A DNA stretch of 64,000 nt. Origin: an uncultured delta proteobacterium (lineage in GTDB: Bacteria > Desulfobacterota > Zymogenia > Zymogenales > Zymogenaceae). The position numbers were made by a program, and so were the translations under genes. This document shows positions 1 through 64,000 of the stretch, one piece after another. The notes under the pieces were generated by a model. It was not told where the DNA came from. It was given only the letters and a program-made list of their open reading frames with translations, and did not search any database. Within the stretch, counting starts at the first letter, position 1, and each line of letters begins with the position of its first letter. The DNA lies in NCBI GenBank assembly GCA_963735595.1, contig CAVTLK010000001.1:96001-160000 (forward strand), in the 5' to 3' direction.

Positions 1-818
1 ATCGGGGATAGGATAACAAGAACGTAGAATAGCCCGAAGAGAATCTTTTCGGTCCTGGTATAGTAGATCAGGAAGGCGAAATTCATAAGAATGATAAGCC
101 AAAGCAGGCCGATACCGAGAGAGAAAAGGAAAATAAAGAATACCGCAATGAAAACGGAAAAAAGCAGAAGCGGTATTTCCCACCCAAGCCGTTCCCTGAT
201 GTCATGCGCCGCCACCAGGACATACTTGGCCGAGAGGCAAAGTGCAAAGAGGAAGAAAACCAACAGAACCGCAATAATCAGGCCGAGGGCAAGGTTGGCG
301 CCGAGGGTGGTGATAATGGTGATATCGTTAGCGGACAGCTTGAGGCCGCTAACGGTAAGGTTGACAATATCGTATAATCGGCCGGGTTCGTTTCTCCAGA
401 TAAATGCGGCCTTGTAGAAATAGAGACGCGGTATGTCCGGCGAAAGGAATATCGATTCATCTATGAGCCTGGCGGCGGTTTCAAGGTCACCTTCCTCTTC
501 CTGTTGCCGGGACAAGGCGAGGAGTGCATACGAATAGAAGGAGGCGTTCTTGTCTCCGTAGTTGAATTTGGCGGTATGGAGAGAGTCAATTACCCTCAGG
601 GCATCGGTCTTGTTTCTATCCGACAGGGTAAGGAAAAATGGAAACCACGCCTCGTCATAATTATAGAACTCTTTACGAATCGACGGGAGGGGCGGCTCCT
701 CCAGCGAGTTCATGGAAGGATCTAACTCGGCGGAAGGCGAAGGAATAAAGTCCTGGGCGAGGCAGGGTGAGATAAGAAGGAAAAAAAACCCCAATAAGAT
801 TATGCGTCTGGCGTACAT
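1..818 (-). CDS. Membrane protein with signal peptide and TPR-like helical region (runs off the window start)
   Basis: Not in the ORF track. Manual translation from ATG at 818: MYARRIILLGFFFLLISPCLAQD..., then a TPR-like segment (GDLETAARLIDESIFLSPDIPRLYFYKA) and several hydrophobic helices; AAGGTG upstream. Confidence 0.7.
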   Translation of the reverse strand, partial: MYARRIILLGFFFLLISPCLAQDFIPSPSAELDPSMNSLEEPPLPSIRKEFYNYDEAWFPFFLTLSDRNKTDALRVIDSLHTAKFNYGDKNASFYSYALLALSRQQEEEGDLETAARLIDESIFLSPDIPRLYFYKAAFIWRNEPGRLYDIVNLTVSGLKLSANDITIITTLGANLALGLIIAVLLVFFLFALCLSAKYVLVAAHDIRERLGWEIPLLLFSVFIAVFFIFLFSLGIGLLWLIILMNFAFLIYYTRTEKILFGLFYVLVILSP

Positions 819-1068
819 CGAGCACCTTATACAAAATTGATTAAACATATCATATAAATAGAGAAAAATCAAGTTTTTATTATAGAAAGCGTTTCATCTT
901 GATTTTTTACCCGTTCTCCCGTATCGTGAATAAGAGCGGTCGGATCGGCAGGGATCCCTCGGACGTATTCGGCCGGCCGACATGTAAACCGCGGAATATA
1001 TACCGGCGTCCGTGAGACGTTTCCCACGTTTCGATCGGACAGCGGTAATAACCGGAGATTTGGAGTAG

Positions 1069-1854
1069 TTGGAAGAGAAAAAGAACGTATATGATCTCGT
1101 GCGCCTTATGGCCGTGCTGCGCTCCCCCGAGGGGTGTCCCTGGGACAAGGCGCAGCGGGTGGCCGATCTAAAGCCGTATATCATGGAGGAGGCCCTCGAG
1201 CTTATCGAGGCTATCGATTCCACGGACGGTAACAAGATCAAGGAGGAACTGGGCGATCTGCTATTCGAAGTTATTTTTGTTGCACGGATAATGGAAGAAG
1301 AAGGTGCGTTTTCGATAGACGATGCCGCAGATTCAATCGGGAAGAAAATGATTGAGCGACACCCCCACGTATTCGGCAATGAACGGTTGGCGACTCCGGG
1401 AGAAGTCGAGGAGAGTTGGACACGAATAAAGGCGCGAGGCAAACGCGGCGATTCGGCGCTCTCCGGAATCACCGAGGACCTGCCCGCGCTGGTCATCGCG
1501 CATAAGTACGGGCAGCGGGCCGCGGACGTTGGATTTGACTGGGAGGATGCCAAGGGAGTAATCGATAAACTCCATGAGGAGGCCGCGGAGCTTGAAGCGG
1601 CCGTCTCGTCCAATAACCGATCGCAGGTCGAGGACGAAATCGGGGATATCCTTTTTACCGTCGCCAATATTGGTAGATTTCTGGGTGTCCACCCGGAGCT
1701 TGCGCTCAGGAAGGCCAATCGAAAGTTTCGGCGCCGATTTCGTTTTATTGAGCAATCGGTTAGCATAACCGGCCGAACACTGACGGAGATGAGCATCGAA
1801 GAGCTGGAAGTGCTCTGGAACGAGGCCAAGAAAGGGGAACGGGAAGATGGATAG
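1069..1854 (+). CDS. mazG: Nucleoside triphosphate pyrophosphohydrolase MazG
   Basis: LRSPEGCPWD, EELGDLL, RHPHVF and EIGDILF motifs; tandem MazG domains. Confidence 0.95.
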   Translation: MEEKKNVYDLVRLMAVLRSPEGCPWDKAQRVADLKPYIMEEALELIEAIDSTDGNKIKEELGDLLFEVIFVARIMEEEGAFSIDDAADSIGKKMIERHPHVFGNERLATPGEVEESWTRIKARGKRGDSALSGITEDLPALVIAHKYGQRAADVGFDWEDAKGVIDKLHEEAAELEAAVSSNNRSQVEDEIGDILFTVANIGRFLGVHPELALRKANRKFRRRFRFIEQSVSITGRTLTEMSIEELEVLWNEAKKGEREDG

Positions 1855-1904
1855 ACCGGGGATAAAATACGCCGTCCGTTTGCGCACGTGAGGGTATCGA
1901 GAGG

Positions 1905-2261
1905 ATGGAAAGGAGATATACTTCGATCCTGCTATCGGGGCTTGTCTTTCCCGGCGCCGGGCAGTTATATAATAATCAGGCCGTGAAGGCAATAGTCTAT
2001 ATCCTGCTCACGCTCTGTTTTATTATCGCGCTGGTCTACGTAGTTGTGCGAGATTTTTGGCGCGCCCTGGAATACTCCGAATCCACGGGAGGGCCGGTAT
2101 GGGACGGGATCGTGCAGGGATTTGGCGGCTCCAAGACGGCGATCGTCGTGTTGTTGGCGATACTGGGAATAACGTGGGCGGCCGGTATCGTTGATGCATA
2201 CCTGACGGCGCGGAAAGGGGAGGTCCGGGAGGTACAGCGGTTCATCGCTCGTAGAAGATAA
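1905..2261 (+). CDS. Small membrane protein
   Basis: LSGLVFPGAGQLY motif and hydrophobic helices; GAGG RBS. Confidence 0.7.
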   Translation: MERRYTSILLSGLVFPGAGQLYNNQAVKAIVYILLTLCFIIALVYVVVRDFWRALEYSESTGGPVWDGIVQGFGGSKTAIVVLLAILGITWAAGIVDAYLTARKGEVREVQRFIARRR

Positions 2262-3076
2262 GGAAATTTGCCACGGCGGCCTCCGGTCGATCCCCGCGGC
2301 CCTCGCTGTAACTCGACCTGCCTAACCGGTCAACCGCCGATGCGCTGCTGCCTCCGTCCAGAGCTCCGACGACGGTGCAGCCGTGGGTCTGTCTCATATA
2401 CTGATCCCCGTACGTGAAGTTCGTGTTCTTGTAGATAACATCGACAATTCCCTCGGGGGTCGTGCCGATAAGGTTTCGGGGCACTTGCCGCTTATAGGTC
2501 TTATCCTCATAGAGCTTGAGATCGTCCTGGGTGAGCAGATTGATTTGGAGCGCGTCGACGATACTGTCTTTATGTTCGGCATACTGATACTTTGATATAA
2601 TGTGTACCCGCCGTGAACGGTCAACGTAAAGTATCCCGTCACCCTTGCCGTAGGTGACAGGGCTCTTCTGAGAGCCGTCACACACAAGAATGCCGCTCGG
2701 CGATCCATCGCCCTCAAAGAAACTCCCGTTCACGCAAACAAAGGCTCCGGTTGCGTCGAGGATCTCTCCGGTGGTGGCAAATGTTTTGCCGAGGATATCG
2801 CGGGCGGTCACGACCTTTGCAAGGTAACTGCCGTGGAGCGCCGCTGTGATGAAGACGTGATCTTGTTTGCCAATGCGCCTGGCCTGGGTGGTTATGGGCA
2901 GGCCGCTCGCGCGAAGGCGGCCCGGGCAGGCAAGGAGGCCGGCGGCCAATGCGATATGGCCAAGGAAGACGCGCCGCGTGCAGTATCCGCAAACCGCGTG
3001 CGCATGCGGGGTCGTGGCAGGACGGTTGCGCGCATATCTGGGGGTCGGCGGGGGTCTTTCTGCTATCGCTTTTCAT
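2242..3076 (-). CDS. Phosphodiester glycosidase (NAGPA-like) family protein, Tat-exported; one indel near the 5' end
   Basis: VNGSFF, PRNLIG, LDGGSS and VANFL motifs. The frame upstream of 2949 reads CTRRVFLGHIALAAGLLA (twin-arginine signal); ATG at 3076 overlaps the end of the upstream gene. Confidence 0.7.
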
Positions 3077-3974
3077 CAATAAGCCAATCGTGTTGCCAAC
3101 AGCCAAACGGATAACCCATGCGGCAGATCACCGAGAAGTCGGCCAGGGCCTCCTTGGTTCTGCCCAGTTTCCTCAGGAGGTTCGCCCGATAGTTGCGGAT
3201 GTAAGGATCCTTCGGGGCGATTTCGACGGCCCGGGAATAGTCCGCCAATGCGTCGTCGAGGCGCAGAAGACCGTATTCGTAGACAGCGCCCCGATAGAGA
3301 TATGGCTCCGGGGATTCCGGGGAGAGGGAGGCGGCCGACGTGAGGTCGGCAAGGGCCTGCTCAAAACTTCCGATCCCGAAACAGAACCGGCCGCGGGAGA
3401 TCAGGGGGACGGAGTCGCCCGGGGAAAGGATTACCGCCCGGTCAAAATCGGCGCGGGCCTCATCCGTCCGCTCCAGCCGTTCCAGGGCGCGCCCTCGCCC
3501 GAGATATGCATCCGCGTTATCCGGCCAAAGAGCGAGGACGGAAGACCAGTCAGCCCGTGCGGACTCAAAGCGCCGACGGGCAAACGAGAGATCGGCCCTC
3601 CGCAGGTATGCGTCCACGTATTTTGGTTCGAGTTCGATGGCCGTGGTAAGGTCAGCCTGGGCGTCTCGGACACGGGCGAGTTTTTCTGCTGTGCCGGCCC
3701 GGTTATAGTAAAGCTCGGCCGACCCCGGGGAAAGGGCGATCGCCTCGGAGAACGATTCGTAGGCCTGTTCGTATCGCTCATGGCGGTATTGTTCGAGTCC
3801 GGTCCTGTTGAGAAGGGCGGCGGTCCGTGCGGCGCAGCCCGCGGAGGTGAAAAACGCAATGGCTATAAAGAACGCCGCAGCAAAGATGGGGAGCACGCGA
3901 CGCGTTCGTGAGGACTGTATTAAGTAATCCAAACCCGTTTCCTCCGGATGGGACGTGACGGCAACCCCGTGCAT
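3063..3974 (-). CDS. Tetratricopeptide-repeat lipoprotein
   Basis: Repeated AYxxRG/A..A.AD...AI.L.P units; lipobox FTSAG-C. True start may lie downstream of 3974. Confidence 0.85.
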   Translation of the reverse strand: MHGVAVTSHPEETGLDYLIQSSRTRRVLPIFAAAFFIAIAFFTSAGCAARTAALLNRTGLEQYRHERYEQAYESFSEAIALSPGSAELYYNRAGTAEKLARVRDAQADLTTAIELEPKYVDAYLRRADLSFARRRFESARADWSSVLALWPDNADAYLGRGRALERLERTDEARADFDRAVILSPGDSVPLISRGRFCFGIGSFEQALADLTSAASLSPESPEPYLYRGAVYEYGLLRLDDALADYSRAVEIAPKDPYIRNYRANLLRKLGRTKEALADFSVICRMGYPFGCWQHDWLIDEKR

Positions 3975-4110
3975 CAGTCAGGCGTGTATACCGCCGTTCG
4001 GTGTGGGTTTACGTAAAATTATAACAGAAATATGACGTAAGATGTCAAGCTTTAAGGTGAAGAATAATCGGGCCGGGAAGAAAGAAACTTCGGACGCGGG
4101 TTGGACGAGG

Positions 4111-4440
4111 TTACTGGATGGTGATATATATACGGTTTGGCAGGCAGATGATGGAGTCTCCCTTCTCCGAGATCTTTCCCATGTCGATGCACACCTTGTT
4201 GGCGCAGGGGGAATCGGCCATGTAGACCTCGCCGTGTTCGATGACGACCGTCGAAATCCCCAGGGGGCCCTGGACCGGGATCGTCCTGTCTTCAGAGAGC
4301 GGGTAGCTTCCTACGACCTCGTTTCCCTCTTCGATTACGACCGTTCTTCCGTGGCCGTTGGAGACTATTTCAAACGCGAGGAACGCCCCGGCAATCAGGA
4401 GGGCCGCCAGAAGGATAAAGACGATGTCGCTTTTTTTCAT
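4111..4440 (-). CDS. NusG domain II-containing membrane-anchored protein
   Basis: N-terminal TM helix; SPCANKVCIDMGKI...IICLPNRI signature. Confidence 0.9.
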   Translation of the reverse strand: MKKSDIVFILLAALLIAGAFLAFEIVSNGHGRTVVIEEGNEVVGSYPLSEDRTIPVQGPLGISTVVIEHGEVYMADSPCANKVCIDMGKISEKGDSIICLPNRIYITIQ

Positions 4441-4557
4441 ATATGCGCCTTGTTACGGGGGTGTAATGATATCACCGGGAACGAAGGCCCTGCGGGCGCC
4501 GCAAGAGGGCGGACACTCGGTCTACAACGGATATGTACGGGCGGCAGAGACGACAAC

Positions 4558-4591
4558 GGGCAGACCCCCCATATGACTGGGGGGTCTGCCC
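4558..4591. terminator. Strong hairpin downstream of the cytochrome c3 gene (terminator or mRNA stabiliser)
   Basis: GGGCAGACCCCCC-N8-GGGGGGTCTGCCC perfect inverted repeat; U-tract is weak. Confidence 0.55.
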
Positions 4592-4599
4592 ATATCCGT

Positions 4600-4993
4600 T
4601 CAGTTTCTCTGGGTATGGCAGCCCAGGCACTCGACCGGCGGGGTCAGCCCCTCTGCGGTCTTGTTGATGTGGCAGATGACACAGTTCTTGTGCATCGCGT
4701 CCTTGAAGGTGATCTCGGCGTCGGCCTTGTGGCACGCGTCGCAGCGGGCCGACGGCGTACCGGAGACGAAGTCCGCCTTTTCGGTATGGTGGCATGTCAC
4801 GCAGGTAATCCCGAGGTCCTTGTTGTGGTACTCGTGCTTGAAGGTTGATCCCCAGGTACCGGTCGGTGGCCTTGGTCGTGTCGTCGATGGTGACGGTATT
4901 GGGGCCATAATCGACGGAAAAGGCCGCCACGCCCATGAAGAAGAGGAACAGGACACAGGCGGCAGCGATTGATATCAGGTTCTTCTTTTTCAT
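4600..4993 (-). CDS. Tetraheme class III cytochrome c3 family protein (one indel)
   Basis: Sec signal peptide (ORF 4472..4993) joined to FKHEYH...CVTCHH...CDACH...MHKNCVICH...CLGCH (ORF 4600..4956). Confidence 0.9.
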
Positions 4994-5012
4994 ATATTTC
5001 CTCCGCTTTTAT

Positions 5013-6645
5013 TCAATACCTTCTCTGTCGAGGATGAGCCGCGCGGCCCTCCATCCGTTGATCTGGGCCGGAACCGACCCCGAACCATGCCTGGGTCCAG
5101 TTGCTGGCGACAAAGATGTTGTCGATGGGGGTATCATTGGGGATCTTCTGCCACTGGTCGACGTTCGTATAGAACCCGTAGATGACACCGCCCTCGTTCA
5201 TGGTAAACTCCTTGAGGGTACCGGGGTGATGATCTCCTTGACCTCGACGTTCCTGGGGTCGGCGAGCTCGGGGATGACATTTGCGGCAAGCGAGATGAGC
5301 TCGTTTGCCTTTTCTTCCTTCATCTTCAGGTATTCGGCCTGATCCTTGGGCCAGATGTTGATGTCGGAATAAGAGTGAAGCACGACGACCGATTTGCCCG
5401 GAGGGGCGTAAATCGGATCGTCGTAGTTCGAGTAGACGGTGATCGGTCGTGGCGCCGTTGGCGAAATCGCCCTTCATCATCGTGTCGTAGAGCACGGCCG
5501 AGTCCTTCGTGGTGCTGTAGAAGGCCTCGGTGAGATCGTAGCCCCTGGCCTTGAGGTCGATGTTGAGGCCCATGTAGACGCCGAACAACGAGTTTGCCGG
5601 CTTCAATTCCTTGAGCTTGGCCACGTAATCGGCCGGGCAGGTTCTCTTCGCCGATCAGCTTGAAGACCATCTGGTAGGGGTCGGTGTTGCAGACGACGTA
5701 GCGGCTGGAGTAGGTGTTGCCGAGGGCCGTCTCGACGCCGGTGGCCATGCCGTCTTCGATGATTGATCTTGGTGACCAGTTCGCCGACCTTGACCACACC
5801 GCCCAGCTCCGTCTATACGCTCGGCGTAGGCGTTGGAGAGGGCCTGTGATGTACCCTTGACGTGCCAGGGACCGTCGGTGAGATAGCGCGTCGGTCGCGG
5901 CCGGCGAAGATGAGCGAGGTCTGTTCCGTGATGGGGGCACCGTAGTAAACCCAGAGCTGGGAGACGACGGCCTTGATGTCCTCATTGGTGAAACACTCGT
6001 CCATGAGGTCCTGGGTCGTCTTATCCTTCCACTCCATAGAAGGTCTTCTGCTTGAAGGGGACCTGGGCCTTGGTAAGGAATGCCTTGAATCCCGTCTCGC
6101 GGAAGAGGTTCTTGAGCGAGAGCAAATCGTTCATCATGCCCGAGCAGATGACGTGGAACTTATCGATTCCCGCCGATTCCTCGGGCCACTTTTCCTTCAG
6201 CGTGGCGTCCCATTCTTCCCAGTTGTTGGGCATGGTGACGTCCAGACCTCCGGGGTAGACCGAACGATACAAATCGGGGACCGATAGAGCTCGACTTTTT
6301 CGCCCGACGCCGCATCACCTCCAGGAGCTTATAGAGCCCCCGGTCGGCCCTGCCGGGGCCGCCGCCTGCCATCTCGTGCAGGGCCGTCTCAAAGGTAAAG
6401 TCGCCCCGTGTGAAGTTGGTGGTACATCCGCCGACCTTGTGGTGCTGTTCGAGCAGCAACACTTTGAGGCCCTTGCTGGCCAGGTGCGCGCCGGCTGAAA
6501 GTCCTCCCATCCCGCCTCCGATGATGATGACGTCATAATCGGCCTCATTGGTAGGGCGCTTTTTGCTGGCGCATCCCCCCGTTACGAGGAAGGTCACGGC
6601 GAGAAAGAGGATAAAGACTGTTAATAGTGTCGATTTCTTTCTCAT
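5013..6645 (-). CDS. Lipoprotein FAD-dependent oxidoreductase, phytoene desaturase/CrtISO/retinol saturase family, paralog 1 (several indels)
   Basis: Lipobox VTGG-C; YDVIIIGGGMGGLSAG...LLEQHHKVGGC..F.RG.F.FE dinucleotide-binding fold; fragments are collinear with paralogs 2 and 3; ends in DREGIE. Confidence 0.85.
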
Positions 6646-6857
6646 CTAAAGACCTCCATAAAAGATAAACACATGCCGTTCATGATCAATGGAGATCATT
6701 GCGGGCAAAAAGCCGTTAACTGGCTGGCAGGTACAGTACCGATATCCATCGTTAGTGTTACTTTGCTCATCAGGTCCTTATTGCCGATTCGGGACCGCTG
6801 AACTAAAGACATTCCCGCCGTGCATTATACACCCGGTATTCGAAAAAGCCACGTTTA

Positions 6858-7284
6858 CTATTGCCGTTGCCGGTGACACCGAGGCACTGGGTCGGCGGAC
6901 TTTCTTCGTAATCTTCCTGAATTTCCCCGTCTTCACCGACGGCGGCTTCCCTGGCCTTCTTGATGTGGCATAACACGCAGCGCCGATGCATGGCGTCCTT
7001 GAAGCTGATCTCGGCGTCGGCCTTGTGGCACGCCTCGCATCGGGCCGGCGTCCCGGAAACGAAGTCCTTGTTCTCCGTGTGGTGACACATGACGCAGGTC
7101 AGGCCCACCTCGTCGACGTGCTTGGAGTGACTGAAGCCCACGCCGAGATAGCGGTTTGTTGCCTTGGTAGTGTCGTCAATGGTAATCGGTCCCGGGCCGT
7201 AATCGACGAAAACGCCGCGGCGCCGGCAAACATAAGAAAAAGGATGAAGACGACAATACCGGGAATGATCGTCTGTTTCTTCAT
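6858..7284 (-). CDS. Tetraheme class III cytochrome c3 family protein, paralog 2 (indels)
   Basis: Signal peptide MKKQTIIPGIVVFILFLMFAGAAAFS; HSKH...CVMCHH...CEACH...MHRRCVLCH; fourth CLGCH motif restored by one base near 6880. Confidence 0.85.
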
Positions 7285-7300
7285 ATCCTCTCCTTTGCAT

Positions 7301-8921
7301 CTATTCAATGCCCTCACGATCCATGATGAGCCGGGCGGCCATCCATCCGTTGATCTGGGCGGAACCCACGCCGTGCCACGACTGGGTCCAGCTTGACGTG
7401 ATGAAGAGATTCTCGATCGGGGTGTTTATCGGTATCTTCTTCCACTGATCCAGATCGATATAGAAGCCGTACGGGATCCCGTGGTAGTTCATGGTGAACT
7501 CCTGCAGGGTAACCGGCGTCATGACTTCCATGACATCGACGTTTTTCGGATCGGCAAGCTCCGGGATGACGTTGGCGGCAAGCTCGATGATCTCCCGGGC
7601 CTTTTCGTCCTTCATCTTCTGGTACTCGTCCCGGTCCTTGGGCCAGGAATCGTAGTCGGAGAACTCCAGCAGGCCGACGAGCGATTTGCCCGGCGGGGCG
7701 TAGATCGGGTCGCCGTAGTTGGAGTAGATCGTGATCGATACCATGCCTTCCTTGAAGTTGTTCTTCATCATGTTGTCGTAGACGGCCACGGAGTCCTTGC
7801 TCGTGTTGTAGAATATCTCGGTATCGGTATAGCCGAGCTTCTTGAGGTCGATGTTGAGCCCGAGATAGGTTACGAACAGCGAATTGGCGGGCTTGAGCTC
7901 CTTGAGCTTTTCGACGTAGCTCGTGGGGAAGTTCTCCTCGCCGACCAGCTTGAAGACCATCTGGTACGGGTCGGTGTTGCAGATGACGTACCGGGAGGTA
8001 TAGGTATCGCCGTACTCGGTCTGTACTCCGGTGGCAATCCCGTCTTCGACGATGACCTTGGTCACCAGCGTCCCGGTCTTGACCTCACCGCCCAGTTCCC
8101 GGATACGCTCGGCATAGGCGTTGGACAGTTCCTGGGAAGTGCCCTTTCACGTGCCAGGCGCCCTCGGTCAGGAAGACCTCGTTGGCCGCGAGGGTCAAGG
8201 AGTGCGATCTCGTCGGGGATCGGGGCGCCGTAGTAGACCCAGAACTGGGAGACGACGGCCTTGATGTCTTCTCCGGTGAAGCAGTAGTCCAGCAGCTCCT
8301 GGAGCGTTCGTCTTGCTCCACTTGACCAGCTCGGGATGCTTGATGGGCACTGACAGCGACTCAAATATCTTCTTTGCGCCGCTATAGCGGAAGAGGTCCT
8401 TCACGCCCATGATATCGGCGAAGACCTCGGTTGACAGGCTGTGAAGCTTATCAACGCCCTCGGATTCCTCCGGCCATTTGGACTTGAGGGTGTTGTCCCA
8501 CCCCTCCCAGTTTGCGGGCATGGTCACGTCGATGGTCGTTTCGCCGGGCAAGATCGAGCGGTACAGGTCGGGGAGCTGATAAAGCTCAACCTTGTCCTTT
8601 ACACCGCACAGATCCATAAGCTGGAAGAGACCGCCCCCGGCCAGTTCGTGCAGCGCCACCTCGAAGGTATAATCCCCCCTTGTGAAGTTAGATGCGCAGC
8701 CGCCGACTTTGTGGTGCTGCTCCAGGAGTAAGACCTTAAGACCCTTGCTGGCAAGGTGCGCCCCGGACGAGAGGCCCGCCATGCCGCCGCCGACGATGAT
8801 GACGTCGTACTGCGGTGCGGCGACCGGTTTTTCCGGACGGCCCGCACGAGTTTGCGGTAAACAGAAATACGGCGAGCATAAGGATAATAGCTGTCTTGAT
8901 ACGTAAACCGGATATATTCAT
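7301..8921 (-). CDS. Lipoprotein phytoene desaturase/retinol saturase family oxidoreductase, paralog 2 (indels)
   Basis: MNISGLRIKTAIILMLAVFLFTANS-C lipobox; GGGMAGLSSGAHLASKG; C-terminus SWTQSWHGVGSAQINGWMAARLIMDREGIE. Confidence 0.85.
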
Positions 8922-9044
8922 ACTCCACCTCACCATGGATGAACGATACACTAATCACGCGAAAAAACGGAAGGTTATTCAATATTCAGCTATAGTTTCC
9001 ACCGGGCATACACACCGGCCGGACTTCTATGCTCGCATACTCGG

Positions 9045-10677
9045 CTACTCGATGCCTTCCCGGTCGAGGATCAGACGTGCGGCGCGCCACCCGTTGACCT
9101 GCCCCGCGCCGACACCGTGAAATCCCTGAGTCCAGTTACTGGCGATAAAGACATTGTCGATGGGGGTGTTGTTGGGAATCTTCTCCCACTGGTCAAGGCT
9201 CATGTAGAAGCCGTACGGGCTGCCCTGATAGTTTTTCGTGAACTCTTCCAGGTAACCGGAGTAATGATCTCCATGACCTCGACGTTCTTCGGATCGGCGA
9301 TCTCCGGGATAACCTCGGCGGCCAGCGCGACGAGGTCGGCCGCCTTTTCCTTCTTCATTGCGCGATATTCGTCCGGGTCCTTCGGCCACAGGTTGGTATC
9401 GCTGTAGATCAGGATATTCAGCGAGCGATTTGCCCGGCGGTGCATAGATCGGGTCGCCGTAGTTGCTGTAGATGCCGATGAGGCATGCGCTGTCCCTGAT
9501 ATCTCCCTGTCATCCACTTGTCGTAGACCTCGTTGGAGCTGTAGGACTTGTTGTAGATGATGTCGGTGTCGGTGTAGCCGAGCTTCTTCAGGTCGATGTT
9601 AAGGCCGAGATAGACTCCGAACAGCGAGTTGGCCGGTTTCATCCCCTTGATCTTTTGCGACGTAGCTGCCGGGCAGGTTTTCCTCTCCGATGAGCTTAAA
9701 GACCATCTGGAATGGATCGGTGTTGCAGACGACGTAGCGGGCCGTGTAGACATCGCCGTATTCGGTCTCTACGCCGGTGGCAATTCCGTCTTCGATGATG
9801 ATCTTGGTGACCAGCGTCCCGATCTTTACCTCGCCGCCGAGCTCCTCGATGCGCTCGGCATAGGCGTTAGACGAGCGCCTGGGACGTCCCCATGACGTGG
9901 CACACGCCTCCAGAGAGAAACATGTCGGTGGCGGCAAAATTCATAAGTGACGTCTGGTCATCGGCCGGACCGCTATAGTACATCCAGAGCTGGGACATGA
10001 CGGCCTTGAGCTGCGGATCGGTGAAGCACTCGTCCATCGTATCCTGGAGGGTTTTGTCTTTCCACTCCATGAGGGTCTTCTGTCTGAAGGGGATCTGGAC
10101 CTTCGTTATGAGCGCCGTGAGGCCGGACTGCCTGAACAGGTTCTTGATCGACATGATATCGGCCGTTACCTGGCGGCAGAGGTGCTCGAATTTGTCGATG
10201 CCCGCCGACTCCTCCGGCCACCGCTCCTTGAAGGCCGCGGTGTAGGCCTCCCACGACTCGGCCGGGACGGTGAAATCGACGTCGGGATAGATCGAACGAT
10301 ACAGGTCGGGCAGTTCATAGGCTGTTATCTTTTCGTCAACGCCGCAGGCCTTCATGAGCTGGTAGACGGCCCCGTTTTTCTCCTTAACGGCTCCCGGCAT
10401 GACGTGCAACGCGACCTCAAAGGTAAAGTCGCCCCGCGTGAAATTGGTGGTGCATCCGCCCGACCTTGTGGTGCTGTTCCAGGAGCAGGACCTTGAGGCC
10501 TTTGCTGGCCAGGTGAGCCCCGGCAGACAGCCCGCCCATGCCTCCGCCGATAATTATCACGTCGTATTGGGCATCGGATGCGGGACGTTCACGCCCGCCG
10601 CATCCCGCCGACGAGAAGAGAAGGACCAGCAGCGATACAACAGTAAGAGTATACAAAAGGTAGTAGTTTCTTCTCAT
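9045..10677 (-). CDS. Lipoprotein phytoene desaturase/retinol saturase family oxidoreductase, paralog 3 (indels)
   Basis: MRRNYYLLYTLTVVSLLVLLFSSAG-C lipobox; YDVIIIGGGMGGLSAG; C-terminus NWTQGFHGVGAGQVNGWRAARLILDREGIE. Confidence 0.85.
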
Positions 10678-10704
10678 CGTAAACCTCCCGTTAATAGCGG
10701 TGCT

Positions 10705-11397
10705 TCATCCTTTCTTTGGAAGTTTATCCATCATCTCCTTTACCCTGGATTGGAAGAGCCTTCGGAGGATGTAACCCCGAAGCTCATCGGCCTGCTCGGA
10801 GAGGGTAACGGTGATCCTTATATTCTCGTTCTTGGTTTTGCCGGCAACGATCTTCTTGCGCAGCCTAAGCTCCTCCTCGACGATCTTTTCGCCATGCTCG
10901 ATATAGAAGGTCATATCCCGGATGTCGATCCCCAGCTCCTTACTGCCCCTCATGAGCGTCTTGGCAAACAGCACGTCCTCCTGGTTATAGGGCTTGGTGC
11001 CGCCCTGATTATAGGGGACCAGGATTTTGAGCTTTTCGGCGGTATCCAGGAGCGACTTCTCGATACCGGTTGCCGCCAGAAACTCCTGGCGCGACATGAG
11101 GCGTTGCTCCCCCTCGGTTCGGGGGCGGAAGATAGCGTCTTCAAGTGAGAGGAGGGAGGGGAGGGATATTCCGTTATCCATCCGGCTGATTATGTTCTTG
11201 ATGACCGACAGGGGATAGTATCGTTTTTCCTGAAGCTCTCTGACCAGCGCGATCCGCTCGACGCACGATTCGTCGTAGTAGGCCATTGACTTGTTGACCT
11301 TTGTCGGCTGGGGAAGAAGCCCCTCCTTAACGTAGTATCGTATGGTCGATTGGGGTACGCCGGTGATACGTTCCAGTTCGCTTATTTTGACGGGCAT
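10705..11397 (-). CDS. MerR-family transcriptional regulator
   Basis: N-terminal KISELERITGVPQSTIRYYVKEGLLPQP winged HTH. Confidence 0.9.
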   Translation of the reverse strand: MPVKISELERITGVPQSTIRYYVKEGLLPQPTKVNKSMAYYDESCVERIALVRELQEKRYYPLSVIKNIISRMDNGISLPSLLSLEDAIFRPRTEGEQRLMSRQEFLAATGIEKSLLDTAEKLKILVPYNQGGTKPYNQEDVLFAKTLMRGSKELGIDIRDMTFYIEHGEKIVEEELRLRKKIVAGKTKNENIRITVTLSEQADELRGYILRRLFQSRVKEMMDKLPKKG

Positions 11398-11430
11398 TGG
11401 CTAAAAGCTTAAAGTATAAAGTTGGACTTC

Positions 11431-11459
11431 AAGATAGCGGAAAAGCCCTTAGGTGTCAA
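11431..11459 (-). promoter_or_regulatory. Putative sigma-70 promoter for the MerR/oxidoreductase cluster
   Basis: Minus strand TTGACA-17 nt-TATCTT upstream of the merR-like ATG. Confidence 0.55.
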
Positions 11460-11546
11460 GGTTTTTTTCTTCATGAGGGTACCGGCGCCACACGCTGTCA
11501 GGCAGGACGGAAGAAAAAAAACTGACGCTGCTCAACATTTTTAGTA

Positions 11547-11575
11547 TTGAAAATTGTCGGCGGGATGTATATAAT
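11547..11575 (+). promoter_or_regulatory. Putative sigma-70 promoter, divergent
   Basis: TTGAAA-17 nt-TATAAT. Confidence 0.55.
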
Positions 11576-11739
11576 TCGATCGGGTGAGTGACACTTATTA
11601 AAACATCCGGCGGCCCAACGCACGCTCCCGTGAGGCCGTCACCTCGACGTCCGGGAGCCGGGATGGCCGCATCATCCTTCGAGCCAATCGCACATCCTTA
11701 CTGCGGGTGCGAGATATCTAATATTATTAGGGGACTGAT

Positions 11740-12282
11740 ATGAAAGAACAATCGATCGTCGTCAGGCCGACGTTATCGTATCGGCTCAAGAAGATGGTGG
11801 TCGGGATCGCGCTCCTTGCCCTCGGAGGCACCTTCGAGAAGGTCTCGAAACACAGCGCCGAGCTTAAGGAGGAAATCAAGACTTGGAAGAAGGGAATCGT
11901 TATCTCTCTGGGAGTGCTCCCCAACGGGCCGTCCATCTCGCTCAAGGAGGAAAACGGAACGATCCGCTACCTCGGAAGGGGATATAAGAACCCCGATGTG
12001 AAGATCATATTCAAGAACATGGACAGCGCTTTTTTACCGTTTACCGCCCAGATGGGGTCTCATATCGCCTTTGTCCAGCACCGGGCGATGGTGCATGGCA
12101 GCGTCCTGGACGGGATCAAGGCAAACCGGGCCATGGGAATCGTCCAGGCGTATCTCTTACCCGGTATCGTCTTCAAAAAGGTTTTCAAGCTGCCGCCAAA
12201 GCTGACGCTCAAGCAGAAGCTCTTTAAGCTCTATGTCTACCTCACGATGGGCATCGACATGGCGCTCAACGCGGCCAAGTGA
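11740..12282 (+). CDS. Hypothetical protein, possibly SCP2 sterol/lipid-binding-like fold
   Basis: Clean ORF; PDVKIIFKN..AF..F.....H.AFVQHRAMVHG pattern resembles SCP2-like proteins (by eye). Confidence 0.55.
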   Translation: MKEQSIVVRPTLSYRLKKMVVGIALLALGGTFEKVSKHSAELKEEIKTWKKGIVISLGVLPNGPSISLKEENGTIRYLGRGYKNPDVKIIFKNMDSAFLPFTAQMGSHIAFVQHRAMVHGSVLDGIKANRAMGIVQAYLLPGIVFKKVFKLPPKLTLKQKLFKLYVYLTMGIDMALNAAK

Positions 12283-12348
12283 CCGTGTTCGAATGGAGCC
12301 AATTAAACGATTCTTTTTAATATAATATCCAGATAGGAGATACAAGCG

Positions 12349-13523
12349 ATGTTACCAGACTATTATGAATTTATCTGCCCGGTCAAGATATTAAGCGGCC
12401 TCAAGGCCCTCTCAAACCTTCCCTACGAGCTGACGCTGCTCGGTGCAAAGCGCCCGCTCATCGTCACGGACCAGGGTGTCGTGAAGGCCGGGCTCCTCAA
12501 GCTCGTTACGGAGGCCTTTTCGGAATCCAAGATCAAGCCGGGGGCGATCTTCGACGAAACCCCGCCCGATTCGGGCAGCGCCGTCGTCAACAAGGCTGCC
12601 AAACTCTTCAAGGATAAGAAATGCGATTCGTTTGTAGCCGTCGGCGGCGGGAGCGTCATCGATACGGCCAAGTGCGCCAATATGATCGTGGTGGAAGGCA
12701 CCAGCGACCTGATGAAGTTCCAGGGGGTAGACCGCCTCGAAAAGGATATGAAACCCTTCGTGGTCATCCCGACGACGGCGGGCACCGGGTCGGAGGTCAC
12801 GAGCGCCGCGGTTATCTATGACGAGAATACCCACACGAAAATGGCCTTTACCTCGAGCAAGCTCTTCCCCAAGGCGGCCATACTCGACCCGCGTATGACG
12901 ATGACCATGCCGCCCAAGATCTCCGCGGCCACCGGTATGGACGCCCTCACGCACGCGGCCGAGGCCTACTACTGCCTGGCAAAGAACCCGGTGTCGGACG
13001 CGTTTGCGATCGCCGCGATCAGGCTCATCTTTGGCAACCTGCTCACCACGGTTAAGGAACCGAAAAACAAGGAGGCACGGCTGGCGATGCTCAACGCCTC
13101 GTTGCTTGCCGGCGCAGCGTTTTCCAACTCGCTGGTGGGCGTCGTGCACGGTATCGCCCATGCAACGGGCGGGGTTGCCCGGGTGCCCCACGGGGTGGCC
13201 AATTCTATCCTGCTCCCCTACGGGATGGAGAACAACTTCAAGCGGGTCGGAGCCGATCATCGGCGAGCTCGCTCCCTTCATGGGGATGCCCGTCGACGGG
13301 AAACGCCAAGAAGGACGCCGAGAACGCGGTGGCGGCCGTCAGGAAGCTGGGTAAGCAGCTCAAGGACGCCAGCGGCCTGCCGACGAAGCTCTCGGAGGCC
13401 GGCGTAACCAAGGAGCAGCTTCCCGAGATCGCCAGGTCCGCCATCAACGACGGCTCCTGCACGATCAACCCGGAGGAGATCACCTACGAGGTGGCGCTGG
13501 ATATCCTCAAGAAGGCGTTTTAG
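12349..13523 (+). CDS. Iron-containing alcohol dehydrogenase (one indel near 13250)
   Basis: GGGSVID, PTTAGTGSE, GMDALTHAAE, VHGIAH and PHGVAN motifs; C-terminus in ORF 13329..13523. Confidence 0.92.
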
Positions 13524-13578
13524 CAGCTCAAAGAAAGCTCCGATTTCCATATTCTTCGGTAGGTATAAAAGAAAGCAA

Positions 13579-13602
13579 GCGGGCGCCTGAAAAGGCGCCC
13601 GT
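13579..13602. terminator. Hairpin between convergent genes
   Basis: CGGGCGCCT-GAAA-AGGCGCCCG. Confidence 0.65.
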
Positions 13603-13646
13603 TAGTTTGTGGGAGATTTGTTGGATCCGCGGGTTAATACTCCCGC

Positions 13647-14805
13647 TTACCTCAGCACCTTGGATATCAGCCCGAACCGGCGGTCGGCCGTCTCGGCGCT
13701 GTGGATCTTGAACATTAACGAGCGGATCGGCCGGATGTAGCGGTAGTACGAAGCGACTTTAGCGTATATGGGGTGGGTCTTGATCTCGGCCTCCAGACGG
13801 TTCATGTCCCGGTTCTTCCACGACATTCCCGTCTTGACGTCCCGGGCGAGGATCTGTCCCACGTGGTGCCCGATGAGAAACGACGAGGCGATACCGCTGC
13901 CCCCCTTTGCCTCGACCTGGCCCGCGGAGTCCCCCACCATGACAACGCCGGGGGCGGCCACGAACCGGTCGATGAAGCCGCCCATCGGGATGATCGTGAA
14001 GAGGCGGTAGGTCTCTTTGGTGCCCTTCATCCGGTCGCGAAATACCGGGTGTTTTGCGATAAAACGCTGGAGGAATCCGTCGACCGAGGCGGCGTCGGGA
14101 ATAGGGATACCCCGGGGGGTATTGGGTTTGAAGATAAGAAGCCCGATGTCCGCCCTGCCGTTACCGGACGGGAAGATGTAGCCCACCGACGGCGGGTCGC
14201 CCTCGTGGATATGGGTGAAGTACTCGAGGCGGATGTCGGGATATCGACATGTTTTCCACGCGCAGCTTCAGGATCGGGCAGTCGATCTTTCCCCGTCCGA
14301 TCCCGAGTTCGCGTGAGGTAATCCCCTCGGTTCCATCCGCCCCCACGACGACCCGGGCCCTTATCTCGCGCACGTTTCCCTTGTTCCGTACGCGGACGCC
14401 CGCGACGCGGCCATCCTCCACGATCAGGTCCATCACCTCGGAAGAAAACATGATATCGAGCCCGTTCGCCTTTGCGACGGCGGTCATGTCGTGCATGAAG
14501 GGGGTCCACTCAAAGATGAGGTTCGGATCATCGATGACGCGGTCGATCCACCTCGTGTCGGTCGGGGAATAGTAGCGGCGGCGGTTGGTAACGGCGACGG
14601 TGTTTCGGTCGAAAAATCCCTTGCCGAGGATCGTTTCCATCTCCGGGTTGAAGTGGATCGTTTCCCCTTTAATGGTGTCACCCACGTTCTTCTGGCGCTC
14701 GACCACGAGCACCTGCGCGCCCCGGGCAAGCGCCCCCATGCCGGCGCCGAGTCCGGCGGGGCCGGCCCCGATCACCAGGACATCGACGTGATTTTGCTGG
14801 GTCAT
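13647..14805 (-). CDS. Geranylgeranyl reductase-like FAD-dependent oxidoreductase (one indel)
   Basis: DVLVIGAGPAG, VVVGADG, GYIFP and VGDSAGQVEAKGGSGI motifs across two frames. Confidence 0.85.
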
Positions 14806-14988
14806 ACCATCGGCCTCATTTCTATAATTTGATACAAAAATGAGTATCTCACAGCGGCGGTAAAATAGCGCTAAAAAAGTTGCGCCGGCATAGAAAAAAG
14901 TGATAACAGGATACACACGGGGCGATTCGAATTATAGGACGTAAGACGAGGGTATCGGAGATTGAGGTCAACCAGGAGGGATGCCTGT

Positions 14989-15753
14989 ATGTATATCGAT
15001 AAGCTGAAGCTTGAGAAAAAGACGGCCATTATCACCGGCGGCAGTCGTGGAATCGGCAGGGAGATCGCGCTGGCATTCGCCGAGCTGGGGGCGAACGTCG
15101 TCGTGGCCAGCAGAAAGCTTGCCGACCTGGAGCGGGTAAAAGAGGAGATCGAGGCGGCGGGAGGGGCAGGGCTTGCCGTGGCGGCCCACGTGGGGAAAAC
15201 CGAGGACCTCGAGAACCTCGTGAAATCGACCGTCGACCGGTTCGGGACGGTCGATATCCTGGTGAATAACGCCGCCGTCAATCCGGTGTTCGGGCCGATC
15301 GAGAGCATCGACGAAGCGTTGTTTACCAAGATGATGGATGTCAACGTCAAGGGATATCTCATGTTGTCCCGCATGGCCATGCCCTACATGGAAAAGGCGG
15401 GCGGCGGCTCAATAATCAACATCGCCTCGGTGGAGGGTTTCAAGCCTTCCTACGGCACGGGGCTCTACAGCGTCACGAAGGCCGCCGTTGTCATGCTCAC
15501 GAAGGTGCTGGCCCTGGAATGGGCGGCACGGAAGATCCGGGTCAACTGTATCGCCCCGGGGCTGGTCAGGACGCACTTTTCGGAGTTCCTCTGGAAGAAC
15601 GAGGAGATACTGAAGATATACCTGGAGCATTGCCCCGTACAGCGGATCGGGGAGGCATACGAGATCGCGGGACTGGCGCTCTTCCTGGCCTCCGATCTTG
15701 CCGGTTACACGACCGGATCCGTTTTTACCGCAGACGGCGGGTATCTGATCTGA
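14989..15753 (+). CDS. Short-chain dehydrogenase/reductase (DHRS4/FabG-like)
   Basis: TGGSRGIG, NNAA, YSVTK and RVNCIAPG motifs. Confidence 0.92.
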   Translation: MYIDKLKLEKKTAIITGGSRGIGREIALAFAELGANVVVASRKLADLERVKEEIEAAGGAGLAVAAHVGKTEDLENLVKSTVDRFGTVDILVNNAAVNPVFGPIESIDEALFTKMMDVNVKGYLMLSRMAMPYMEKAGGGSIINIASVEGFKPSYGTGLYSVTKAAVVMLTKVLALEWAARKIRVNCIAPGLVRTHFSEFLWKNEEILKIYLEHCPVQRIGEAYEIAGLALFLASDLAGYTTGSVFTADGGYLI

Positions 15754-15811
15754 AACCGCATGATAGGGCGTTGAGATTTAGGCTGGTCGGGGGCGGCCGG
15801 TATTTTAGGTA

Positions 15812-15840
15812 TTGACAAAGAAGAGCCGCTTGTGTATCGT
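15812..15840 (+). promoter_or_regulatory. Putative sigma-70 promoter of tRNA-Val
   Basis: TTGACA-17 nt-TATCGT ending 10 nt before the tRNA. Confidence 0.6.
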
Positions 15841-15850
15841 TGAAAGAAAT

Positions 15851-15925
15851 GGGCGGTTAACTCAGCGGTAGAGTGCCATCCTCACACGGTGGAAGTCACT
15901 GGTTCAAATCCAGTACCGCCTACCA
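15851..15925 (+). tRNA. tRNA-Val(CAC)
   Basis: Cloverleaf GGGCGGT...ACCGCCT-ACCA; anticodon arm CCATC-CT-CAC-AC-GGTGG; GGTTCAAATCC T-arm. Confidence 0.95.
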
Positions 15926-16225
15926 TCTCAGGATTGAAGAAAGGCCTTTGCGGGGTATACATAATTAGACCTCCGCGGGGCCTTTTTGTTTCCCCGTGGC
16001 AATGTCCGGCGGTCTGCGTTCCAATCCTATCGAAAGATGGGCTGCATTTCGAGCAGTGTTCAATGTTACCGTATCTCTACACGTCCACGAAGCAAATAGA
16101 GGAACAATTCAAGCCGGACATGAAATAGACGAATCGTATCCAAATAATTGAAAAACTATTGAACATCTAACCTATATTATGTATAGTAATGGCCTGAATC
16201 GGCAGAAATCGGACTTATAGGGGGA

Positions 16226-16777
16226 GTGCGGGTGTTGTCTGAGAAGATCCGAATCAATACTCCTGAAGATCTACAAGTCACAAAAGATAATCTTGCCCTG
16301 GACGACGAGGGCATGATTACCTACCTGAGAAAACGCTTTATCCTTACTCCCCAGGACACGTTCAGCGACATGATGAAGGCGGCGGCGGACCTTGGAGGAA
16401 TTAATCTTGCCAAGGTATTCATGCGAAGGGCCGGGTATGAGGCGGCGTACAAGGTCTCCCTGGCGATGATCGAAAACCTGAACATAACGGGTGAAGAGCT
16501 CGTAAGGCACTATACTCGCACCGGCGGAAAGCGGGGGTGGGCGTTTGACGAGGTGGAAGTCATCGATGGTGCAAAAGGCACGTTCCTTTGCAAGGCGTAT
16601 TATTCTCCGTTCGTCATCCGTTTTTCGGGGAAATCGCACGTTTCTGTCTGCGACTTCCTTTCCGGGGCCTTCGAGGCGATGTGCCACGCCGCAGGCTTCA
16701 AGAATATGCGTATTATCGAGACCAAGTGTATAGCAAAGGGAGACGAGGTTTGCGTCTTCGAGAATATGAAAGTATGA
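16226..16777 (+). CDS. V4R domain-containing protein
   Basis: VCDFLSGAFEA...ETKCIAKGDEVCVF signature. Confidence 0.85.
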   Translation: MRVLSEKIRINTPEDLQVTKDNLALDDEGMITYLRKRFILTPQDTFSDMMKAAADLGGINLAKVFMRRAGYEAAYKVSLAMIENLNITGEELVRHYTRTGGKRGWAFDEVEVIDGAKGTFLCKAYYSPFVIRFSGKSHVSVCDFLSGAFEAMCHAAGFKNMRIIETKCIAKGDEVCVFENMKV

Positions 16778-17046
16778 TAAGATCCGTTATGTAGTTGCGG
16801 ATCCCTGCTCTGCGATCGGACAGATTGTCTGCTTATTGGGATTCCGGCATCTCCTTCCTGTTATCGTTCGCGCGATTGTCTCATCGGCCGGGCTTGCTTG
16901 CCGTAACCACAGCTTGTTACGTAACGGTACTCTTGTTGTATGAAGGGAACGTACCAACGATACGGCGGACGGCCGCGTATTGATACGATCCGGTTATTCC
17001 GGATCGAAAGTACCGTCTGTTAAACCCGGAACCGGGATATCTACCT

Positions 17047-20000
17047 GTGCCGCCAACACACCAGGGTGAGGTTTTTGTGAATCCCGAGTCATTTGAAAAA
17101 ATCCTGGGTAATCTGCCGGACGGTATGATTGTCCTTGATTCGGCCGGTACCATTCGGTGGATAAACCGCGCTGCACGGGAAATATTAGCCGTCGGTGACA
17201 GTAATACCGTCGGTAAAAAAGCCACTGCTTTACTGGAATCCGAACAAACGCCGGGTTGGTCGGTTTTAATCGAGAGTGTTGTTTCCGGTAGCGCCCCGGA
17301 TCAATACGAGCTTACGATCATTCTGACGGACGAGACGAAGACATACCTCGATATCAGAAGTCAAAAAATAGAATGGGGTTCCGAGAGCGCGCTACTGCTG
17401 ACTATCAGCGACGCCGGTGAGAAGAAAGGGCTTAAGAAAAGCCTTGCGGGGGCGGAAGCCCGGTATCAGGACCTTTCCGACATTGTTGCGGATGCGGTTT
17501 TTACGATTGACCTCAAGGGTAACTTTACGTGGGGCAACCGTGCCATGGAACCGCTGAGCGGATATACTCGAGAGGAATTCATAGGCAGGCACTTTAGTGA
17601 GTTTGTGAAGGCGCAGGACGTGGCGTTTATTACCGGTCTATATACTCAGATGTTCGATACGGGGCAATCGGTGAGAGGGGTAATCCACGAATTCATCAAG
17701 AAAGGCGGGGATATCAGGACGGTCGAGGCATACCTCGGCGTCATCAAAAAGAGGGGAAGGGCGGTCGGCTTCTACGGCTCAATCAGGGACGTAACGGAAT
17801 TGAGGCAAACCTATGGGTCGCTCGCGGAGAGCGAGGAACGGTACCGAACCCTGATCGAAAACCTCAACGACATTATATATACTATTGATGATAACGGGTA
17901 CTTTACCTATGTCAACCCCTCCTTCGAAAGGGTTTTTCGCTTCAGTCCGGAAGAAATCATGGGCAGACACATGGCCACCGTCATCCACCCGGAGGACCTG
18001 TCGGCCACCAAGGAGAGAATCGAGACCGCGGTACACGGGAATCCGGAGTCGTTTGAATTCAGGGCGTATGACAGGGAAGAAGGGCTACATCACATCCAGG
18101 CTTCAGCACGGCCCTTTACAAAAGGCGGAGCTTTTAGGGGTGTGACGGGCATCATGATGGACCTTACACATAGCCGCGAAATGGAGTGCCGTCTTCTCGA
18201 ATCGGAGGAGAAATATCGGCACCTCATCGAAAACGTCAACGACGTTATTTACTCGCTTGATCTGAACGGTAAGATAACCTTCGTAAACTCAGTTGCTGAA
18301 AACCTTTTTGGATATCACCCGGACGAAGTAATCAACAGACGCTTTGCCGACTTTATCTATCCGGATGATATACCTAAGCTAATCGAAGGTTTCAAGAGGT
18401 GGAATCCCCATTTTCATGACAGTCCGAAAAGCGCCGGCGAGCTCCCGGACTTTTTGGCAAGTATACAACATCCCGTCATTGGCCATCTGGGATCGATGGA
18501 ATTCCGGTTGGTCAGGAAAGACGGTGGGTTACGTTATGTGCGGTCTTCGTTTCGGATAATCCTGGAATCGGGAGTCCCGTCGGGAATGTCCGGGGTTCTT
18601 GTGGATATTACTAAAATGAAAGAGATGCAGCGAGAGCTCAGGCAGGCAAAGGTCAGGGCAGAAGAGGCCAATCGCGCCAAGAGCGTATTTTTAGCCAATA
18701 TGTCCCACGAGATCCGGACCCCGATGAACGGGATTCTCGGGTACTCGGAGCTCCTCCTGGACGGAGAACTAAACAACGAGCAGAAGGAATCGGTGAGAAT
18801 CATCCATGAATGCGGTGAGAGCCTGCTCGGCCTCATTAACGAAATTCTGGATCTCTCAAAAATAGAATCGGGGAAGATCGAATTACGGCCTGAATCATTT
18901 TACCTTTACGAGTTCATGAATCGGACGCTTGCCGTGCTCACGCCAAAAGCCCATGAAAAGTGCTTAGCCCTTGATTTCGTTCTGCAGGACGAGTTGCCCG
19001 CGAAGATCGTGACCGATCCAGATAAGCTCAGGCAAGTTATCATAAACCTCGCGGGAAATGCCGTGAAATTTACCGACGAGGGGCAAGTCAAGATCTCGCT
19101 TTCGATGGAATCGTCCGACAGCGGGATAGACTTTCTTACCGTGGCGGTGTCTGATACCGGACCCGGGATACCGGGAGGTAAGCAGCGTGCGATTTTTGAA
19201 CCGTTTACCCAGCTTGACTCTACGGCGGCCAAGAAGAGCGCCGGCACCGGATTGGGCCTCAGCATTACCAAGAAACTGGTTGAGCTGATGGGAGGAACCA
19301 TTCATGTTAACTCAACGGTAGGGAAGGGAACGACATTTACCTTTTCGATTCCCGTGGAAAAGACTGCCCCGGACAAGACCAGAGAGAGGAATCTTAATGA
19401 AGAACATGAGGCCGGAGGAAATATTCTCATCGTTGAAGACGATCTAAATACAAGCAGGTTTTATCAGAGCTTTCTTCTAAGAAATGCGTTTCATGTGATC
19501 ACGACGATACACGGACGTGAGGCGCTTTCACTTGCCGAAACCCACCGTCCCAGACTCATAATCCTGGATATTGTCCTGCCGGACATCTCCGGATGGGAAG
19601 TGCTAACGCTCCTCAAGAAGAACGTAAAGACCGCCGATATCCCCGTACTGGTGATCTCTGTTCTATCGGAAAAGGATAAGGCCATCAGCCTCGGGGCTAT
19701 AGACTACCTTGAGAAGCCGGTTATGGGCAGCGACCTGGTTAGGAGGGTGAGGTTACTGTCGGGTTACCACAAAAAGAAAAAAGAATGCGCCATCCTCGTT
19801 ACCGACCACGACAAAAATTTCCTCGAATTTTATCGGAACATCCCTAAAAGGGGAAGGGTACGTCATCTTTCCGTTTTCCGATTATCAAGAGGCGCACCGA
19901 TTTCTCGCGGAGAAAAAAAAGATCGATATTATTATACACGAAATAGGTTTCTCGGGTAACGCCGGTCTCGATTTGCTAAAATATCTAAAAGAAGATACGG

Positions 20001-20887
20001 ATCTCAGGAACGTGCCGATTATCCTGACAACGGAGAGAGAGTTAGACCGGGATGAGCTTAAGAAACTCCAGGCGATCTCCCGCACGCTCTTGAAGAAAAG
20101 CAGCGTAAATACGGATCGGATGGTACGTGAGATAGAATGGATATTACGGGATCTTAACATTGTCTCTCGGGACCGCGGAGATGCTCCGGTACGAACAACA
20201 AAGAAGGGACGGCCTGTCAGTATACTGCTGGCTGAGGATAATCCTGTTAACCAGAAACTGATTTCAACAATACTTACGCGTGAAGGGTATGCCGTGAGCG
20301 TAGTTGGTGATGGCGCCAAGGCGATACAGGCGCTGAGCGAGGAGACCTTTGACCTCGTTTTGATGGATATCCAGATGCCGAATATGGACGGCAACGAGGC
20401 GGCCAGACAAATAAAAGGAAATCCCTGGTATGAGATGATCCCACTGATTGCCCTGACCGCATTTGCCATGAAGGATGATGAGGTACGTGCGCGGGACGCC
20501 GGATTTAACGGCTATCTCACCAAGCCGGTTAAAAAAGAGGAACTCCTCAGAATCATTACCGATCACCTGACGACATTGGATGCGGCCGACAATAACGAGC
20601 CGGCCGTCCCGGTAGACGAGCTTGCCGAGATCGAGAACGAATACATCAGGAGTCTGCCGGGCCAGCTTGAAAAAATCGTAACTGCTTCAAGCGGACAGGA
20701 TTATGACGGGGTGTACAGAATAGCCCACGACTTGAAGGGAACAGGGGGCGCCTTCGGACAGGAAATGATCAGTACGCTCGGCAAACAGATCGAGAGCGCC
20801 GCCAAAGAAAAGAATAGGGAGAGCCTCGCGTCCCTGCTGGAATCACTCTCGGAAGAGATCCAAAGGATTACGGCACATATTGTCTAA
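17047..20887 (+). CDS. Cytoplasmic hybrid sensor kinase: 4 PAS-HisKA-HATPase-3 REC-Hpt (indels near 19840-19970)
   Basis: PAS repeats, FLANMSHEIRTPMNG H-box, GNAVKFT, DTGPGI, GTGLGL, receiver domains (ILDIVLP, LMDIQMP) and Hpt (AHDLKGTGG); no TM helices. Confidence 0.9.
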
Positions 20888-20913
20888 CCGGGTCATATGA
20901 AAAAGGGGGAAAA

Positions 20914-21285
20914 ATGAAAAAGATCTTAGTGGCCGAAGACAGCGAATCATTCCTTAAGCTCCTCGTTTACTGGCTTAAAAAAGACGGCTACGAGACGTTT
21001 ACCGTTCTTCGGGGTGATAAGGTGCTCGAAGCCTTCAGCGAGTGCAAGCCGGACCTTGTGATTCTTGACGGGCTCCTCCCGATGAAAAATGGTTTTGAAG
21101 CGGCAAAGGAGATCAGGGCGCTTCCCGAGGGTAAGAATGTGCCGATAATTCTCCTTACCGGCGTGTATAAGGAATCCGAGTTTTACAAGTACTCACAGCA
21201 GATTGGGGTGAATCTCCACTACGACAAGTCGTCTTTTAACGAGAAGGATTTCCTTCCCCAGGTAAAAAAACTATTAACCGAGTAA
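20914..21285 (+). CDS. Single-domain response regulator
   Basis: KILVAEDS...PDLVILDGLLPMKNG...LLTG. Confidence 0.9.
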   Translation: MKKILVAEDSESFLKLLVYWLKKDGYETFTVLRGDKVLEAFSECKPDLVILDGLLPMKNGFEAAKEIRALPEGKNVPIILLTGVYKESEFYKYSQQIGVNLHYDKSSFNEKDFLPQVKKLLTE

Positions 21286-21297
21286 TGGACAAAACCC

Positions 21298-22995
21298 ATG
21301 ATTATCGATCGTAATGTCGAAAAAGTGCTGATCAAAGAAGGCGTACTCACGCAGGAACAACTTGACGCCGCCCTCGCTGAGCACAGGAAGACCAAGGAAA
21401 ACCTCACCTCGATTCTTGTCCGGTTCGGGTACGCCGGCGAAGAGGGAATCATCAAGGCTATCAGCAAGCACTATGAAATCCCCTACGAGGAGATTACGCC
21501 CGAATACGTGGAGGCCGACGTCATACGAATGATCAAACCCGAGCTTGCCCGGAAGTTCCAGACGATTCCGATCAATCTCATTGCAAACCAGATGACTGTT
21601 GCGATGTCCGACCCGCTCAACCTGATAACGCTCGATACCCTTTCGTTTACGCTCGGGAAAAAGATCAAGCCGATCGTCTGCAAGGTCGAGACAATAAATA
21701 ATCTCATTGACCATTTCTTCGGGATGGATGATCAGTTTAAAGCTGAATTGGAGTCGGACGTGAAAGGGGCGGAGGCCAGCTACTACTATGTTTCAGAGGA
21801 AGAACCGGAGAAGACCGAGATCGAGGCAAACGCGGCCCCGATCATCAGGCTGGTCAACCAGATCATCGCCCAGGCGGTAAAGACCAAGGCCTCCGATATT
21901 CATATCGAGGGAGCAAAGCGGGACCTCCTCGTGAGATTTCGCATCGACGGGGTTCTCAGGGAGATGAACACGCTCCCAAAGAAAATTCAACCGTCGGTGG
22001 TTGCACGTATTAAGATTATGTCGAGTCTCGATATCGCCGAGCGCATTAAGCCGCAAGACGGCAGGTTTTCCATTCGCCAGACTACCGGCAACGAGATCGA
22101 TTTTCGCGTCTCAACCTACAGCACGGTAAACGGGGAATCCGTCGTCATGCGGATTCTCGATCAGTCCAAGGCGCAGATAAGACTGGGCGATCTTGGACTC
22201 GATGAGGAGGACAGCGCCGCGATCAAAAACCTCCTGAAAAATCCCACGGGGATGATCATCGTATGCGGGCCGACCGGAAGCGGGAAAACTACGACGCTCT
22301 ACGCATTGTTGAACGAGCTCAACAGCGTCGAGAAGAAGATCATCACGATTGAAGACCCGGTCGAGTATCGAATGCCGCTTCTCAACCAGATCATGATCAA
22401 CGTGCGCAGGGGCCTCACATTTCCAGCAATCCTGAGGGCGGCGCTCAGGCAGGACCCGGACATCATCCTCGTGGGCGAAATCAGGGACAAAGAGACGGCG
22501 GATATCAGCGTTCACGCGGCGCTTACGGGCCATCTCCTGCTCACTACACTCCATACCAACTCCCCGGCCGAGGCCTTCGGGAGGCTCACCGATATGGGAA
22601 TCGAACGTTACTACCTGACGGACGTACTGTCGCTCATCATTGGGCAGCGGCTCATCAGGAAGTTGTGTCAGCGATGCAAGGAGCCCTACACCCCCACGCG
22701 GGAGGAAATCATACGACATGCGTTGAAATATGACCAGGAGAACCCGACCTTTTATAAGTCCCAGGGATGCAATTCGTGCGATTTTACCGGATACCGGGGT
22801 ATGACGGGCATCTACGAGCTGATGGTGATGAACGAGGATATGCGCGATATCGTTTCGAAGGGTGAATCGGTAGACAAGATAAAGCACGAGTCCAGGCGCC
22901 TCGGCAGCGCCAGCCTGTGGGACAGCGCGATAAAGAAGGTCTCGCAGGGGATAATCTCTATAAACGACGCGGTCAAGTTCATACCCCACGATTGA
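21298..22995 (+). CDS. GspE/PilB-family secretion/pilus assembly ATPase
   Basis: ASDIHIE, GPTGSGKTTTLY, LRQDPDIILVGEIRD, LTGHL and CxxC...CxxC; MshEN-like N-terminus. Confidence 0.92.
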   Translation: MIIDRNVEKVLIKEGVLTQEQLDAALAEHRKTKENLTSILVRFGYAGEEGIIKAISKHYEIPYEEITPEYVEADVIRMIKPELARKFQTIPINLIANQMTVAMSDPLNLITLDTLSFTLGKKIKPIVCKVETINNLIDHFFGMDDQFKAELESDVKGAEASYYYVSEEEPEKTEIEANAAPIIRLVNQIIAQAVKTKASDIHIEGAKRDLLVRFRIDGVLREMNTLPKKIQPSVVARIKIMSSLDIAERIKPQDGRFSIRQTTGNEIDFRVSTYSTVNGESVVMRILDQSKAQIRLGDLGLDEEDSAAIKNLLKNPTGMIIVCGPTGSGKTTTLYALLNELNSVEKKIITIEDPVEYRMPLLNQIMINVRRGLTFPAILRAALRQDPDIILVGEIRDKETADISVHAALTGHLLLTTLHTNSPAEAFGRLTDMGIERYYLTDVLSLIIGQRLIRKLCQRCKEPYTPTREEIIRHALKYDQENPTFYKSQGCNSCDFTGYRGMTGIYELMVMNEDMRDIVSKGESVDKIKHESRRLGSASLWDSAIKKVSQGIISINDAVKFIPHD

Positions 22996-23231
22996 TGGCG
23001 GGAGGTCGGGCCACCCTGAGTTCCGGGGCGGATGTACGAACGAATAGTCTGGCGCAGAGAATGACGGGTGCTACCGGAAAACGGTAGCACCCGTACCATC
23101 AATATGAGCGCCTTTACGAAAAAATAGATGTAATTACCCGGTATGCCGTGATACAATGCCGGCCATTGGCCGGCGCCGGCAGAGGGGCCGTCTTTTTTAG
23201 TAGACAGCACACGAATTAACATTATCTCCTA

Positions 23232-25647
23232 ATGGAGGTTACCGTGGCAGCGATATCGGTCACAGAAGGCAACGAAGTCCTCTATATCTCCAATTCCTTC
23301 ATTCGGCTTGGCCTTAATCTAAAAACAGGCAGGCTTTCGATCAGTCGGCCGGATCTAATATTTCCTCGGGTTCGCGAAGCGGTAATAGCGGCCGGATTCA
23401 GGATCGAACGCCTCGCGTCCTCTTCGGTGTTTGCGACCGGCCGGGTTACGGTCTCGAACGACGCGTTGAACGACGTGCATGGAAAGGGGAGGGAAGTCCG
23501 TATCGTCGACGATCAACGGCCCGATCATCTTGAGATGATGCTCACCGTGCGCCTCTATGAGAACCGTCCGTTTTTCCTTATGAGGCTTGGAGTGCGAAAT
23601 ATCGGTGACGGATACGCTTGCCCTCGATGACCTGTTCCTGCTTGACGCTTCGAACGCATCGGGAGGACGGCTGGAGCTGAGCCAGGAGAATCGGCCCCTT
23701 AATTTCTTCAAGGTCGGATGGCATGACTGGTGCTACTACGGGACTCCTGACCGCCCGCGATCGGGACGTCTCCACCATGATCGGGCATTGGGTCGGTAAG
23801 ATGTACTTCAATCCCACCACGCCCATCTCGCGAAGGCGAGGGGACTTCTGGGGCGAGGGCTGGGGAATCGTGACCGATCAGAAAACCGCGATCGTGGCCG
23901 GCTTTGCCACGACGGCAGACCAGTTCGGGCAGCTGCACGTGGACTGTCATCCCCGTCGGGAAGCGCTTACGCTCGTCGCCCGGGCCGACGGAATCCCGCT
24001 TGACCCGAACGAGGAATTCCTATCCGAATGGGCGTTCTTCCAGTTTGTGGATCTTCCGCATCCTGACCCGGCCGCCGACTATGCGGAAACGGTGGCGCGA
24101 TTCATGAAGCCCCGTGTCTCGAGCCCAACCCGCCGGCCAAATGGACCCACTGGTACCATTTCTTCCACGATATCACCGAGGACCTCTTTATCCAGAATCT
24201 GGAGACAATAGACACGATTCGTTCGACCGTTCCGTTCCATACGGTTCAGCTCGACGACGGCTACCAGTCGGCCTGGGGAGACTGGTATACACCGAATGAG
24301 AAATTCCCCAACGGCCTGAAGTACCTGGCGGGCCGGGTTGCGGATAAGGGATTTGTGCCCGGATTATGGCTTGCGCCCTTCGTCGCCGATCCGAAGTCGG
24401 AGCTCGCGCAAAAGCATCCCGATTGGCTGGTGAAAGACCACAAGGGTAAACCCGATTATCGGGGGATACTTCTGGGAGTTCTTCGGATACGTCCTTGACC
24501 TGACCAATCCGGCGGTGCTTGACTGGCTCACGACGCTCATGGAAACCGTCGTGAAGGAATGGGGATTCGGTTTCGTCAAGACGGATTTCGTATATTCCGG
24601 GGCGCTGCCGGGTATTCGATCATGACCCGAAGATTGACCCGCGCCCAGGCCTTTCGAAAAGGTATGGAGGCGATTCGAAAGGGACTGGGTGAAAAGACGT
24701 ATCACCTGGGCTGCGGCTGTCCCTTCGGGCCGTCCATAGGTATCGTCGACGCGATGCGCATCGGGCCGGATACGGCGCCGAACTGGAAGCCGTTCATCAT
24801 GAACATGCGGTGGGCCTCTCCCCTGATCACCCGTGAGAAGAGCATTGCCGCCCTTCGCAACAATATCCGTCATACCCTGAACCTCGGGACCGTCCATAAT
24901 CGCTGGTGGACGAGCGATCCCGACTGTCTGATGGTCAGGAACTACGATACGACGCTCACCGATGAGGAGATTAAGAGCAACGTATCTCTCATCGGCCTTC
25001 AGGGCGGGCTTGTCATCAACTCGGATGACCTGACCCGGCTTTCAGTCGACCGGCAGCGGCTTATCTCATTGCTCCTTCCGGTCATGAGCACGCGGGGCCG
25101 CGCCGTTGACCTCCTCGAGAATGAGATGGTCGAGCTGTACGCCCTGGATATGAACAAGTCATGGGGTAATTGGATTATGGCGGCCCAGTTTAACTGGGAG
25201 CGTAAGACAAGCCGGAAAACGGCTTGACATCGACAGGCTTTCCCTCGATCCGCAAAAGGAATACCACGTCTTTGACTTCTGGGACGCTTCGTATCGATTA
25301 CATACCGGACAATGATATCGACCTTCCCGATATTCCCGCGCACGGGTGCAGGTTGCTGCGTCTGTGCGAAAACACCGGCAAACCGACGGTCGTCGGGTCG
25401 AACGATGCACATTACGTGCGGCGGCGAGATCCAGACTCTGAAGACGGGCAAGCGGGAGGCGACGCTGGTCGTCTCGGACCTGGGAAGACATGCCGAGGGA
25501 GAACTATGGCTCTGGCTGCCGGGGCAGATTACGAGCGCGAAGGCGGGTAAATCCACGATCCCGGTGCGAAAACGGACCGATAACGTCTGGGCGCTCAATC
25601 TATCGCTTCACGGCAAGACAACCGTCACGGTCACGTGGCTCGAATAG
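23232..25647 (+). CDS. Glycoside hydrolase family 36 (alpha-galactosidase-like), several indels
   Basis: Across frames: HWYHF, VQLDDGYQ..WGDW, PGLWLAPF, FVKTDF, MRIGPDT, WWTSDPDCL. Confidence 0.82.
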
Positions 25648-25739
25648 TCTCTGTGAAGTGACGCAGCCCCAACAGCGGGAATGCGGCCCGGTATCAAAAC
25701 AATGGCGAACTGTTTCTTCTCCCGAAACAGGAGGTTACT

Positions 25740-27061
25740 ATGGCTAAGGTAAGAATGTCATCGCGGGATATCATCACGCTGACGCTTCTGGTGGCGATGT
25801 CGGCCTTTTTCTTCGCCGACCAGCGGATCATGACGGCTATAATCAAGGAGCTGTCGATCGAATACGGGGTGAGCGAGAGCATCATCGGGCTATATCGGCT
25901 CGGCCTTTATGCTCATCGGCGCCTTCATCAGCATCGTCTTCGGATATCTGACCGATAAGGTGTCGCGAAAATGGCTCCTCGTGGCGACGGTCCTAATCGG
26001 GGAAATCCCCTGCCTGATGACCGGCTTTAAGGTCTTTACCCAGACAATCGAATCGTTTACGATCCTGAGAATCCTCACGGGCATCGGGATCGGCGGCGTA
26101 TACCCCATCTGCTACTCCTGATTGCGGATTACTTCCGCGAGGAACACCGGCCCACGGCCACGGCGTGGGTTAACGTCGCGTGGATGATCGGTATGGTCGC
26201 AGGCCCGGTGATGGCGGGTTTTCTGACGAACACCTACGGGTGGAGGCTTCCGTTCATACTGGCGGCCCTACCCGGGTTTCCGACGGATCCTCTGTTGCGC
26301 TCTACGCAAAGGACCCCGAGCGCGGCAGGACGGAGGCGGCGCTGGAAGACCTGATCCAGAAGGGACTTACCTACAAGCAGAAGATTAAGCTTTCCGATTT
26401 CAAGGTCCTCTTTACCAACAAGACCAATATCTGGATGTTCCTGCAGTCGCTGCCGGGCACGGTACCGTGGGGTATCCTCGGGTATTGGATGATCCATTTC
26501 CTCGAAAAGTCCAAGGGGATGTCGAAGGAGGCCTCGACGCTCGTCTTTCTGCTCCTTGGGGGTGGCGCCACGGTAGGCGGCATCGTCTTTGCCTATGTCG
26601 GCGAGTGGCTTTATAAAAAGAACCCGAAATACCTCCCGATACTCTGCGGTACGTTTGTCCTGCTCGGTATCATCCCCGCGGTCGCCCTCGTCAATGTGCC
26701 GCTGGGCGCCGGAGGGATCGGGATCGGTGCATTTTACGTCCTCTCGTTCGTCACCGGTTTCATGGTGGCCGTTGCAACGGCCAACGCCAAGGCCATTACC
26801 ATGAACGTCAACCGCCCGGAACACCGGGGATCGATCTTTGCCCTCTATAATATATCGGATAACATCGGGCAGGGATTCGGACCGGCCATCGGGGGGGCGC
26901 TGATCGGCTTCGGCTACACCTTTATGATGAACTTCGCGCTCCCGTTCTGGCTAGTCTGCGGAGCTTTCCTGTTCGTGGTGGCCCGGTACATTACGGCCGA
27001 TCGTGACGCCCTTCAGAAGTATCTGAGGGATCGGGCCGAGGAAATGAAAAAGACGTTATAG
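25740..27061 (+). CDS. MFS transporter (indels)
   Basis: FADQRIM, FGYLTDKVSRK motif A and multiple TM helices over several fragments. Confidence 0.85.
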
Positions 27062-27138
27062 CTTACCGTACCGTCCGTTTCGCCGCCTGCCGGGTTACCC
27101 CCGCCGGCGGCGTTGCCGACTGCGTGGAGGCACGCTTC

Positions 27139-28557
27139 ATGGAGCAGGACGAAAAGAAGAAGAGACTTCCGGTCTGGTTGAAGTTCTCCTACGGGGCGGC
27201 CGAGGGGTCCAATACCCTCGGCTGGACGATGTTTTACGTCTATTTCCTCTTTTTCCTGACCGACGTCGTCGGTCTCTCGCCGTCGTTTGCTGGGCTCGTC
27301 ATGATGATCGGCACGCTCTGGGACGCAGTGACCGACCCGGCGGTGGGGATCTGGTCGGACCGGACAAAATCGAGGCTGGGCAGGCGGCGGTCGTTCATCC
27401 TGTTTACGTCTATCCCATACGGGATAGCCGTGTGGCTCCTCTTTTCCCACTGGGGCCTCTCGCCCCTGATGACCAAGTTCTATTACATCGCGGCGGTCAT
27501 CCTCTATTTCTTCGTCTTTACCTGCCTGAATATCCCGTATACGTCGCTTGCCGCCGAAATGACCCAGGACTACGACGAGCGGACCAGTCTTATCAGCTAT
27601 CGGGCGGGATGGAGCCAGGTCTTTTCGATCATCGCGGCGGCCACACCGCTGATCCTCGTAAAATACTTTTCCGATCGATACGGCTCGGGAGTCGGTTCGA
27701 CGGACCCGGTCGGGTGGTCGATTACAACGGGGATATTCGGAGTCTTGATGATCTTTCCGATCCTTTGGACCTGGCGGGCCACCCGGGGATGCGAGCTCTT
27801 TCCCGAAGAGACAGAAATCTCGTTTCGGGACATCTTCCAGGGGGCTCTCAGGAACCGGCCGTTCCTGTATATTATCGGTATCTGCGCCCTGAGCGGCGTC
27901 GGCCTCAGCGTCGCCGCTGCGGTGATGGTCTATTTCATGAAATACTATATGAACTTCACCGAGGCGCAGCAGTCACTGGCATTCCTGTTCTTCTTCGCGT
28001 GCACGATCCTCTGGATCCCGCTTATCACCTACGTTTCAACGAAGTATGAAAAGCGCTGGGCGTATATCATTTTCATCGGGCTTTGGGCCGTCGTCCAGGG
28101 GGTCGGGGTAATGTTGGTCAAGCCCGGCAATATCGTCTACTTCTACGTGCTGGCGATCCTGGCCTCCGGCGGGGTTATTGCGGTTACGATGATAAATTGG
28201 ATGATGATCCCGGACGTTGTGGAGGTAGACGAGTTCAAGACCGGCCACAGGCGGGAAGGCCTCTATTTTGGAATAACGACCTTTGTCGGCAAAGCCGCCG
28301 GCGCCGTCGCCCTCTGGATCAACGGCATCGTCCTGGAGTGGATCGGCTACGTGGCCAACGTTCCCCAGACAAAGGGCGCGCTTTTGGGAATCCGGCTCAT
28401 CTACGCCGAGGGAACCACGTTCTTCCTCGTTGTCGGGTTGGTCCTTGCGTATCTCCTTCCGATGACCAGGAAAAAGCACCAGGCCCTTCGTAAGGCGATA
28501 GTGCTTAAGAGAGAAGGCAAACCCTACGACGTGTCGCCGTTTAAGGATATCATATAG
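27139..28557 (+). CDS. Glycoside-pentoside-hexuronide (MelB-like) cation symporter
   Basis: WDAVTDPAVGIWSDRTKSRLGRRRSF, NIPYTSL..EMTQDYDERTSL, RREGLYFG. Confidence 0.92.
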   Translation: MEQDEKKKRLPVWLKFSYGAAEGSNTLGWTMFYVYFLFFLTDVVGLSPSFAGLVMMIGTLWDAVTDPAVGIWSDRTKSRLGRRRSFILFTSIPYGIAVWLLFSHWGLSPLMTKFYYIAAVILYFFVFTCLNIPYTSLAAEMTQDYDERTSLISYRAGWSQVFSIIAAATPLILVKYFSDRYGSGVGSTDPVGWSITTGIFGVLMIFPILWTWRATRGCELFPEETEISFRDIFQGALRNRPFLYIIGICALSGVGLSVAAAVMVYFMKYYMNFTEAQQSLAFLFFFACTILWIPLITYVSTKYEKRWAYIIFIGLWAVVQGVGVMLVKPGNIVYFYVLAILASGGVIAVTMINWMMIPDVVEVDEFKTGHRREGLYFGITTFVGKAAGAVALWINGIVLEWIGYVANVPQTKGALLGIRLIYAEGTTFFLVVGLVLAYLLPMTRKKHQALRKAIVLKREGKPYDVSPFKDII

Positions 28558-28700
28558 CATCCAAAGATGCCGTTACGGGCCGTAACGATACCGCCGCAAA
28601 GACCCGCTCCCGGTTCGTCCGGCCCCCGTGGGGGATAGTCGATGGTGTACGGATCGGTTTTCGTCTACGGGCACGTACGTGCGGTATTCCTGAAAGGAGG

Positions 28701-29681
28701 ATGTGGTTGAAACAGGACTATTCGGTCTTCCTCGGCAACGTCGGTTCGTGCTGCGACCGCTTTTGCCGGGCCTACGGGCGTGACTTTTCGGTTGCAGAGC
28801 TCTTCGAGCGGGTAGCCTCCATCGAGGGGATCGGCGCCGTCGATCTTGTTGCGGATCGCAGCCTGTATGAACACGAGGAGGAAATCGTCGCCCTCGTCGA
28901 GAAAACGGGCCTCGTCGTGCCGGCGGTGACGGTGGAGCTGTTCGGCGACCCGAGGTGGAAGGACGGGACCTTTTCGTCGGCAGATCCCGGGGTGCGTAAA
29001 GAGGCCGTCGCATGGGCAAAACGGGCAGTCGATTTTGCCGTGAGGGTGAAATCCCCGATCGTGGGCATCTGGCCGGGCCAAGACGGCTACGACTACCTGT
29101 TTTCGGCCGACTATCTCTCCGACAGGCACAACTTCATCGAGGGGGTGAGGGAGGTTTGCCGCTATAACAGCGCGGTCACCATCGGCCTTGAGTACAAACC
29201 AAAAGAGCCTCGAACCCATAACTACGTGAGCAACGCGGGGATATCCATACTCATGGCCCGGGAGGTCGGTGAGCCTAACGTCGGTGTGATACTCGATTAC
29301 GGGCACGCGCTGTACGCCAACGAAAACCCCGCCGAGACCGTGGCGCTTCTTTTTAACTACGGCGATCTGCTGTGCCACATACATATCAATGATAATTACC
29401 GCTATTGGGACGACGACCTGATCGTCGGAACGGTTCATACCCTCGAATACCTCGAATTCTTCTACTGGCTTGACCGGACAGGGTACCAGGGCTACCTCAC
29501 CATCGACCAGTTTCCCTATCGGGAGGACGGACGTGACGCGGTGGCGGAAAGCGCCCGGTGGCTCGATGCCCTGAGGGGTGTGGTTAACCGCGCCGATACA
29601 GACGAGATCGGGCGTATAATCGCGCGAAAGGACGGCGTTGCCGCAAGTTCCCTGATGCGTAAAATTCTCTTTGGGAAGTGA
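28701..29681 (+). CDS. Xylose-isomerase-like TIM-barrel sugar isomerase/epimerase
   Basis: WPGQDGYDY, LEYKPKEPR, LDYGHA and HIHINDN...DDDL metal ligands. Confidence 0.88.
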   Translation: MWLKQDYSVFLGNVGSCCDRFCRAYGRDFSVAELFERVASIEGIGAVDLVADRSLYEHEEEIVALVEKTGLVVPAVTVELFGDPRWKDGTFSSADPGVRKEAVAWAKRAVDFAVRVKSPIVGIWPGQDGYDYLFSADYLSDRHNFIEGVREVCRYNSAVTIGLEYKPKEPRTHNYVSNAGISILMAREVGEPNVGVILDYGHALYANENPAETVALLFNYGDLLCHIHINDNYRYWDDDLIVGTVHTLEYLEFFYWLDRTGYQGYLTIDQFPYREDGRDAVAESARWLDALRGVVNRADTDEIGRIIARKDGVAASSLMRKILFGK

Positions 29682-29682
29682 C

Positions 29683-30279
29683 ATGAGACAAGACTTGAAG
29701 GACCTGGTGCTTGAAATCGCGGGGATCATCTGGGAGCGGAGGCTCTCGGATACGGCGGGCGGAAATGTCAGTGTCCGCGACGGAGACGCTATCTGCATAA
29801 CCCCCCGGCTGATGGGCTACCGCCTCCGTTGGCAAATAACCGAAAAGGATCTCTCGATCGTTACGCCGGACGGTAAGGTCCTCGAGGGGCCCGAGCAGAT
29901 CACCCGGGAGGGGCTGATGCACCTGGGGCTTTACCGGGAGTTTCCCGACGCCGGGGCTATTATCCACGCCCACCCCTACTGGACGACGGTATTCGTCGCC
30001 CGGGCGCAGCCCATCGTGCCGATGCTGGAGACGACCGGTAAGTTCGGGACGATTAGCTGCGTCCCGGAAGCCCACGGATATTCCGAAGAGCTGGCCGAAA
30101 ACGTCATCACCCATTTCAGCTCGAAGCGTGCCCAATGGGAAAAGACGCCGCTTATGACGATCCTGCCCCGGCACGGTATCGTGGCGATGGGCAAAGACAT
30201 GAACGCCTGCTTTGATATTGTTGATCGAATAGAGACCGAGTGCCGGTGCCAGATTCTCGGTAAGCTCCTTGACCGCTGA
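29683..30279 (+). CDS. Class II aldolase/adducin family protein
   Basis: GGNVSVR, E..MHL.LY, IIHAHP and RHG zinc ligands. Confidence 0.9.
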   Translation: MRQDLKDLVLEIAGIIWERRLSDTAGGNVSVRDGDAICITPRLMGYRLRWQITEKDLSIVTPDGKVLEGPEQITREGLMHLGLYREFPDAGAIIHAHPYWTTVFVARAQPIVPMLETTGKFGTISCVPEAHGYSEELAENVITHFSSKRAQWEKTPLMTILPRHGIVAMGKDMNACFDIVDRIETECRCQILGKLLDR

Positions 30280-30306
30280 TTAAACCTCGATACGTCGGAC
30301 TCCGCT

Positions 30307-31239
30307 ATGATCCTTACCGTTACCCTCAACCCCGCCGTAGACTTTACCGTATTCGGGGGCCCATTCTTGCCGCACCGCACGAACCGGGGCAGGCAGATCT
30401 ATCCTGATCCGGGGGGCAAGGGCAACAACGCGGCCCGGGTCGCCCGAAGCCTCGGCGCCGAGGTGACGGCCACCGGGCTTCTCGGCGGCTTTACGGGGGC
30501 GTTCGTCGACGAATCGTTAAAGACGGAAGGGATCGTTACGTCGTTCTTCCCTATCTCCGGCACCACCAGGTTTACTGCGGCCTATATCGAGGATGAGACG
30601 GGCGCGGAAACCAAGATTGTCCCGGACGGCCCCGCCATTACAAAAGAGGAGGCGGATGGCTTTCTTGCGCACTATGAGCGGCTGATCGGAACCGGCCCCT
30701 GTTCGATTGTCGTCTTATCGGGCTCACTGCCGCGCGGCGTTCCGGAGGATTTCTACTGCACGCTCATTGGAATAGCGGCGGACCGCGAAATACCCGTCGT
30801 CCTGGATACAAGCGGTAATGCGCTGGTGGCGGCGCTTAACAGGCCCCCCTTTATGATCAAGCCTAACCGGGTTGAGGCAGGGGAACTGGCCGGTACCGAC
30901 GACATGGACGGCATCGTGCGCTTTCTCACGGGGCTTTCGGAGACGGTCCCGGTGATCGCGCTGACTCTGGGACGAGACGGGGCCCTGTTCATCACGGCCG
31001 GCCGCACCATACGGATAACCGCGGGCGTCCCGGAATCCGTAAATCCCGTCGGGGCGGGGGACGCCTTTGTGGGGGGATTTGCCGCGGCGTACGACCGATT
31101 CGGTGACGATCGCGACCGCCTTTTTCGATGGGCGGCGGGCGCCGGGACGGCCTGTGCCCGAACCGCGGGGCTCCTCTTTTCGCGGGAGTCATTCAAAGAA
31201 GCCGTCGAAGCCCTCGTTATCGAAGAGATTGAGGCGTAG
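30307..31239 (+). CDS. 1-phosphofructokinase/tagatose-6-phosphate kinase family (PfkB) hexose kinase
   Basis: TVTLNPAVD, PGGKGNNAARV, SGSLPRG, IKPN and VGAGDAF motifs. Confidence 0.92.
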   Translation: MILTVTLNPAVDFTVFGGPFLPHRTNRGRQIYPDPGGKGNNAARVARSLGAEVTATGLLGGFTGAFVDESLKTEGIVTSFFPISGTTRFTAAYIEDETGAETKIVPDGPAITKEEADGFLAHYERLIGTGPCSIVVLSGSLPRGVPEDFYCTLIGIAADREIPVVLDTSGNALVAALNRPPFMIKPNRVEAGELAGTDDMDGIVRFLTGLSETVPVIALTLGRDGALFITAGRTIRITAGVPESVNPVGAGDAFVGGFAAAYDRFGDDRDRLFRWAAGAGTACARTAGLLFSRESFKEAVEALVIEEIEA

Positions 31240-31395
31240 CGGACGGACCGGGAGCATACTTTAGGATAGTATCGGGATGTATGGAGGGCCGGCGATCAGG
31301 CGGCAGAAACGCCCGAACAAATAGGGTTGATTAATTATGTCCAGCGGGATATGATTATCCATCTTTTGTCATATCATCTCAGGGAGTACTACCAC

Positions 31396-32778
31396 ATGGA
31401 AGAAAAAAAGCTGTCCGTCGGGACGAAGATTGGCTACGGTATTTGCGACCTTGGCGGCAACCTCTTTTTTACCGCAACGGCGTTCGTTCTCCTTAATTAC
31501 CTGACCGATACGGTCGGCCTGGCGGCAGGCCTTGCGGGTACTGCCCTGATGGTAGGGCGGCTCTGGGACGCCTTCTATGACCCGATCATCGGGTACGTCT
31601 CGGACAGGACGCAGACCCGGTGGGGGAGGAGGCGCCCCTTTATGTTTGTGGCGGCCATCCCCCTCATGTTCGCGATGGCGCTTATGTTCGTCAACCCGTC
31701 GATGCTCTTCGGTGAAGGTATCCGGACGCTCAATAACCAGATTCCTCTCTTCATCTGGGTCATGGCCGTCTATATCGTTCTGTGCACAACTTATTCGACG
31801 GTGAATATCCCGTATTCCTCAATGACCCCGGAACTGACGACCGACTATAATGAGCGAACGTCGCTCAACGGCTACCGCTTCGGTTTTGCGGCAATCGGGA
31901 CGCTGTTGGGAGCAGGTGCGGCGCTGCCCATTATCGGACTATTTGCCGACAAGAACGCCGGATTTGTAGCCATGGGGGTGATCTTCGGCGTTGTCATGGC
32001 CGTCACGGCGCTCATCACCGTCTTTTCAGTCAAAGAGCCGAAAACGGTGCGGCCCGCCCATCTGGATTTCTTCAAAACCTACCTTGCGGTCTTCAAGAAC
32101 AAGCCGTATCTCCTCATCCTCTGCGGCTATGTTATGCATATTATCGCGATCACTTCGGTAAGCGGGATTGCGATATACTACTTCAAGTATATCCATGGGG
32201 CCGAGGCGAAGACGACAATCGCCATTATCATACTCCTGGTAACGTCAATGATATTCATCCCGGTCTCGGTGATGCTCTCAAAGAAGGTCGGCAAAAAGCT
32301 CGTCTACGGCGGCGGGATGGCGTGGGTTGCGGCAGTATTGATTATCCTCTTCTTTTTCGGCCACAGGCAGCCGATTGCCTTCTCCTACATCATGATGTTC
32401 GTCATGGGGATCGGCTTCGGGTTTACCTATGCGCTTCCCTATGCCATCGTCCCGGACGCCATCGAGTACGACTACCTGAAAACGGGCCAGCGGCGCGAGG
32501 GAGCGTTCTACGGCATCTGGACGTGGGCCCTCAAGATCGGCCAGGCATTCGCGGCCCTGGCCATGGGGTGGGTGCTGGCCCTGATGGGGTATGTCGCAGA
32601 CAAGATCCCGCAGGCGCCCTCGGCCGAGCTGGGCATCAGGCTCTTCCTGGGACCCATTCCGGCGGCGATCTTTATACTGGGGGCGATAGCCGTCTACTTC
32701 TATCCGATCAACGAAAAGCGGTACAAAGAGATCCTGGCCGAGATAGCCGTGATGGAGAAGAAGACGGGCAAAAAGTAG
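31396..32778 (+). CDS. Second GPH-family sugar symporter
   Basis: WDAFYDPIIGYVSDRTQTRWGRRRPF, NIPYSSM.PELT, RREGAFYG. Confidence 0.92.
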   Translation: MEEKKLSVGTKIGYGICDLGGNLFFTATAFVLLNYLTDTVGLAAGLAGTALMVGRLWDAFYDPIIGYVSDRTQTRWGRRRPFMFVAAIPLMFAMALMFVNPSMLFGEGIRTLNNQIPLFIWVMAVYIVLCTTYSTVNIPYSSMTPELTTDYNERTSLNGYRFGFAAIGTLLGAGAALPIIGLFADKNAGFVAMGVIFGVVMAVTALITVFSVKEPKTVRPAHLDFFKTYLAVFKNKPYLLILCGYVMHIIAITSVSGIAIYYFKYIHGAEAKTTIAIIILLVTSMIFIPVSVMLSKKVGKKLVYGGGMAWVAAVLIILFFFGHRQPIAFSYIMMFVMGIGFGFTYALPYAIVPDAIEYDYLKTGQRREGAFYGIWTWALKIGQAFAALAMGWVLALMGYVADKIPQAPSAELGIRLFLGPIPAAIFILGAIAVYFYPINEKRYKEILAEIAVMEKKTGKK

Positions 32779-32906
32779 ACGTCAGTGTAGCTATCAGACA
32801 TCCTATGTCGAAGTGAGAAACGGGGAGAAGTACGCCTGCCGGTTCTGCCATTCAAAGATCCGCATACAACGGCAGTCGGCGGGCGATCCCGTATACACCC
32901 TATTAG

Positions 32907-35585
32907 ATGACCACTATCAATCTCGATAAGATCTTTGCCCCTACGCGGATTGCCGTCGTCGGGGCGAGCAACGATCCGTCCGGGGTCGGCTACACGATCC
33001 TGCGCAACCTCATCGGGTCCGGTTTCTCCGGCGTTATCTATCCGGTCAACCCGGGCAAGGAGGCCGTCCAGGGCATCCAGGCCTATACCGACCTCAAGAG
33101 CCTGCCGAGGCCGGCGGACCTGGCGGTCATCTGTACCCCGGCAAAGACGGTGCCCACCATTATCGGCCAGTGCGGTGAGATGGGAATCATGGGCGTCATC
33201 GTCATCTCGGCGGGTTTCAGGGAGATCGGGCCGGAGGGGAAGGCGCTCGAGGAGGAAATGACGGCCCAGGCCGCGCGGTTTCCCGGCATGAGGATACTGG
33301 GTCCCAACTGCCTGGGGGTCATCGTCCCTTCCATCAATATGAACGCGAGCTTCGCCACGGCAATGCCGTCCCCGGGCAGCGTTGCCGTCATCTCCCAGTC
33401 GGGGGCGCTGTGCACGTCCCTCCTGGACTGGGCGCTTGAAGAGGGAATCGGGTTTTCATACTTCGTATCCATCGGCAACATGGCAGATATAGACTTCGGG
33501 GACCTCATCGACTATTTCGGCGGTGACCCCAAGACTACCTCGATCATTCTCTATATAGAATCATTACGCTCCGTTCGAGAGTTCATGTCGGCGGCACGGG
33601 CCTTTTCGAAGACCAGGCCGATCGTTGCGTTCAAGTCGGGGAGGTTCGCGGAATCTGCCAAAGCCGCCGGTTCCCATACCGGGGCGATGGCCGGGGCCGA
33701 CGATGTTTACGACGCGGCGTTTCAGCGGGCGGGGATCGAGCGGGTAAACGAGATAGACGACATGTTTGACTGCGCGGAGCTCCTGGGGCGCGTCAAGCCC
33801 CCGCCGGGCCCGCGCCTTGCCATCGTCACCAACGCCGGCGGTCCGGGGGTCATGGCGACCGACAGCCTGATCGCGCATCACGGTATTCTTGCCGGGCTAT
33901 CCAGTGAAACTACCGAAGCCCTCAACCGGGAACTTCCCCCGTTCTGGTCGCACGGTAACCCCGTTGATGTCCTCGGCGACGCCCCGCCTCAGCGGCTGGC
34001 CTCGGCCACCGAGGTTACGCTGTCTGACCCGGGGGTAGACGCGTCGCTGGTCATCCTCACGCCCCAGGCGATGACCGACCCCTCCGGTACGGCCATCGAG
34101 ATCGGGAGGCTGGTCAGGACATCCGAAAAGCCGATCCTCGCGGCGTGGATGGGGGGACTGAAGGTGCGTGAGGGCATCCGTATCCTCAACCAATCCGGCG
34201 TCCCGACGTATACGACGCCTGAACAGGCCGTGCGCGCCTTTATGCACCTGGTCTCGTATAAAAGAAATCTCGAGATACTCTACGAAACGCCGAGAAACGT
34301 TCCGGTTCGTTTTGCCCTCCATCGCACGGAGATACGCGAAGGGATGAAACACCTGTTCGACGGCCGTCAGCGCACCCTTTCGGAGATCGAGTCGAAGGAA
34401 CTGTTAGGCGCCTACGGGATCCCGGTCGCGCGAACGGTATTGGCCAAAACGGCCGATGAGGCCGGGGCGGCGGCCCGCGATATTGGCTATCCCGTAGTTC
34501 TCAAAATATACTCTCCCGACATCACGCACAAAACCGACGCGGGGGGAGTCGCGCTCAACCTGCATATGGAAGAGGATGTTAAGAAGAGCTTCGAGCGGAT
34601 TACGGCGTCGTCGATCTCCGCGTTTCCCCAGGCCGCAATCGAGGGTGTGACCGTGCAGCCGATGGTTTCACTGATGAACTCGACAGAGCTGATCCTCGGC
34701 GCCAAGCGAGACGTTACGTTCGGATCGGTCATTATGCTGGGCATGGGGGGGATTACTGCGGAGCTCCTGAAAGACCGTGTTCTCGGATTACCGCCGCTTA
34801 ATGAGCGGTTGGCGCGGAGGATGCTGGAATCGCTGGCCTCATACCCGCTGCTCGTGGGCTACCGGGGGAGACCCGTGGTCGATATCGACCGGCTCATCGA
34901 GATCATCATCAGGTTTTCGTACCTCATCGCCGACTATCCCGAGGTAAGGGAGCTCGATATAAATCCGCTGGTCGTATCCCCGGACGGGATGATAGCGCTT
35001 GACGCCCGGGTGATCATCGATGATGGTATGCCGGACAGGACTGAAGACCCATACTACCACCTGGCAATCCGTCCCTACCCGGAAGAATACGAGCGCCCGA
35101 TCGCCCTGAGCGATGGGACGAGCGCCCTCATGCGGCCGATAAAGCCGGAGGACGAGCCGCTCTGGATAGACCTGCTCAATTCTTTCTCGAAAGAGACGCT
35201 CCGCTTTCGCTTCTTCCACCCTATTCGAGAGATTACCCACGAGATGGCGACCCGCTACTGCTATATCGATTATGACCGAGAGATCGGGGTTGTCATAGAG
35301 GTGGAAGAGGAGGGCCGAAAGCGGCTTATCGGTGTCGGCAGACTCATCCTCTTCATTGACAGGAAGGTGGGCGAGTTCGCGGTTGCTGTTACCGACGCCT
35401 GGCAGAATAAAGGGGCGGGCTCCCAGATGATCGACTTCTGCGTCGAGATGTCCCGTAAACGAGGCGTCCAGCGGATCAGTACGGTGATGCTGCCGGATAA
35501 TACGATTATTATTAAGATGTTCGAGAGGCGGGGCTTTACTATCACGCGTGACGGTGATCTTGTCAGGGGTGAGCTCGTCTTTTAA
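32907..35585 (+). CDS. Acetate-CoA ligase (NDP-forming)-like/GNAT fusion, Pat/Pka-type protein lysine acetyltransferase
   Basis: GPNCLG, SQSG, SHTGAMAG, ATP-grasp HKTDAGGV, ELDINPL; C-terminal GNAT (EFAVAVTDAWQNKGAG). Confidence 0.9.
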   Translation: MTTINLDKIFAPTRIAVVGASNDPSGVGYTILRNLIGSGFSGVIYPVNPGKEAVQGIQAYTDLKSLPRPADLAVICTPAKTVPTIIGQCGEMGIMGVIVISAGFREIGPEGKALEEEMTAQAARFPGMRILGPNCLGVIVPSINMNASFATAMPSPGSVAVISQSGALCTSLLDWALEEGIGFSYFVSIGNMADIDFGDLIDYFGGDPKTTSIILYIESLRSVREFMSAARAFSKTRPIVAFKSGRFAESAKAAGSHTGAMAGADDVYDAAFQRAGIERVNEIDDMFDCAELLGRVKPPPGPRLAIVTNAGGPGVMATDSLIAHHGILAGLSSETTEALNRELPPFWSHGNPVDVLGDAPPQRLASATEVTLSDPGVDASLVILTPQAMTDPSGTAIEIGRLVRTSEKPILAAWMGGLKVREGIRILNQSGVPTYTTPEQAVRAFMHLVSYKRNLEILYETPRNVPVRFALHRTEIREGMKHLFDGRQRTLSEIESKELLGAYGIPVARTVLAKTADEAGAAARDIGYPVVLKIYSPDITHKTDAGGVALNLHMEEDVKKSFERITASSISAFPQAAIEGVTVQPMVSLMNSTELILGAKRDVTFGSVIMLGMGGITAELLKDRVLGLPPLNERLARRMLESLASYPLLVGYRGRPVVDIDRLIEIIIRFSYLIADYPEVRELDINPLVVSPDGMIALDARVIIDDGMPDRTEDPYYHLAIRPYPEEYERPIALSDGTSALMRPIKPEDEPLWIDLLNSFSKETLRFRFFHPIREITHEMATRYCYIDYDREIGVVIEVEEEGRKRLIGVGRLILFIDRKVGEFAVAVTDAWQNKGAGSQMIDFCVEMSRKRGVQRISTVMLPDNTIIIKMFERRGFTITRDGDLVRGELVF

Positions 35586-35891
35586 CCCGGAATAGTATCC
35601 GCGAACCGTCGGAGCACACCAATAATCGTCCGCAGCGTGTCGGCTTGATCTGAGGGCTTTGTACACGTTCTAACCACCCGCTCAGTACCGTCTTCCGGAA
35701 TCCAATGAAGCCTTCGATTTCTCCAGCCGTTCAGTATCGGCGAAAACGGCTCCAGCAATACCACTTACATTATATATGATATTGTTAGGAAATATTGGCT
35801 GTTCCCCTTGATTTTCGGAAAAAGTGTTATATACTTGAATAGATTACTTATCGGAGAGAATAGACAAATCTTTATTGTGAAGGAGGACGAT

Positions 35892-36389
35892 ATGGGACTC
35901 TTTGAATTCGTAAAGGCCGCCGGGGAGATGGTTCTCAATCAGCAGAATCCGAACTCGGGGGAAGTAGAAAACCACATCAAGGACGGGCTTGGCGGCGCGG
36001 TCAAGGACATTGCCGTCGATTTGATCGGCAACATGATCAAGCTCAAAGGTAATGTTGATACGAAGGACCTGCTCGAAAAGGTGATTCTCCTGGCCGGTAA
36101 TATCAAAGGGATTGAAAAGGTCGATGCCGACGGCCTTATGGTCAAGGGGCAGCCGGCAGCGCCTGCCGCGGGAATACAGCAGATGGGCACCAAGGCCGGC
36201 GGCGGTGCCGCGGGGCCGGGAGGAAGCACCTTCTATACTATTGTGAAGGGAGACACCCTGTCGGGAATCGCCAAGAAGTTCTTAGGAGACGCGAATAAAT
36301 ACCACCAGATATTTGAGGCTAACCGCGGTATTATTAAGAACGCTGATCTCATCTACCCCGGACAGGTCATCCGCATTCCGACCGCGTAG
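35892..36389 (+). CDS. BON-LysM protein (Kbp/YgaU-like)
   Basis: MGLFEFVKAAGE, ILLAGNIKGIEKVD; LysM YTIVKGDTLSGIAK...IFEANR..IKNADLIYPGQVIRIP. Confidence 0.9.
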   Translation: MGLFEFVKAAGEMVLNQQNPNSGEVENHIKDGLGGAVKDIAVDLIGNMIKLKGNVDTKDLLEKVILLAGNIKGIEKVDADGLMVKGQPAAPAAGIQQMGTKAGGGAAGPGGSTFYTIVKGDTLSGIAKKFLGDANKYHQIFEANRGIIKNADLIYPGQVIRIPTA

Positions 36390-36744
36390 CGACAAGACTG
36401 CCCTGTCGATGTGATCGTTCTAGTGACCGGTAACCGAAGCCGGAGGACTCCCCTCCGGCTTCGAGCGTTACGGCATCAGATCGAATTTAATTTTACCGGC
36501 AGCCAACACAAGTCCATACATCGCGGGAAAATGCCGCGGCGACTCACTTTTATCCTTTACATCGGCGGTAATTCGCTTTACAGTAACGGTACGTTTGCAG
36601 CTCATATCGGAATAACGGCCAATATTACGGCTAAGGGCAAACGAAAACTGGAATAGCGCCGAAACGGATTATTGCAGAAAGTCAGCCCGGAATGCGATAT
36701 GAGCCCGCGGTCAGATGAGAGCCTGATAATTACCGGGGTTTAAA

Positions 36745-37485
36745 ATGAGAAAACTACTCTATATCCTTTACCAGCCGTACAAATGGCTCATCTTTTTCCC
36801 TTTTCTTATTCTCACGACGCTGACGTTCGGATTCCTTGCGGTATTCCTGTTGTCGATGTCCGCTTCGCCCAAGTTCGTCAGCAACCTGTGCGGCGCGCGA
36901 TGGTCGCGGATCAACAGCTTCATGACCCCCATGTGCGTCTCCGTATCAGGCAGTGACAATATCGACCCCGCCTGTTCGTACGTCATCGTCTCCAATCACC
37001 AGAGCCATTATGACGTATTCGTGCTATACGGTTGGCTTGGGGTCGATTTCAAGTGGGTTATGAAGAAAGAGTTGAGAAAGATACCGGCGCTCGGGGTGGC
37101 CTGCGAGAAGCTCGAACATATCTATATCGACCGATCCGATAAGGGGACGGCGCTCAAATCTATCAATGACGCAAAGAAGATAATCAGGAACGGTACTTCC
37201 GTTATATTCTTCCCCGAAGGCACCCGCAGTAAAACGGGCGAGATGGGCGATTTCAAGAAGGGGGCCTTTTTTATGGCTCTTGACATGGGGATACCGATAC
37301 TTCCGATTACGATAACGGGAACCGGTAAGATCCTGCCGCCGGGGACGGTAGACCTGATGCCCGGAAGGGTCAAGATGACGATACATAAACCGATCGCGGT
37401 GAGCGGATATACTCTGGAGACTATAGCTGACTTGATGGCCGAGGTGCGGTCGGTTATTCAGGGGGGGCTGGATAAGAGCGCCTAA
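36745..37485 (+). CDS. plsC: 1-acyl-sn-glycerol-3-phosphate acyltransferase family
   Basis: NHQSHYD, FFPEGTRS and FKKGAF motifs. Confidence 0.85.
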   Translation: MRKLLYILYQPYKWLIFFPFLILTTLTFGFLAVFLLSMSASPKFVSNLCGARWSRINSFMTPMCVSVSGSDNIDPACSYVIVSNHQSHYDVFVLYGWLGVDFKWVMKKELRKIPALGVACEKLEHIYIDRSDKGTALKSINDAKKIIRNGTSVIFFPEGTRSKTGEMGDFKKGAFFMALDMGIPILPITITGTGKILPPGTVDLMPGRVKMTIHKPIAVSGYTLETIADLMAEVRSVIQGGLDKSA

Positions 37486-37565
37486 TAGCGACTCGTACCC
37501 GTCACAAGCCTCGGATAGAAATGTACCGGGCGAGATGAGAGAGACGGGGAAGGGGTTGATGGAAT

Positions 37566-37614
37566 TCTGGAGCCGGAGGGGAGGGTTGAACTCCCGACCT
37601 GATGATTACGAATC
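37566..37614 (-). repeat. att site: 49-bp duplicate of the tRNA-Thr 3' portion
   Basis: TCTGGAGCCGGAGGGGAGGGTTGAACTCCCGACCTGATGATTACGAATC, identical to 55699..55747. Confidence 0.95.
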
Positions 37615-38229
37615 GCTTTAAGGGGGTTAGGCTAACCTATTGAAATATATAGGAATATGTCGTAACCCCCCAGTATTATTAAGAAACTCGTTCTATTTTG
37701 GTTTTGTTTATTTAGGTCTATTATTGTCTGTTTTGATGTGCTGTGGTCACTGTTTGGACACCATCAATAGCTAATCTAGATGATAATAAAGATAAGCCAT
37801 GCTCGATTTCAACTCATTACGAAGACCCGGAATACCTTAAATGCCCCGGTTTTTGTAACATTTTTTGTAACACTTTCACGGAAGAATATATAATTTTCAC
37901 GAGTTAAAACATGATATTGACGTAACAATATTACGAGAAGTATAATATACACAACAAGGATATCTTCTAGCATTTTAACCGAATCATACTATCAGTGTTC
38001 GAGACGCAACTTTTGCGGCTGCTGAAAGAAATGGCGGATCGTCATCTCGGGCAAGAATGCTCTTAGGATCATTGATGGGATGCCTCTTAGCTACTACGGA
38101 TTACCACCGTACCATTGATCAGCAATTCCCGCGTATGCCGGCGGCAGTCAGGAAGAATCCCCGGAAAAAAAGAGTAAGGACTAGCTTCATACGAGACCGT
38201 ACTATCGTCGTAACGAGGGGGCTTCCATT

Positions 38230-39630
38230 ATGCGGCTAACTGACGAAAAAAAGTATGCCATTGAGAAAATCCATGCGGCAATAGACGACGCCTTTCCGTC
38301 ACATCTCGAACGCTGCCGCGATTTCCTACGGCAAAAGAGCGTCTCTGTAACCGGAGAAGGTATTATAGAGACCGCCCAAATTATCACCGGCTTTATCTTA
38401 GAAATCGGCGGAACAGTTGAACATTACGGTGATCCGGCCTACCCGATCGTGTTCGGTAGACTAGCGAAAGGGAAGCCAAAAACGCTGATCATCTACGGCA
38501 TGTACGACGTTATGCCCGCCGAGGAGTCGAATTGGCTGAGCCCACCCTTCGCGGCCGATATCCGTACGCTGCCGGGCCTTGGAGAGTGCGTTGTCGCCCG
38601 GGGTGCCGTCAACTCGAAGGGGGCCCTCTGCGGCGTTTTCAACGCGCTCAAGACGATCCACGAGACGGATGAAATCCCGCTTAATCTTATCTTTACCGTG
38701 GAGGGTGAGGAGGAAATCGGCAGCCCCCATTTTCCCGATTTCATTAGGGCGAACAGAGAAATGCTCCGGGCCGACGGTGTCATAGATTTCGACTTTTCGG
38801 AGGACTCCACTGGTGGAGTATCGATGCACCTTGGACTCAAGGGTATTGTTTATATTGACCTTATCGCCCGGGCAGGGAAACGGGGCGGCCCAACCGATAC
38901 GGCCCTTCATGGATCGGTCAGTGCGTGGATAACCTCTCCGGTATGGAGGCTTGTGAGGGCATTGAGTTCGCTGACCGATGAGCAGGAAAATATTAGGATA
39001 AGTGGCATTTACGAGAATGCCGCTCCCCCGAGCGACGAAGATATCGAGGTTCTCAAGAGACTGGAGAAAACCTTCAATCCCAAGTCATTTCTCAAGGAGA
39101 TAAAGAGCCGCGTTTTCAAGAGCGATCTGGTGGGCATCGATCTCCTCACAAAGGGATTATATACGCCAGTCATGAATATAAACGGACTCTCGGCCGGGTA
39201 CATCGGCTCGGGGACGAAGACGGTGCTGCCCCGCAAAGCAACGGCGAAGATAGACATCCGGTTCGGGCCGAACCTGGAGCCCGAGGAGGTAGTGGATAAG
39301 CTGAAACGGCATCTGACGGGTCTTGGGTTTGACGATATCGAGGTGAGGCTGCGGGAAGGATATACCTGGTCAAAGACATGTTTTTCGGATCCCATCGTTC
39401 AGAAGATGATCAGCGCTTACAATTTTCACGCCGTCGAGCCCGAGGTGTGGCCGATCGCAACTTGGGCCGCACCCTATTTCGTGTTCTCACGAATCCTGGG
39501 GTTGCCGGTAGTTTCGGGAGGGCTCGGCCACGGCAAGAGGCAGCACGTCGCCAACGAATATATGACCGTAAAGGGTCTCAAGGATTTCGAGAAATTCGTC
39601 GCGACCTTCCTCTATTCCCTGGCATCCTGA
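38230..39630 (+). CDS. M20/M25/M40 family metallopeptidase (ArgE/DapE-like)
   Basis: YGMYDVMP, ARGAVNSKG, EGEEEIGS, QHVANE. Confidence 0.9.
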   Translation: MRLTDEKKYAIEKIHAAIDDAFPSHLERCRDFLRQKSVSVTGEGIIETAQIITGFILEIGGTVEHYGDPAYPIVFGRLAKGKPKTLIIYGMYDVMPAEESNWLSPPFAADIRTLPGLGECVVARGAVNSKGALCGVFNALKTIHETDEIPLNLIFTVEGEEEIGSPHFPDFIRANREMLRADGVIDFDFSEDSTGGVSMHLGLKGIVYIDLIARAGKRGGPTDTALHGSVSAWITSPVWRLVRALSSLTDEQENIRISGIYENAAPPSDEDIEVLKRLEKTFNPKSFLKEIKSRVFKSDLVGIDLLTKGLYTPVMNINGLSAGYIGSGTKTVLPRKATAKIDIRFGPNLEPEEVVDKLKRHLTGLGFDDIEVRLREGYTWSKTCFSDPIVQKMISAYNFHAVEPEVWPIATWAAPYFVFSRILGLPVVSGGLGHGKRQHVANEYMTVKGLKDFEKFVATFLYSLAS

Positions 39631-39829
39631 CCACTCTCCTTCTTAGCCCGTCGATCCTCTCGGGCTCGACCGGCGCACGCCCGTTATCGCGTTGCACGTG
39701 CGGCCGCCGTTTTTCGTCCTTACCCGGTCCACCCACGCCGGATGTCTCCGGGCGATCGTTGTCCTGCACCCCGGTAGTAAAGCCGAAGAACTCCTTGAGC
39801 CTCACCTTGAAGTCCTTCTCCCTACTCAT
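39578..39829 (-). CDS. Possible small hydrophilic protein
   Basis: GGAGAAG RBS before MSREKDFKVRLKEFFG; 3' end overlaps the peptidase, so uncertain. Confidence 0.3.
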   Translation of the reverse strand: MSREKDFKVRLKEFFGFTTGVQDNDRPETSGVGGPGKDEKRRPHVQRDNGRAPVEPERIDGLRRRVVRMPGNRGRSRRISRNP

Positions 39830-40010
39830 TGTCTTCTCCGTGATATAGTTAAATAATTTCCCGTAAGTCGCCCCCGCCTCTCCTTTCACGCCCGATTATA
39901 CGGAAGCCACCCGTCCGTCGGGAAAATAGCTATCCGAGTACGATTTCGATCCGGGGGTGAGGACCCACATCCGTGGGAGGCGTATTCGACCGGCTCGCGG
40001 GAGCTGATCC

Positions 40011-41770
40011 TTAGAGGAGCTCCCGCTTCATCATCTGGCCGTTGTAGGCGTCGATGACGTCCTTGCGCGTGACGATGCCGATCACCTTTCGGGAGCCCTT
40101 CGATGCTACCACCGGAAGCTCCTCGACGTCAAGGCGTGAGAATTTCACCGCCACGTCGCTGAGATTCTCCTGGGGATGGGTCGTGATGACGTCGGATCTG
40201 GTGATATCTTTTGCGACAATGAGGTGCCTGAGATAGTCCTCTTCCCTGACGAGCTTTCTGATTTCATTGAGGGAGATGATGCCCACCAGGGCGCCGTTCT
40301 TCTTGTCGACGACCGGGAAGTTGAAGTAGGTGCTGCTGTCGATGAGATTGAGGAGCTGGGTGAGTCGCGTCTGTTCGCCGACGGCGACGAAATCGGTCTT
40401 CATGATATCCCCCACGTTGAGGGACTTGAGAACGTTCTGTTCCTTCCCCTGCTCGATGTTGATCCCCTTCCGTGAAAGCTTCATCGAATAGATCGAGTCC
40501 TTCTGGATCGACCGGGCCGTGAGGGTGCTCATGATGCAGGCAATCATCAGGGGCGGGATGATAGCAAACGAGTGCGTCATCTCGAATATGATGATGATCG
40601 CGGTGAGGGGACCGTGGGTTGTCCCGGCCACGAGCGCACCCATTCCCACGGCGGCGTAGGCCCCGATAGGCGCAGTCATGTTCGGGAAAGAGATACTGGA
40701 AAAGATATCCAAGCGCTCCTCCGGTTGTTGCCCCGATCACCAGGGATGGCGAGAAGATCCCTCCCGAACCTCCCGATCCGAGCGATAGCGACGTTGCCGC
40801 AATTTTGACGAAGATAAGCGCAAAAAGCACAAAAACGGTGAACCGCGCTCCGGACAGCAGCGAGGATACCGTTTCGTAACCGACACCGGATACCTCGGGA
40901 TACACCAGGACTAACATCCCGATACAGAGTCCACCGAGTGCGGGTTTCAGGAACGGGGGAATCGAGAGATCGTTCAAAGAAATCCTCGGTCTTGTAGAGG
41001 AAGTTAGTATACGTAACGGCGATAACTGCGCAGACCACGCCCAGGAGGAAGTAGTTAACGAGCTCAAAAGCGCTTTTCAATTCGTAGGCGGGGACGATGA
41101 ATGAGGGCATATCCCCGACGAGCCAATGGGAGATCGATGTAGCGATGACCGAGGAAAAGACGATCGGGGTAAAATGCTCGACGGCAAACTCACCCATGAT
41201 GATCTCGACGGCAAAGATGACACCCGCGATCGGGGCGTTGAAGGTGGCGGCGATCCCCCCTGCAGCCCCGCAGGCCACAAACGTGCGCATCCTGTGCCGT
41301 GAGACTCGAAATGCCTGGCCTACGTTACTCCCGATGGACGAGCCTATCATCACGATCGGGCCTTCCTGTCCGACGGATCCGCCCGACCCGATACAGAGAG
41401 CCGATGCTACGGCCTTGAGCAAAAATGTCCATGGCGGCAAACGCCCCCCTTTTACGGCCACTGACTCCATGACTTCGGGAACGCCGTGTCCCTTGATGTT
41501 CGGGAAAAAGCGTATGATCGGCGCTATTAGTAGTCCTCCGAGGCAGGGAATAGCTACCTTATAGTACCAGGGAATCTCGGAGATCCTGATGAGATAGTCC
41601 GAGTAGTTACCATAAAACAGGTGTTGGAAGAAAAAGGTGAGATACCGGAAACCTGCGGCACCGAGGCCGCAGAGTATCCCGATGGCGATTGCCATGGCGA
41701 TGACAAACGTATGCGGTGTCTGTTCGAAGAGTCTGACGTAGTGAAGTATCTTTTCGACGAGGTTTCGCAT
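40011..41770 (-). CDS. CLC chloride channel/antiporter with C-terminal CBS pair (indels)
   Basis: GHGVPEV, GGSVGQEGP, FNAPIAG, GGSGGIFSP, CBS domains. Confidence 0.92.
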
Positions 41771-41983
41771 TACCCGGGTGTAGTAGATAACAGCGATATT
41801 TTACTCCGTCAAACTCTGATTGAGAAGTAAAAACACGCAAACCTGTTTTTGTCTATGAGACTATTTCGTTGCCGGTTGTTTAGCATAATCCCCGGACGAG
41901 CGTAGCCTACCATTGTGCCGCCCGATAATAATCCCTGCCATCTTGGTTATTTGGATTGATCTCGTGAGATATGGAGCGCTTTT

Positions 41984-44221
41984 TCATATTGTTTTCTCTC
42001 TCATCATACGCCGTGTTTTATAGAAATCAGAATCTACCGGTTCGAACGCCGCTAAAAGGAGCAAAACATCTTCACTGCGTTCCATATTGTATTTCGCCAG
42101 AGAAGGTCTTAATCCTACCTTGATCGAAAACCCGTATTCCGGCAGGATCGAAAACATGTCTTCGTCCGTCACGTCGTCACCAATGGCAAGAATGAAATCC
42201 CACTTCTCTCGCGCGAGCCAGTGGCGAGACGCTCGTCCTTTATTTACGCCTTGATTCTTTATTTCGACAACCTTATTTCCTTCCAGAACCTGAAGATCGA
42301 GATTCGATGTCAACTGAGTTGTTTCATCGACAAGCTCGCGCGCCCTCCGCTGGCCGAGCTCCGGTTCAACCTTACGGTAGTGCCAGACGAGTGAGAAATC
42401 CTTTTCTTCGACGAATGACCCGGGGGTTCGATTCACGTAGTACTCCAAGATAGGTTTCAAGTCTTTCTTCCACGCGTTGGAAAGAGGTTCTATCATTTTC
42501 CACGAATCAGCCCCCTTTTCCTTAAGCCATACGCCGTGCTCGGCGACCATACCGACTCCGAGGTCCGAAAACCACGCATCGAGCGTTTCTCGGTCTCGGC
42601 CGCTGATGATGACTAACTCATTCCTCTTATCTGAGGAGAGCCCCGCAAGTACACGGAGGGCCGCAGGTGAGGGCACCGCACTCTCCGGCGTATCGGCGAA
42701 CGGGACGAGGGTTCCATCGTAATCCAATAAGAAGAGGCGTCCATCGCCCTGTGCGTACTCGGATAGAATTCTATTTTTCACCGAATCGGTAACTTCACGC
42801 ATCGCCATAGTGTGTTGCTGTTCCTTAGTTTTATCCAGCACGGATAGGAAATCTGCGGCCCACCTGCTGACATTATAAAAAGAAATTCTTTCTTGCATCG
42901 AGCCAACACGGCTGGCCTTTTCTTCCTCTCCCATCTCGAGGCCCGCCTTTATCTTATTTACAACTTCCGCCGTATCGTTAGGATTCACGATAATCGCCTC
43001 TCCCAGTTCGGCGGCTGCGCCGGCCATCTCGCTCAGGATTAGCACTCCCTGTTTATCCCGCTTTGTGGCGAGATATTCCTTCGCAACGAGATTCATTCCA
43101 TCACGGAGGGGAGTTATCAGAGCGATATCCGATACCTGGTATAACGCAACCAGTCTTGTAAAAGGGAGCGAGCGGTACAGATACCATACCGGGACCCACC
43201 CGATTGTCCCGTACCGGCCGTTGATCTTACCGACCAAGGTCTCGATCTGGCCCTTAAGAATCCTATATTGCTCCACCCGTTCCCGGGACGGGACGGTCAA
43301 CTGAATGAAGGTCACTTTTTCCCGATATTCCGGATACTCCTTCAAGAAAATCTCGATAGCCTCCAGCCGTTTAAGGAGGCCTTTGGAATAGTCAAGGCGG
43401 TCAACCGACAAGATAATCTTCCTGCTTCCTACCTTTTTTCTCAGATTAGCGATTTCTCTTTTGACCTCATCCTGTGCCGCAGTTTCGTGAAATTTCTCGT
43501 AATTAATGCCTATGGGGAAGATATCTGCCTTGACAACGCGGTCGTCGACGATAGTCTGTCCCAGGTTGAACTCGTGCCCGAGCAGTCGGTGGCAGCTTTT
43601 CATAAAGTGCTGCGCGTACTCGTAGGTATGAAAGCCGACCAGGTCGGAACCGAGTATCCCACTAAGGATTTGCTTCCTCCATGGCAACAATCGGAAAATC
43701 TCAAAAGATGGAAAGGGGATATGCAAGAAGAAACCGATAGACACACCCGGCAGCCGCTCCCGTATCATCTGCGGTAATAACAGCAGATGATAGTCGTGAA
43801 TCCATAGTACGTCGTCCGGTTGAGCCACATCGGTTACGGCGGCGCAGAAGCTGGCGTTGACCTTAACGTAGCTTCTCCAGAGCTCTTCGTCGTAGACAGT
43901 GTTGAGAGGGAAATAGTGAAACAGCGGCCAGAGGGTTTTGTTTGAGAAGCCATAGTAGAACCTCTCAAGCGCCTCCTGTGACAGGAATACCGGATGGCTC
44001 TTATACGTATCCTTAAGGTATCCGGTGATTTCATCGCGCTCGGTTTTGGTTATCCTGTCGGAAGTAATTCCCGGCCATCCGATCCATAGAGATGAATATT
44101 CCTGATAGAATGAGCTCACGGCCGTAGCCAGGCCGCCGACGCTCTGTTTGTAGTTCAGGCCTTCCTTCCCTTTCTCGATATTCACCGGGAGCCTGTTGGA
44201 TATAATCAGTAGTCTTTTCAT
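41984..44221 (-). CDS. Bifunctional trehalose-6-phosphate synthase/phosphatase (OtsA-OtsB fusion)
   Basis: SNRLP, WIHDYHL, FLHIPFP, VDRLDYSKG, DGMNLVAKEY; HAD motifs LDYDGTL and GDDVTDEDMF. Confidence 0.95.
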   Translation of the reverse strand: MKRLLIISNRLPVNIEKGKEGLNYKQSVGGLATAVSSFYQEYSSLWIGWPGITSDRITKTERDEITGYLKDTYKSHPVFLSQEALERFYYGFSNKTLWPLFHYFPLNTVYDEELWRSYVKVNASFCAAVTDVAQPDDVLWIHDYHLLLLPQMIRERLPGVSIGFFLHIPFPSFEIFRLLPWRKQILSGILGSDLVGFHTYEYAQHFMKSCHRLLGHEFNLGQTIVDDRVVKADIFPIGINYEKFHETAAQDEVKREIANLRKKVGSRKIILSVDRLDYSKGLLKRLEAIEIFLKEYPEYREKVTFIQLTVPSRERVEQYRILKGQIETLVGKINGRYGTIGWVPVWYLYRSLPFTRLVALYQVSDIALITPLRDGMNLVAKEYLATKRDKQGVLILSEMAGAAAELGEAIIVNPNDTAEVVNKIKAGLEMGEEEKASRVGSMQERISFYNVSRWAADFLSVLDKTKEQQHTMAMREVTDSVKNRILSEYAQGDGRLFLLDYDGTLVPFADTPESAVPSPAALRVLAGLSSDKRNELVIISGRDRETLDAWFSDLGVGMVAEHGVWLKEKGADSWKMIEPLSNAWKKDLKPILEYYVNRTPGSFVEEKDFSLVWHYRKVEPELGQRRARELVDETTQLTSNLDLQVLEGNKVVEIKNQGVNKGRASRHWLAREKWDFILAIGDDVTDEDMFSILPEYGFSIKVGLRPSLAKYNMERSEDVLLLLAAFEPVDSDFYKTRRMMREKTI

Positions 44222-44262
44222 ATGTTAGCTCCCTTGCAGTTAGTCGGAGTGTGATAACGGAC

Positions 44263-45501
44263 TTATGACTCGACGGCGGTTATCTCTTCCGCCACGAGGT
44301 GTTCCTTGAATATATTCAACCAGTCAAGCATAAGTCGTGTGATCAGGAAATTCTTTCTGATATGCTCATGACCATTCTCACCTAATTTCTCCCTTAATTC
44401 CCTATCCTTTATGAGCCTGATCACGTCCTCGCTGAATCCCTTGATGTCGTAAGGGTCATGGAGAAAGCCCGTTTCCCCATCAATAATCTGAAAGGGAATC
44501 CCCCCCACTCGGGAGCCGACAACCGGTGTTTTCTTGTAGAGTGCCTCGGCGACGACCAGACCGAACCCTTCCCTATTGGACTTCTGAATGACGACGGTCG
44601 ATTCCCGCTGGAGGGCATTCACGAGTATGTTGTTTTCCACCAAGAGTAACACAATGTCGTTCTGATAGCGGTGCCTCGCCCACGCCTGTCTAACAGTATT
44701 ATATATTGCCTCTCCTTCTGGATCGTCCTTGGCCAGGGAGCCAATCAAGACGAGCTGGCAATCAACCCTACTTCTCACAAGCTCAAAGACCTTGAGAACA
44801 CCAAGCGGGTCCTTGAATTTATCGAATCGCGATACCTGGGTAATAATCGGTCTTGTCCGGTCAATCTTGAACTTATCGAGATACTTCGCAACCGTCGCCT
44901 CGGGGATATACCTGTTCTTGAGTGACAGCGGATCGATCGCCGGAAAGACAATGGTTTGGGGTATGGTAATGTCGTCTTTTCTGTAGTGGTCGTGGGAGAT
45001 AATGAGCCGATCGTACCTATTAATAAAGGTCTTCAGATAATCCCAAACAAGCTGATTTGGCTCCGTTACATCAACATGGAGCCTGAATACCCAGGGTTGT
45101 TTTTTCTCATAGAATGATATAAGGGGAAGCGGTTGCGGGTCGTGAATCATGACAAGGTCGTGATCAAGATGGGTAAACTTCGAGAATCGTCTATTGGTCT
45201 CAAGATAAATGTCCGTCTTCCTCGACGAAAAGTTAATCGTTTCACCCTGAAGCGCATTGTGAAGCTTTTTCGTTATCGCAAAAAAATCGGGAGTACCGTG
45301 GAGTATCCTCCATCCCAGTTTTAGTCCTACCTCGTCAAAAAGCGGGATCATGCTGTTGAGCATTTCCGCGACCCCGCCACCCTGATACGTAGAGCTGACA
45401 CACACGATGTGTTTGTCTCTCAACTCCCACCCGCTATGAAGAATGTTGTTGATGACCGATTTGCCCGCCAGCCTTAGATAGTCTTTGATAGTTCTTTTCA
45501 T
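44263..45501 (-). CDS. treT: TreT-like GT4 glycosyltransferase
   Basis: GGGVAEML, TKKLHNALQG, HDPQPL, SRFDKFKDP, EGFGLVVAEAL. Confidence 0.8.
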   Translation of the reverse strand: MKRTIKDYLRLAGKSVINNILHSGWELRDKHIVCVSSTYQGGGVAEMLNSMIPLFDEVGLKLGWRILHGTPDFFAITKKLHNALQGETINFSSRKTDIYLETNRRFSKFTHLDHDLVMIHDPQPLPLISFYEKKQPWVFRLHVDVTEPNQLVWDYLKTFINRYDRLIISHDHYRKDDITIPQTIVFPAIDPLSLKNRYIPEATVAKYLDKFKIDRTRPIITQVSRFDKFKDPLGVLKVFELVRSRVDCQLVLIGSLAKDDPEGEAIYNTVRQAWARHRYQNDIVLLLVENNILVNALQRESTVVIQKSNREGFGLVVAEALYKKTPVVGSRVGGIPFQIIDGETGFLHDPYDIKGFSEDVIRLIKDRELREKLGENGHEHIRKNFLITRLMLDWLNIFKEHLVAEEITAVES

Positions 45502-45721
45502 AAAAAGTCCTTATTACTAATTGTGTCATTTCAGGTTACGAGGTGGAGCCGTCGACTAATGGTCTTCTCGTCGACCACGTTCCTGCGTTTATTAACTGCT
45601 CCATACGTGTATTCAAGCGCGCCAACTAGACGGCCATTAGGATACGTGGGGTGGGGCGATGATCTCGCCCCACCCGTTTTTGTACAGACCGATTCCCGAA
45701 TCCCTCTATTACGGCGTGTCG

Positions 45722-47248
45722 CTACTTCTTTTTCTTAGTCGTTGTCCTTTTATCTGATTCGATTGACTTCATCCATTCATCGATCTTTCGCGACGCCATT
45801 TCCCTGCCACCGATGCCGAACGCGATCGCAGCAGCCACGGCCACCGATCCAAGCAACAGCCCGAACGCAATGGTTATTATCTGAGTCGCCAATCCCATCT
45901 CGCTCAGTGCCATCGCACCGGCCAGGAGTATAATGGCAACCCTAGCAATCATGGCCAGGAACCCCGCCTGGGACCTGCCCGTAGCGGAGATCGCTCGAGC
46001 CGCAAGGCCGGCAAGGTAGTAACCGATTGCGAAGATAACCAAACCAAGCGCTACTCGACCGATCATGAGGATAAACATCGACAGGAGTTGTGAGAGAACA
46101 TTGAAACCGAGAAGGTTCAGGGCCTCGACCGAAGCAAGAAGCATAACCACCACCAGGATGATCGTTCCGACTATCGCCGAGGGAGACGTCTTTTCGCCTA
46201 CCAGCTTCTCGGAGACTCCGATCTTCACCAGCATTTGGTCGAATCCCGCCCCTGCAAGCAGGTTGGAGATAAGCTCGGTTAGCCATCGCCCAATGACGTA
46301 CGCCAGCGCCAGGAGCAGTATCGCCGCAAAGATCGATGGAACTGCCGCGAGGATAATACCAAGCATTTCACTGGCAGGCTGGGTGATCGCCGTCAGGTTA
46401 AGGGCATTGAGCGCCGCAATAAAGACCGGGATCAGGATCAGGACGTAAACCAGAAGTCCGAGGACCGACGAAAGCTTTTGTTTTCCAAGGACCGGAGCAA
46501 AACCGATTCTCTCGGAAAAGGAGTCGACGCCGACGGCGGCCAAGAGGCTGGCCACCACCCGCTGAATGATGCGGGCAAAAAACCAGCCGATAAGGACTAT
46601 TAGTATCGCCACAAAGATACTCGGAAGGAAACCCAGGATATTGTCAATCATGCCGCGCACCGGTTCCAGGAGACCGGACAGCTTTAATACCCCGAGCACT
46701 GCAGGCAAGAACAGGAGAATGATGAGCCAGTAGGCGGCGGCTGCAATGGACTGGGTAACCTTAACTTTGCCTCCCTTCTCAACCGCGAGGTCTCCCAAAC
46801 GCTCATCGAGTTTCGTGGCCGTGAGGGCCTTGAGCAGCAGGAACCTAACCACGAGTGCCACGACCCACGCCAGGAGCAGTATCAGAGCCGCGGCAATAAG
46901 GCTCGGTAGATATCCGAAAACGAGAACGAGAAAGTTGTTGAGGGGGTCGGTTACAATGGTAAGACCCAGTGCCTGGAAGAAGGCGACCAGCACAAAGATC
47001 ATGATAAACCAGAAGAAGAACCTGCCCGTCCATTTTTCAATACTAACCGCCTTAACCTCCGTTCCCCCAATCCCGGCCAGTTTGTCGGATAGTTTCGATT
47101 TAGCAAGTGACCGGCGAATTAGTGAAGAGACGATAAGGGCGAGGACCCATCCGAGCACCAGGATGACAACCGCTCCCGCGAGGCTGGGGAGATAGGACCC
47201 CATCAATTCGCCGATTTTTGCCAAGATATTCTCAACTAATAGTTTCAT
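45722..47248 (-). CDS. Conserved TM-helix repeat protein (CmpX/mechanosensitive-channel associated)
   Basis: Repeated YLPS..GA..IL..GW units; C-terminal AIAFGIGGRE motif. Confidence 0.85.
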   Translation of the reverse strand: MKLLVENILAKIGELMGSYLPSLAGAVVILVLGWVLALIVSSLIRRSLAKSKLSDKLAGIGGTEVKAVSIEKWTGRFFFWFIMIFVLVAFFQALGLTIVTDPLNNFLVLVFGYLPSLIAAALILLLAWVVALVVRFLLLKALTATKLDERLGDLAVEKGGKVKVTQSIAAAAYWLIILLFLPAVLGVLKLSGLLEPVRGMIDNILGFLPSIFVAILIVLIGWFFARIIQRVVASLLAAVGVDSFSERIGFAPVLGKQKLSSVLGLLVYVLILIPVFIAALNALNLTAITQPASEMLGIILAAVPSIFAAILLLALAYVIGRWLTELISNLLAGAGFDQMLVKIGVSEKLVGEKTSPSAIVGTIILVVVMLLASVEALNLLGFNVLSQLLSMFILMIGRVALGLVIFAIGYYLAGLAARAISATGRSQAGFLAMIARVAIILLAGAMALSEMGLATQIITIAFGLLLGSVAVAAAIAFGIGGREMASRKIDEWMKSIESDKRTTTKKKK

Positions 47249-47271
47249 GACATCCTCCTATTGTTAGTTCC

Positions 47272-48420
47272 CTATTTATAAAGCTTTTTCGTAAACTCCC
47301 CGGCGTTTCCGGTCTCCTGTTGACGAACGTAGAGCGTTCTGATGGGAAACGGGATCTCGATACCCTCTTCGTTGTACCGCTCGTGGAGCTTTTTGATGAA
47401 TTCGTGTTTTACGACGTATTGATTGACGTACTCCTTGACCCTCAGAATGACCGTGAAGTTTATGCTGAAGTCATCGAACGTATGGTAGCGAAGGAAGGGT
47501 TCAAAAGTAGGGATCGCGCCATCGACCTCTTCCATGACACTCCGCGCTACTTCCTTCGTGATCCGCTCTACCTCCTTAAGGTCGCTATCGTACGCGACAC
47601 CGACTTGAATCAATACCGACATCTCCTGCTCGGGTCTGCAGAAGTTCGTGACGATACTGGATGCGAGTTTCGAGTTGGGAACGATTATCATATTGTTGGC
47701 CAATGCACGGATCGTCGTATTCCTCCAGTTGATGTCGGTTATGTATCCCTCTTCTCCGGACGAGAGTTTGATGTAGTCGCCCGGCTTTACCTTTTTCGAG
47801 GCAATTAGCTGAATTCCAGAGAAAAGGTTCGAGAGCGTATCCTGAAGCGCCAGGGCCGCCGCCAGTCCGCCGACACCCAGGGCTGTGAGGATCGGCGCAA
47901 TGGAAATACCAAGAAATTGGAGGATCACGAGAACACCCAGCAAGTAGGTAATAACCAATGTGATGTTGGTGAACATTGTAGTTGATTTAAAGGAGCCTTT
48001 GATGTTTTTCAAGTAACCCTGCACAAAGCCGGAAATAATCCGAGCGGTTAGTATCGTGACCGAAAAGATTAGGATGACCGAAACTATTTCCCCGGCGATG
48101 GTAATAATGCTATTACTTACTGGCGAGCTTATAAGTCCTAAATACGTTCCCCCAGTAATAAACCATATCAGGATAATTCCTCGAAGAGAATTTACAATTA
48201 TATTGCCAAGGCTGTTATGAGTACGAGTAACCAGAACCCTAATTCTTACAATAAAAATCTTTTCTATGACTAATCCAGTAACAATTCCGATCAGAACAAG
48301 TAGTATAGGAATAGTCCAGGATGACATGACGATAAAATCAATTATTGTATTCATAATAATGACTCTCTTAGGTTTGTTTTGTAATAGATCATTCGTGTAA
48401 CCAGCAGTAGTATCTATCAC
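47272..48420 (-). CDS. mscS: Small-conductance mechanosensitive channel
   Basis: LGVGGLAAALALQDTLSNLFSG, VPNS, GIEIPFP. Confidence 0.92.
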   Translation of the reverse strand: MIDTTAGYTNDLLQNKPKRVIIMNTIIDFIVMSSWTIPILLVLIGIVTGLVIEKIFIVRIRVLVTRTHNSLGNIIVNSLRGIILIWFITGGTYLGLISSPVSNSIITIAGEIVSVILIFSVTILTARIISGFVQGYLKNIKGSFKSTTMFTNITLVITYLLGVLVILQFLGISIAPILTALGVGGLAAALALQDTLSNLFSGIQLIASKKVKPGDYIKLSSGEEGYITDINWRNTTIRALANNMIIVPNSKLASSIVTNFCRPEQEMSVLIQVGVAYDSDLKEVERITKEVARSVMEEVDGAIPTFEPFLRYHTFDDFSINFTVILRVKEYVNQYVVKHEFIKKLHERYNEEGIEIPFPIRTLYVRQQETGNAGEFTKKLYK

Positions 48421-48440
48421 TACAAGATCAGATTTCCGTA

Positions 48441-48701
48441 CTATTTCCCTGTCTCTGCTGACACATCATTCATACTAAGTATTTCAAATAAACCTTCAAT
48501 CACCTGCATATGATATCTATTCACTCTCAATTGGATATCTATAAGCTCTTTACCGATTCTATATAATAAACATTGTTCTGCCGGTTTGCTGGTAGATAAT
48601 GTTTCCTGTTGATTGACATCTGATTCCAAACCTGATGCAGTAGTTGAAAAACAAATCATTGCAGCAAATAATATTGCTATCCTATAAACGTTTCCTTTCA
48701 T
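48441..48701 (-). CDS. Small secreted hypothetical protein
   Basis: AGGAGG RBS; signal-like MKGNVYRIAILFAAMICFSTTASG. Confidence 0.55.
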   Translation of the reverse strand: MKGNVYRIAILFAAMICFSTTASGLESDVNQQETLSTSKPAEQCLLYRIGKELIDIQLRVNRYHMQVIEGLFEILSMNDVSAETGK

Positions 48702-48768
48702 TTTATTCCTCCTAATATCACGCGAGAAATATCGTGAAATCAAGGTATTCTTTGTAGTGCCCGTAAGC

Positions 48769-49158
48769 TTAGATCCGGTGAGCGTTAGCTTCTTTCGGTA
48801 AAAGGGGATCTATGATGAAATGGTCCGAAACAGTCAATGATTCCGGTTGATGTCTATACAATCTATAATACCGTAGGATTTTTGGTGACAGAAAGAGGAC
48901 AAGTCCGTCTTGCTTTGGCATGATAAACGCCGCGTGTTTTGACAGTATCTTGAGGTGTTTGAGAAGCTGATTGATACTATTTTTCTTATAATCAACGAAT
49001 GGTACCAACTCCTCCGCTTTTTTTAGCAGCCGTCTGAGTCTCAAGAAGTTTTTCTCGATTCCAGATCTAACACCGATCGCGGGAACGAAGATCGATATGC
49101 ACGGGCCGTCCTTCTTGCCTATCAGCCTTTTTATGTCTTTTAGTGAGATCGAATACAT
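48769..49158 (-). CDS. Protein resembling the N-terminal part of baeRF3/7 (bacterial aRF1-like release factor family)
   Basis: GPCISIFVP...LRLRRLLKKAEE...QDGLVLFLS...YYRL...VSDHFIIDPLLP pattern; stops at 129 aa. Confidence 0.6.
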   Translation of the reverse strand: MYSISLKDIKRLIGKKDGPCISIFVPAIGVRSGIEKNFLRLRRLLKKAEELVPFVDYKKNSINQLLKHLKILSKHAAFIMPKQDGLVLFLSPKILRYYRLYRHQPESLTVSDHFIIDPLLPKEANAHRI

Positions 49159-49260
49159 TGTGTTTTAGTCCTCTCCTAAGTTAAAAGAGATTTTCTCCTT
49201 TATCCAACTCGTATTGGAGTGCCGCCGTTATTGCGGCCATTCTTCTTAAGAAAATCCCCG

Positions 49261-49626
49261 CTAAAGGGTTTCCATCACCGTCTTCAGCATCGTGATGCTT
49301 ATCGGTTTTTCAAAACAGAATTCGGCTTCCCTTCCGAGAAATTTCCGTACTCTTTCTTCTGAATCTTTCTTGGGGACAATAGTTATAATTGATGCCTTTG
49401 ATTGAAAGATTCTTAAATAGTTAAGTATTTGATCAGATCTAGTGTCGAATGAATCCAGGTCGGCAACGACCACGTCAAATGGTTTAAGAAAGGGTTTGTT
49501 GAATACATCGTTTACATCCCTTGCTATAAAAACATTGTGTTCGGCGATAGTTAGCTTTTTTATCAACACATCAAGCAATAAATCTTCTTTTCCAATAATA
49601 AGAAATCTTCTACCCTTCTTTATCAT
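49261..49626 (-). CDS. Atypical single receiver domain protein
   Basis: FDVVVADL and FEKPI present; acidic pocket degenerate (IIGKED). Confidence 0.7.
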   Translation of the reverse strand: MIKKGRRFLIIGKEDLLLDVLIKKLTIAEHNVFIARDVNDVFNKPFLKPFDVVVADLDSFDTRSDQILNYLRIFQSKASIITIVPKKDSEERVRKFLGREAEFCFEKPISITMLKTVMETL

Positions 49627-49784
49627 AGTATATCCCTCGGGATTGGAAGAATTGCTATAAAAGCAATGATGAGGTTCCTCGACGTTCCTATCTAATGTGC
49701 AATATCAGTAATTTATCGTCAACATCATGAACAAAAAATATCAAACCATCCGCGTCAATGACGATCCTTCCGGTAAAACGTTTC

Positions 49785-50171
49785 TTATAACTCCCTCTTC
49801 TCCCAGTGCTGGATCATACTGGTAACAATTGAGAGCAGTATCCTTGTATCCCAATCCATGTAGCCAACAAAACGGGGTCGTAATAGGTGAGCGAGTGCGG
49901 TTGTCTTCGGGTCATGATCGTTCAGGATGAGAATTGAGGGTATGGATCTCAATAAATCCTGCAGGGATAGTATTTGCGATAGCTCTTGCTCCGAATCAAC
50001 GAAGAGGAGGGCCATTATTTTGTTATGCGATGGGCGTTTTAGTCTTTCCGTGAGTACCCCAAACGCATCTATAATCTCCACGTTTGCCCGTATCTGTTCT
50101 GCCATAACCATGTCGTGGAATTGTTTTTTTATTAACTGTCTTTGATGGGTATATAAGAGAAGGTCTACCAT
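49785..50171 (-). CDS. Hypothetical protein, degenerate receiver-like fold
   Basis: 128-aa alpha/beta pattern; ILILND...AHLLRPRF. Confidence 0.55.
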   Translation of the reverse strand: MVDLLLYTHQRQLIKKQFHDMVMAEQIRANVEIIDAFGVLTERLKRPSHNKIMALLFVDSEQELSQILSLQDLLRSIPSILILNDHDPKTTALAHLLRPRFVGYMDWDTRILLSIVTSMIQHWEKREL

Positions 50172-50246
50172 ATAGTATTCTCCGATTTTTGATTGTTCGT
50201 GTAATACTCGATATGAGGGTACGCTTCTTGCGTGTTGATAGCCATA

Positions 50247-50624
50247 TCAGTCGACGTATTCCATGGTATTGTGCAAATACGCTTTAATATGGTCTATCTT
50301 GATGGGCTTTTCCATGCTATAATCAGCTCCTTCCTGAAACACCCGGACTGAAACGTCCTCCTTGCCGGACGGGACTATTGCGAAGATGGATGCCTCGGGT
50401 TGGACATCTCGAAGATCCCCGATAAGTCCGATACCTTCTTTGCCGAGCGAATCCACATCCACGATGATAAGGTCAAAAGGCCCGGTCGAAGCTTTATGAT
50501 AGCCTCTTGACTCATTGGAGGCGCTCAGGACGATACGATGCTCCGAGCCTATCCAGTATTTGAGAAGATCCGAAAGAATGGGATCTTTCTCTACGACTAA
50601 TATGTTCTGTTTCTTTTTTCTCAT
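50247..50624 (-). CDS. Single-domain response regulator
   Basis: ILVVEKD, FDLIIVDV, GADYSMEKPI. Confidence 0.8.
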   Translation of the reverse strand: MRKKKQNILVVEKDPILSDLLKYWIGSEHRIVLSASNESRGYHKASTGPFDLIIVDVDSLGKEGIGLIGDLRDVQPEASIFAIVPSGKEDVSVRVFQEGADYSMEKPIKIDHIKAYLHNTMEYVD

Positions 50625-50690
50625 CGCTACATAGTATGCATCAACGAACAACGGATCAGGCTCATGGATAGTATCCGTTTTCGAGCACGT

Positions 50691-51839
50691 TTACCGGTTT
50701 ATGGCTACCCTGTTATACAAGGGTTCATTCTCAACGGCCGGATGGCGTTCGCGACCGTAGTCATCGAGCCAGTATGCCTCGGGATTGTTCCTGAACACGA
50801 GAATGCGCGAGGCGTCCTTTTGATTGACCGCCTCGTGATACTTGAAATACGTGTAGCCGTCGGACTTCCCGATGATCTCAATCTTTCCGCTCGCGTGCGA
50901 CATGATCAGTTTTGCCCGCTTGGCCAGGCCTGAAACGAACCGCTTGGCCTCCTTGAAGATCTCGAAGGTGAGTTCAACCGGAACCGCGTAGGGCAAGTTA
51001 CCGTAAACCGGTCTGCACTGAAAAACATAGTACGGAGGCACCCCAACAAATGAGAGCTTTCTAAAGAGGTCTGCCAGGGTATCAGGATCATCATTGACTC
51101 CACGAATGAGGGGAGTCTGGTTTGCCATGATAGCCCCCGCCGTGCGGAGGAGTTCCAACGCATCGACGGCCTGTTCTGTCAGCTCTCGCGGATGATTGAA
51201 ATGGGTCATGATATAGATACGCTTCTCCTGTGTGGAGTGAGTTTTGATTACATCGAGAAGGTTCTGATCCTCGGTAATCCTGAAGGGATTGAAAGCCGGT
51301 ATTTTTGTCCCAATCCGTATGATTTGTACATGCGGGATTTCTCGCAGTGTTCTTAAAATCACCCCAAGTTTTTCGCTGGAGAGCAACAACGGGTCACCAC
51401 CCGAAAGCAGCACGTTGGTGATACAAGAGTGCTTTCGGATGTAATCGTATGCCTCAGTAAGATCGGTCACGGCTTCCTCGTTTTCATCGAGGAAGAGACG
51501 CTTTCTGAAACAGAACCGGCAGAATCCACCGCATACGTTATTGACTAAAAGCACCGCCGTCGAAGAGTACTTATGCTGCAGTCCCGGTACCTTCGTATGC
51601 ACGTCCTCGTGAGACGCATCAAGGGTCCCCCATTCGCTTAACTCCTCATTATCGGGGATCACTATACGGGCGATCGGGTCTTTCGGGTCGGTAAAGTCGA
51701 TAAGCGAGAGATAGTAATCGTTTGCCCGAAAATGGAATAGCTTCGATACACTCCTAATCCTTTCCGTCCGTGTTCGGGGAAGACCGGGTATCTTTTCAAT
51801 CCTGGTGATATAGCTTGTCTTCATATCTGATTCTCCCAT
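50691..51839 (-). CDS. KamA-family radical SAM aminomutase-like protein
   Basis: GLQHKY, CGGFCRFCFRKR, VLLSGGDPL, THFNHPRE, NQTPLIRGVND, PYYVFQCR. Confidence 0.9.
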   Translation of the reverse strand: MGESDMKTSYITRIEKIPGLPRTRTERIRSVSKLFHFRANDYYLSLIDFTDPKDPIARIVIPDNEELSEWGTLDASHEDVHTKVPGLQHKYSSTAVLLVNNVCGGFCRFCFRKRLFLDENEEAVTDLTEAYDYIRKHSCITNVLLSGGDPLLLSSEKLGVILRTLREIPHVQIIRIGTKIPAFNPFRITEDQNLLDVIKTHSTQEKRIYIMTHFNHPRELTEQAVDALELLRTAGAIMANQTPLIRGVNDDPDTLADLFRKLSFVGVPPYYVFQCRPVYGNLPYAVPVELTFEIFKEAKRFVSGLAKRAKLIMSHASGKIEIIGKSDGYTYFKYHEAVNQKDASRILVFRNNPEAYWLDDYGRERHPAVENEPLYNRVAINR

Positions 51840-51939
51840 CTTTTGTACAATGAAAATTGATTCGTGTAATCCTTCCTATTCCCGTCCGAATCAACACCTG
51901 ATACGCGTTGGATATCGAATGTCTCTAATCAATAATAAA

Positions 51940-51956
51940 AGCAAGATTGATGCCAG
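51940..51956 (-). promoter_or_regulatory. Sigma-54 (-24/-12) promoter
   Basis: Minus strand CTGGCATCAATCTTGCT = GG-N10-GC, ~100 nt upstream of the KamA-family gene and downstream of an enhancer-binding-protein gene. Confidence 0.8.
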
Positions 51957-52273
51957 AATCTCCGAGAAACAAAAAGTGTAATCATTACAGATAAATGCCT
52001 TTCGCTCAAGAATCTTAGCTCTTTGTATAGGCGCGCAGGATAATCGCGAGGCAAGACATATTCCTATGAGACAAGAAATATTCTTATGGGACAGTATACA
52101 AGCAGACGATCGGGGGGGTATACTTATGTACGGTTCTATTGCCGTATTACGACGGTATACACGCACGAATGCAAACGGGCCATTTCGTTGGGCTTGTGAA
52201 GATCAGCGGATAGAGACGACGGTGTTTTAGAACAAGAGCCTTTCTGTTGGTGCGTTTATATGAGAAGGGTGGT

Positions 52274-53692
52274 CTACCAGGAAGGGGTTATTGAATGTCT
52301 CTTGAGAAGCGCATAGAGGCGAGACTGAGATAATCCTGAAATCCTGCATGCTTTACCGATATCGCCCTCGGCGATTGACATCAGTTCTCTCAGATAGCTC
52401 TCTTCAGTTTCCTCGATCGTTCTTTTTCGCATCTCTCCGATGGTTGGGAGATATCTCTGACTTAGGGTATCCTTTTTTTGTTTCGTATCGGGTTCCGTTC
52501 CTGTTACCGTTCTTGATTTCGCCAGTTGAACCCGTACGTTGATCGGTAGGTGTTTTGAAAAGAGGATTCGCTCTGAATGGGCAGCCGTTACCGCTCGATC
52601 TATCGCATTCAATAACTCGCGGACATTCCCCGGCCAGTTATACTGCATCAGCGCGTCAAAAAAATCTGAGGAATACTCTTTCCGTTCTATCTCCTGTTTC
52701 TGACAGAACTCAGCAATACCATACGGTAGAAGCTCCTTTATGTCTTCCTTACGTTCTCTCAATGCGGGAAGCTTGATGGTAAACGCGCGCAGTCGAAAGA
52801 GAAGATCTTCGCGGAACTTCTTTTTCTGAACTTGCTCGTCTAGATCTCTATTGGATGCGGAGATAATTCTAAAATCGCTTGCGATGTGTTTCTTGCCGCC
52901 CACTTTTCGAAAAGTCTTCTCCTGCAACACCCTCAGAAAAGACTTCTGTGCCGAGAGGGGGAGTTCTCCTACTTCATCAAGGAACAGGGTGCCTCCATCG
53001 GCCTGTTGCACCAACCCATCTTGGGGAGTATCGGCACCGGTAAAGGCGCCCTTTTCGTATCCGAAAAGGATGCTTTCCACGAGATTCTCGGGCAGTGCTG
53101 CGCAATCGACGACGACAAAACTCCTATCCGCGCGATTGCTGCTATTATGGATGGCACGTGCGGATAGCTCCTTGCCTGTTCCTGTCTCTCCTATAATAAG
53201 AACATGTGCATTACCTTTGGACGCTTGCGCCATGAGGTCGATACACGTACTAAGCTGAGGGCTGCTTCCAATGATATCCCTGAATGTTTCGTGTTTCAAG
53301 GCGTGGGGCGGTCCCTCGGCAACTTTTTGTATACGATACTTCAGCGCATGCGCAAGGTGATGCAAGAGAGCTTTATTGGATGGCTTCTTGATTACATACT
53401 CCCATGCCCCGGCCTCAATAGCCTTTCCCGCCTCTTCGGGATCGGGCGCGTCGGTGATGATAATCACTTCGGGTGACGGGGGGGTCTTGATAATCTCCGG
53501 GATCAGATCGATCCCCCTTCCACTATTCATGGAACTGTTGAGAAGGATAACGTCGGGCTCGTGGGTACTTATTGTCCGTATCAAATCTTCCGCCGAATAA
53601 AGAACGGTGACCTTATGGCCGATTTCGGTTATCCGAAAAGATAGAGATTTACAAAATAATCTGTCTGCGTCGACGATTGATACGTGTGCCAT
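52274..53692 (-). CDS. NtrC-family sigma-54 activator (REC-AAA+-HTH)
   Basis: GETGTGKE, GAFTGA, GTLFLDEVGEL, WPGNVREL, C-terminal HTH. Confidence 0.95.
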   Translation of the reverse strand: MAHVSIVDADRLFCKSLSFRITEIGHKVTVLYSAEDLIRTISTHEPDVILLNSSMNSGRGIDLIPEIIKTPPSPEVIIITDAPDPEEAGKAIEAGAWEYVIKKPSNKALLHHLAHALKYRIQKVAEGPPHALKHETFRDIIGSSPQLSTCIDLMAQASKGNAHVLIIGETGTGKELSARAIHNSSNRADRSFVVVDCAALPENLVESILFGYEKGAFTGADTPQDGLVQQADGGTLFLDEVGELPLSAQKSFLRVLQEKTFRKVGGKKHIASDFRIISASNRDLDEQVQKKKFREDLLFRLRAFTIKLPALRERKEDIKELLPYGIAEFCQKQEIERKEYSSDFFDALMQYNWPGNVRELLNAIDRAVTAAHSERILFSKHLPINVRVQLAKSRTVTGTEPDTKQKKDTLSQRYLPTIGEMRKRTIEETEESYLRELMSIAEGDIGKACRISGLSQSRLYALLKRHSITPSW

Positions 53693-53872
53693 TTTTCCTT
53701 ATATCATTTAGGATCGACAAGCTTTTTCAGCTCGATACTTTTATATGCTTGCTTCGCAAACAAAACATGATCAGAGGGATAAATGATAGCAATCAGTTTT
53801 AAAAAGAAGTATCGCCAGTGTTATTGCATGTCTCATCAGCTCCCGTGATAGTCGATCGGAAAACCAAGTGGA

Positions 53873-55123
53873 TTAGCGTTTGGTAGCCCTGTCTTTTCGT
53901 CTTGACGGTTCAGGGGCGTTACGCCCGCCCTTTTGATTGCCGAATGCTTCCTTCCATCGCTCTTCGACGCTCGGGATAGGCGCGCTCTCGTTTACGGTTC
54001 CCAGGAGTCGGGCCGTTTTCCGGGTAGAAGGCAGATCCTCCATGACGATCTTGATCATCGCCGTTAGCGGTATGGCCAGGAAAACGCCCACCACTCCCCA
54101 CAACCACCCCCAGAACGTCAACGAAAAAAGGATAACAAGTGGAGAGAGGTTAAGCCCTCTGCCTAAAATGCGCGGGCTCACATAGTTGCCCATGACGATC
54201 TGTATGATACCGAGAATCAGGAGCATCAGTAACGCCGCTCCCGCCGAGAACTGCATGAGCACCATGAGGACGGGCAACAAAACCGCAAGGTGTACTCCGA
54301 CATAAGGTATGAAAAATAACATAAATGCCGATACGCCCCAAAGGATATAAAATTCCACCCCACAGGCCCATAGCAGTAGTACAAAGATAATACCGTCGAT
54401 GGCGGCCAGCCCCGTCTTGATAACCAGGTACTTTCGCACGTCCCGATTGACGGCGTTGAAGATTCTAAGGATTTTATTGGATCGTGCTTTACCGTACGCG
54501 TAAACCACCCGCGGGCCGAACTGATCGACTTCTAGGATAATGAAAACCATTAAAAAAAAGATCAGGAGCAGGTTCCCCACCAGCCCGAACACGGACCCGA
54601 TGCTTCTTGCGGCAAAGCCCCGGGCAAGCTCGCTAAGTGAGGAAGAAGATAACAACGAATCGGCCGGAACCAAATCGATACCAATTTCCCCGAGGAACGT
54701 CGTCCCGCCGATCCAGGCAGCTAAACCGTTAAGCATTCGCTGGACCGACTCTACGTAAACCGGGAGCTTTTCCATAAATGAATTGAAGTTATGCGAGATG
54801 AGCTTACCCAGGAAAAAGCCGGCCACAAACAGCGCGACGAAGATGAGCAGGTAGGCAAAAAAACGCGGCACTTTAATCCGCATGAGGAACTGCTCGATGG
54901 GAGAGATCAGGATATAGAGAAATACGGCGATGAGAAGCGGTTTGAGGATTGGTCCGAGGATTTTGAGCACAAAAACGGCGATAACACCAAGGATAACCAT
55001 CATCCCGATTCTGATAATGTCCAAGTTCCTCGAATCACGGTCGGGCGTCAACTGTTCTTGCCGTACACCCGGAACCTTTCTTTTAAAATCCGTCACGGCG
55101 CAACTCCATAAAACGATAGACAA
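53873..55123 (-). CDS. AI-2E family transporter
   Basis: FIPYVG, PRILGRGLNLSPL, FWGWLWGVVGVFLAIPL; true start probably downstream of 55123. Confidence 0.9.
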   Translation of the reverse strand: MSIVLWSCAVTDFKRKVPGVRQEQLTPDRDSRNLDIIRIGMMVILGVIAVFVLKILGPILKPLLIAVFLYILISPIEQFLMRIKVPRFFAYLLIFVALFVAGFFLGKLISHNFNSFMEKLPVYVESVQRMLNGLAAWIGGTTFLGEIGIDLVPADSLLSSSSLSELARGFAARSIGSVFGLVGNLLLIFFLMVFIILEVDQFGPRVVYAYGKARSNKILRIFNAVNRDVRKYLVIKTGLAAIDGIIFVLLLWACGVEFYILWGVSAFMLFFIPYVGVHLAVLLPVLMVLMQFSAGAALLMLLILGIIQIVMGNYVSPRILGRGLNLSPLVILFSLTFWGWLWGVVGVFLAIPLTAMIKIVMEDLPSTRKTARLLGTVNESAPIPSVEERWKEAFGNQKGGRNAPEPSRRKDRATKR

Positions 55124-55460
55124 GTGTACGTAATTCTATCCATCTCTCCGACATAAATCAACCGAAAACGATATTAACACCAACCCGTTTATTCTCAATA
55201 ATATGAAGAATTATCTGATCAATCGGTACATATAGTTAAGCATTACCACCGAAACGCTTCCGTATACTCTTCACGGTTATTCTTGACCATACACCTTAGG
55301 TAGTGCTCGGTGCTCTTAATGGTTGAGCGACCCAGAAGCTGTTTCAGCCACTAAGATTTTTAGTGCTGATAAAGGAGTGAATTGAAAAAGAGTTACAGGG
55401 GGTGAGAAAATGGATACTTTGTTATAATACTGAATAAATTAAGAGATTGTCTGTCAGTGT

Positions 55461-55655
55461 AACCGAGATGAAGGGGCTCGAACCGTCGACCTGATAACTA
55501 TAAGTCATCGTTGCGGAGGGAGGCCAACCTGTTAGAATAACGCAGAAAACGGCCTAAACCCCCAGTTTCTGTTCAAGAAATAACTCTGGCTTGTTTAGGT
55601 TAATTTTGATATACTTCAGTCTAAGTTGAATTGCCGTGGGCGTTCTTTGGACACA
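55461..55655. repeat. Degenerate tRNA-Thr 3' fragment plus att-arm sequence homologous to 37566..37762
   Basis: GGGGCTCGAACCGTCGACCTGATAACTATAAGTC followed by blocks collinear with the left island end. Confidence 0.65.
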
Positions 55656-55700
55656 AAATGAAAAAGAGCTACAAGCCCGAACGTGTAACTACTTGAAATC

Positions 55701-55775
55701 TGGAGCCGGAGGGGAGGGTTGAACTCCCGACCTGATGATTACGAATCAACTGCTCTACCACTGAGCTACTCCGGC
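55701..55775 (-). tRNA. tRNA-Thr(CGT)
   Basis: GCCGGAGTAGCTCAGTGGTAGAGCAGTTGATT-CGT-AATCATCAGGTCGGGAGTTCAACCCTCCCCTCCGGCTCCA. Confidence 0.95.
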
Positions 55776-56062
55776 CACAAAAACAATGTGATAACGTATA
55801 CCTTTTAGGATATTTTGTCAAGAGTTAGGTGAATAAAAAGGTTCGAAATATTCTCTATCGTCTCGAAATATTTTAAGGATATCCTAAGATGAGAGGCCGT
55901 GAACCGAGGCGCAGAAAAGACCCGGAAGAAGCGCCTTATCGGACGGACGCGACGCCGCGTATTGATCGGGTAATGGATAACCTAGACCGCGAAGAGCCCC
56001 CTGTGGATTCCGTATCCTGTAGTATATCGAGCAATCCAATAGGTCCAGGTCAGGAGCGATAT

Positions 56063-56513
56063 ATGGAATCGATGGCGTCCCCGTATGTTTCGAGAGGCTA
56101 TCGCGCCTTTATCCTTTGCGCCGGGATCTACGATATGCTTGTAGGCCTCTCGTCTTTTTTCTTCTATCCAGTCCTCTACGTATTGATGAGCGCGTTTGAT
56201 CCGGGGCTCCCCATGACGGCTCACCGGGTCCGTGGAGATGATGCACCTGAAGATGAACGGCATCTTCATGTTCTTCGCCGGTTTCGGCTATATCTTCCCG
56301 TACCTGAACTACGAAAAGTTCAAGTTCTACATTCCGGTCTTCGGAATCGGTTTGAGGACATGGGGCGGCGGATTTCTTCTCTACACGAGCCTGTTCTGGA
56401 CGACCCCGCTCAGCTATGGAATCCTCGGGGCCGTCGATCTGGCTATTGCGCTCTGTTTCGTCCTTTTTCTCCTCAATTATCGAAGCAAACGAATCCACAT
56501 CCGCAACTACTGA
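56063..56513 (+). CDS. Small multi-pass membrane protein (one indel)
   Basis: AGGAG RBS; hydrophobic helices in two successive frames. Confidence 0.65.
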
Positions 56514-56515
56514 GT

Positions 56516-57566
56516 TTACACCCTGGCAATCGGAGACGCGAGCCGCACGCCCGCCTCTTCCAGGGCCTTCTTAATGGCGGTGTTGGCGCTGTGGCGCAGG
56601 CGAAAATACTGAGGTATGTCCTCGATCCAGTAGACGATACGAAACGTTATCGAGTAGCTGACGAAGTCGTAAAGATCGCAGCTCGCTCCTTTCCTCACGC
56701 CGGGGGTCTTGTCCAACGCCTTTGTAATCAAGATCCGAACAGCGCTGGAGGGTCTCGGCGTTTGTTTCGGGCGCCACGGCCAGGTACAGCAGCGCGCGGC
56801 GGGCCCTCCGGGCGGACAGGTTCTCCATGAGGCTGTTGGAAATCTCACTATTGGGGATCAAGACACGGGTATCCTCAAAGGTGCGCATCGTCGTCATGCG
56901 CAGTCCCACCTCTTCCACCTTCCCCTCGATCCCCTTATAAACAATGGTATCGTCCATCTGGTAGGGTTTGTTCATAAAGATGTTGAAACCGCCGAACATC
57001 TGACCCAGGCTTTCCTTGGCGGCGATGGCAATAGCGGCGCCCCCGACGCCAAGGCCCGTGATCAGGGATAGGACATCGTAGCCCATCTCGGACAGCAGCA
57101 CGATAATGACCATGACCCAGATGCTGACCTTGACCATCGCGCTGATGATCGGGATGATCTGGTCGTCGAGCTTCGTCTCGGTCTTGGAGGCCAGCGGTCT
57201 GAGAAAGGCCTCCACGAGCACGTCAAACATCCTGGTGACGAGCCAGGTTACGGCCACCAGGAAGACAATAATAATGACCTGACCGACGAACTTGGTCACC
57301 GGCGGGGTCATGACAAGGATCTTGAGGGCGAAATAGACGCCGCCCACCAAAAACAGGAGGGTTATCGGTTCTTCGACGAAGTCGATGATCACGTCGTCCA
57401 GGCTCGTTTTGGTTTTTTTGGCCATCTTCCTGGCGCTGTTCTTAAAGAGGTAGTAGATCATCCGCGCGAGAACGGCGGCGCCGATGACGATCAAAAAGAA
57501 GTAGAGGTAGCGGTCCATCGTGTTTCCGAAATAGACCTGGGACATGAAATTACCAAGCGATGTCAT
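56516..57566 (-). CDS. MscS-family mechanosensitive channel (one indel)
   Basis: LGVGGAAIAIAAKE, GKVEEVGLRMT, IPNS. Confidence 0.88.
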
Positions 57567-57626
57567 GGGGCAATACTCCTTACAGGGTGCATAGCGGAAA
57601 ATACTATACGAACTTAGTGCTGCTGT

Positions 57627-58791
57627 CTATATCCGAATGGGATATCTTCCATATTCTTTGACCGCCTCCATCATGAAGCGGATATTGTCGACCTTAATAT
57701 CGGAATGAGAGTTACAGGGGCCGAGGATCAACCCGCCGCCTTCCCCGGCCTTTCCGATAACCTCCTTGACGTGAGCGTGCACCTCTTCCCGCGTTCCATG
57801 GGAAAGGACGTGAGCGATATCGAGGTGTCCGAGCAGCGAGAGCTTGTGACCGGCGATACTGCGCACTTCGGCGAGGTCCACGCCGGCCGTCGGCTCCAGC
57901 GAGTGGTGTCCGTCAAATCCCCATTTAATGAAGTAGGGCAACAGAGGAATCGTCCAGCCGTCGGTATGAATGACGATCTTCAGGCCCTTCCGATGGGCGC
58001 GATCGGTAATCTCGGTAAACGCCTTTCCGTACAGTTCGTCCATCAGCGTCGGGTTTAGCATAGGCCCGGACTTATAGGCCATGTCATCGGAGTAGATGAT
58101 GCCGGGAAGGCCCGCGTCGGCCGAGGCGTCGACGCATTTAAGATACCAGTTCTTGTTGTATTCGATGGCCTCTTCGATGAACGAGCGTTCCTTCTTGAGA
58201 AGCCGTGTAAACGTCGGGAACCCGAACGGCTGCCAGATGTTCTCCGAGATACCGTAGAGGTGAGATCCGAAGAGGTAGATGTCGTTGCCGAATTCCTTCT
58301 TGATCGTTCTCGTTGAATTGGAACATTTTTTCGGGAAAGCGCTCCCAGTTCTTCTTGGGCAATCGGCGCCAGTCCTCGGGCGTCCTGAGCATTCCGTCTA
58401 TGTACATCGGGGTGTCCATATTACCGTAGCCGTCGTCGACTATCTTATAGAGGCGGCCGAAGATATCGGTCATGTGTCGGGAATCCTTGATGAGGAATAT
58501 ATTGGCATACAGGGCCCAGGTTGCGTCATATCCCATGACCACGTCGGAGGTCAGCTTCTTGAACATGAATTCCCGCACGTCCCGTTCGAAAAGTCCCAGC
58601 CGGTTGAGAAGGGGGGCCGTGGCGGTGATGATCGGTGCGGTGATTGGGTTTATAAAATACTTGTAGGAATTATCGGGTGTCTCGCCGAGGATGTCGTAGA
58701 TGTGTTTCTGCACGTCGATACAGGAGATAGTGGGAACGACATCGGGTTCCCGATGGGCCAACGCCGTTTTGACGCGTTCGATCCTGTCCAT
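57627..58791 (-). CDS. Uroporphyrinogen decarboxylase/MT2 methyltransferase superfamily protein (indels)
   Basis: ERVKTALAHREPD.VP N-terminus, YSDDMAYKSGP, HTDG, GGGLILGPCNS. Confidence 0.82.
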
Positions 58792-59040
58792 GGAGCACCT
58801 CACTTATAAAATATAGTATATAAGTATCCCTTATACTCCTATTTGTGGATAGAGGCCTTTCATGAAGCGGCTTGCCTCTCATGTATCGTAGCAGGTCGGC
58901 AGCTGCTCCCGTGGCGATGATGTACACAAAAGCAAATAACCGGCAGCAGTATATCATTTCTCATTCAAACATACAATTATTTTACCGGGAATCTCACGCG
59001 CGGGCGAAAAAATATTACTCGGTGTACGGTGGAAAACTAT

Positions 59041-59068
59041 TTGACATATTCTTTATTTCGTATACTAT
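59041..59068 (+). promoter_or_regulatory. Putative sigma-70 promoter of the riboswitch leader
   Basis: TTGACA-16 nt-TACTAT ending ~10 nt before the RNA motif. Confidence 0.6.
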
Positions 59069-59076
59069 GATATCAG

Positions 59077-59194
59077 TTCTCCGAGCCACATCACCTGTGG
59101 ATCGTCGGCGTACGGTGCGCCGCGTAGCTCTATGGTGACTGGCCGATAGGGTTCGGTTGGAAACGGCCGGGCCTCCCGTGTTTGGAAAGGAGGA
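59077..59194 (+). ncRNA. Molybdenum/tungsten cofactor (Moco/Tuco) riboswitch
   Basis: CTCCGAGC...TATGG...GGCC...AGGGT..GGAAAC..GCCTCCCGTGTTTGGAAAGGAG matches the MOCO RNA motif consensus; P1 CTCC/GGAG sequesters the SD; GNRA-capped P4. Confidence 0.85.
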
Positions 59195-59546
59195 AAACCA
59201 TGATGTCGAGACTCGCCTCGCGTAGGAAGCATTCCAAGGGCCTTAACAAGCATTATTTCCCACCTCCGATATGATATCGGGCTCTCCAGAAAACCTGACA
59301 TAACAGGGCATTTCAGACGATGAAGGAGCGTCGGTAATCGACCGAACGTTATAGGGAAGTTGTGTGTCCGAAGCATCGGCTCACGCCAAATTCCGATGGC
59401 GCTTCTTGTTACTTCGAAGTCTGAAATGCAGACGGGTAGTTTCTGCCCTCGATGCGACCGTATGATTGATCTCGTGAAGAGATCAGTGAATCATCGGTGC
59501 GCATGCGGCGCAGACTTTTATAAACGATGACATGGAGGGTAAGACT

Positions 59547-61160
59547 ATGAGCCATATATCTGCCAAAAAGACAGCCGATGAAGATAAGAGCAAAGAATTT
59601 GTCGTCTCTAAGAGCCCGGCGACGGGCAAGGAACTGGGCGTGTCGAAGTTGAATACTCCCGACGACGTGCGATACGCCGTTGAGAGGGCCAGAAAGGTGC
59701 AGCCGCTATGGGCCGCAACGCCGATTAAAGAGCGGTCGCGAATAATGATACGGGTTCGCGACTATATTGTCGAACATGCCGATGAAATCGCGCGAACCGT
59801 CAGTCTCGATAACGGCAAGACCGTGACGGATGCCATGGTCGCCGAGGCGTTTGGGTCGGCAATGGCGGCAGATTATTATGCGAAGAATACCAAGCGCCTG
59901 ATCAAGGATAAGGGCATAAGGCCCGGCCCTCATGATGATGGCGTATAAGAAGAGCAAGATCATCCGAGTACCGTGCGGCGTCGTCGGGATTATTTCACCG
60001 TGGAATTACCCATTTACGATTCCGTTTGTCGAGATCGTCATGGCCCTCATGGCGGGAAATGCGGTTGTGCTAAAGGTCGCCACCGAGACGCAGCAGGTCG
60101 GCCGGGCACTCGAGAAGTGTTTCAACTCGGTCGGGCTGCCCGAAGGGCTTTTCACCCACGTCAACCTTCCGGGAAGGATCGCGGGAGACGCGTTCCTGTC
60201 GGCGGGTATTGATAAGCTCTTTTTCACCGGGAGCGTCGGCGTCGGCAAGGAGTTGATGGCCCTGGCGTCGCGGACACTGACGCCGCTTTCGCTGGAGCTG
60301 GGTGGAAATGATCCCATGTTGGTGTGTCCCGACGCAAACGTGTACCGCGCCGCAACGGGTGCGGTATGGGCCGGATTGTCAAACTCCGGGCAGACCTGCG
60401 CCGCGGTGGAGCGGATCTACGTTCATAAGGACGTCTATGATCCCTTCATGGATCTGCTCGTGAAACAGGTAAACGCGATTACGGGTTGGATCGGACGGTT
60501 TTGACATCGATATCGGGGCGATGACCACCGAATGCGCAGGTGGAGACGGTAAAAGAGCATATTGCCGACGCTCTGGACAAAGGAGCGGTTATCGCCGCCC
60601 AGTCACAGTGTCCGAAAAACTCCCCGGAAACTTCCTGCCGGCGACGCTCCTGGCCAACGTCGATCATTCGATGGCCGTCATGCGGGAAGAAAGTTTCGGG
60701 CCGGTGCTCGGCGTCATGAAAGTCGATTCCATGGAACAGGCGATCGGACTTGGCGAACGATTCGAATCTCGGGACTCACCGCTTCGGTATGGTCGAAGAA
60801 CCGGAAGAATGCCGAATCGCTGGCACGGAGGATACAGTCCGGCGTCGTCATGATAAACGATCACATGATGAGCAGCGGCCTGTGCCGAGACACCCTGGGG
60901 CGGATTCAAGGAATCCGGGCTCGGACGAACGCACGGAGAGCTTGGAATGATGGAGATGACCCAGCCGATATGCATCGTCCACGACTATCTGCCCGGCGTT
61001 CAGCGAAATATGTGGTGGTATCCGAGCGGTAAAGGGAATATACGACGGGATAAAGGGAATGATGGAGTTCCTGTTCTCCCGAAGCCTCGGCAAACGCCTG
61101 GCGGGAGGGATCAAGGTCACTATGCTATTTATGCGCTCATTTACAAAAGAGCGTGGCTGA
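59547..61160 (+). CDS. NAD(P)-dependent aldehyde dehydrogenase (several indels)
   Basis: ISPWNYP, FTGS, LELGGND, NSGQTCAAVERIYV, EESFGPV, GGFKESGLGRTHG. Confidence 0.92.
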
Positions 61161-61171
61161 TAACAATGGCA

Positions 61172-61203
61172 GAGAGGGCGCCGGGGAAAACCGGCGCGCT
61201 CTC
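61172..61203 (+). terminator. Intrinsic terminator-like hairpin after ALDH
   Basis: GAGAGGGCGCCGG-GGAAAA-CCGGCGCGCTCTC, followed shortly by TCTTTT. Confidence 0.55.
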
Positions 61204-61526
61204 CCGTCTTTTGACGGGAGCTATGAACGGGTTGATACGCCGTAGAAACCTCGGACTGGACCAGTTTACTCTGGGAATACCGGAGACGTATATTCATATA
61301 TATTTGTACGATGCCATACTACTACAGGAGGTTATCTGATGTTTCTGGCGAATCACAACCCTCATGTCCGTCAGGAAGACCGATGTCCGGATATTGGCCT
61401 TCCAGACGCGAGACCGAACCGGGCGTATCCCCGGCACGTGTCAGGTATTTGGCTGGCGCACCATTTCAATCGTACGTGCGGATCGGCTGAAACTAATAAC
61501 GGTAATACGATGAGGCGAGGCACACG

Positions 61527-63314
61527 ATGACGACGATGGTAACTGTCACTATTAATGACCGGGAAATCAAAGTGAAGGCGGGGATAACGATCCTGGAGGC
61601 CGCCCGTGAGGCTGGAATTTATATCCCTACACTTTGTGATCACCCCGCGGTCCTTCCGACCGGGGCCTGTCGAATGTGCGTGGTAGAGGTGCTCGGGCAA
61701 CGTAACCTGCAGAGCTCGTGCACGTTTCCGGTAACCGACGGGATGAAGATCGATACGGAATCGAAGCGGGTGAACGGCGCCCGAAAACTGATCATTGAAA
61801 TGATCTTTTCGGAAAGAAATCATTACTGCCCCTATTGCGAGATGAGCGGCAGCTGCGAGCTTCAGGACATGGGCTACCGGTACCGCCTCGATCACTGGGC
61901 GTTTCCCACGTTCACGAAGGCCTATCCGCTGGATGCTACGCACAAGCATTACCTGATGGACCATAACCGGTGTATTCTGTGCGGAAGATGCATTCGTGCC
62001 TGCAACGACCTTGTCGCCAATCACACGCTGGGATTAGGACAGCGTGGAAGTAGGACCCTCGTCGCAGCCGACGGAAATGCCCCGCTCGGAGAATCATCCT
62101 GCATCTCCTGCGGAACATGTGCCCAGGTGTGCCCGACGGGAGCTCTTTTTTACAAACGGAGCGCCTATATGGGGCGGGACGCCCTGACCGAAAACGTCAA
62201 GAGCACCTGCAACCGTTGCAGCGTCGGCTGCGGCACCCGGGTCGTAACGCGCGGCGGGAACGTCCTGCGTGTGATGGGCGATTGGGACGCCCCGGTAAAT
62301 AAAGGTCTATTATGCACGATGGGCCGTTTCGATCTCCTCTACGATACGCGTCAGAGGGTAACCGCGCCCCTCTTGCGGTCTGAAGGAAGGCTCGAAGAGA
62401 TAAGCTGGGAAAAGGCAATCGAAATCGTGGCCGGCCGAATCGGCGCCGTAAAGGCCTCGGATATAGGGGTACTTGCGGGCAGCCACTCGTCCAATGAGGC
62501 GCTGTACCTCCTTAAGAAGCTTTTCAAACAGGAGCTGAAGGTTTCCAATATCGGTACGATAACTACTCCAACGCCCCGGATATTCAGCAAGCCGCACGGT
62601 AGTCTCGGCGATATACTCAAGAGTGATATCATTCTGGTCGCCGGCTCCGATCCGGGCAACAACCAGCCGGTAGCTTCATTTATCATCAAGCGCGTCGTGG
62701 ACAAGGGGGCACGGTTGATCGTGGTTGACGACAATGAAAACGGTTTGTCTCCGTTCGCCTTCATGACTGTCGGTATGGCCGACATAGGAAAGGCGATCGA
62801 AATCGCCGGGCGGGCCGACAATCCCGTTATCGTGTACGGGTCCGGTGTATCCGAGGCGGCCGCGGTCGAACTAAAGAAACTGGAAGATAGGGTAGAATTC
62901 ATCAGGATCGAGTCGGGGGTCAACACAACGGCCGTAGCGGCTCTGGGACTGGACAACGGCTATGACCCGGCAACGGCTAAGCTCCTGTTTGTCCTGTTGG
63001 GTGAAGAAGATTGCCGGGAAAACGATCTGCTTAGGGCTGTTCCAAAGGATACATTTGTCGTTGTGCAGGCAAGCTATGCGTCTCCGATCACCCAGCGGGC
63101 TGCGCTCGTGTTGCCCGGCACGATATGGTCGGAACAGAGTTGTACCCTCACGAATTTCGAAGGAAGGGTTCAGAAGGTCGCTCAGGCGGTGGAGCCCGTC
63201 GGGCAGAGCAAGCCCGACTGGGAGGCGCTGCAGCTATTATCGACAGCACTCGGCAGGAAGATCGCGGTATCCGTAGATACAGTCACGACAGAAGTGGTTG
63301 AGTCACTGAAATAA
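61527..63314 (+). CDS. hoxU: Long HoxU/NuoG-like Fe-S subunit with molybdopterin-oxidoreductase-like C-terminal fold
   Basis: [2Fe-2S] IPTLC...CRMC...C; HYCPYC..C; CILCGRCIRAC; CISCGTCAQVCP; CNRCSVGC...LC; adjacent to hoxY/hoxH. Confidence 0.75.
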   Translation: MTTMVTVTINDREIKVKAGITILEAAREAGIYIPTLCDHPAVLPTGACRMCVVEVLGQRNLQSSCTFPVTDGMKIDTESKRVNGARKLIIEMIFSERNHYCPYCEMSGSCELQDMGYRYRLDHWAFPTFTKAYPLDATHKHYLMDHNRCILCGRCIRACNDLVANHTLGLGQRGSRTLVAADGNAPLGESSCISCGTCAQVCPTGALFYKRSAYMGRDALTENVKSTCNRCSVGCGTRVVTRGGNVLRVMGDWDAPVNKGLLCTMGRFDLLYDTRQRVTAPLLRSEGRLEEISWEKAIEIVAGRIGAVKASDIGVLAGSHSSNEALYLLKKLFKQELKVSNIGTITTPTPRIFSKPHGSLGDILKSDIILVAGSDPGNNQPVASFIIKRVVDKGARLIVVDDNENGLSPFAFMTVGMADIGKAIEIAGRADNPVIVYGSGVSEAAAVELKKLEDRVEFIRIESGVNTTAVAALGLDNGYDPATAKLLFVLLGEEDCRENDLLRAVPKDTFVVVQASYASPITQRAALVLPGTIWSEQSCTLTNFEGRVQKVAQAVEPVGQSKPDWEALQLLSTALGRKIAVSVDTVTTEVVESLK

Positions 63315-63326
63315 GGAGAAGCCAAG

Positions 63327-63872
63327 ATGGCAAAAGTTAGAGTAGCGACGGACTGGCTGGCGGGTTGCGCTGGATGTCACATGTCGTTTCTGGATATTGA
63401 TGAGCGTATAGTGGGATTATCGGAACTGGTTGAATTTACCTCGAGCCCGATAACGGATCTCAAGCATCCGCCGAAAGAAGGCGTAACGGTGGGCATCCTG
63501 GAAGGCGCGATCTGCAACACGCATAATATCGAAGTTGCAAAACAAATGCGCGAGCGGTGCGATATCCTGATCGCCGTCGGCGACTGCGCCACGTTCGGCG
63601 GAGTCCCCGCAATGCGAAATCTCGTAGGTACTGATGAAGCCCTGCGAAGGGCTTATATCGAAACGGAAAGCACAGTTGACGGGATCATACCGGATTCCGA
63701 AGAGCTCGGTAAACCCCTGGACATGGTCACCGGGATCGATGCGGTGGTCAAGGTCGATCTATTCATCCCGGGTTGTCCGCCGAGAGCGGACGCATTCTAT
63801 TACGCGCTGTCGGAGCTGCTTGCGGGACGCACACCAATAGTTTTACCGGCCGAGCTATTTACCTACGATTAG
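63327..63872 (+). CDS. hoxY: Group 3 NiFe hydrogenase small subunit
   Basis: WLAGCAGCHMSFLD, GDCATFGGVP, IPGCPP. Confidence 0.88.
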   Translation: MAKVRVATDWLAGCAGCHMSFLDIDERIVGLSELVEFTSSPITDLKHPPKEGVTVGILEGAICNTHNIEVAKQMRERCDILIAVGDCATFGGVPAMRNLVGTDEALRRAYIETESTVDGIIPDSEELGKPLDMVTGIDAVVKVDLFIPGCPPRADAFYYALSELLAGRTPIVLPAELFTYD

Positions 63873-63884
63873 AGGAGAACACGT

Positions 63885-64000
63885 ATGGGTCGTAAGATAA
63901 CCATAGAACCGGTAACACGCATCGAAGGTCACGGACGTGTAACAATACATTTGGATGATCAAGGCGCGGTAGAAAAAACTTTTTTCCATGTTGATGAATT
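63885..64000 (+). CDS. hoxH: NiFe hydrogenase large subunit (5' partial)
   Basis: MGRKITIEPVTRIEGHGRVTIHLDD; GAGGAG RBS. Confidence 0.88.
   Translation, partial: MGRKITIEPVTRIEGHGRVTIHLDDQGAVEKTFFHVDE

Follow-up and report, generated by a model that had tools for sequence, protein, structure and literature searches.

Three CrtI-fold flavoproteins with export signals, two of them each followed by a tetraheme cytochrome c3, are encoded on the minus strand of the window, i.e. the whole stretch of 64,000 nucleotides analysed here. In our reading, to which we give a probability of about one half, these genes specify a two-component periplasmic reductase, fed through FMN and four hemes, that would saturate C=C bonds of fat-soluble compounds. 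The relevant features are the following.

11431..11459, minus strand: sigma-70-like promoter match 5' of merR, TTGACA-17-TATCTT (consensus match only, 10/12)
11397-10705, minus strand: MerR-family regulator, 230 aa, intact (PF13411, E 4.6e-19)
10677-9045, minus strand: FP3, CrtI-fold flavoprotein, lipobox SAG-C at 10611-10600, 7 frameshifts
8921-7301, minus strand: FP2, CrtI-fold flavoprotein, lipobox ANS-C at 8855-8844, 4 frameshifts
7284-6858, minus strand: tetraheme class III cytochrome c3 after FP2 (PF02085, E 2.7e-10), Sec-type leader, 2 frameshifts
7157..7177, minus strand: flavinylation-like motif DDTTKAT of this upstream c3, before the first heme
6645-5009, minus strand: FP1, CrtI-fold flavoprotein, lipobox TGG-C at 6582-6571, 12 frameshifts
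4993-4600, minus strand: tetraheme class III cytochrome c3 after FP1 (PF02085, E 6.5e-10), Sec-type leader, 1 frameshift
4865..4885, minus strand: flavinylation-like motif DDTTKAT of this downstream c3
4440-4111, minus strand: NusG-domain-II membrane-anchored protein, intact (PF07009, E 1.7e-28)

The gene order merR, FP3, FP2, c3, FP1, c3, as given in the first-pass annotation, was confirmed, and the c3 genes start 16 nt after the FP2 stop and 15 nt after the FP1 stop. The regulator likely controls the cluster: a merR gene is placed alike, next to the flavoproteins, in G001, G004, G006 and G008. The promoter search returned 8 sites, against a shuffle mean of 3.8.

As assembled, each of the five redox genes is frameshifted, with 26 single-base indels counted by comparison with G003. 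The cluster of a same-genus genome is free of frameshifts, and all five genes are intact in G001, where the FP3 orthologue has 542 aa. FP1 orthologues are intact in both G001 and G003, and so is the FP2 orthologue P0001, 95% identical across the C-terminal 254 aa. No new in-frame stops were found in the frameshifted genes of the window, so the frameshifts are likely assembly errors; further genes of the same assembly are likewise split, and synonymous changes exceed non-synonymous ones by 118:30 in FP1 and 91:27 in FP2. Of the sequence words of this region, 13 DNA runs contained only 0.05-0.09.

The flavoproteins belong, as initially proposed, to the CrtI/RetSat-like branch (COG1233, PF01593), having an N-terminal FAD-binding motif and the CrtI/CrtD overall fold. 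For the structure model of P0001 the best fold match is CrtD (4REP; TM 0.78, E 4.8e-31), NicA2 being also among the matches (TM 0.55), and the best PDB sequence match is CrtI (4DGK; E 2.7e-12). P0001 stays below the curated NCBIfam cut-offs (crtI_fam 120/238, CrtD 125/550, carot_isom 107/587), and the catalytic residues proposed for CrtI, R148/D149/R152 (positions from PMC3382138), are not conserved as a set in the alignment. Phytoene synthase (PF00494) was not found in any of five genomes, 89-99% complete. For P0093 the carotenoid isomerase model is the top NCBIfam match, while the flavocytochrome c model (TIGR01813-type) collects 32 of 542 bits, too few for membership; the PF00890 match is limited to the N-terminal 40 residues or so. 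In place of the CtmAB covalent-flavin consensus G-F-x-x-[NS]-[TL]-H-A, the clade has F-x-F-[ED]-x-A-L-H-E, with the His two places further on. No model or structure matched RetSat, to which automatic names alone point: source names are divided among retinol 13,14-reductase, prolycopene isomerase and phytoene dehydrogenase-like, ESM Atlas offers family-level names only, and names like "retinol reductase" or "prolycopene isomerase" are unsafe for these proteins.

Signal types were called, for window genes and homologues, by a hydrophobicity and lipobox heuristic. By this measure the three lipoboxes given in the first-pass annotation stand behind a basic-then-hydrophobic leader, about 12 residues ahead of the GxGxxG FAD-binding motif, and 220 of the 227 homologues having an N-terminus carry export signals, of lipoprotein type in 159. 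A Tat-like flag was raised for one protein in 236, and that one ends in a lipobox. Fused hemes occur in 11 of 33 representatives with an export signal, versus none of 117 without (150 representatives). With a cytochrome present but signals of Sec or lipoprotein type, these proteins fall outside the NicA2/CycN type, in which CycN is a monoheme cytochrome.

Both cytochromes of the window exceed the Pfam class III cut-off (PF02085) and have Sec-type leaders by the same heuristic. The four CxxCH motifs ascribed to each were recovered in a single frame in the downstream c3; the upstream one, as assembled, has three in one frame, the fourth being split by a one-base indel near 6879, and its orthologues in G001 and G003 have four. 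Eight heme His, four in CxxCH motifs and four distal, are invariant in 16 of 16 aligned c3 rows: bis-His hemes of class III are low-potential, and the ligation suggests a low midpoint potential for these cytochromes as well.

Both cytochromes also contain a D-x-x-T-K-A-T motif, absent from the first-pass annotation. This ApbE-type flavinylation-like motif was found in 39 of 41 linked c3, versus 0 of 35 other cytochrome rows. Compared with the consensus D-x-x-[ST]-G-A-[ST], taken from PMC12052999, it keeps D, T, A and T in the 39, while the consensus Gly position is occupied by K in 22 of them and by G in 7; Zymogenaceae c3, including those of the window, have Lys there. In one ApbE substrate, according to PMC12052999, a Gly-to-Ala change leaves about half of the flavinylation, and with Lys in place of Gly the motif may serve solely as a docking strand. 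The apbE gene is present in 23 of 23 genomes with a heme partner, and also in 8 of 14 controls. On the strength of the motif we predict, as somewhat more likely than not, that the c3 is flavinylated; our literature searches did not turn up a flavinylated cytochrome c3. In the AlphaFold2 model of a 672-aa fusion (pTM 0.63), pLDDT is below 50 across linker and c3.

Linkage to c3 among homologues, which the first-pass annotation had taken as a test of its proposal, is frequent: after dereplication at 90%, and using stop-to-stop segments, a c3 accompanies 44 of 70 clade members, being the next gene in 30, fused in 8 and elsewhere in the cluster in 6, and c3 is the next gene in 0 of 29 more distant homologues. 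These counts overstate independence, because the sample is rich in related Zymogenaceae; the linked loci are labelled Zymogenaceae, Thermodesulfobacteriota, Myxococcota, Planctomycetota and Pseudomonadota. Gene fusion lends the first-pass interpretation further support: a C-terminal tetraheme is present in 15 among the 120 matches listed, and a separate exported clade carries an N-terminal one. The N- and C-terminal heme domains align at probability 96.9, motif included, and an earlier view of them as unrelated was therefore abandoned; the N-terminal type is without the class III His pattern.

The c3 partner is not obligate: 26 of the 70 clade members have none nearby, and no c3 was matched in G242, G296 and G320 (99-100% complete), though the exported enzyme is present; apbE is missing in G242 and G296. 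The c3-less members nest within the c3-linked clade, and two genomes containing them carry another tetraheme along with an NrfD module. Inspection by eye of 44 neighbourhoods, variable outside the family, revealed no conserved substrate-pathway gene. Up to five flavoprotein paralogues, 57-64% identical, are present in one genome. Among 30 long relatives, six are fused to FNR-type FAD/NAD modules, one to a pyridine-nucleotide reductase that includes a 2Fe-2S domain, and four to thioesterase domains; FNR-type and pyridine-nucleotide reductase modules feed NAD(P)H electrons to the catalytic centre. Of the observations named beforehand as speaking against the proposal, namely missing lipoprotein signals, missing c3 co-occurrence, and NAD(P)H-dependent cytoplasmic enzymes, none was made.

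The initial remark that no described system of this architecture was known put the novelty of the general design too high, exported flavoenzymes with a dedicated or fused cytochrome c being known from NicA2/CycN (PMC12224317) and Mrd/Mcc (PMC4427408). The cluster most likely works like Mrd/Mcc, the methacrylate reductase system of Geobacter sulfurreducens AM-1, and Shewanella flavocytochrome c3 (Fcc3/FccA), on another fold. These combine a periplasmic flavoprotein with a tetraheme donor, as operon pair or one chain, for C=C reduction (PMC4427408); they are members of the fumarate-reductase family (PF00890) with small enoates as substrates, Mrd being Tat-exported, whereas here we find a CrtI/CrtD fold, Sec/lipoprotein export and a class III cytochrome with a flavinylation-like motif. 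NicA2/CycN, Pnao and relatives share the superfamily (PF01593), export, an adjacent or fused cytochrome c and the existence of exported members without partner (PMC12224317), but feature a Tat signal, amine oxidation and electron flow toward the cytochrome; the terms "phytoene", "cytochrome c3", "multiheme" and "lipoprotein" do not occur in the main text of that paper.

CrtI, CrtD, CrtISO and RetSat (COG1233), source of the best sequence and fold matches, differ from the present proteins, which are periplasmic, have a heme partner, score far under curated cut-offs and come without detectable phytoene synthase. CtmAB (limonene dehydrogenase) and steroid delta-24 desaturase are related anaerobic flavoenzymes acting on lipophilic allylic substrates, one of them by one-electron flavin chemistry (PMC11061730, where neither periplasmic location nor cytochrome c occurs); unlike ours, they are heteromeric, with a covalent histidyl flavin at the consensus unmatched here. 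In ApbE-flavinylated Listeria FrdA and Shewanella UrdA, covalent FMN is the electron entry to an exported FAD enzyme, and flavinylation and cytochrome modules interchange in extracytosolic reductases (PMC8238504): in those systems FMN domains and cytochromes are mostly alternatives to one another, while here motif and four hemes lie within one domain of about 100 residues. Multiheme domains on some multi-flavinylated RnfG proteins give a precedent for FMN and heme in one chain (PMC8238504).

In the proposed mechanism, flavoproteins and c3 would exit by Sec, the hemes of c3 would be supplied by the genome's ResB/CcsA system, and ApbE would attach covalent FMN to the final Thr of DxxTKAT. Single electrons would then move from FMN and hemes to the FAD of the flavoenzyme. 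Once reduced, this FAD would reduce a C=C of a lipophilic substrate (a polyene, isoprenoid or unsaturated fatty acyl chain), and the paralogues would differ in the substrate they accept; the cell would thereby gain a means of disposing of electrons from acyl-CoA oxidation or from H2 and formate. The cytochrome is very probably the electron partner of the flavoprotein. We lean towards a reductive direction, which is favoured by the NAD(P)H electron-input modules fused to cytoplasmic relatives, and a lipophilic C=C is the substrate we would rather expect; that the reaction supports growth by respiration is a tentative suggestion.

Of the alternatives, oxidation deserves the closest attention, and has an appreciable, if minor, chance of being correct: in the periplasm the enzymes would desaturate a lipophilic or amine compound, or hydroxylate it at an allylic position, and pass electrons to c3, as NicA2 does to CycN. 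A precedent from the same superfamily, with cytochrome c either next door or fused (PMC12224317), points this way, as do those anaerobic relatives that have been characterised, CtmAB and delta-24 desaturase, which oxidise their substrates (PMC11061730), the cytochrome-linked amine oxidoreductases, all of them oxidative, the desaturase as top structural match, and the heme-copper oxidases found in 7 of 13 distant hosts. However, CrtI desaturation works best with acceptors of 0 to +100 mV (PMC3382138), and low-potential bis-His tetrahemes, given established c3 chemistry, would be poor acceptors for it; the CtmAB covalent-His consensus is not matched in register, and a Zymogenia genome study reports no respiratory acceptor genes. 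We consider it rather unlikely that the enzymes are redox-neutral, such as cis-trans isomerases needing reduced FAD, with c3 only priming or re-reducing the flavin in the absence of NAD(P)H. CrtI and CrtISO do isomerise with reduced FAD under anoxia (PMC3382138), the isomerase model tops the list for P0093, and many members stand without c3, alone in variable contexts; yet a one-to-one, repeatedly fused four-heme partner suits electron turnover better than priming, and the nesting of c3-less members, with another tetraheme and NrfD module in two genomes, argues likewise.

Reduction might also be real but serve envelope upkeep or detoxification of own or toxic environmental lipids, without energy gain. 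The lipid anchor, which puts the enzyme at the membrane, the MerR-family control, the undetected quinol dehydrogenase link and the stand-alone cassette in variable contexts would all suit such a role, which we nonetheless judge improbable, since the array of paralogues, up to five in one genome, resembles the reductase arsenals of respiring anaerobes (bioRxiv 2022.12.26.521950). Hardly credible, finally, is that these are pseudogenes undergoing decay, or else ordinary genes for carotenoid biosynthesis: the 26 frameshifts and the CrtI-family profile matches are offset by the absence of new stops, the synonymous excess and the splitting of other genes on the one hand, and by the undetected phytoene synthase and far sub-threshold carotenoid models on the other.

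Under the preferred reading, i.e. periplasmic C=C reduction, a carotenoid-enzyme fold is placed in periplasmic electron transport, and the system would represent a type of anaerobic terminal reductase not recognised so far. Zymogenia have been reported to lack respiratory genes, yet Tat-type NiFe hydrogenase and formate dehydrogenase, each with a cytochrome b, are encoded in 5 of 5 genomes examined, which makes the CrtI-fold enzymes candidates for the acceptor side; alternatively, the two may work in the direction of H2 and formate production, in the manner of syntrophs. Each of these five genomes has 14-19 acyl-CoA dehydrogenase matches. A quinol-to-cytochrome link was not found: there was no credible NapC/NirT (0 of 9), NrfD occurred in 1 of 5 and futalosine genes in 0 of 9. 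Near the formate dehydrogenase genes lies a c554-type protein with four hemes; the sulfur reductase MccSep was weighed as its identity and rejected, that enzyme having five hemes. It is conceivable, though we think it unlikely, that these CrtI-fold enzymes, fed by a one-FMN/four-heme carrier, are the first members of a family of respiratory terminal reductases that would rank third after the fumarate-reductase and molybdopterin families. Zymogenia, which have been described as fermenters, and further anaerobes could then dispense with a methanogen partner and respire with unsaturated lipids or terpenoids as electron acceptors. Should lipid or terpenoid C=C bonds be reduced, these proteins would be tangible candidates for the enzymes of anaerobic biohydrogenation, and the single-chain fusions could be expressed as they are.

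The NusG-domain-II gene directly 3' of the downstream c3 had not appeared in the first-pass annotation. It directly follows c3 in three other genomes of three genera (G001, G006 and G008), and has a paralogue at another site in these genomes, placed between apbE and the FAD-exporter gene eetB in an apbE-nusGII-PF07456 cluster.

The flavoprotein-cytochrome system of the window is real and conserved. The gene order proposed in the first-pass annotation, with merR, three CrtI-fold flavoproteins (FP3, FP2 and FP1) and two class III tetraheme cytochromes (c3), one after FP2 and one after FP1, on the minus strand, was recovered by six-frame translation, and the three lipoboxes reported there are all present, about 12 residues ahead of the FAD motif. 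Both cytochromes score above the class III cut-off; of the four CxxCH motifs assigned to each, all are found in the downstream protein, while the upstream one is split as assembled, its fourth CxxCH being broken by an indel in the window and whole in the orthologue-bearing genomes G001 and G003. The region aligns colinearly to G003 (89% DNA identity) and differs from it by 26 single-base frameshifts across the five redox genes, with none in merR or in the downstream NusG-II gene. These are likely assembly errors, because substitutions create no new stops relative to G003, synonymous changes exceed non-synonymous ones (118:30 in FP1, 91:27 in FP2), and other genes of the assembly, both neighbouring ones and those for formate dehydrogenase, are also split. 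The same cluster is found at locus L038, whose FP2 is 85% identical to the intact orthologue P0001. A fourth flavoprotein-c3 pair of the same family, with unbroken frames, occurs in the window's genome (L036, G000:C4:597079-599110) and is a ready target for expression. Positions 11740-14916 of the window hold a divergent 180-aa gene and an iron alcohol dehydrogenase, followed on the minus strand by a frameshifted gene resembling geranylgeranyl reductase, a set kept within the genus and only in part in other genera.

Linkage was counted after dereplication at 90%; the 99 rows used, out of 160, are those with a near-full-length gene and 600 bases of sequence beyond it, and many come from related Zymogenaceae. 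Co-occurrence with c3 holds for 44 of the 70 members of the flavoprotein clade, the cytochrome being the next gene in 30, fused in 8 and elsewhere in the cluster in 6, and fails for the other 26, which have none nearby. Within the same rows c3 is the next gene in none of the 29 more distant homologues; one of these has an N-terminal tetraheme, and two are located close to a cluster of the clade. The labels of linked loci span five higher taxa. A FastTree phylogeny of 92 sequences places c3-linked members on the clade's deep branches (support 0.995) and c3-less ones within, with N-terminal tetraheme fusions as a separate exported clade. A C-terminal tetraheme was seen in 15 among the 120 matches listed to a fusion protein, and, among the best 150 representatives, fused hemes accompany 11 of 33 proteins with an export signal versus none of 117 without. 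In five Zymogenaceae genomes, 5 of 18 PF02085 matches, one per genome, sit in the resB-ccsA operon where examined; the other 13 come after a flavoprotein gene. Within the phylum sample, the partner profile gives strong matches (E <= 1e-26) at these flavoprotein loci only. No c3 match was found in three near-complete genomes that have the exported enzyme, two of which (G242 and G296) feature a different, STC-like tetraheme with NrfD. An electron partnership between flavoprotein and cytochrome is well supported by this genomic evidence.

Across the aligned partner cytochromes eight His are invariant, enough for four hemes with bis-His ligation, and so is the N-terminal stretch D-x-x-T-x-A-T-x-R-Y, to be compared with the consensus for ApbE, D-x-x-[ST]-G-A-[ST] (PMC12052999). 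With any residue allowed at the Gly position, 39 of 41 linked cytochromes have the flavinylation-like motif D-x-x-T-x-A-T ahead of their first heme; in the others Asp is replaced by Glu, or Ala by Pro. Among 41 rows scored as unlinked it occurs in 6, each of which is either an N-terminal fusion or the partner of an edge-cut flavoprotein gene; it is absent from the remaining 35, among them five c3s of the ccs operon and an edge fragment. Of the fusion proteins, 14 of the 15 with a C-terminal tetraheme carry it, as do 6 of the 10 with an N-terminal one; of 341 heme-less homologues, 1 does. The apbE gene was detected in all 23 genomes with a partner, in 8 of 14 control genomes too, and not in G242 or G296, both partner-less. 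We predict, from sequence, that the c3 is flavinylated; a weak point of this reading is the Gly position, occupied by Lys in Zymogenaceae (22 of 39), in contrast to the canonical motif of their RnfG. The NusG-II gene that follows the last c3 has a paralogue between apbE and PF07456 (EetB), an FAD exporter in Listeria (PMC9973259); FAD export by PF07456 would also provide FAD for Sec-exported enzymes. A second exported clade (loci L072:6302-8656 and L075; proteins P0255, P0260, P0262, P0268, P0275, P0324, P0342, P0360 and P0368) has a lipoprotein tether at the N-terminus together with the same motif, and its tetraheme lacks the His pattern of class III; P0267 has no heme but does show the motif.

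CrtI is the best PDB match of the flavoproteins by sequence, and CrtD the best structural match (TM 0.78) of a model with pLDDT 89. Scores fall far below every curated carotenoid-enzyme cut-off, and phytoene synthase was found in none of five genomes. Among 236 homologues, 9 lacking the N-terminus were set aside, and a heuristic assigned a hydrophobic export signal to 220 of the other 227, of lipoprotein type in 159. Of the 401 genomes in the phylum sample, 13 encode close members (E < 1e-200), namely that of the window, eight of nine other Zymogenaceae, and four outside the family. Five paralogues in G001, 57-64% identical to one another, differ in segments expected by homology to line the active site. 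No flavoprotein neighbourhood points to a substrate pathway. The fold, the membrane anchoring and the thioesterase fusions found in 4 of 30 long relatives suggest a lipophilic substrate. Tat-exported members of the same branch make up 10 of 150 representatives (P0237, P0256, P0258, P0282, P0291; L060, L061); large expansions are seen in G022 and G034, with 23 and 33 flavoprotein matches in a single genome, and archaeal homologues of about 690 aa (L064, L069, L070, L071) have an N-terminal membrane domain.

The architecture had been put forward as undescribed. This apparently holds for the pairing on a CrtI fold, no description of which was found in the literature searched (mostly outside subscription journals), but not for exported flavoenzymes with cytochrome c in general: Tat-exported amine dehydrogenases of the same superfamily have an adjacent or fused one (PMC12224317). 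The parts covered of two flavinylation surveys (PMC8238504, PMC10979944) hold no such protein; a survey of respiratory reductases took in PF00890 and PF00384 (bioRxiv 2022.12.26.521950). CtmAB and the delta-24 desaturase are oxidative, and their covalent-His consensus is unmatched in the present flavoproteins (PMC11061730). The system most likely works as Mrd/Mcc and Fcc3 do, although it lies outside their family (PMC4427408). It is best described as an apparently undescribed variant of the exported flavoenzyme-cytochrome pair, built on a CrtI fold and with a c3 predicted to be flavinylated.

Among 30 long relatives scanned, fusion to FNR-type FAD and NAD domains was seen in six, two of which also have a 2Fe-2S match; a seventh is joined to a pyridine-nucleotide reductase that has a BFD domain. 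Since such modules normally pass NAD(P)H electrons one by one, the tetraheme seems to take their place in the periplasm. The hemes of a typical c3 have potentials below 0 to +100 mV. For desaturation by CrtI, acceptors in the range 0 to +100 mV worked best (PMC3382138). These observations would favour the reductive direction. The NAD(P)H-module fusions are cytoplasmic relatives (P0245, P0259, P0263, P0301, P0314, P0339, P0257); this build forms a 615-member cluster in the ESM Atlas, commonest in Actinomycetota.

As to donors, a Tat-type hydrogenase and a formate dehydrogenase, each with cytochrome b, are encoded in all five family genomes, along with a MenA-like prenyltransferase and 14-19 acyl-CoA dehydrogenase matches in each. 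A quinol-to-cytochrome link was looked for and not found. The class Zymogenia has been described as devoid of respiratory genes (bioRxiv 2021.03.22.436540), and the exported enzymes with cytochrome b conflict with a purely fermentative description; by analogy with syntrophs, both may work in reverse. Their loci are G000:C1:676000-685200 (L250) and L245-L249, and the formate dehydrogenase has an in-frame TGA, likely selenocysteine. Positions 62355-63242 of the window (plus strand) match molybdopterin oxidoreductases, a NiFe hydrogenase large subunit lying just beyond the window end. A conserved protein of about 470 aa with a C-terminal c554-type tetraheme domain (L084:8730-10139; L247:27-1433; L249:14983-16260), its N-terminus apparently cut at a stop, has an aldehyde oxidoreductase-like gene beside it; the formate dehydrogenase genes are also adjacent in two genomes.
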